From an uncultured archaeon (GTDB lineage Archaea > Altiarchaeota > Altiarchaeia > IMC4 > QMZM01): a stretch of 31,854 nt of DNA. The position numbers and the translations under genes are program-made. The notes beneath the pieces are model-generated. The model did not search any database and was not told the DNA's origin. It worked only from the letters and a program-made list of their open reading frames with translations. Numbering within the stretch: the first letter of the stretch is position 1; the number at the start of each line of letters is the position of its first letter. The stretch lies in contig CAZJVE010000014.1 in NCBI GenBank assembly GCA_964549685.1, positions 1-31,854 on the forward strand. The letters are read 5' to 3'. Positions 1 to 31,854 of the stretch are shown here, piece after piece.

Positions 1-71
1 ATTTATGGCACAAATACCAAACTGGTTTCAAATATCGATATAAAAGCCGAGTAATGAGAATACGCAGATAT

Positions 72-1529
72 CTACTTTCTAAGCTTTAATACAACGGCAG
101 TTACTATCAGCAATATAAGGAGTGCTACAGCGATTGTAAGCATGTTGCTCGAATTCCCTGTTTCCTGTTGGGTTTCAGTTGGGATTGATACCATTGGTGG
201 AATAGTTGTTGTGGAAACCGTTATCTTCCCATCTATTTGTTCAAGTAGAGCAGTACATTCTTCCGGGCTCTCCGTGCATTTCCCGGGTGATATGTCAATT
301 GCCTGCTGGATGGATTCCAGGGCTTTCTCATACTCTCCCCTCGAGAAGAATTCCTCGGCCTCCGAGAAGAGCCGGTGGGATTTATCCTCTTCTATGTAAA
401 TCTCCCTGGGTTTGAAGAGATAGAGAGAATTGTCCAGCGAACCCATGAGGAGCTCGTTGTTTCCGTCCGAGTCCAGATCGGTGACGAGTATATTCATTAC
501 CCTGAGATACGGGCTGAATTCCCACCGTATATTTCCGTCCGTGTCAAAGACGTGCAGGATGTCGGAGCCGGCTATTATCTCCTCGTCGCCGTCCCTGTCA
601 AGGTCTCCTGTTTCGACGACGTTTGTCTGCCTTGTTGCGTTTCTTGACCATATAGGGTTGCCATTGTTGTCCAGAAGATAGACCTTTTCATAGCCTCCTG
701 CGACGACCTCCATGTTGCCGTCCCGGTCTATGTCTGAACCCTTCAGTGCCTCTATCTTTTCACCCTCGAAGGTCCAGATTTCGTTGCCTTCGTTGTTAAC
801 TGCGTAAACTCCGGTTGTTGCACCCACGATGAAGTCAACGCTTCCGTCATTATCAATGTCTGCAATCTCAAGCCCCGTTGTTGAACCGCTAACCCCATAG
901 TTCCAGAGAAGGTTTGAGTCGGAATCGTAGAGGCTAAGGAATTTTCCTGCAGAGATTGCAACCTCGTTTTTCCCATCATGGTTAAAATCATCGATGGAAA
1001 AATCTGGAGTCTCACCTCCGCCGACCTTTTTCTTCCAGAGAATGGTATTGTTCCTGTCAAGAACGTAGATGTTGGCGGAGCGAACGTCCTGTGATGCAAA
1101 TATTATGTCGATAAATCCATCATTATTAAAGTCCCCGGAGCCTATCCGCTCTATAGAGCCCTTTGTGCCTAAGCGGAAGATTTTCTCTCCCTCTTTGTTG
1201 GCAGCATAGAAGGTCCTTCCGGCACCGAAGAACATCTCAGCTTCGCCGTCGTTGTTGATGTCTGCGGAATGTGCTGCCTCGACCCCTACAATCGTCCAGA
1301 GGCCCCACAGCTTTTCTCCATCTTTGTCGAAAAGATATCCATAGCCATCGCTGTAGAATCCCGCAAGAATTTCTTTGTTGCCGTCTTTGTCTATATCAAC
1401 AACGGAGAGGGCTGCATTTCCGCCCTTGGCGTGGTGCTTCCACTCCTGAGTCAGGTAGGCCGTGCATGGTGAAGAGAGACCAACACTCAGGAGGAGGACT
1501 AGTACTGTAACAATCAAATACTGTTTCAT
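72..1529 (-). CDS. Membrane-anchored FG-GAP/VCBS-repeat (beta-propeller) surface protein
   Basis: N-terminal signal peptide (MKQYLIVTVLVLLLSVGLSS) and repeated DxDxDGxxE/D motifs (DIDKDGNKEI, DINNDGEAEM, DFNNDGFIDI, DLDRDGDEEI). A TPR-like helix pair, a Thr-rich linker and a C-terminal TM helix with basic tail follow. ATG at 1529 is preferred over GTG at 1544. Confidence 0.8.
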   Translation of the reverse strand: MKQYLIVTVLVLLLSVGLSSPCTAYLTQEWKHHAKGGNAALSVVDIDKDGNKEILAGFYSDGYGYLFDKDGEKLWGLWTIVGVEAAHSADINNDGEAEMFFGAGRTFYAANKEGEKIFRLGTKGSIERIGSGDFNNDGFIDIIFASQDVRSANIYVLDRNNTILWKKKVGGGETPDFSIDDFNHDGKNEVAISAGKFLSLYDSDSNLLWNYGVSGSTTGLEIADIDNDGSVDFIVGATTGVYAVNNEGNEIWTFEGEKIEALKGSDIDRDGNMEVVAGGYEKVYLLDNNGNPIWSRNATRQTNVVETGDLDRDGDEEIIAGSDILHVFDTDGNIRWEFSPYLRVMNILVTDLDSDGNNELLMGSLDNSLYLFKPREIYIEEDKSHRLFSEAEEFFSRGEYEKALESIQQAIDISPGKCTESPEECTALLEQIDGKITVSTTTIPPMVSIPTETQQETGNSSNMLTIAVALLILLIVTAVVLKLRK

Positions 1530-1562
1530 GGTTGTATTTACCACTGTAGCAAAGCTTAAAAA

Positions 1563-2246
1563 TTACGCTCTGACTATCTCGGGGAGAATCCCCTGAGTCC
1601 CGAGCTCTTTTCCTTTTATTATCAGTGCGCCCTGAATTCCCTGGATGGCTTCTGCGGCTTCGATTCCTTTCTGGATTCCATTGTTGCCTTTGACCTGGTT
1701 CGCTATTGCTGTTGCGGCAGCATCGGCCAGGGGACAGGATTCCGCAACCACCGTCACTGAGTCGGCCTTTCCAAGACTGACAGAATGTCCAACAGAGCCC
1801 GAGCTGGTGCATATTCCAAGGGGGGTTGATTTGGATTTGACTTTTAATGCAAGTTTGTTGGAGAATTCTGAAGACCCGGCATAAATTCCGACCAGTCTCT
1901 CTTTCCTCAGCTGGAGGAATATATCGCCGCCGTTCTCGACTATGGCCTCTGAGGCCCCCCCTTTCAGGAGATGTCTTCCGAGCAGTTCTGAGAAGGTTCC
2001 TGCTACCGAGGCCATGGGACCGACTCCTGCCTTCTCCGAAGCCGATGCCATAATCCTTGCAATCTCCGGGGAATTCTCTCCTGCTTTCAGCGGTTCATAA
2101 GATGAAAGAAAGAACGGTTCTTCCTGCAGGTATCGCTCCAGTTCGTTGTAGAGCCTATCCAGTTCCTGCTGTGCCTTTTCTTTTGTGCCTCTGTCGCAGA
2201 TTATCTCGATGAGAGAATTCTTATGCCTCAGACTGAATTCAATCAT
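1563..2246 (-). CDS. UPF0280 / ApbE-like protein (COG2122, MA1715-like sulfide assimilation protein)
   Basis: Motifs VGPMASVAG, IVENGGDIF, GICTSSGSVGHSVSLG and ADAAATAIAN. ATG at 2246 overlaps the upstream stop (ATGA) and follows a GAGGT SD-like sequence. Confidence 0.88.
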   Translation of the reverse strand: MIEFSLRHKNSLIEIICDRGTKEKAQQELDRLYNELERYLQEEPFFLSSYEPLKAGENSPEIARIMASASEKAGVGPMASVAGTFSELLGRHLLKGGASEAIVENGGDIFLQLRKERLVGIYAGSSEFSNKLALKVKSKSTPLGICTSSGSVGHSVSLGKADSVTVVAESCPLADAAATAIANQVKGNNGIQKGIEAAEAIQGIQGALIIKGKELGTQGILPEIVRA

Positions 2247-2644
2247 GACCTCACTATCTCCAGCGCCCTTAGCGGGCAGGCCTCCACACATACTCCGCAC
2301 CTTATGCACTTGTCGCTATTGACTTTTATGCTGTAGTCGTCCTTGAACGAGATTGCCTTGGTCGGGCAGAGAGCTATGCATGCGCCGCAGTCGACGCATT
2401 TTTCGATGTTGTTTGTGATGTTCTTCTCCAGCTTGCTTACGTCCACTCCCTCCTTCCTGAGGTAATCGACCACCTTTTTCTGCTCTTCCTTGTCGCCCAG
2501 GATGTCCACTATCAGCGTTGCTTCCCCGTAGTCGACATTGGCACGAAGGATGTTCATCATCACCCCGGTCTTGAGCACGGTCTTTGAGATTACCGGTGAG
2601 TCCGCCACCCCCGTGGGATACTTCAGCAGGTATTTTGACGTCAT
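2243..2644 (-). CDS. NIL-domain ferredoxin (MA1822-like), partner of aspartate-semialdehyde sulfurtransferase
   Basis: NIL motif (MNILRANV) and two CxxCxxCxxxCP motifs (CVDCGACIALCP, CIRCGVCVEACP). Overlaps the DUF39 gene by 4 bp. Confidence 0.92.
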   Translation of the reverse strand: MTSKYLLKYPTGVADSPVISKTVLKTGVMMNILRANVDYGEATLIVDILGDKEEQKKVVDYLRKEGVDVSKLEKNITNNIEKCVDCGACIALCPTKAISFKDDYSIKVNSDKCIRCGVCVEACPLRALEIVRS

Positions 2645-4128
2645 TTGGAAACACCCCGGTGGATTATATCTGCCATCGTTATAATGCCTATGACTATGTT
2701 GTCCTCATCAACTACGGGCGTTGAACCGATGCTGTTCTTGTCGAGCCTCCTTGCGACCACGTCTATGGGCTCGTCCTTTCTTGAGGTTATCACTTTCTTT
2801 GTCATTATCTCGGAGAGCTTCTTCTCCCCCTTTGCCAGTGCCTTTGTTATGTCCCAGGTGGTTACTATGCCAACCAGTTTGTTGTCGGAGTCCACTATCG
2901 GGACCTGGTCTATGCCACTCGTAATCAGAATCTTGGATACCTCCTTCAGCGAATCCTTCTGATGGACTGTTTTCACAATCTGAGTCATGATATCGCCAAC
3001 GAACTTTGTCTCTTCCTTCACCTTCATGGGCCTGAATTCGGAATCTCCGGGAAGGTTCGTAATCGGCTTGGAGAGGAAGAATTCCTTGTCTTCAATCCAT
3101 TGCCCCAACGTTTCCATTATCCTGTGGGATACCTTCATGCTGGACTGGGAGCTTGTCCTCACCTTCTTGCCGTTGATGTCCACCTTGCCTGAGAAAAGCT
3201 CCTCGTAGCTTACCTCCTTCACGACGGGTCTCGTTCTCCTCGGAACTCCATAATCAAGGAGGTTGACGGTCAGGTCCTTGTTCCTGATTGCGGTGCTCTT
3301 TGCAACGTCCTCGTTCAGGATGGGAATGGGAATTCCAATCCCGACAAAGAGTGAGGTGCCGTAGTTGGGAATTGTGGCCCCGGCTATGAATTCAGGTGAC
3401 ATTTCCTTCATATCGCCCTGGACGAAGATTGTCCCAAACTGGGTCTTTGGCGAGTGCTGGGTTCCCTCGCTCGTCACATAGCCCTTGGCACCACAGAGGA
3501 ATATCCTGGTTCCAAGGCCAATGGTTTCGTAATTCGGGTCGTTGTTGAGCGGGCTTATCTCCCCTGTTCCGGAGAAATTCACGTTTCCGAAGTTAGGGAG
3601 CAGGGTACCCATATACGTCTGGAGTAGGGTGCCGGTGGAATTTATCGCTGCGTTGTATTTCTGGTAGCAGTTCCTGGGATTCAGGAGCCATGCCTGATTC
3701 ATATCATCCAGGGTTATTGCAGTCTCAACCTTCTTCCGGGGATAGCAGTCGGTCCGGTATGCGGTCGCTCTGAGATTTACCTCTTCGCCCTTCACCAGGT
3801 CTTCTATGACATGCCCTCCCCCATACTCGAAGCCCCTGTCCTCGCTCAGCTGTGTAGCTCCCAGGTAGGCGTCCACTGCCGCAAGGCCCGTATACGCCTC
3901 AACGTTATTGAGCCATATTCTCTGCATCTTTATAGGGGGGTCTGAATGCCCAAAATTCAGCAAAGCGCCGGAAGAGCACATTGCTCCAAAGGTTCCTGTT
4001 GTTACTATATCGACCTCTTTTGCAGCCCGCTTCGGATTTTCATCATAGATTTCCGGCATCTCATCTGCCCTTACGATTACTGCCTCGCCCTTCTTTATCT
4101 TCTCGTTAATCTCCTTGATGGTTTTCAT
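2641..4128 (-). CDS. L-aspartate semialdehyde sulfurtransferase (homocysteine biosynthesis; DUF39 + CBS pair, MA1821-like)
   Basis: KTIKEINEKI...VDIVTTGTFGAMCSSGA, YGGGHVIEDL, TDCYPR and NPRNCYQ motifs, plus C-terminal tandem CBS domains. Confidence 0.92.
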   Translation of the reverse strand: MKTIKEINEKIKKGEAVIVRADEMPEIYDENPKRAAKEVDIVTTGTFGAMCSSGALLNFGHSDPPIKMQRIWLNNVEAYTGLAAVDAYLGATQLSEDRGFEYGGGHVIEDLVKGEEVNLRATAYRTDCYPRKKVETAITLDDMNQAWLLNPRNCYQKYNAAINSTGTLLQTYMGTLLPNFGNVNFSGTGEISPLNNDPNYETIGLGTRIFLCGAKGYVTSEGTQHSPKTQFGTIFVQGDMKEMSPEFIAGATIPNYGTSLFVGIGIPIPILNEDVAKSTAIRNKDLTVNLLDYGVPRRTRPVVKEVSYEELFSGKVDINGKKVRTSSQSSMKVSHRIMETLGQWIEDKEFFLSKPITNLPGDSEFRPMKVKEETKFVGDIMTQIVKTVHQKDSLKEVSKILITSGIDQVPIVDSDNKLVGIVTTWDITKALAKGEKKLSEIMTKKVITSRKDEPIDVVARRLDKNSIGSTPVVDEDNIVIGIITMADIIHRGVSK

Positions 4129-4158
4129 TCTCTTATTTATATTAAATATCTAATATCC

Positions 4159-4183
4159 TTATATAAATAATAAAAGCTTATAA
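4159..4183. promoter_or_regulatory. Divergent TATA boxes for the DUF39 operon (-) and the HTH-CBS gene (+)
   Basis: TTATATAA at 4159-4166 lies about 30 bp from ATG 4128. An A-rich BRE-like tract and TTATAA at 4178-4183 lie about 25 bp from ATG 4208. Confidence 0.6.
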
Positions 4184-4201
4184 TTATGCAAACTTGCATA
4201 A
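4184..4201. promoter_or_regulatory. Palindromic operator candidate TTATGCAA-AC-TTGCATAA
   Basis: Perfect 8-bp inverted repeat between the TATA box and the ATG of an HTH regulator gene. Confidence 0.6.
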
Positions 4202-4207
4202 ATTAAA

Positions 4208-4765
4208 ATGAAACCCCCGGAACTGCACGATATCGAAAGGCTGCGGAAGAAGTTTGGACTGACGCAGGAGGAGCTTGCCAAGAAGGCGGGAATCAGCCAG
4301 TCGTTGGTAGCGAGGGTTGAGTCCGGGCTAGTGGACCCCCGCTATTCCAAGGTCGCGAGAATCTTCGAGGCGCTGGACGAGATGAAGAGCAAGGGTATAA
4401 GAGCAAAGGAATTGATGACTGGAAAGGTGGTCGGAATTCAGGCGGGGGATTCCATGGACAAGGCCGCCAGCGTAATGAAGAGATATGACGTCTCGCAGCT
4501 GCCGGTCCTTAAAGGAAAAAGGCAGGTGGGCTCCATATCGGAGCGGGTTATTCTGGATGAGATAGCAAAAGGGATTGATGTTCATGCGTTATCAGAGAAA
4601 AAGGTCAGCGAATTCATGGAAGCGGCCTTCCCGGTCGTCAGCCTTAACGCCCCCCTTACATCTCTTTCCGTCCTTCTGGAGAACCGTCCCGCAGTTCTGA
4701 TAGTAGATAGGGGGGAAATCAAGGGTGTCGTGAGCAGGGCGGACTTACTTAAAGTCATTCGATAA
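4208..4765 (+). CDS. XRE-family HTH transcriptional regulator with CBS pair (COG3620-like)
   Basis: LRKKFGLTQEELAKKAGISQSLVARVESGLVDPRYS HTH followed by two CBS domains. Confidence 0.92.
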   Translation: MKPPELHDIERLRKKFGLTQEELAKKAGISQSLVARVESGLVDPRYSKVARIFEALDEMKSKGIRAKELMTGKVVGIQAGDSMDKAASVMKRYDVSQLPVLKGKRQVGSISERVILDEIAKGIDVHALSEKKVSEFMEAAFPVVSLNAPLTSLSVLLENRPAVLIVDRGEIKGVVSRADLLKVIR

Positions 4766-4793
4766 TATATAGGGAGCGCAGGGATTCTGAAAA

Positions 4794-6083
4794 ATGAAAC
4801 CAGTTCTTCAACTCGCACTAGATTTTGTGAATCTTGGAAGGGCAATTGAATTGGCGAAGGAGTCCGCAGCCGGGGGAGCGGACTGGCTCGAGGCAGGAAC
4901 TCCTTTGATAAAGTCTGAGGGCCTTAATTCCGTGAGGGGGCTCAGGAAGGAATTCCCCAGGCACAGGATTGTTGCGGACATGAAGACTATTGATACTGGC
5001 AGATACGAGGTCGAGGCTGCAGCAAAGGCCGGAGCTGATGTCGTAATACTTCTCGGAGTTGCTGATGATTCGACGATTAGGGAGGCTGTCGAGGCAGGCA
5101 GAAACTACGGCTGCGAGATTATGGTCGACCTGATGAACGTGAAGGACATGGGGAAGAGGGCAATGCAGCTTGCGGATATCGGAGCCAACTATGTTTGTGT
5201 CCATGTTAGCATAGACCAGCAGATGTCAGGAATGGACCCGATAAGGGAGCTGAAGAAGGTCTCGAAGTCTGTGAAGATTCCGGTTGCCATTGCAGGAGGT
5301 ATAAATTCCGAGACTGCTGCTGATGCTGTAAGGGCGGGGGCTTCGATAATTATCGTTGGCGGGGCCATAACAAAGGCAGAGAACGCAAAGAAAGCGACCC
5401 GGCAGATAAAGAGGGTCATGAGAACAAAAAAAGGGATAAAATCCAAGTTGTATAAGAAACATCTCGAGCCGGAGAAGGTCTTCGTGGAGGTATCCACAAC
5501 GAACATTTCCGATGCAATGCACCGCTGTGGTGACTTGGAGGGAATCCTGCCGATGGCTGGAATTAAGTCCGGGAGGATGGTTGGAAAGGCTGTTACAGTA
5601 AGGACATATCCGGGAGACTGGGCGAAGCCCGTCGAGGCAATAGATATTGCAAAAAAGGGGGACGTGATTGTAATCGATTGCATGGGGGTAGGAAAGGCCG
5701 TCTGGGGAGAGCTGGCATCAAACAGCTGCATGAGGAAGAAGATAGCAGGGGTTGTGATAAACGGCTTCGCAAGGGACACCGAGGACATAGAAGGGATTGA
5801 GTTCCCTGTCTTTGCTATAGGTAAGAGGCCGGCAGCAGGCGAACCGAAGGGTTTTGGTGAAATCAACGTCCCGATAAGAATCTCAGGGGTCGGGATAAGG
5901 CCCGGCGATTACATTGTGGGGGATTCCGACGGCGTTGTAGTAATCCCAAAGGATAAGGCAGTCGAGATAGCAAACAGGGCAATGGATGTGGCTGAAAAGG
6001 AGAACAGGATAAGGCAGGAGATAAGGAAGGGTGGAACCCTTTCAAGCGTTATGGAACTAAGGAAATGGGAAAGAGCAAGATGA
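4794..6083 (+). CDS. hxlA: 3-hexulose-6-phosphate synthase fused to an RraA/HMG-aldolase-like domain
   Basis: HPS barrel motifs LQLALD, EAGTPLIKSEG and ADMKTIDTG. C-terminal NISDAM, AVWGEL and GDYIVGDSDGVVVIP motifs of the RraA family. Confidence 0.88.
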   Translation: MKPVLQLALDFVNLGRAIELAKESAAGGADWLEAGTPLIKSEGLNSVRGLRKEFPRHRIVADMKTIDTGRYEVEAAAKAGADVVILLGVADDSTIREAVEAGRNYGCEIMVDLMNVKDMGKRAMQLADIGANYVCVHVSIDQQMSGMDPIRELKKVSKSVKIPVAIAGGINSETAADAVRAGASIIIVGGAITKAENAKKATRQIKRVMRTKKGIKSKLYKKHLEPEKVFVEVSTTNISDAMHRCGDLEGILPMAGIKSGRMVGKAVTVRTYPGDWAKPVEAIDIAKKGDVIVIDCMGVGKAVWGELASNSCMRKKIAGVVINGFARDTEDIEGIEFPVFAIGKRPAAGEPKGFGEINVPIRISGVGIRPGDYIVGDSDGVVVIPKDKAVEIANRAMDVAEKENRIRQEIRKGGTLSSVMELRKWERAR

Positions 6084-6556
6084 CCGACGTGATTATTTTT
6101 CTGGCCGACATGATAAGCCAGTGGGGCATCTTCGGTCTGCTGCCGGTATCAATAATAGGCTCGACCATCTTTGTGCCCTTTGCGATTGAATTCTTCTTTC
6201 CTGCCCTGCTTGCTTCGGGCGTTGACCCCTATCTGATAGTAATTACGGCAGGGGTTGGCTCAACCCTTGGAACCTTTGTCAATTACTGGCTGGGGCACGC
6301 GGGCTCCAGATATGTAAAGGGAAAGGTCGATGACGAGAAAGTGGAGAAGGCAACAGAGCTAATGAACAGGTACGGGTGGTTCGGTCTCCTGTTCATCATA
6401 ACGATACCGCTGCCCATCCCGGTTGACGGAATAACGATAATCCCGGGAATTGCAAAGATGAATTTCCTCTGGTTTTCAGTGGTCGTGTTCTTTGGAAAGC
6501 TCCTGAAGTATGCGTTTTTTGTAGGCCTACTTAATAGGCTGCTTTTAATGATATAA
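6080..6556 (+). CDS. DedA/VTT (YqaA-like) membrane protein
   Basis: Hydrophobic protein with GSTLGTFVNYWLG, RYGWFGLL and FFGKLLKY. ATG 6080 overlaps the upstream stop. Confidence 0.85.
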   Translation: MTDVIIFLADMISQWGIFGLLPVSIIGSTIFVPFAIEFFFPALLASGVDPYLIVITAGVGSTLGTFVNYWLGHAGSRYVKGKVDDEKVEKATELMNRYGWFGLLFIITIPLPIPVDGITIIPGIAKMNFLWFSVVVFFGKLLKYAFFVGLLNRLLLMI

Positions 6557-6577
6557 TCCAATTCTTGTTAGTATAAA

Positions 6578-7327
6578 ATGTATCCCATTGGTCCAGCAGC
6601 CTACGACAGGGCAATCACCGTGTTTAGCCCTGACGGAAGGCTCTTTCAGGTCGAATATGCGAGAGAAGCCGTAAAGAGAGGAACCACTGCCTGCGGAATC
6701 ACCTATGACGGTGGGGCTATTCTAGCGGTTGATAAGAACATCAGCTCTCCCCTTCTGGTCCCAGATTCGATAGAGAAGATATTCAAGATTGACGGACATA
6801 TCGGAATTGCAACCTCCGGCCTTGTGGCTGATGCGAGAAGGCTGGTGGAGGACGCAAGAATAAAGGCTCAGAGAAACAAACTGGCCTACAATGAGCCGGT
6901 ATCCGTTCCAACCCTGACAAGGGAGATATGTGATATGAAGCAGTTGTATACCCAATACGGGGGCGCAAGGCCCTTTGGCACGGCCCTGCTCATAGCAGGA
7001 GTCAACACCGAGGTATATCTCTTCGAGACGGACCCCTCCGGGGCCTTTACGCAATCTACAGCAACAGCCATAGGAATGGGCAAGCCAGATGTCGAGAAGC
7101 TCTTTCAGGAGAAATGGAGGGAGGGTCTCTCCAGAAAAGAAGCGATAGATTTGGCTTTTAGAAGTCTGAACCTGGTTTCGGAGGAGAAACTAAAGGTTGA
7201 GAATATAGAGATAATAACGATTGACCTGGATGAGGGGTACAGTTCCCTTGATGAGGAGGAGATATCAAGCTCACTAAGCAGGCTGGAGAAGGAATTCGAC
7301 GCCGAGAGGAAGAAGAAGTCCAGCTAA
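6578..7327 (+). CDS. psmA: Proteasome alpha subunit
   Basis: YDRAITVFSPDGRLFQVEYAREAVKRG signature, plus RPFG and TDPSG. Confidence 0.98.
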   Translation: MYPIGPAAYDRAITVFSPDGRLFQVEYAREAVKRGTTACGITYDGGAILAVDKNISSPLLVPDSIEKIFKIDGHIGIATSGLVADARRLVEDARIKAQRNKLAYNEPVSVPTLTREICDMKQLYTQYGGARPFGTALLIAGVNTEVYLFETDPSGAFTQSTATAIGMGKPDVEKLFQEKWREGLSRKEAIDLAFRSLNLVSEEKLKVENIEIITIDLDEGYSSLDEEEISSSLSRLEKEFDAERKKKSS

Positions 7328-7390
7328 TCCATATATCAGACTCAAAATTACTGAATCCACGACATTCTTGTAGGTGGAAGCAGACTGAGA

Positions 7391-8086
7391 ATGGTCAGCA
7401 TTGAGAAAGCCGTAGTTGCTAGGTTAAAGGCGCACGGGGAAAACTTTGAAATACTTGTCGACCCGAAGCTGGCACTAGATTACAAGAACGGTAAGGAGGT
7501 AAACCTCATGGACATGCTGGCCATAGACCAGGTGTTCAAGGACTCCGGCTCTGCTGAGAAGGCATCCGAACATCTCATGACCGATGTGTTCGGGACTACA
7601 AAGATAGAGGACATCGTTGACAAAATCATAAAGAAGGGGGAGATTTCCCTCACCACAGAGCAGCGTAAGGAGATGCTCGATGAGAAAAGGCGGAAGATAG
7701 TATCGATAATTACAAGAAATGCCATAGACCCAAAAACAGGGAATCCGCATCCTCCCGCAAGAATAGAAAAGGCAATGGAGGAAGCAAGGGTCAGCATAAA
7801 CATATTCAAGAGCGCCAAGGAGCAGATTGAGCCCACAGTCAAAGAAATAAGGCCGCTCCTGCCTATAAAGTTCCAGGTCTCGGAGATTGCTGTGAAAATC
7901 CCGGCACAGTATTCAGGCAATGCCTATAATGTCCTGAGGGAGTTTGGAACCGTAAAGAAGGAGGAATGGGACAGAGAGGGTGAGCTCTTGGTGCTCATTG
8001 AGATTCCCGCGGGGCTGAGGGATGAGTTTTACAACCGGCTCAATAACATGACCCATGGAGAGGTCGAGATAAAATTAGTTAAGTGA
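7391..8086 (+). CDS. sdo1: Ribosome maturation factor SBDS/Sdo1
   Basis: GENFEILVDP, LTTEQRKEM and PHPPARIE motifs; canonical position after psmA. Confidence 0.97.
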   Translation: MVSIEKAVVARLKAHGENFEILVDPKLALDYKNGKEVNLMDMLAIDQVFKDSGSAEKASEHLMTDVFGTTKIEDIVDKIIKKGEISLTTEQRKEMLDEKRRKIVSIITRNAIDPKTGNPHPPARIEKAMEEARVSINIFKSAKEQIEPTVKEIRPLLPIKFQVSEIAVKIPAQYSGNAYNVLREFGTVKKEEWDREGELLVLIEIPAGLRDEFYNRLNNMTHGEVEIKLVK

Positions 8087-8090
8087 GATA

Positions 8091-8744
8091 ATGGATGTAA
8101 CAGACAGAGAACTGGTATTCCCGGGAAGAATTCTCGGTGAGGGAATCGGAAGGGGTGGAAATTCCTTCAGAGAAGGGAGGAACGTATTCTCGTCCATTGA
8201 TGGAATGGTGAGGGTGAAGGGTAATGCCGCAAGCGTAATACCATTCAGGGGTGGTTATACTCCAAAGGAGTCCGACGTTATAATCGGCATAGTTTCACAG
8301 GTCCTGAGGGGCAGCTGGCTGGTCGACATAGGTTCGTTCTCCAAGGCCTATATGAGGGGTGAGGAGGCTACGAGAGACGCACTGAACTCTGACCTGAGCA
8401 AATACTTCAAGATAGGGGATTTGATAAGTGCGAAGATATCGGAGGTTAACGAATTAAAGTCCTCGCAGTTGATAAGGCCCTGGAAGCTTGAAGAGGGCCT
8501 TATTATAGATGTTAATCCAAAGAAGATTCCACGCGTTGTTGGAAAGAAGAGGTCCATGCTCAACATGATTAAGGAGAAGACCGGTTGCAAGATAGTGGTC
8601 GGTCAGAACGGCAGGGTGTGGCTGAAAGGCAACAACATAGAGATTGCGATAAAGGCGATAAGGAAGATAGAACGAGAGGCTCAGAGCAGGGGCCTTACGG
8701 ACAGAATCGAGAAATTTCTGTCGGATGAATTACAATCAAGGTGA
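8091..8744 (+). CDS. rrp4: Exosome RNA-binding subunit Rrp4
   Basis: S1 and KH domains (KIPRVVGKKRSM, VVGQNGRVW, GLTDRI); operon context. Confidence 0.95.
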   Translation: MDVTDRELVFPGRILGEGIGRGGNSFREGRNVFSSIDGMVRVKGNAASVIPFRGGYTPKESDVIIGIVSQVLRGSWLVDIGSFSKAYMRGEEATRDALNSDLSKYFKIGDLISAKISEVNELKSSQLIRPWKLEEGLIIDVNPKKIPRVVGKKRSMLNMIKEKTGCKIVVGQNGRVWLKGNNIEIAIKAIRKIEREAQSRGLTDRIEKFLSDELQSR

Positions 8745-8750
8745 TAAAAA

Positions 8751-9479
8751 ATGAAAAACGAAGAAATGAAACTTTTAGAGAATGGAAAGAGACTGGACGG
8801 ACGGGCTCTGGATGAGATAAGGGACGTGAAGATAAAAACAGGCGTCCTCAAGAGGGCTGCAGGTTCAGCCTATCTTGAATGGGGAAACAACAAGGTAATG
8901 GCAGGAGTCTATTATCCCAGAGAGATGCACCCAAAATTCATGAGGGACCCAACGAAGGCTGTCCTGAGATGTACCTATAACATGGCCCCCTTCTCTGTCG
9001 ATGACAGAAAGAGGCCTGGTCCAGACAGGAGGAGTCAGGAGATATCCAAGATTCTATCTGAAGCGCTGAGTTCGGTCGTGCTTCTGGAGGACTACCCGGA
9101 TGCGGGAATAGACGTTTCAGTGGAGATTCTGCAGGCAGATGCTGGAACAAGGTGTGCGGGCTTAACCGCTGCAGCAGTCGCAATAGCCGATGCCGGGATT
9201 CCCATGAGGGACCTGGTCAGTTCATGCGCGGCAGGAAAAATCGACGGCGAGATTGCGGTCGATTTGATGAAGGATGAGGACAACTACGGGGATAGTGACG
9301 TTCCTCTTGCGATACTCCCAAGGAAAAAGGAGGTCGTCCTGCTGCAGATGGACGGTAAAATGACTAAAGATGAGTTCAAAAAGGCGTACAAGCTTGCGTT
9401 CGACGGGGCAATGAAGGTCTACGAGGTTCAGAAGGCCGCCCTGCTCTCTTCAATGGATTCAGTGGAGGGGGGTGAGTAA
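8751..9479 (+). CDS. rrp41: Exosome catalytic subunit Rrp41
   Basis: RLDGR, GSAYLEWGNNK, YNMAPFSV, PDRRSQEIS and QADAGTRCA motifs of the RNase PH fold. Confidence 0.97.
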   Translation: MKNEEMKLLENGKRLDGRALDEIRDVKIKTGVLKRAAGSAYLEWGNNKVMAGVYYPREMHPKFMRDPTKAVLRCTYNMAPFSVDDRKRPGPDRRSQEISKILSEALSSVVLLEDYPDAGIDVSVEILQADAGTRCAGLTAAAVAIADAGIPMRDLVSSCAAGKIDGEIAVDLMKDEDNYGDSDVPLAILPRKKEVVLLQMDGKMTKDEFKKAYKLAFDGAMKVYEVQKAALLSSMDSVEGGE

Positions 9480-10260
9480 AATGGAGATGGAAGGATACCT
9501 TAGAGGCGATTATATCAGGAATATTATCAAAGAGGGTAAGAGGCTGGATAATAGAAAATTTGACGAGTACAGAAATCTTGAGATAGAGAGGGGCTATGTG
9601 GGAGAGAAGGCCTGCGGCTCGGCTTTTGTAAAGCTCGGCGATACACAGGTCCTTGCAGGGATAAGCATTGGCGCCGGTGAGCCCTATCCTGATTCCCCGG
9701 GCCAGGGAGTTATGACAACCAGCACAGAGCTCAGGCCAATCGCTTCCCCTTACTTTGAGTCGGGACCGCCCAGGCAGAATTCTATAGAACTTGCAAGAGT
9801 CATTGACAGAGGCATAAGAGAGTCAGGCGCCATTCCAACGGACAAGCTTGCCATTAATGACGAGAAGGTCTGGGTGGTCTACATAGACATCCACGTTCTT
9901 GACAACGGCGGCAACCTGATCGATGCGGGTGGAATAGCAGCAATATCAGCCCTATTGGACACAAGAATGCCGAAATTCGAGGATGACATGATTGTAAGAG
10001 GCGAGTGGGACGGAAAGCTGCCGATTGAGTGCACGCCGATTGCCTGCACCGTTGCCAAGATTGCAGACCAGTTGCTATTGGATCCAACGCAGGACGAGGA
10101 GTATGCCATGGACACGAGGCTTACAATAGCAACCACTGACACGATAAACGCGATGCAGAAGGGCGGCGGATTCGGCACCCTGACGGACAAGGATGTCGAC
10201 GATGTGGTTGAGCTTGCGTTCAGCAAAGGCAATGAGATAAGGAAGCTGGTCGAGGGATGA
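9472..10260 (+). CDS. rrp42: Exosome subunit Rrp42
   Basis: RLDNRKFDEYR, GSAFVKLGDT, FESGPP, ELARVIDRGIRES and GNLIDA. Start could be GTG 9472 or ATG 9481. Confidence 0.96.
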   Translation: MSKMEMEGYLRGDYIRNIIKEGKRLDNRKFDEYRNLEIERGYVGEKACGSAFVKLGDTQVLAGISIGAGEPYPDSPGQGVMTTSTELRPIASPYFESGPPRQNSIELARVIDRGIRESGAIPTDKLAINDEKVWVVYIDIHVLDNGGNLIDAGGIAAISALLDTRMPKFEDDMIVRGEWDGKLPIECTPIACTVAKIADQLLLDPTQDEEYAMDTRLTIATTDTINAMQKGGGFGTLTDKDVDDVVELAFSKGNEIRKLVEG

Positions 10261-10281
10261 GGGATATAAACCCTCATTTTT
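10257..10281 (+). terminator. Hairpin plus T-tract after rrp42, with a TATA-like loop
   Basis: ATGAGGG-ATATAAA-CCCTCAT followed by TTTT. Confidence 0.4.
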
Positions 10282-10294
10282 AATTCTAATAGAC

Positions 10295-11227
10295 ATGGAG
10301 CCTATTAGGGACATAGAGCTGAGTGGCAGCATTGACGAGCTTGCAAAGCAGCTCTACCAGAGTGGCGGCTTTACAGCAAAGAAATTCTCGCAGGGGGTTG
10401 ACATTCTTGAGAGAATTCTCAGGGAGGATTGTACAAGATTCCTTTCTTTTCCTGCATGCATAATATCCACCGGAACAAGGGGAGTCATCAGGGAGATGGT
10501 GAAGCGGAAGATGACCGACTGCATCATTACGACGTGCGGGACGCTGGACCATGATTTAGCGAGGGTCTGGAAGGACTACTATCAGGGAAGCTTCATGCTC
10601 GATGACAGGGAGCTGCACAAGAAGGGTTTGAACAGGCTGGGGAATATTCTGATTCCGAACGAATCATATGGAATAGTTCTTGAAGAGAAAATTCAACCAA
10701 TGATTGAGGATATTTATTCCAGTGAAAAGGAGATTTCACCTTATGAATTGATATGGAAAATTGGTGAGAATTTGAAGAGTGAAAAGAACAAAGAATCCTC
10801 GATAATCTACTGGGCATACAAGAACAAAATCCCTGTGTTTGTGCCCGGCATCTTCGATGGGGCTTTCGGGCACCAGCTCTGGATGTTCTGGCAGAACCAC
10901 AAGGACTTCAGGCTGAATCTGTTCGAGGACGAGCAGAAACTTGCCGATATTACATTCGATGCCAAGAAAACAGGAGCATTAATAATCGGTGGGGGCATAG
11001 CAAAACACCACACAATATGGTGGAACCAGTTTCAAGGCGGTTTAGAGTATGCAGTCTATATAACTACTGCACAGGAATTCGACGGCAGCCTCTCCGGGGC
11101 AAGGCCCAGAGAAGCGATATCCTGGGGCAAGCTCAAGGAGGACGCTAAATTCGTAACAGTTGATGGGGATGCGACCCTTATCCTGCCATTAATGATTTCT
11201 GCTTTACTTGAGAGATTGAGAAAATGA
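10295..11227 (+). CDS. dys: Deoxyhypusine synthase
   Basis: GLNRLGNILIPNESY, GGGIAKHH and DGSLSGARPREAISWGK (catalytic Lys). Confidence 0.96.
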   Translation: MEPIRDIELSGSIDELAKQLYQSGGFTAKKFSQGVDILERILREDCTRFLSFPACIISTGTRGVIREMVKRKMTDCIITTCGTLDHDLARVWKDYYQGSFMLDDRELHKKGLNRLGNILIPNESYGIVLEEKIQPMIEDIYSSEKEISPYELIWKIGENLKSEKNKESSIIYWAYKNKIPVFVPGIFDGAFGHQLWMFWQNHKDFRLNLFEDEQKLADITFDAKKTGALIIGGGIAKHHTIWWNQFQGGLEYAVYITTAQEFDGSLSGARPREAISWGKLKEDAKFVTVDGDATLILPLMISALLERLRK

Positions 11228-11239
11228 GTTAACTCCAGT

Positions 11240-12955
11240 CTAATGTTTATGATGCTGGGGGTGCTCGTGTCCCCTCTCCTTTCTGTTGCGTAAATATTTA
11301 ATGTGAGTGGCCCTCTCTTTTAAAAATTCATCAAGATTTAACTCATATTTTTCAATTAGCGTAGAGGAGTGATGTCCTCCTAAAAAGTGAGGCATAATGA
11401 CATAGGTTGCACCAGTACCATATAATTTTATAGCTTCATCTATCTGGTGGGAAACAACAATTATAACCGCTTCTTTATTGGAGTTTCTGATTTTATTAAT
11501 TAGGAAAAGATTTGTATCAAAGTCAGGTATCGTGGAGATCATCATCTTCACTTTTGCCAGATTTAATTCATTCAATAAGTCAACATCGCTCGCGTCACCA
11601 TATCTGCAATGCACTTCTTCTTTTGCCAAATCTATTACGATTTCTGGATTATAATCCACAACCAGAACTCCTTTCTTGGTTTTTTTGAATGATTCTAGTA
11701 AGTCGTAACCGATGCGGTCACATCCAAAAATGATAATATCATAGATTCCATCCTTATGATACTTATGTTCATCGACTTTTTTACCCTTTCTTTCAAACAC
11801 CCCCAGATACTTTGATATATGAGGGTATATCCTATTTGCATAAAGGATCATATAGGTAGAGCCAGCAATAGTTATTAAGCCAACAGCAGTTACAAAAGAT
11901 AAAATTTCATTGGTTAGATGTCCTATTTTGACCCCTAGGGCAATAAGAATCAAAGAGAACTCGCTTATTTGGGCTACGGTCAATCCTGCTAAAAAACCGT
12001 TTCTTCTGGTATAACCGAGCAAACCCATCAATATTATCACAATCAATGGGTTTCCGATTAATATGAATGCTGAAAATATTAGTATGTGAGTTATGTACTG
12101 ACTTATATCTGCAAAAACCATCTGAGCGCCCAACAATATAAAAAATAGGACAATAAAAAAATCGCGTAATGGTTTCATCTTTGAACTGATTTCATATCGG
12201 TACGGAGTCAATGATAAGGTAACGCCTGCCAATAGCGCTCCTATTTCCATTGAAAAGTTTATATAATGAAAGAGAGACGCTAATGCCAGACACCAGGAGA
12301 TTGAAAACAACAATAAAAATTCCTGTGATTTTGCAATGAATTTTGTTATTGTTGGAAGCACGTAAATGCCTGCCAGGAACAATAGCATTAACAAACCAAC
12401 TCCTTTAAAAATTGTTTCAAAAGCTAGAGTAGTAAAATTGAATTCTCCGACCGGGATTGACGAGACAATCATCAGAATGAGTACTGCAGCTAAATCCTGA
12501 ACAATTAAAAATCCGATAGCTATCTTACCATATAATGTTCCAGTATCTCCCTTATCTGATAGGAGCTTCATGATTATTATGGTGCTGCTGAATGTTAAGG
12601 CAATAGCGACATATAGAGAGGCTATCGCAGAAAAACCCAATAGTTTGCCTATGGAAAATCCGACGAGGGAGGTAAATATAATCTGACCAATTCCTGTAAT
12701 CAATGAAATTTTACCTACCTCCTTTATGACTTTAGGAGTTAAACCCAAACCAACTATAAAAAGAATTAACGCCACACCTATATGGGAGAGTATGGTTATT
12801 GTTTCTATTGAACGGACAATGTTAAGAAAGTAAGGGCCAAGTATTATGCCTGCAAAAATATAAGCAATTATTAGGGGTTGTTTTAATAATCGCATTATTC
12901 CTGCAAGTAGAGTAGTGATAACAATGATTATACCAATCTCTATAAACGGATCCAT
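11240..12955 (-). CDS. CPA2 cation:proton antiporter with C-terminal RCK/TrkA-N domain (Kef-type)
   Basis: About 12 TM segments with FSSTIII, LIVQD and QISEFS. RCK domain with VVDYNPE and YGDASD. GGGAGG SD upstream. DNA is markedly AT-rich. Confidence 0.92.
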   Translation of the reverse strand: MDPFIEIGIIIVITTLLAGIMRLLKQPLIIAYIFAGIILGPYFLNIVRSIETITILSHIGVALILFIVGLGLTPKVIKEVGKISLITGIGQIIFTSLVGFSIGKLLGFSAIASLYVAIALTFSSTIIIMKLLSDKGDTGTLYGKIAIGFLIVQDLAAVLILMIVSSIPVGEFNFTTLAFETIFKGVGLLMLLFLAGIYVLPTITKFIAKSQEFLLLFSISWCLALASLFHYINFSMEIGALLAGVTLSLTPYRYEISSKMKPLRDFFIVLFFILLGAQMVFADISQYITHILIFSAFILIGNPLIVIILMGLLGYTRRNGFLAGLTVAQISEFSLILIALGVKIGHLTNEILSFVTAVGLITIAGSTYMILYANRIYPHISKYLGVFERKGKKVDEHKYHKDGIYDIIIFGCDRIGYDLLESFKKTKKGVLVVDYNPEIVIDLAKEEVHCRYGDASDVDLLNELNLAKVKMMISTIPDFDTNLFLINKIRNSNKEAVIIVVSHQIDEAIKLYGTGATYVIMPHFLGGHHSSTLIEKYELNLDEFLKERATHIKYLRNRKERGHEHPQHHKH

Positions 12956-12990
12956 AGTTATATTCCTCCCTTTTATTTAATCTACTGTAT

Positions 12991-13010
12991 TTTAAATCTT
13001 GGGATTTAAA
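12991..13010. promoter_or_regulatory. Inverted repeat TTTAAATC-TTGG-GATTTAAA between divergent antiporter genes
   Basis: Perfect 8-bp inverted repeat whose arms are TATA-like. Confidence 0.4.
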
Positions 13011-13018
13011 GTGTTAAA

Positions 13019-14098
13019 ATGCGAGAAATCATCATAGCAACACTCTTTATAGTGATGAGCGGTTTTATTGCCATAGAGCTGGGGATGAGTGCCGCGATAA
13101 TTGAGGTAGTCGCTGGGATTCTTGCCAAAGAGATAATCTCTTTCGAATCGACTGAGATTATAGACCTGCTTGCCAATATTGGAATCATAACCCTGATGTA
13201 TGTTGCTGGATTAGAGATTGATATTGACCTGCTTAAACAGAACCTCAAGCCCGCTTTTACGATAGGCTCCATCTCGTTTGCGATGCCATTCACCGCCGTA
13301 TTCCTTGTATCGATCTATCTCCTGGGCCTGAGTCAGCAGCAGTCGCTCATTGCAGGCATAGCCCTGTCAGCCACGTCGATACCGATGATATACTCGATTA
13401 TGAAAACGGCGGGCTTCTCCATCGCCAGGAAGAGGCTAATACTCTCGATTGCGATGATTAACGACATCCTGAGCATGGCCTTCCTCAGCATATTCTTCTC
13501 AGGGATATCGATACCATTAATCGGTCTCGTGCTGGGGCTGTTCATCTTCGCCTATACGTTCCCCATGTTCGGCAGGAGGGTGTTCAGGCACTTCAAGGGG
13601 AATGTAGTAGAATTCGAGTTCAAGGCCATCCTTCTTCTGCTTCTTGGCGTCGCCATCATATCCGAGCAGGTCGGTGTGGAAGCCGCATTGATTGCCTTCC
13701 TCATGGGAATGATAACCGCAGAGGTTGTCGTAAAGCATGAAACCCTTGTAATGAAACTTAACGGCATAGTCTTCGGGTTCTTTGCCCCGATATTCTTCTT
13801 CAAGGTAGGTCTGGCCATAGGGTTATCCGACCTCCTGGGGAATCTGGTTCCCTTAACGGTGTTACTTCTGGCAGCCTTTTTGTCCAGGTATCTTGGGATA
13901 TATCTTGGGGGTAGGATGTATGCAAAAAAGAAGGCCAAGTTTGTCGCTGCGCTTCTGAATTCCCGCCTCTCTCTCGGAATAATTGCCACCCTTCTTGGAT
14001 ATGAACTGGAAATAATCTCAGAGGGCATCTATTCAGCCATAATAGGCGCCATTATACTCTCAGCCATCCTGTCGTCCGTCCTGTGCAAGAGGTATTGA
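13019..14098 (+). CDS. Cation:proton antiporter (CPA2/NapA-like, no RCK domain)
   Basis: Multi-TM protein with AGLEID, ALSATS, MINDI and FFAPIFFFKVG motifs. Confidence 0.88.
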   Translation: MREIIIATLFIVMSGFIAIELGMSAAIIEVVAGILAKEIISFESTEIIDLLANIGIITLMYVAGLEIDIDLLKQNLKPAFTIGSISFAMPFTAVFLVSIYLLGLSQQQSLIAGIALSATSIPMIYSIMKTAGFSIARKRLILSIAMINDILSMAFLSIFFSGISIPLIGLVLGLFIFAYTFPMFGRRVFRHFKGNVVEFEFKAILLLLLGVAIISEQVGVEAALIAFLMGMITAEVVVKHETLVMKLNGIVFGFFAPIFFFKVGLAIGLSDLLGNLVPLTVLLLAAFLSRYLGIYLGGRMYAKKKAKFVAALLNSRLSLGIIATLLGYELEIISEGIYSAIIGAIILSAILSSVLCKRY

Positions 14099-14099
14099 A

Positions 14100-14885
14100 A
14101 TGATTTATCTGAGAAAGTCGTTCGTGGAAAGCTGTCCGATAGAGGAAGCCGATGTCTGCCTGCTGGGAATTCCCTTCGACTCAACATCCATAAGCCACGG
14201 CAGCAGGTTCGGTCCCGCTGCTATCAGGGAGGCCCTGAAGGACGTGGAGGGCTATGATTCTGAAACAGGAGTGAGTCCGTTCGAGAAGCTGAGGATTGCA
14301 GACCTTGGAGATGTCGAGGTTGTTCCCGGTTCATATAAGCTGACGGCTGAGAGGATAGTGGATACTATGGGGTGGGTAAGGGAGCAGAACCCGGAGGCAT
14401 TTGTCCTGTCGCTTGGCGGGGAGCATCTCGTTTCCTTGCCTGTGATAGAAACCCTGAAACCAGAGACCGTTTTACAGTTCGATGCGCATGCAGACTTGCG
14501 GGAGGACTTCATCGGGAAGAAATACTCCCACGCCGACTGGGCGCACTACGTAGCAAAGGATTTTAATTTAGTTCAAAGAGGTATCAGAAGTTACTCTAAA
14601 GAGGAAAAAGATTCTGTGGATAAATTAAATAATAACAAAATCTCCGGCCCGACATACCTGACGGTCGACATGGACGTCTTCGACCCGGCCATCGCCCCGG
14701 AGACGGGGCTGCCTGAGCCATCAGGATGGAAATTCGATGATTTTATTGAAAATTTAAATTTATTGAAGGATAAGAATTTGATTGGGGCCGATATAGTGGA
14801 ATTTTCTCCAAAGGGATTCAATTCCCCCACGGCCTTCCTTGCAGCAAACGTCATCAAGAAGATTCTATCTATCCTTTCACCCTGA
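14100..14885 (+). CDS. speB: Agmatinase (ureohydrolase family)
   Basis: GIPFDST, GSRFGPAAIR, LGGEH, FDAHADL and VDMDVFDP-x-APETGLPEP metal-binding motifs. Confidence 0.88.
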   Translation: MIYLRKSFVESCPIEEADVCLLGIPFDSTSISHGSRFGPAAIREALKDVEGYDSETGVSPFEKLRIADLGDVEVVPGSYKLTAERIVDTMGWVREQNPEAFVLSLGGEHLVSLPVIETLKPETVLQFDAHADLREDFIGKKYSHADWAHYVAKDFNLVQRGIRSYSKEEKDSVDKLNNNKISGPTYLTVDMDVFDPAIAPETGLPEPSGWKFDDFIENLNLLKDKNLIGADIVEFSPKGFNSPTAFLAANVIKKILSILSP

Positions 14886-15318
14886 AAAAGAGCCAGTTCT
14901 TTGGTTCGTTCTTTAGCCGGATGAGTGCGAAGCTGCCTTTCATTTTGTTTCCATGGAGATTAAAAAGGAGCTTGTCTTCCTTCTCTTCCTCAAGGTCGTA
15001 GGTTCCGCTGTCCCATATCTCAACTGTTCCTGCCCCGTACTCTCCCTCGACTATTTCCCCCTTGAAGCCCGCATAGTCCAGGGGATGGTCCTCGGTCTGG
15101 ATAGCGAGCCTCTTGATTCCATCCTTCTGCGGCGGCTCCTTTGGAACGGCCCAGCTCTTCAGGATGCCATTCATCTCCAGCCTCAAATCGTAGTGGAGAT
15201 TCCTGGCCTGGTGCTTCTGGATTACGAAGACGTTGCCGTGCTCTGAACTTTTCTCTTCGCCTTTTGGTTCAGAGGTCTTCTCGAAATCCCTCTTCCGGTT
15301 GTATTCGTCGAGAGGCAT
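14869..15318 (-). CDS. Stand-alone LigD 3'-phosphoesterase (PE) domain protein
   Basis: EYNRKRDFEKTSEP, FVIQKHQARNLHYDLRLE, LKSWAVPK, RLAIQTEDHPLDY and YGAGTVEIWDSG. ATG at 15318. Confidence 0.93.
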   Translation of the reverse strand: MPLDEYNRKRDFEKTSEPKGEEKSSEHGNVFVIQKHQARNLHYDLRLEMNGILKSWAVPKEPPQKDGIKRLAIQTEDHPLDYAGFKGEIVEGEYGAGTVEIWDSGTYDLEEEKEDKLLFNLHGNKMKGSFALIRLKNEPKNWLFFRVKG

Positions 15319-15353
15319 GGTGATAATATAACGAATCACTCGGATATATAACC

Positions 15354-16187
15354 ATGGTAATGATAAGAAAGGCCAGCGGGGACATGGAGGAATTCAACCC
15401 GCAGAAGGTAGTTACGGCAATCATCCGCTCTGGAGGGACTCCCGACGTTGCTGACAATGTGATAAAGAAGCTGGAGAAGAAACTCTACAAGGGAATCTCG
15501 ACGAGGGAAATCTATAAGATTACGTTCAGGATTCTGGACAAGGAACAGCCGTCCCTGGCTTCCAGATACGACCTCAAGGGGGCAATAATGCGGCTGGGTC
15601 CTGCGGGATTCCCCTTCGAGACCTATCTGGCCGAGGTTCTTGCAGAGCACGATTATGATGTCAAACTGAGGCAGAACATCAAGGGTAAGTGTGTGGGGCA
15701 TGAGATAGACATCGTCCTCAACAGGGGCAATGAGCATACGATAGTCGAATGCAAGTACCATAACGAGTATGGAATCTATACGGGGCTGAAGGCCACCCTC
15801 TACACATATGCAAGGTTCCTCGACCTCGAGGAATGCGCCAAGGAGAGTAAATGTAAGAATTTCACAGGAGTATGGCTGGCAACCAATACCAAATTCTCGT
15901 TTGATGCGATACAGTATGCAAAATGCAGGGGGGTAAAGCTCCTTGGATGGAGATACCCCAAGGGGGAGGGGATAGAGAACCTGATAGAGTCAAAGGGACT
16001 TTATCCCATAACGATACTGCGCAAGGTTAACAGAAAATCCAAGGAAAAACTGTCTGATGCCAATATGATGCTCCTGAAGGACCTGACCGAGAAGAGTCCG
16101 GCAGAGATTTCATCAAGGACCGGGATAAAGGAGGGGAAGCTCAGGGACATCATCGATGAGGCGAGAGGGATTGTTGTTAAGGATTAG
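15354..16187 (+). CDS. ATP-cone domain plus Mrr-like PD-(D/E)xK endonuclease protein
   Basis: N-terminal IRKASGDMEEFNPQKV ATP cone; LGPAGFPFE, HEIDIV and VECKYHN nuclease motifs; C-terminal helical segment after GLYPITIL. Confidence 0.88.
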   Translation: MVMIRKASGDMEEFNPQKVVTAIIRSGGTPDVADNVIKKLEKKLYKGISTREIYKITFRILDKEQPSLASRYDLKGAIMRLGPAGFPFETYLAEVLAEHDYDVKLRQNIKGKCVGHEIDIVLNRGNEHTIVECKYHNEYGIYTGLKATLYTYARFLDLEECAKESKCKNFTGVWLATNTKFSFDAIQYAKCRGVKLLGWRYPKGEGIENLIESKGLYPITILRKVNRKSKEKLSDANMMLLKDLTEKSPAEISSRTGIKEGKLRDIIDEARGIVVKD

Positions 16188-16807
16188 AGCCGGGCTGAAG
16201 GGCACAGGTCGTTGAGAATGCATTCACTGCACCTGGGCCTTCTTGCTATGCATGTTTCCCTTCCGTGCATTATGAGAAGGTGGGAAAGATTCATCCAGTC
16301 CTTTTTCGGCGTGAGTTGCATCAGGTCCTGCTCTATCTTGACGGGGTCTTTGTTCTTTGTTAAGCCAAGCAGCCGTGATAGCCTCGTGACGTGTGTGTCG
16401 ACGGCGATGCCCTCGACTATTCCGTAGCCGGCCTGCAGGACGATGTTTGCCGTCTTTCTTGCCACTCCCGGGAGGGTGATTAATTCCTCCATTGTTTTAG
16501 GGACTCTGGAATTAAAATCTTCTACTAGAATTTTACAGCAATTTATTATATTCTTGGCCTTATTCCTGTAGAACCCAGTTGACCTAATATCCCGCTGGAA
16601 TTCCTCAGGGTCCGCGTGGGCATAGTCCTCCACTGTTTTGTATTTCTTGAAGAGTTCCTTCGTCACGAGGTTCACTCTCTTGTCCGTGCACTGGGCAGAG
16701 AGTATTGTTGCTATAAGAATCTCAAGCGGGTTTTTGTAACGGAGAGCCGTCCGGGGTTTGTATTTCTTTTTAAGGCGTTTTAGAATTCCCCCAACCTTCT
16801 GTTTCAT
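16184..16807 (-). CDS. nth: Endonuclease III
   Basis: LIATILSAQCTDKRVN, LPGVARKTANIV, AVDTHV and the FeS motif CIARRPRCSECILNDLCP. Confidence 0.97.
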   Translation of the reverse strand: MKQKVGGILKRLKKKYKPRTALRYKNPLEILIATILSAQCTDKRVNLVTKELFKKYKTVEDYAHADPEEFQRDIRSTGFYRNKAKNIINCCKILVEDFNSRVPKTMEELITLPGVARKTANIVLQAGYGIVEGIAVDTHVTRLSRLLGLTKNKDPVKIEQDLMQLTPKKDWMNLSHLLIMHGRETCIARRPRCSECILNDLCPSARL

Positions 16808-17844
16808 TCTTTCCTCAGGTAGACGGTCCTAGCAGGGAACGGAATCTCGATTCCTGCCTTGTTCAACTCGTCATAGAGCTCAGAGGTTATCTCATCAGTC
16901 ACGTTGAATTTGTCCCGGAAATCATCAACCCAGACGATGAGCTGGAGGTTCAATGAAGAATCTCCCATCTCCAGGAAATATATGCTGGGCTCGGGGTCGT
17001 CAAGAACAATTTTGGACTTCTTTGCTATCCTCATGGCCAGCTTCTTTACTTCATCTACGTCAGAGCCGTATGCGACTCCAAAGGGAATTCTCACCTTTAT
17101 CTGGAGATTCGGGAGGGCGTAATTCGTGACTTCGTTAGAGATTAGCTTGGAGTTGGGTATTATTATAAGGGTATGGTCCAGCGTCTCTATCTTTGTGCTC
17201 CTGAGGCCAACGTCAATCACCTCGCCCAGAAAGCCCCCCATCTCAATCCGGTCGCCCTTCTTGAAGGGCCGGTCTGCAAGGATGAAGAACCCGGCAATTA
17301 CATTGGATATGCTCTCCTGGGCAGCAAAGCCGATTGCGAATCCCGCTATCCCGCCCATTGCTACCAAGGGAGTTATGTCGATTCCAAGCTGCGATAGAAT
17401 AATCATGAATGCTATGACATATACCGCAAAGTAGGCAATCTTGGAAAGGAACGGAATCGCCTCATCATCTATGGTGCTCTTCGTCTTCTTTGCCAGTCTC
17501 TTGCCAAAGGAGTAGATGAATATCTGCACAACTCCTGCAACAACCCATGAGGATATCACAATAATCATGACTAGAATGAATTTGTCGACCATCCCGGCAT
17601 ATTCTATAGGAATCGAAACCTGCTTCAATGCAACCATCAGGCCAACGAGGATTATGATATAGTAGAGGGGGCCCTTGAGTATCTCGATAATCTTGTCATC
17701 AGTATCGGAATTGGTTCGTTTTGCCCTTGCTTTTACATAGTTCTCGACTACGAAATCGGAGATTTTCGCTATAATGGCAGAGGTTATGACAATGAAGAAT
17801 GCGATTACCAGTTCCTCCAGACTGATGTTAAACTGGGCAGACAT
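16804..17844 (-). CDS. mscS: Small-conductance mechanosensitive channel
   Basis: AIGFAAQESISNVIAG, DRPFKKGDRI, IIPNS, GVAYGSD and GIEIPFP. Confidence 0.95.
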   Translation of the reverse strand: MSAQFNISLEELVIAFFIVITSAIIAKISDFVVENYVKARAKRTNSDTDDKIIEILKGPLYYIIILVGLMVALKQVSIPIEYAGMVDKFILVMIIVISSWVVAGVVQIFIYSFGKRLAKKTKSTIDDEAIPFLSKIAYFAVYVIAFMIILSQLGIDITPLVAMGGIAGFAIGFAAQESISNVIAGFFILADRPFKKGDRIEMGGFLGEVIDVGLRSTKIETLDHTLIIIPNSKLISNEVTNYALPNLQIKVRIPFGVAYGSDVDEVKKLAMRIAKKSKIVLDDPEPSIYFLEMGDSSLNLQLIVWVDDFRDKFNVTDEITSELYDELNKAGIEIPFPARTVYLRKE

Positions 17845-17926
17845 ATTAGATTATGGTGGATGAGCTTAATAAATCATAGAACTTGTCGCGACTGATACCT
17901 GATTTGCTCAAAATGTGCCCTGATTG

Positions 17927-17997
17927 CGTCATGAGTAAAAGCGAATAGTATTTAAAGAGTCATGACTAAATCATAATACAAATTTGGAGTCATGACT
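17927..17997. repeat. Array of palindromic boxes (AGTCATGACT x2 perfect, CGTCATGAGT x1) at 30-31 bp spacing around a TATA box
   Basis: Copies at 17927-17936, 17958-17967 and 17988-17997, with TATTTAAA at 17949-17956. A related TGTCGCGACT lies at 17884-17893. Confidence 0.75.
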
Positions 17998-18014
17998 AGT
18001 TGATAACAATCACG

Positions 18015-18485
18015 ATGAAAGCCCCAACCGCTCGCACAGACGCAAACTATCAGCAGGAATTCGAGGAGCTGACTGAAGATTTATCCAGTGCTATCGATGA
18101 TATGGGTGACCCTGTCGCGATTGGAACCATGCTCTACTCGATAGCGGAGGAGAAGAAGAGCAACAATCTCATCGTCAGGGACATAAACGCCAAGTTCGAC
18201 AATATAGCCGAGAAGCTGGACAAGATATACGGGAAGCTCTCGGTCCTTGCGGAGCATGGAGTCCCTCATCAAGTCGAAAATCCCTCAGTATCAATATCCG
18301 AAAGGGATGAAGAGATACTGGAATTCGTGAAATCAGAGGGTAAGGCCTGTGCCGATGACGTCCAGAGTAAATTTGAATACAAGGGTAGGAACGCTGCATC
18401 GGCAAGACTCAGCAGACTGTTCAAGGACAACCTGCTTGAGAAGGTCTACCATGGCAGGAAGGTCTACTACGTGGCCAAATCCTGA
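18015..18485 (+). CDS. Uncharacterised coiled-coil plus C-terminal winged-helix (LexA-DBD-like) DNA-binding protein
   Basis: Heptad segment VRDINAKFDNIAEKLDKIYGKLSVL. The C-terminus ISERDEEILEFVKSEG...FEYKGRNAASARLSRLFKDNLLEKVYHGRKVYY has a wHTH pattern. ATG 18015, or alternatively TTG 18000. Confidence 0.72.
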   Translation: MKAPTARTDANYQQEFEELTEDLSSAIDDMGDPVAIGTMLYSIAEEKKSNNLIVRDINAKFDNIAEKLDKIYGKLSVLAEHGVPHQVENPSVSISERDEEILEFVKSEGKACADDVQSKFEYKGRNAASARLSRLFKDNLLEKVYHGRKVYYVAKS

Positions 18486-18508
18486 CTAAATCACGCTGGC
18501 AAATTCAG

Positions 18509-18561
18509 CCAACCACCTCCGAAAACCAACCACCTCCGCCCCTAACGAAGGTTAGGGGCGG
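18509..18561 (+). other. Tandem 13-mer CCAACCACCTCCG followed by a perfect 11-bp hairpin (candidate structured RNA or terminator)
   Basis: Copies at 18509-18521 and 18526-18538. Stem CCGCCCCTAAC (18536-18546), loop GAAG, GTTAGGGGCGG (18551-18561). Confidence 0.6.
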
Positions 18562-18611
18562 TAATTCTCATTCTGAAGATGTTTTTTAATAGAGACAGCA
18601 TAAATTCTATT

Positions 18612-19898
18612 ATGCATGATTCAAAAGGCCAGAGTTCCACGGAGTATCTGATGAACTATGGCTGGCTTATAGTTTTAGTAGTAGTTATAGGTGTGTCTCT
18701 CTGGTATCTCGGGATATTCGACGTAGGGAGTGGTGTTGCTTCATACGAAGGATTCGCGAGGATTCAGCCGCTCGTGGAGAGCATCATCTTTACAACTGAT
18801 GGAGATTTTGCTGCGAAGTTTGTTAACGGGGCCGGAAACATGATAACTGTCAATAATATAACGGTAGTCAACCACGATGGGACGGAATGTTTTTGTACGA
18901 TAAACGGCACCAATATAATCAGGGCTGGGAAGGCATTCAACATGGGCGGCACGGCCTGTTCCAACACCAATCATAGCGAAGGACGCCCGTTCCTGATACA
19001 CCTGACCATAAACTATACAATGAGCATGCCGGGCATGGACGTGGAGAAGGTCGAAAACGGCACTATAAGGGGCGTATATGGTGGTGCTATTGGCGATGTA
19101 ATCCCCGCCGACACAGACATCCAGGGATGTCTCGGGGTAGGTGGCTACTGGTTAGGCAACCAGTACTGTGAAGGAGGGGATGACTGTGCGCAAAAGCCGA
19201 AGTGCTGTGGTGATGATCCAGCGGAGTATTACAAGAGCTCGTGGGACACGGTCTGTTGCGCGCAGGAGTCATCATGCGGCTCGTTCATGCCCTCGCACTA
19301 CTGCTGGAGCGAAGGGACCACGGGCACTACGGGGGGTCAGAGCAACATATACATATGCGACGAGGGTGATTGGCTCGAGTGTCCTTCAGCCGGAGAATGT
19401 AATATAGAGCAGAGCTACATATGCACGCAGCATTCAGGGACCTGGCTGTGGAGAGCGAGCCCGGCCAATGACGACCCGGACAGGTGCAGTGGGAATACCG
19501 ATGGATGGCACTACTGCAGCGTTGATACTGCACAGAATCGGAATTATTACTGTTCCGGTGAGTCGTGTACCTACAGCGTTGCAGGGTCAGATAACTGTGA
19601 CGGTTATGATGGATGGGTATGCAACGGTAACACAGATGAGTACCATGATTATTACTGTTCGGGGGGATCATGTCCGGATGACGTTACAGCTTCAGACGAC
19701 TGCTCTGACTGCAGCTGCAGCTGCGGCAATTATAACCAGGCAGAAGGAAGTTATTGCGCTGATGGCAAGGACAACGACTGTGATGGTTGCATTGATGGAA
19801 TTGACAGTAATTGTGGTGGGACAGAAGCAAACTGTTCTGATGGACTAGATAACGACTGTGATGGAGATATAGACGGTGCAGATAGTGATTGCCCATAG
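18612..19898 (+). CDS. Class III signal-peptide (type IV pilin-like) protein with a long Cys/Asp-rich extracellular tail
   Basis: KGQSSTEYLMNYGWLIVLVVVIGV prepilin motif and about 35 Cys. Two DGxDNDCDGxxDxxDxxC motifs at the C-terminus. ATG 18612 preferred, 18579 possible. Confidence 0.8.
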   Translation: MHDSKGQSSTEYLMNYGWLIVLVVVIGVSLWYLGIFDVGSGVASYEGFARIQPLVESIIFTTDGDFAAKFVNGAGNMITVNNITVVNHDGTECFCTINGTNIIRAGKAFNMGGTACSNTNHSEGRPFLIHLTINYTMSMPGMDVEKVENGTIRGVYGGAIGDVIPADTDIQGCLGVGGYWLGNQYCEGGDDCAQKPKCCGDDPAEYYKSSWDTVCCAQESSCGSFMPSHYCWSEGTTGTTGGQSNIYICDEGDWLECPSAGECNIEQSYICTQHSGTWLWRASPANDDPDRCSGNTDGWHYCSVDTAQNRNYYCSGESCTYSVAGSDNCDGYDGWVCNGNTDEYHDYYCSGGSCPDDVTASDDCSDCSCSCGNYNQAEGSYCADGKDNDCDGCIDGIDSNCGGTEANCSDGLDNDCDGDIDGADSDCP

Positions 19899-19901
19899 AG
19901 A

Positions 19902-21053
19902 TTATTCCAGAATCTCATCCACGAACCAGTTAGCGTCAAATTCCTTCAGGTCGTCATAGGTCTGGCCCATTCCAACGAGGATTATCGGCTTCTTTGTCTC
20001 ATGCACTATAGAGAGGGCAGAACCTCCTTTTGCGTCGGAGTCCATCTTGGTTAGAATTACTGCGTCTATTCCGACTCCCTTGTTGAATTCCCTGGCCTGC
20101 TCGACTGCATCGTTGCCGGTAAGGGCATCTCCAACAAATATTTTTAGGTCGGGGTTGTTGACCCTGCAGACCTTCTTCATCTCGTCCATGAGGTTTATGT
20201 TGGTGTGCATCCTTCCCGCTGTATCTGCCATAACCGCGTCGATGTTCTTTGCCTTTGCATGCTCGATTGCGTCGTAGATTACGGCAGCAGAGTCAGCGCC
20301 TTTGCTGTGCTTTATGACCTTTACGCCCAGATTATGGGCATGTTTCTCAAGCTGCTCTATCGCCCCGGCCCTGAATGTGTCTCCAGCCGCAAAGATTACA
20401 GAGAGGTCATTATCCATAAGGTACTTTGCAGCCTTGGCCATGGTCGTCGTCTTTCCAGTGCCATTGACGCCAAGGAAGAGAATCTTTACAGGCTTTGGGG
20501 AATTTTGAATGAGTTCTAAAAATTTTATTTCCTTTTCAGGAGTGAGAATATCAATCAGTGTTTCCTTAAGGGAATTCTTTATGAATTCATCGAGTTTATT
20601 TTTCTCTATCTCCTTGCTCGTCAGCTTCTGCCTCAGTTCGTTGAGAATCTTTTCGGCTGTTTCGACAGCAACGTCGCTCTGGATAAGGCCCAGCTGCAAT
20701 TGCCATAGAATGCCTTCCAGATCCTTCTCCGAGAGCCGAACCTTTCTGCTGAGTGCGCTCTTTACCTGAGTAACCTTGCTTACAGTCAGCTTCTTTTCGG
20801 TAGGTTCCTGTTTGGGCTGCTGTTCGGTAGGCTCCTGTTCGGGCTGTTCGGTAGGTTGCTGTTCGGAGTGTTCGATTGGTTGCTGTTTGGGCCGTTCAGT
20901 AGGTTCCTGTTTGGGCTGCTGTTCGGTAGGCTCCTGTTCGGGCTGTTCCTCAGTCAGCTTCTCCTCGGCCTGCTGTTCAGCCAGCTTCTTCTCGGCCTGC
21001 TCCTCGGCATTGCCTATAAAAGAATTGAGTCTCTTCCTGATTGATTGGAACAT
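19902..21053 (-). CDS. ftsY: SRP receptor FtsY
   Basis: GVNGTGKTTT, GDTFRAGAIEQL, DTAGRM and TKMDSDAKGG, with an acidic repetitive N-terminus. Confidence 0.97.
   Translation of the reverse strand: MFQSIRKRLNSFIGNAEEQAEKKLAEQQAEEKLTEEQPEQEPTEQQPKQEPTERPKQQPIEHSEQQPTEQPEQEPTEQQPKQEPTEKKLTVSKVTQVKSALSRKVRLSEKDLEGILWQLQLGLIQSDVAVETAEKILNELRQKLTSKEIEKNKLDEFIKNSLKETLIDILTPEKEIKFLELIQNSPKPVKILFLGVNGTGKTTTMAKAAKYLMDNDLSVIFAAGDTFRAGAIEQLEKHAHNLGVKVIKHSKGADSAAVIYDAIEHAKAKNIDAVMADTAGRMHTNINLMDEMKKVCRVNNPDLKIFVGDALTGNDAVEQAREFNKGVGIDAVILTKMDSDAKGGSALSIVHETKKPIILVGMGQTYDDLKEFDANWFVDEILE
20800..20948. repeat. Exact 50-bp direct repeat within the ftsY acidic region
   Basis: 20800-20849 equals 20899-20948 (99-bp period) and encodes EQPEQEPTEQQPKQEPT. 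Confidence 0.85.
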
Positions 21054-21054
21054 T

Positions 21055-21492
21055 TTAGCCTTTCTGTTCGCCTGCCTGAATCTCCCGGATAATCCCCTCT
21101 GATTTTGAGTTGAGCTCCATCAGTTTTTTATTCGCTTCCGTTGCACCGTTCCTCATCTTTTCCATGGCGCCTTGCATGTCCTTCTGTCTCTTATCCAGAA
21201 TCTTTTTGGCCTCGCTTACCTTCTTCTCAACGGAGATTCCGGCCCCTATTCCGATAATCACGCTCTCTTTGTCCTTTATCTCTCCCTTGATGAAAGAGCC
21301 CGAGCCTATCGGGACAAGAATTTCGTCTCCTTTATTTGCCTCCTTGAGGGAGTCGAGAGCCTTTATCGCAGCCTCTGTCTCGGCCATCGCAGCCTCTAAG
21401 ACCTGTATCTGGGCTGAGATGCCCTCCAGCTGCCGTCTATAGTTTTCCGCCTCAAGGTACATCCTCTGCAGTTCCTCTCTTTGTGGTTCCAT
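21055..21492 (-). CDS. pfdA: Prefoldin alpha subunit
   Basis: Coiled coils flanking EILVPIGSGSFI and VIIGIGAGISVEK; canonical position upstream of ftsY. Confidence 0.95.
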   Translation of the reverse strand: MEPQREELQRMYLEAENYRRQLEGISAQIQVLEAAMAETEAAIKALDSLKEANKGDEILVPIGSGSFIKGEIKDKESVIIGIGAGISVEKKVSEAKKILDKRQKDMQGAMEKMRNGATEANKKLMELNSKSEGIIREIQAGEQKG

Positions 21493-21498
21493 CTTCTT

Positions 21499-22158
21499 TT
21501 ATCTCTCCATGACCTCTGTGCCTTCACCTTTACCTATTATCACAAGCTCCGGCCTTCTTTTAGCGAAGATTCCGTTGTCTATTACGCCTGGAATAGAGTT
21601 CAGCCTGGATTCCAGTTCCAGGGCGTCTGGTATCTCAATTTTGGTATCAATGATTAAATTTCCCATGTCAGTCGTGAAATTCTCCCTTAGCTCTGGTTTT
21701 CCTCCAATCTCTAAAAGTTTCTGCTCGACCTGCTCCCTAGAGTGGGGCAGGACCTCTATTGGAACGTGCCAGTCAAGGCTGTCAACGAGCTTGGTTGAAT
21801 CGGCGATTACTATAAACCTCTTTGATGCGGTCGCGACTTTCTTCTCCAGGGTGTGTGCTCCTCCGCCCCCCTTGATGAGGTTGAATTCGCCGTCTATCTG
21901 GTCGGCTCCGTCGACGTCAAGGTCGGGCTGGTGCTGCTCCAGGGTCGAGAGTTCTATTCCCCGTCTGGCTGCAAGTTCTTCCGTTCTGGTGGAGGTAGGG
22001 ACCCCAACTATGCTCAGGTCCTCCTCCTTGATTTTCTCTGCAAGGAGCTCTATGAAGTAGTTGGCAGTCGAGCCTGTCCCCAGGCCCAGGACCATTCCGT
22101 CCTCGACGTATTCAATAGCCTTCGCGGCCGCGGATTTCTTTGATAGCTCTGGGTCCAT
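21499..22158 (-). CDS. rpiA: Ribose-5-phosphate isomerase A
   Basis: LGLGTGSTA, VDGADQ and NLIKGGGGAHTLEK. Confidence 0.96.
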   Translation of the reverse strand: MDPELSKKSAAAKAIEYVEDGMVLGLGTGSTANYFIELLAEKIKEEDLSIVGVPTSTRTEELAARRGIELSTLEQHQPDLDVDGADQIDGEFNLIKGGGGAHTLEKKVATASKRFIVIADSTKLVDSLDWHVPIEVLPHSREQVEQKLLEIGGKPELRENFTTDMGNLIIDTKIEIPDALELESRLNSIPGVIDNGIFAKRRPELVIIGKGEGTEVMER

Positions 22159-22159
22159 T

Positions 22160-22441
22160 TTACCTAATCTTTGATAGCTGCTTTATGATGAATTTGCCCT
22201 TGTCCCTGTCAAGGTGGATTTCGCCGGCAGACTCCATGAGGTTGATTACGTAGAGTATCGCTTCCGCCTGCTCCCTCAGCCTCCTGTCCCTGCGGGAATC
22301 CCAGAGGAACATCCTAACCTCGTGGAACCCTCTCTTCGACAGAATCTCGCCGGCCTGCGTGAGAAAGTAGGGATTGAATCTTGTTTTGTTAATCTTTGTG
22401 TCATTTGCTATGTGAGTCCAGAGCTCCTCAGAGTCAGTCAT
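22160..22441 (-). CDS. Hypothetical small helical protein (93 aa)
   Basis: Fills the gap between thrS and rpiA almost exactly, with 1-2 bp spacers on the same strand. No recognised family. Confidence 0.7.
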   Translation of the reverse strand: MTDSEELWTHIANDTKINKTRFNPYFLTQAGEILSKRGFHEVRMFLWDSRRDRRLREQAEAILYVINLMESAGEIHLDRDKGKFIIKQLSKIR

Positions 22442-22443
22442 CT

Positions 22444-24303
22444 TCAACCGACGAATTTCGCCCTCCTGGAGAGGAGTCTTGGCAATGGCAGTCTCTTGAA
22501 CGGGAAGCCCTTTACACTGTCAGCGACCTCTGCTATAATCTTGTCGATGGGTAGCTCCTTCTGCTCCCAGGTCTCTCTCACTCTCACGGAGAGTTTCCCT
22601 GATTTCTTCTCCTTTTCCCCGATTACGATGATTCTGGGTACCCATGCCTTCTCAGCCTCCCTGATTTTCTTTCCGATGGATTCGTTCCTGTCATCGATGT
22701 CCACGCGGATGTTGGTGGATTCAAATTTCTTTAATAATTCTTCAGCGAATGAATTGAATTCCTCCGAGACGGGGAGAATTCTGACCTGGGTTGGAGAGAG
22801 CCAGATGGGGAGCATTGGCTTCTTGCCTTGCTCCTGGTCGAGAAATGCCTTCTCAAGCAATGCATAGACGTTGCGGTCTATGCTTCCCGAGATGCTGGCA
22901 TGGAGCATAAGGGGGTGGTTCTTGCCACCTTTCTCGTCTATGTAGCTTATGTCGAAGCGCTCGGTGTTCTCGATGTCTATCTGCACCGTGGAGAGGGCCG
23001 ATGCTTTGTCAAGGGCATCGACGAAGTTAAACTCGAACTTCATGACAAAGTAGAAGGGCCTTGAGTCCCACATCTCGACGAGGGCTGGTTTGCCTACGAG
23101 CTTTACGAGTTCCTTTGCGAATTCCTTGTTCTTGTCATAGAACTCCTTGACAAAGCGGATTCCCACCTCATAATCAAGCTCGAGGTCCTTCATCCAGTCC
23201 AGTGACAGCTTGTACTGGTTGAGGAACTCCTCCTTTGCCTGCTCCGTGTCCTTGGCTAGGGTATGCATATCCGGCATGGTGAAGGCCCTGAGTCTTCTCA
23301 GGCCGGTTAACTCGCCGCTCTGCTCGTAGCGGAAGCTGTAGTGCGAGAGCTCGTATAGCTTGAGGGGGAGATTCCTGTAGGAGATGAGCATGTCGTGCTT
23401 CATCAGATACTGGCCGAAACAGGCAGCGAACCTCAGGAAGAATTCCCGGTCCTCCGTATTCAGTTTGTATTGTCTTGCAGGGAATCTGTTCAGGTACTTG
23501 GAGAGCTGAGGGTGGGCGTAGTCGTACATGATTGGAGTTTCGACCTGCATCCCGCCGCTGTCAGCAACGATATTGCTCACATGCTCCTCAAGAAGCCTCT
23601 TTATGAACGAGCCCTTGGGATACCATCTCATGTTGCCTGCATCGGAGCCCGGCTCGTAGTCTGCTATCTCGTGGCTTCTCATCAGTTTTATGTGAGGTGG
23701 CTCTCTTTCAGCGGCTCTTGTGCCGGAGATTTCATAGTCGGAGAATTTCTTGAGATTGCTGTGTTTGTCGAAGTTGAATTTTTTCACAGGAGTGAGATTC
23801 CCTTTCAAGTCGAGAATGAAGAATTCCGACTTTAATTTCTTCTCCGCCTTCAGGGCCTCGGACTCTCCCTTGTCCTCCTTCGCTCCCTCGGGCAGGATGG
23901 TCCTCGACAGCTCGGAGAGGGGGTGGCCCTTGCATTTAAGCTCGAAGCTCTTGTACCAGCCGAAGGGCGCGTTTATCGTCGGGATGTCGTCCTTCAGCCC
24001 CTTGTAGGTATTCTCGAGGACTTTCTTTGCCACGGACAGGGAGCTGAGCGAGCTGGAGAGATGGGCATATGGATAGACCGCCACGGTTTCTGCCTTGACC
24101 TTGGCTACCGTGTCCTTTATATCCGCCACAAGCTGCTTTACGACGGAGTTGGGGTTCCCCTCGTCCTCCTTTTCAACAGCAATGAATGCAACGAGGACGT
24201 TCTTTGCCTCCCCTTCCGGCTTTTCTGGCTTCTCCGCTCCCTTGATTGCGGGCTTCTTGGCCTCGAACTTCAGGTAGTCGGAATGTATCAGCAAAACGCG
24301 CAT
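22444..24303 (-). CDS. thrS: Threonyl-tRNA synthetase, archaeal type with N-terminal editing domain
   Basis: MRVLLIHSDY, YPYAHLS, PFGWYKSFELKCKGHPLSELSR, RFAACFG and RLRAFTMPDMH. ATG at 24303. Confidence 0.97.
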   Translation of the reverse strand: MRVLLIHSDYLKFEAKKPAIKGAEKPEKPEGEAKNVLVAFIAVEKEDEGNPNSVVKQLVADIKDTVAKVKAETVAVYPYAHLSSSLSSLSVAKKVLENTYKGLKDDIPTINAPFGWYKSFELKCKGHPLSELSRTILPEGAKEDKGESEALKAEKKLKSEFFILDLKGNLTPVKKFNFDKHSNLKKFSDYEISGTRAAEREPPHIKLMRSHEIADYEPGSDAGNMRWYPKGSFIKRLLEEHVSNIVADSGGMQVETPIMYDYAHPQLSKYLNRFPARQYKLNTEDREFFLRFAACFGQYLMKHDMLISYRNLPLKLYELSHYSFRYEQSGELTGLRRLRAFTMPDMHTLAKDTEQAKEEFLNQYKLSLDWMKDLELDYEVGIRFVKEFYDKNKEFAKELVKLVGKPALVEMWDSRPFYFVMKFEFNFVDALDKASALSTVQIDIENTERFDISYIDEKGGKNHPLMLHASISGSIDRNVYALLEKAFLDQEQGKKPMLPIWLSPTQVRILPVSEEFNSFAEELLKKFESTNIRVDIDDRNESIGKKIREAEKAWVPRIIVIGEKEKKSGKLSVRVRETWEQKELPIDKIIAEVADSVKGFPFKRLPLPRLLSRRAKFVG

Positions 24304-24357
24304 TTTGGATAGTAAGGAATTAGATGCAGTAAATAAATCAGGATATAAAATTATTAA

Positions 24358-25506
<1,149 letters not shown>

Positions 25507-25507
25507 A

Positions 25508-26233
25508 ATGACCACGAAAATAGAGATTAAAGGAAAGCTGCCAAAGAACCCGGTAGTTATGGAGGGCTTTCCATCGATGGGTTTTGTAAGCACCATAGCA
25601 ACGAGGTATATGATAGACGAGCTCAAGATGGAGGAGATAGGTTGTATCAAGTCAGACAGGGTGAAGAGCATCGTTGTTGTCCACGATTCCAAGCCGATGT
25701 ATCCAATAAGGATATACAGTAAGGACAACCTGGTCCTGGTATTCTCCGAGGTAAGCGTACCAATCCCCCACATAGGTGAATTCTCGTCCGTTTTCAGCAA
25801 GTGGTTCAAGGAGATAAACCCGGAAAAGGTAATCCTTCTTGCAGGAATCAGCGGTAAGGGAACCAACAAGGAGCACGAGATATTCGGAATAGCGAGCAAT
25901 GGAGAGCTTGAGAAAGAGCTGAAGAAGTTAGACGTCTCAAAGATTGAGGAGGGGATACTGACAGGAATCTCATCCGAACTGCTCCTGGACTGCATAGAGA
26001 GTAAGATACCAGTCATAAGCCTGATGGCGGAAACCCGCTATATTCCCGATCCGCTGGGGGCCGCGTCAATGATTAAGATACTCAACGGCCTGCTGGGTTT
26101 GAACGTAGACACAAAGAACCTCAGCGAAAAGGGTAAGGAGATTGAGGAGAAGTTCAAGGAGATTGCAGAACAGCTGAAGAAGGGTAAGGAGGACCACAAG
26201 GGTGTTGGGGAGTATTCCCCTATGTATGGTTAG
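25508..26233 (+). CDS. PAC2-family proteasome assembly chaperone (PbaA/PbaB-like)
   Basis: EGFPSMGFVSTIA and PDPLGAA motifs; C-terminal MYG (HbYX-like). Confidence 0.9.
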   Translation: MTTKIEIKGKLPKNPVVMEGFPSMGFVSTIATRYMIDELKMEEIGCIKSDRVKSIVVVHDSKPMYPIRIYSKDNLVLVFSEVSVPIPHIGEFSSVFSKWFKEINPEKVILLAGISGKGTNKEHEIFGIASNGELEKELKKLDVSKIEEGILTGISSELLLDCIESKIPVISLMAETRYIPDPLGAASMIKILNGLLGLNVDTKNLSEKGKEIEEKFKEIAEQLKKGKEDHKGVGEYSPMYG

Positions 26234-26234
26234 A

Positions 26235-26867
26235 ATGGGAATAAAATTAATCGCCTTTGACCTTGACGGCGTTCTGATTGACGGCTGCGGCTCCTGGAGA
26301 GAGGTGCACAGGGGGTTAGGCACTACGGAGCGGGCCAAAAAGCATGCGGATGAATACCGTGAAGGGAAGATTAACTTCGATGAATGGGCCAGGAAGGACG
26401 CCAGCCTATGGCAAGGAGTAGAAATTAACAGAATCAGGGAGATTCTCTACAAAGTTGAATTAATGCCCGGCATAGAAAAAACTATTCCGAGGCTGAACGG
26501 AAGATACAGAATAGGTATCATCAGCGGTGGGCTCCAGATTATGGCCGACAGGATAAAGGACAGATTCAAGATGGGCTATGCGGTAGGGAATTCCCTCCTC
26601 GTAAACCAGGGCAAGGTGTGTGGAGTGGACCAGGTAGTGGATTTCCATGGGAAGGGGAAGGTCCTGAAGGCGGTTGCAAAGGATAATGGCGTTGCTCTCG
26701 ATGAGTGCGCAGTCGTCGGGGATTTCATCAATGACATTCCCATGTTTGAGATTGCCGGCTTCAGGATAGCGTTCAACCCAAAGAGTGATGAGGTTGTGGA
26801 GATGGCAGACGAGGTCATATATGAAAAAGATTTAACGAAGATACTGCCGTTTTTTGAGGTGATATGA
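26235..26867 (+). CDS. HAD-IB hydrolase, phosphoserine-phosphatase-like
   Basis: AFDLDGVL, IISGG, K motif and VGDFINDIPM...IAFNP. ATG at 26235. Confidence 0.82.
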   Translation: MGIKLIAFDLDGVLIDGCGSWREVHRGLGTTERAKKHADEYREGKINFDEWARKDASLWQGVEINRIREILYKVELMPGIEKTIPRLNGRYRIGIISGGLQIMADRIKDRFKMGYAVGNSLLVNQGKVCGVDQVVDFHGKGKVLKAVAKDNGVALDECAVVGDFINDIPMFEIAGFRIAFNPKSDEVVEMADEVIYEKDLTKILPFFEVI

Positions 26868-28036
26868 TGGAATACTCGGAAAGAATCAAAAAGATTCCAC
26901 CCTATCTCTTCGCTGAGATAGACAGGGCCATTGAGAAGAAGAGGGGAGAGGGTGTAGACGTAATAAGTCTTGGTGTAGGGGATCCTGACCTTCCCACCCC
27001 GAAAAACATAATCGATGCTCTCCACAAGGCTGCCCAGGAGCCGGAGAATCATCGCTATCCGTCCTACGTCGGGATGCTTCGCTTCAGGGAGGCTGTCGCG
27101 GGATGGTACAAGAGGAGATTCAATGTATCGCTGAACCCTGAGAACGAGGTTGTAACCCTGATTGGCTCGAAGGAGGGTATAGGGCACATCCCACTGGCAT
27201 TCACGAACCCGGGCGACATAAACCTGGTTCCGAGCCCTGCCTATCCAGTCTACAGAATCGGGACAATTCTGGCCGATGGAATTCCCAGAGATATGCCACT
27301 CCTGGAGGAGAACGGGTTCAAGCCGGACCTGTCCAAAATCTCCGGAGATGATGCTAAGAAGGCAAGGCTGATGTTCATAAACTATCCGAATGCCCCCACC
27401 ACAGCAACAGCAGAGAAGGAATTCTTCAGGGAGGTGATTGATTTTGCCAAGGACAATGACATCATTGTCTGCCACGACAACCCATACTCGGAAATGGCCT
27501 TCGACGGCTACAAGGCCCCAAGCTTCCTGGAGATAGAAGATGCCAAGGACGTGGGAGTGGAATTCCATTCCTTGTCAAAGACATATAATATGACGGGCTG
27601 GAGGATTGGTTTTGTTTCAGGAAATGCAGAAATTCTGGCAGGGCTGGGGAAGGTAAAGGAGAACATCGACTCGGGGGCGTTTCAGGCGGTGCAGCTTGCA
27701 GGCGTTGAAGCACTGGAAGGCCCTCAGGACGCCGTAGCAAAGAATATGAAGATTCTCCAGGAGAGGAGGGATGTCATGGTCGATGGCCTGAACGATATCG
27801 GTTTTGAGGTCGACAAGCCAAAAGCCACCTTCTACCTCTGGTTCAAGATTCCCCCCAGTTACAAATCATCCGTTGAATTCTCCCAAGCGCTCCTGGATAA
27901 GACTGGCGTAGTAATGACGCCGGGCGTCGGTTTTGGCGAGTATGGCGAGGGCTATGCCAGGTGTGCGATAACCCAGAACAAGGAGAGGCTGCAGGAGGTA
28001 ATCGACAGAATAAAAAATTCCGACATAGTGAAATGA
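26864..28036 (+). CDS. dapL: LL-diaminopimelate aminotransferase (class I PLP aminotransferase)
   Basis: IPPYLFAEID, LGVGDPDLPTP, LIGSKEGIGH, SLSKTYNMTGWRIG and TPGVGFG. Confidence 0.82.
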   Translation: MMEYSERIKKIPPYLFAEIDRAIEKKRGEGVDVISLGVGDPDLPTPKNIIDALHKAAQEPENHRYPSYVGMLRFREAVAGWYKRRFNVSLNPENEVVTLIGSKEGIGHIPLAFTNPGDINLVPSPAYPVYRIGTILADGIPRDMPLLEENGFKPDLSKISGDDAKKARLMFINYPNAPTTATAEKEFFREVIDFAKDNDIIVCHDNPYSEMAFDGYKAPSFLEIEDAKDVGVEFHSLSKTYNMTGWRIGFVSGNAEILAGLGKVKENIDSGAFQAVQLAGVEALEGPQDAVAKNMKILQERRDVMVDGLNDIGFEVDKPKATFYLWFKIPPSYKSSVEFSQALLDKTGVVMTPGVGFGEYGEGYARCAITQNKERLQEVIDRIKNSDIVK

Positions 28037-28554
28037 TAGTGACGATTGGCGGTTCGGCGGGCTCTGGAACGAGCACCCTTGCGAAGGGGATTGCTGAGAG
28101 ATTCAATCTGAAACATATCTCGGCAGGGTCGATAATGAGGGAGATGGCCGAAGAGAAGGGCATGGATTTGCTGGAATTCTCAAAATTTGCGGAAGAGAAT
28201 TCCCAGATAGACAAGGAGATTGACGAAGGGCAGAAGAAGATGGCGAGCGAGAACTGCGTTGCTGAGGGCAGGCTCTCGGCACATTTTCTTGAACACGACA
28301 TCAGCGTTTGGCTGATTGCTCCACTGGATGTAAGGGCTACGAGAGTGAGCTACAGGGAGAGTATATCCCCTGAAGAGGCTGAGAAGAGGATAACTGAGAG
28401 GGAAGCGAGCGAGAAGAAGCGGTACAGGGAGTTTTATGATATTGACATCTCTGATATGAGCAGATATGACCTAATCCTCAATACCGGGAAATTTGATATC
28501 GACTCCATGGTCAAAATAGTATCATCGGCCATAGAGAGCCTCAGCGATAAGTAA
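28033..28554 (+). CDS. cmk: Cytidylate kinase, archaeal type
   Basis: IVTIGGSAGSGTSTLA, ISAGSIMRE, EGRLS and SEKKRYREFYDID. ATG 28033 overlaps the dapL stop. Confidence 0.92.
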   Translation: MIVTIGGSAGSGTSTLAKGIAERFNLKHISAGSIMREMAEEKGMDLLEFSKFAEENSQIDKEIDEGQKKMASENCVAEGRLSAHFLEHDISVWLIAPLDVRATRVSYRESISPEEAEKRITEREASEKKRYREFYDIDISDMSRYDLILNTGKFDIDSMVKIVSSAIESLSDK

Positions 28555-28580
28555 TTTAAGTAACCCTCCAATATCTTAAT

Positions 28581-29051
28581 ATGAAGGAAAAAGCTCAAAC
28601 CTCGCTGGAATTCCTCATGACCTACGGCTGGGCGATTCTGATAGTTCTTGTCATAGTCGTGGTTGCGTGGCAGTGGGGCTTCTTCAACCCGGGCGGCGCT
28701 GTGAAGAAGGGTTCCTCTGGTTTCTGGGGCGTGAGACCCATTGATTTCAGTTATAACACTGATGGCGATTTGATACTGTCGCTGAAGAACGGGGTCGGCG
28801 GGGGCATTAATATAACGGAGGTCGAGGTAAGGGGCGGGACTATTACATACACAGACCCGATGAGTACCCCATTAAGCATCACTCCGGGACTCCAGAGCAC
28901 CTACTCCCTGTCAGGAAGCACATCAGGGCTCCGGGGCGGGGGCATCGGCTCGAGCTATGACCTGTTTCTCTCGATAGAGTATAACGACTCAAGAACGCAG
29001 GAGTTTTACAGGAGCTCCGGAAAGATATGGGGTTCCATAGAAGGAGCCTAG
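28581..29051 (+). CDS. Class III signal-peptide (type IV pilin-like) protein
   Basis: KAQTSLEFLMTYGWAILIVLVIVVV prepilin motif followed by a beta-rich domain. Confidence 0.82.
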   Translation: MKEKAQTSLEFLMTYGWAILIVLVIVVVAWQWGFFNPGGAVKKGSSGFWGVRPIDFSYNTDGDLILSLKNGVGGGINITEVEVRGGTITYTDPMSTPLSITPGLQSTYSLSGSTSGLRGGGIGSSYDLFLSIEYNDSRTQEFYRSSGKIWGSIEGA

Positions 29052-30526
29052 ACGTATTTTACAGGCTTCGCTGTATCGGCCAGTTCTATCGCATTCTTGA
29101 GTCTTCTGTTTTTTGACGAATATATCGTGAAAAGAGCGTCCCCCCTACCTATAAAATCACCGGGGTTTACATGGAGGTAGAGGCCAGACGTCTTGTCTTT
29201 GGGAGCCCCGGCAGCCCTTGCGATTGCGGAGATTTCCTTGTTATTGATGGATTTTACCCTGCCCTCCCCGTCCGACTTGATTGTCTCCTCCTTCTTACCT
29301 ATCTTTATGTCGTCCGGCTTTATCTCAGGGTTGCCGCCCTGTTCCTCTATAATCTCCATCATCTTTGCCTTTGCCTTCCCGGAGTCAAGAATCCTCTTTG
29401 CAATCTTCCGGCCCGTGCCCTTTTTTGCCTTGTTGGCAAGCTCCAGTAGATTCCCCGCGAGCATTACGGATTTCTTCACAAGACTGATAGAGCCATTGTT
29501 TTCCAGGGAAAGAAGAACGTCCCTTGCCTCAAGAGCGGGCCCTATTCCATTGCCTATGGGAGAAAAGCCGTTGGTGATAACGCAGTCCACCGCAACACCG
29601 AGCCTTTTACCAAGTTCTATGAAATTATGTTTCATCTCATCTGCCTTTTCCGGGTTCGGGACCTTGCTACCAATGCCAACAGGAATGTCTATCAGAATGT
29701 AATCAGAACCAACAGATATCTTCTTCGCCATTACTGATGAGAGCACGTGTCCCTCAGCATCAAGACTGAGAGGATATTCCACCTGGATTATCTTGTCATC
29801 CGCGGGAGCCAGATTTACTGCCCCACCCCATGAAATGCACGCATTAATCTTTCTGACTATCCTCTGGAGCTCCTCAACTCCGAAGTCGACGGGGGCCAAA
29901 ACCTCCATGGTATCTGCAGTCCCTGCCGGAGAGGTGATTGCCCTTGAGCTCGTCTTTGGTATGGTTGCCCCGGCTGCCGCGACTATCGGGACAATCAGCA
30001 TTGTAGTCCTATTGCCCGCAACCCCTCCAATGCAGTGCTTGTCAACTATGTCGTTGCCGAAATCTATCTGCCTGCCTGTCTTGACTATGGCCTCCGTCAG
30101 GAAGACTATCTCATCGAGGTTGTATCCTGCCATATAACCGCCGGTAACGAATGCCGTCAGCTCTATCGAGCTTAGATTATTATCGACCACGTCCTTGATT
30201 ATCAAATATATCTCTTCAGAATTCAGGGTGTAGCCGTCTATCTTCTTCTTTATGAATTCCACGGACTTTGGCCTTTCCGTCGGCTTGAGCATTATCTTGT
30301 CCCCAGCCCTTACCTTCAGGATGTCTGTCACGTCCTTGTAGAGTCCTATCTCGTGTTCATTCACGAAGGACTTTGTGGTATTGGCTATTGCAGTTATCTC
30401 CCTGCCTCTGTAGGACAGAGTGACTCTGCCGGAAACAAAAACTCCAAGAAACTTGGCATCGGCCTCGTTCATAATGACTATGGGCTTTTCAGCTTTTATC
30501 GGATAGCATTTAGCTGTGAATTTCAT
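29048..30526 (-). CDS. AMP phosphorylase (archaeal thymidine phosphorylase family)
   Basis: VDKHCIGGVAGNRTT, KTSSRAITSPAGTADTME, LAPADD, GIGPALEA and ARAAGAPKD, with an N-terminal double-psi-like extension. Confidence 0.93.
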   Translation of the reverse strand: MKFTAKCYPIKAEKPIVIMNEADAKFLGVFVSGRVTLSYRGREITAIANTTKSFVNEHEIGLYKDVTDILKVRAGDKIMLKPTERPKSVEFIKKKIDGYTLNSEEIYLIIKDVVDNNLSSIELTAFVTGGYMAGYNLDEIVFLTEAIVKTGRQIDFGNDIVDKHCIGGVAGNRTTMLIVPIVAAAGATIPKTSSRAITSPAGTADTMEVLAPVDFGVEELQRIVRKINACISWGGAVNLAPADDKIIQVEYPLSLDAEGHVLSSVMAKKISVGSDYILIDIPVGIGSKVPNPEKADEMKHNFIELGKRLGVAVDCVITNGFSPIGNGIGPALEARDVLLSLENNGSISLVKKSVMLAGNLLELANKAKKGTGRKIAKRILDSGKAKAKMMEIIEEQGGNPEIKPDDIKIGKKEETIKSDGEGRVKSINNKEISAIARAAGAPKDKTSGLYLHVNPGDFIGRGDALFTIYSSKNRRLKNAIELADTAKPVKYV

Positions 30527-30552
30527 CCTATGTTATAACTTAATTGACCAGA

Positions 30553-30560
30553 TTTATAAA
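30553..30560. promoter_or_regulatory. Palindromic TATA (TTTATAAA) between divergent genes
   Basis: Lies about 26 bp from ATG 30526 and about 19 bp from ATG 30580. Confidence 0.5.
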
Positions 30561-30579
30561 CTCCTGCTTAATTCTAACT

Positions 30580-30972
30580 ATGGCAACAAGAAAGAAAGCC
30601 AAGAAAGCGGTAAAGAAGAAGGCCGTGAAGAGAGCGGTAAAGAAAAAATCTGCAAAGAAGAAGGGTGTTGAGCTGAAGATTCTCGGCAAGTCGGTACTGG
30701 TTAATGATGACCTCAAGAGGAGGGACCACAGGCTGGGGCTAAGGGCCCCCAAAGCCAATAAGGGTGAGATTCCGTCGTTCTACAGGAAATTTGCATTCAA
30801 GTGCGGCAAGTGCGTGAGTGAATTCAAGCATACTGCCAAGATTCCAGTCATAGAGCAGGGGGTTAAGTGTCCCGAGTGTAATGAAATACACATGATAAGG
30901 ATAATCCCAATTGGGGGACACTACGAGGTGAAGCTCCCGAGAAGCATAAAGGGAGTGAAAGGTAGCAGATAA
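30580..30972 (+). CDS. Hypothetical basic protein: histone-H1-like Lys/Ala tail plus CxxC...CxxC zinc ribbon
   Basis: MATRKKAKKAVKKKAVKRAVKKKSAKKK followed by CGKC...CPEC. ATG at 30580. Confidence 0.72.
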   Translation: MATRKKAKKAVKKKAVKRAVKKKSAKKKGVELKILGKSVLVNDDLKRRDHRLGLRAPKANKGEIPSFYRKFAFKCGKCVSEFKHTAKIPVIEQGVKCPECNEIHMIRIIPIGGHYEVKLPRSIKGVKGSR

Positions 30973-30997
30973 TAAACCCCCTTGCGTAATAGATAAT

Positions 30998-31854
30998 ATG
31001 TTGCTCTTAGATATATTGCTATTTGTTGCATCGTGTGCTCTGCTCGTGGTAAGCACGAGAGTATTGCTCAATTCTCTGGTGAAGATAGCTTCTTACCTTG
31101 AGCTTAAGGAATTCGTTGTCGGTTTTATGTTAATGGCGGTAGCTACCTCACTTCCTGAACTTTTCGTCGGAATTGCTGCCGCATTGGAAAACACATCTGT
31201 GCTATCCCTGGGTAATGTTATAGGCGCCAATATTATGGACCTGACTGTCGTTATAGGGACAGTGGCTTTGCTTTCCAGGGGGATAAAGGCCAGAAGTGAG
31301 ATAGCGAGGAAGGATGCACTCTATATGATGTTGATTGCACTAATCCCCATACTCCTTATGCTTGACCACGTCCTCTCTGTGATTGACGGCGTTATATTGC
31401 TCCTGGCATTTTCAATGTACATGATAAGGCTCTTTGGCCAGAGGAAGGAGTTCAGAAAGACCACAAACCATGTATCAAAAAAGAGTGCCAGAAAAAGTTT
31501 TATCTGGTTTGCGTTTGGAGTTATTGGCCTGCTTATAAGTGCAAAATTCGTTGTGATGTTCGCCACAGCCATTGCAACAGAAATGGCAGTTCCACTGCTG
31601 TTGATAGGTCTCGTGATAGTCGCGATAGGAACAACCCTGCCTGAGTTGGCATTTGAAACCAAGGCTGCAATGTCAGGCTTTGAGGAGATGACCCTTGGCG
31701 ACTTATTCGGGAGCTTGGTTACAAATTCGACACTTGTCCTGGGGATTGTTGCGATTATCAACCCCATAGAGATAGCAAATTTTTCATTGTTTTTGGTGGC
31801 TGCAGGATTCATGTTTTTAACCATGTTTTTGTTTACCATATTCATCAGAAGCGA
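30998..31854 (+). CDS. Na+/Ca2+ exchanger (YrbG/CaCA family), truncated by the window end
   Basis: Not in the ORF track because there is no stop in the window. Manual translation gives MLLLDILLFVASCALLV...ATSLPELFVG...GNVIGANI, with a second alpha repeat GTTLPELAFE. Confidence 0.9.
   Translation, partial: MLLLDILLFVASCALLVVSTRVLLNSLVKIASYLELKEFVVGFMLMAVATSLPELFVGIAAALENTSVLSLGNVIGANIMDLTVVIGTVALLSRGIKARSEIARKDALYMMLIALIPILLMLDHVLSVIDGVILLLAFSMYMIRLFGQRKEFRKTTNHVSKKSARKSFIWFAFGVIGLLISAKFVVMFATAIATEMAVPLLLIGLVIVAIGTTLPELAFETKAAMSGFEEMTLGDLFGSLVTNSTLVLGIVAIINPIEIANFSLFLVAAGFMFLTMFLFTIFIRS

Follow-up and report, generated by a model that had tools for sequence, protein, structure and literature searches.

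A 156-aa open reading frame in the Altiarchaeota DNA analysed here probably encodes a member of an undescribed archaeal transcription factor family, a putative dimeric autorepressor of its own promoter. The DNA is a stretch of 31,854 nucleotides (hereafter the window), a contig of a genome assembly of 1,166,103 bases that is 85% complete (G000). Winged-helix autorepressors are already well known as a kind of system. What is new is a family without a curated model and with a domain order reversed relative to BlaI or Phr, together with its near-universal single-copy presence in three phyla and an operator–promoter geometry kept across all three.

The frame (plus strand, start 18015) is divided by a 170-bp spacer from mscS on the minus strand (start 17844); its ATG was chosen over a TTG at 18000 because homologs begin M-K at the same point. 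A first-pass annotation, made from the sequence alone, had described a phased array of palindromic boxes in this spacer, and every string that it named is in place when checked directly on the sequence. Two copies of AGTCATGACT lie 30 bp apart, each within GAGTCATGACTA, and a scan of the genome finds this exact 10-mer only twice in the whole assembly, both times at this promoter. By our own arithmetic, about one chance copy is expected per genome; the non-random feature of AGTCATGACT is its clustering within 30 bp, not its copy number. When up to two mismatches are allowed, the number of matches in the window is no higher than chance would explain (18, against 13.3 ± 3.8 in shuffled sequence, with 19 of 100 shuffles reaching 18), and the further array member CGTCATGAGT at 17927 is therefore, taken alone, indistinguishable from chance there. 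Its position, however, is kept: 10 of 29 Altiarchaeota-type promoters have an exact TCATGA 31 nt upstream of box 1. The fourth claimed member, TGTCGCGACT (17884–17893), differs at three positions and was dropped from the array because neither of the two nearest relatives (L001 and L002) has it. A box that the annotation had missed, the degenerate TCATAA 11 bp after box 1, is the conserved partner. The features of the locus are collected in table 1. We take the purine-rich stretch in front of the TATA box to be a BRE on the basis of the archaeal promoter consensus, and the predicted transcription start, some 26 nt past the TATA box, is consistent with what we assume to be the usual archaeal spacing.

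Table 1. Features of the promoter, gene and protein, in window coordinates; operator, transcription start and protein segments are predicted.
Feature	Positions	Strand	Remarks
Box 0, CGTCATGAGT	17927–17936		TCATGA core 17929–17934; just upstream of BRE-like stretch, 31 bp before box 1
Purine-rich BRE-like stretch, AGCGAATAG	17940–17948	+	directly upstream of TATA box; AA(A/C)CGA(A/T)AG-like, same place in most loci
TATA box, TATTTAAA	17949–17956	+	
Box 1, AGTCATGACT	17958–17967		TCATGA core 17960–17965
Box 2, TCATAA	17971–17976		degenerate partner; boxes 1 and 2 form the predicted 17-bp operator, 17960–17976
Predicted transcription start	17982	+	13 of 29 Altiarchaeota-type relatives have the A of a leaderless ATG here (offset +22)
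Second 30-bp unit	17987–18016	+	box 1′ AGTCATGACT at 17988–17997 and decayed box 2′ TTGATAA; in predicted 5′ untranslated region
Coding sequence	18015–18485	+	156 aa and stop
N-terminal helical hairpin, residues 1–80	18015–18254	+	helices 7–29 and 33–80; heptad coiled coil about 50–80
Flexible linker, residues 81–95	18255–18299	+	pLDDT < 50 at 82–90; length varies among homologs (gapped columns)
Winged helix-turn-helix, residues 96–156	18300–18482	+	recognition helix 125–137 (18387–18425), invariant N-A-A-S-A-R-L; wing G-R-x-V-Y-Y

A scan of species-representative genomes gave 221 stretches encoding homologs, and the best 80 of these, from Altiarchaeota, Micrarchaeota or Bilamarchaeaceae, Iainarchaeum and unclassified archaea, served as our locus set. 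A strict TCATGA-N5-TCATRA lies within 500 nt upstream of the gene in 68 of these best 80 loci. The expectation in the first-pass annotation that homologs would carry the motif upstream is borne out when up to two substitutions are allowed, the tandem motif then being present at 78 of the best 80; of the other two loci, one has 60 nt of upstream DNA and in one the boxes are spaced differently. Outside these upstream regions, the 80 loci comprise 409 kb, whose plus strand holds one strict and 27 loose matches. Anchored on the tandem box, 79 promoters (29 Altiarchaeota-type and 50 other) share a common layout of BRE-like CGA(A/T)AG, TATA box, 3–5 nt and TCATGA-N5-TCATGA, with TCATAA as the second box in most Altiarchaeota. 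Box 1 is TCATGA in 29/29 Altiarchaeota-type and 46/50 other promoters, and at +11 a box in relaxed form is present in 26/29 of the former and an exact TCATGA in 46/50 of the latter. The 11-bp spacing is constant across the anchored promoters, the flanking sequences are fully diverged, and in 67 of the 79 an A/T 8-mer (7 of 8 in three loci) ends 3–5 nt before box 1. These relatives are not independent of one another, and the promoter and genome counts given throughout overstate the number of separate observations. Gene and site thus co-occur in three phyla, with the distance to the TATA box kept constant, which argues that the boxes are part of the downstream winged-helix gene's promoter and most likely make up its own operator, as the annotation had proposed.

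An exact TCATGA also occurs at +20 in 20 of the 29 Altiarchaeota-type promoters, and in 13 of the 29 the first in-frame ATG lies inside this box, at +22. As that ATG is about 26 nt past the TATA box, those 13 genes are most likely leaderless, presuming the archaeal promoter geometry that we have assumed above.

Whole-genome searches extended the comparison to 61 Altiarchaeota genomes, 50 of which have the gene. Of the 57 strict sites in the 61 genomes, 35 are at most 250 nt ahead of the gene and are spread over 34 of the 50; the other 22 strict sites are close to the chance expectation, which we calculate as roughly 20. This left 16 genomes with the gene and without a strict site, in one of which the gene is cut by a contig end. 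Among the 15 inspected, four of family f6 have TCATGA-N5-TCATAT, all seven of family f9 have TCGTGA-N5-TCACGA behind a TATA box, and one has a different box spacing; in the three of family f8 no operator was seen in the 340–390 nt fetched, and the homolog is part of a longer open frame. The variant of f9 is instructive: the 6-bp palindromes are gone and the 17-bp dyad is kept, a pattern that a dimer with one half-site per subunit would require.

The 30-bp phasing on which the first-pass annotation had built is real, with boxes at −31, 0 and +30, about three helical turns apart, but it is secondary to the 11-bp pair. In the window, the 30-bp unit is present in two copies (17957–17986 and 17987–18016) identical at 19 of 30 positions, the first 12 included, and among the 79 anchored promoters this duplication is confined to the window, L001 and L002. 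From the alignment of these promoters, the 30-bp pair arose when the putative operator was duplicated in this lineage, and the conserved, ancestral unit is the two boxes 11 bp apart. The duplication would shift the start codon to 33 nt downstream of the predicted transcription start (approx. 17982) and place a second, half-decayed putative operator in the new 5′ leader.

The tandem site occurs once in the window's genome. With a PWM built from relatives, the operator scores 38.2 bits, its own duplicate (the copy at 17988) is next best at 15.0 bits and the best match outside the locus (C6:46033), which is inside a coding region, follows at 14.5 bits. Ten further genomes of 0.7–1.8 Mb each have one strict tandem site at this gene, with a single stray match in one of them. 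Intergenic DNA shows no enrichment of TCATGA (24 of 384 copies, a share equal to that of CCATGG), and 10 of 66 single RTCATGAY boxes are intergenic, four of them at this promoter or the C11 site. At another place in the genome, a TCATGA-N4-TCATGA palindrome adjoins a gene for an Lhr helicase; sites with this N4 spacing were found in 9 of the 61 Altiarchaeota genomes, in contexts that are unrelated except for a same-genus copy. The PWM scan and the single-box and N4-palindrome searches thus gave no second conserved target. It would be odd for a transcription factor to have its own promoter as its sole recognisable site. An 85-aa open reading frame beside the C11 site was considered as a family member and rejected (hhalign probability 2.9%). 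Its paralogs in another genus have TYATGATAAATYATGA upstream, which could be plain TATA-like DNA.

This distribution bears on who reads the boxes. They could be bound by another factor, or be gene-specific core-promoter or initiator elements, with the protein acting elsewhere and no autoregulation involved. The +20 box, at the start codon in 20 of 29 promoters, could be translation-start context rather than operator, and the searches gave no further genomic sites by which the specificity of the protein could be defined independently. Against this, the site is found once per genome, always at this gene and across three phyla; a general promoter element would be expected at other genes too, where the tandem site is not seen, and another factor would need a one-gene regulon conserved together with a DNA-binding protein that has an invariant recognition helix of its own. 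We therefore regard this explanation as unlikely.

The protein itself was modelled with AlphaFold from an alignment of 28 homologs (mean pLDDT 82), and the winged helix, residues 96–154, was predicted at pLDDT > 90. The heptad coiled coil claimed by the first-pass annotation is supported by the hydrophobic residues I57, F61, I64, L68, I71, L75 and L78, whose 4-3-4-3 spacing and period of 3.5 residues in the segment 50–80 indicate that it is real. The segment FEYKGRNAASARL, which the annotation had likened by eye to the DNA-binding motif of LexA, does correspond to the turn and recognition helix and is the best-conserved part of the family in the homolog alignment, but neither Pfam nor fold searches support a likeness specific to LexA. 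Residues Y122, G124 and N126–L132, and G147, V150 and Y152 of the wing, are invariant in all 28 aligned homologs, and a single, nearly invariant Cys112 is located in helix 2 of the winged helix. The N-terminal domain has a conserved motif of its own among homologs, DPVAI..MLY.IAEE.KS.NL..R.INAKFD. Conservation of this domain goes beyond the needs of a plain coiled coil, and the domain and Cys112 are two separate candidates for a part in signal sensing. A prediction with two copies of the chain (score 0.02, mark 0.42) speaks neither for nor against a homodimer.

Database searches placed the winged helix in a broad class of folds. No Pfam or NCBIfam model matched the 156-aa protein at or above its cut-off; the best Pfam match was Penicillinase_R (PF03965; E = 0.0032, 18.3 bits against a gathering score of 22.6, residues 94–154, profile positions 1–64 of 115) and the best NCBIfam match was the ArsR-type HTH_metalloreg (19.5 bits against a cut-off of 55, residues 94–154). 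Foldseek, which the first-pass annotation had suggested, grouped the winged helix with ArsR/SmtB, MarR and MecI repressors (E = 7e-4 to 1e-2), HlyU and SqrR being the top hits (E = 7.4e-4); these are winged-helix repressor folds, but only generic matches, with none specific to LexA. Structural alignment with VIA-align gave Z = 10.3 for both CzrA and MecI, 10.2 for MexR and 10.0 for Phr. The matches are to generic winged helices among which ArsR, MarR and MecI tie, so that the modelled fold does not discriminate among families. A sequence-profile search of the PDB returned only compositional coiled-coil matches (spike HR1 and designed coiled coils) and a MarR chain (E = 0.012). In the ESM Atlas, the whole protein matched only its own unnamed clusters, and residues 1–88 compared with named clusters gave no usable match. 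The winged helix modelled at pLDDT > 90, the repressor fold matches and a recognition helix that is invariant alongside an invariant box together predict that the protein is a DNA binder.

We infer that the protein dimerises through its N-terminal coiled coil and that each winged helix reads one TC(A/G)(T/C)GA half-site of the 17-bp dyad TCATGA-N5-TCATRA at 17960–17976. The first-pass annotation had likewise proposed a dimeric regulator; a dimer fits the dyad operator, and the boxes are about three turns apart, but the 30-bp pair that it had in mind is not the core unit. If the transcription start is taken from leaderless relatives, the dyad is placed between it and the TATA box in the promoter of the protein's own gene, and a site in this position implies repression. 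The space between TATA box and start is the classic location for archaeal repressors such as MDR1, LrpA and Phr, which block polymerase recruitment. Beginning 3 nt past the TATA box, the dyad would occupy the space up to the transcription start, and because it fills that space, a bound dimer would block the recruitment of RNA polymerase and perhaps also of TFB. The auxiliary boxes, which stand 31 bp upstream, at the leaderless start codon in most relatives and, here, in the duplicated operator 30 bp downstream, may add cooperative binding or a roadblock.

The sign of regulation could also be the opposite, or mixed: the protein might bind the boxes and activate, or both activate and repress, its own promoter, for example by recruiting TBP/TFB via box 0. 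Archaeal activators bind upstream of the BRE/TATA region, and box 0 is in such a position and conserved in 10 of 29 promoters. Box 0 is, however, lineage-restricted. Universal conservation is seen for the two boxes past the TATA box, where polymerase has to sit, and this makes such a reading improbable.

Autorepression of this kind invites comparison with several known families. ArsR/SmtB proteins (CzrA, HlyU, SqrR, CadC) are small dimeric repressors of dyad operators and often autoregulate. They share the winged-helix fold (CzrA, 73 residues, rmsd 2.5; HlyU and SqrR at E = 7e-4 in Foldseek), but the sequence does not reach the HTH_metalloreg cut-off and has no match to Pfam HTH_5 or HTH_20, and whereas ArsR dimerises via helices flanking the winged helix, the protein here has a separate N-terminal coiled-coil hairpin and a flexible linker. 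Members of the MarR family bind dyad sites as dimers and so repress their own promoters; again the fold is shared (MexR, 64 residues, rmsd 1.3), but they dimerise through N- and C-terminal helices around the winged helix, in contrast to the detached coiled coil here, and no Pfam match to MarR or MarR_2 was found up to E = 10, a search in which the HMMER filters may drop very weak matches. BlaI and MecI are two-domain autorepressors that bind dyads and use a helical domain for dimerisation. Both they and the protein here combine a winged helix with a helical domain, but the domain order is reversed, the helical domain being N-terminal in our model, and the Penicillinase_R match is below the gathering score. 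BlaI and MecI are also bacterial and are released by proteolysis via a BlaR1/MecR1 partner; no partner of this type is a conserved neighbour in the loci compared. An archaeal parallel is Phr, the Pyrococcus furiosus heat-shock regulator (PDB 2p4w; 70 residues, rmsd 2.1), a repressor that joins a winged helix to a helical part for dimerisation. It represses its own gene through a site that lies past the TATA box and overlaps the start. It differs from the protein here in the reversed domain order, in having no detected sequence similarity, in its operator, and in its distribution, which is in Thermococcales, whereas the family described here is in Altiarchaeota, Micrarchaeota and Iainarchaeota.

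The family is large and widespread in these lineages. It comprises 617 clusters at 90% identity (E ≤ 1e-5) and 305 representative clusters at 50% identity, and homologs close to the protein are labelled Candidatus Altiarchaeales. Names among the 120 clusters listed are ‘hypothetical’, ‘(predicted) HTH transcriptional regulator’ and ‘Uncharacterised protein’, with one stray ‘RecN’. The gene is present in 50 of 61 Altiarchaeota genomes (12 of 13 high-quality ones) by whole-genome search, in 79 of 81 genomes of the Micrarchaeota-type phylum (78 of 80 without the unpublished genome G094) and in 27 of 31 of the Iainarchaeota-type phylum, a total of 156 of 173 sampled genomes across the three phyla. 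In most it is single copy, and many of the genomes that have it measure only 0.6–1.3 Mb. This single-copy presence, extending to genomes below 1 Mb, suggests a role that reduced organisms cannot lose. The first-pass claim of novelty holds insofar as no curated family or located paper describes the protein, and the family is in that sense undescribed. A full-text literature search and the searched text of PMC8204110 contain no description of the family or the motif; the supplementary DPANN family tables of that paper, which are outside the search, could include an unnamed entry.

A bolder reading of this distribution, which we put forward tentatively and hold to be possible rather than probable, is that the regulator is an ancient, near-essential one-component factor with a single origin in the common ancestor of Altiarchaeota, Micrarchaeota and Iainarchaeota, whose sole high-affinity site is its own promoter and whose output goes through the N-terminal coiled coil. 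If so, the operator would have been kept with the gene even in the smallest of these genomes, and the coiled-coil domain might titrate or deliver a partner protein, or sense cellular state, as a new type of homeostat. As a rare genomic character, the pair of gene and operator would then tie Altiarchaeota to the DPANN lineages in question. It is unusual in itself for an operator and its precise spacing from the TATA box to be conserved between phyla, and this could serve as a shared derived character. The membership of Altiarchaeota in DPANN is described as unresolved (PMC8204110, introduction), and the gene–operator character could bear on whether they belong there. Next to nothing is known of gene regulation in Altiarchaeota and DPANN, since they are mostly uncultivable. 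The protein described here comes with an exactly delimited DNA site, so that the two lend themselves to joint tests in vitro, and the TCATGA and TCGTGA/TCACGA variants provide natural specificity controls.

Genomic neighbourhood speaks to two further explanations that build on the first-pass annotation. The first is that the protein acts as a LexA-like repressor in DNA damage and controls the repair genes nearby (nth and a LigD phosphoesterase). LexA, too, binds DNA through a winged helix and represses its own gene at a dyad operator, repair-type genes are indeed close by in the window, and the N4 palindrome mentioned above adjoins Lhr. Yet nth is adjacent in only 1 of the best 80 of 221 loci (mscS in 7), no box is found at the nth or LigD genes, and the Lhr-adjacent site has a different spacing and is shared beside Lhr only within the genus, so the proposed link to repair genes is not supported. 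The protein also differs in build, since the DNA-binding domain of LexA is N-terminal and the winged helix modelled here is C-terminal. LexA_DNA_bind and Peptidase_S24 gave no Pfam match up to E = 10, and the model consists of helices and a two-strand wing only, in agreement with the annotation, which had itself noted that no peptidase domain is present. We consider a DNA-damage repressor of this kind extremely doubtful. In the second explanation, the protein is a partition or replication factor and the site its cognate element, akin to a centromere, iteron or origin. One site per genome would suit such an element, and the centromere-binding protein AspA does appear in the fold list, at rank 16 among generic winged helices. 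The site, however, abuts the TATA box, lying 3–5 nt past it and in register with the gene start in 67 of 79 promoters; no ParA-like or Orc-like gene is a conserved neighbour, the sole Cdc6/Orc1 match of the genome is on another contig (C3), and GC skew, a check that the annotation had called for, has no switch at the locus. This makes such an element very improbable, and autorepression is the reading that we retain. Across the best 80 of 221 loci, wide synteny is limited to a convergent ftsY-pfdA-rpiA cluster, whose ftsY is present in 19 of them. A divergently encoded protein of about 150–200 aa, which has no match in G000 and belongs to no Pfam family above cut-off, is found in 22 of 52 non-Altiarchaeota loci.

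The putative operator of the regulator gene, a 17-bp dyad (TCATGA-N5-TCATRA) with two boxes, is altered in the Altiarchaeota family f9. All seven f9 genomes (L128-L131 and L135-L137) carry the variant TCGTGA-N5-TCACGA, and in six of the seven a further box of TCATGA, TCGTGA or TCACGA type lies 31-33 nt past box 1; G059 is the genome without a box at this distance. In four of these six, the likely start codon falls inside the downstream box. A conserved TTTTTAGTGTTTTATAAAACAT-like element is also found approximately 70 nt upstream in f9. The three f8 homologues are embedded in open frames of 256-281 aa (G006:C82, G008:C81 and G009:C48, corresponding to L132-L134) with a low-complexity N-terminal extension rich in Ser, Asn and Lys, and one of the three frames has an internal TAG. 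No operator was found in the DNA retrieved for these f8 loci.

Additional elements accompany the tandem boxes elsewhere. The leader of L003, another Altiarchaeota homologue, contains two copies of a unit of approximately 40 nt (ATAATCATAAGATATTCATGAGATAAATCA...) at about 2880-3000, bearing additional TCATGA and TCATAA boxes. This repeat is a second expansion of the operator region, independent of the first, the 30-bp duplication common to the window, L001 and L002. Directly after the tandem boxes, 14 of the 80 loci, all of Micrarchaeota type, have an inverted repeat, GTTGCG-N9-CGCAAY, which may serve as another operator or form a hairpin in the 5′ leader.

Features around the regulator gene, in its genome (G000) and in homologous loci
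Feature	Position	Strand	Remarks
GTTGCG-N9-CGCAAY	about 4-25 nt past box 2		L049, L060, L062, L065, L067-L069, L072, L074-L076, L078-L080
Palindrome TCATGATTTATCATGA	G000:C11:22197-22212 (L087 2698-2713)		two boxes with 10-bp offset
Palindrome TGTCGCGACT	window 17884-17893		adjoins likely mscS TATA box
Likely mscS TATA box TTTATTAA	window about 17866-17873	-	
439-aa protein gene	window 18579-19898	+	between regulator gene and ftsY
Nucleic-acid-related gene cluster	window 14869-16807		LigD 3′-phosphoesterase domain protein; ATP-cone/Mrr-like/AF1548-C protein; endonuclease III

Two palindromes lie outside the operator itself. The copy on the mscS side of the spacer is conserved in neither of the loci closest to the window, L001 and L002, and GTCGCGAC occurs three times in the genome. 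The TCATGATTTATCATGA palindrome on contig C11 sits in a 92-bp spacer between an 85-aa ORF, which matches no Pfam family, and a gene for an Lhr-type helicase; an XPD-like helicase is encoded immediately upstream. The same arrangement is present in G035, from the same genus. Within the family, 20 of 22 genomes contain one to five matches each to the 85-aa protein; in another genus, TYATGATAAATYATGA lies upstream of copies of it. The C11 site could be a second target of the regulator or mere TATA-like DNA.

Of the regulator's neighbours in the window, the nucleic-acid-related cluster keeps its adjacency in the closest relative only. The 439-aa protein gene occupies its position only in the window and L001; its product, which matches no Pfam family, carries a signal sequence of the archaeal pilin-like type (class III), and its C-terminal half is rich in Cys and Asp. 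GC content falls to 0.37 at window positions 11001-13000, compared with about 0.49 in the rest of the window.
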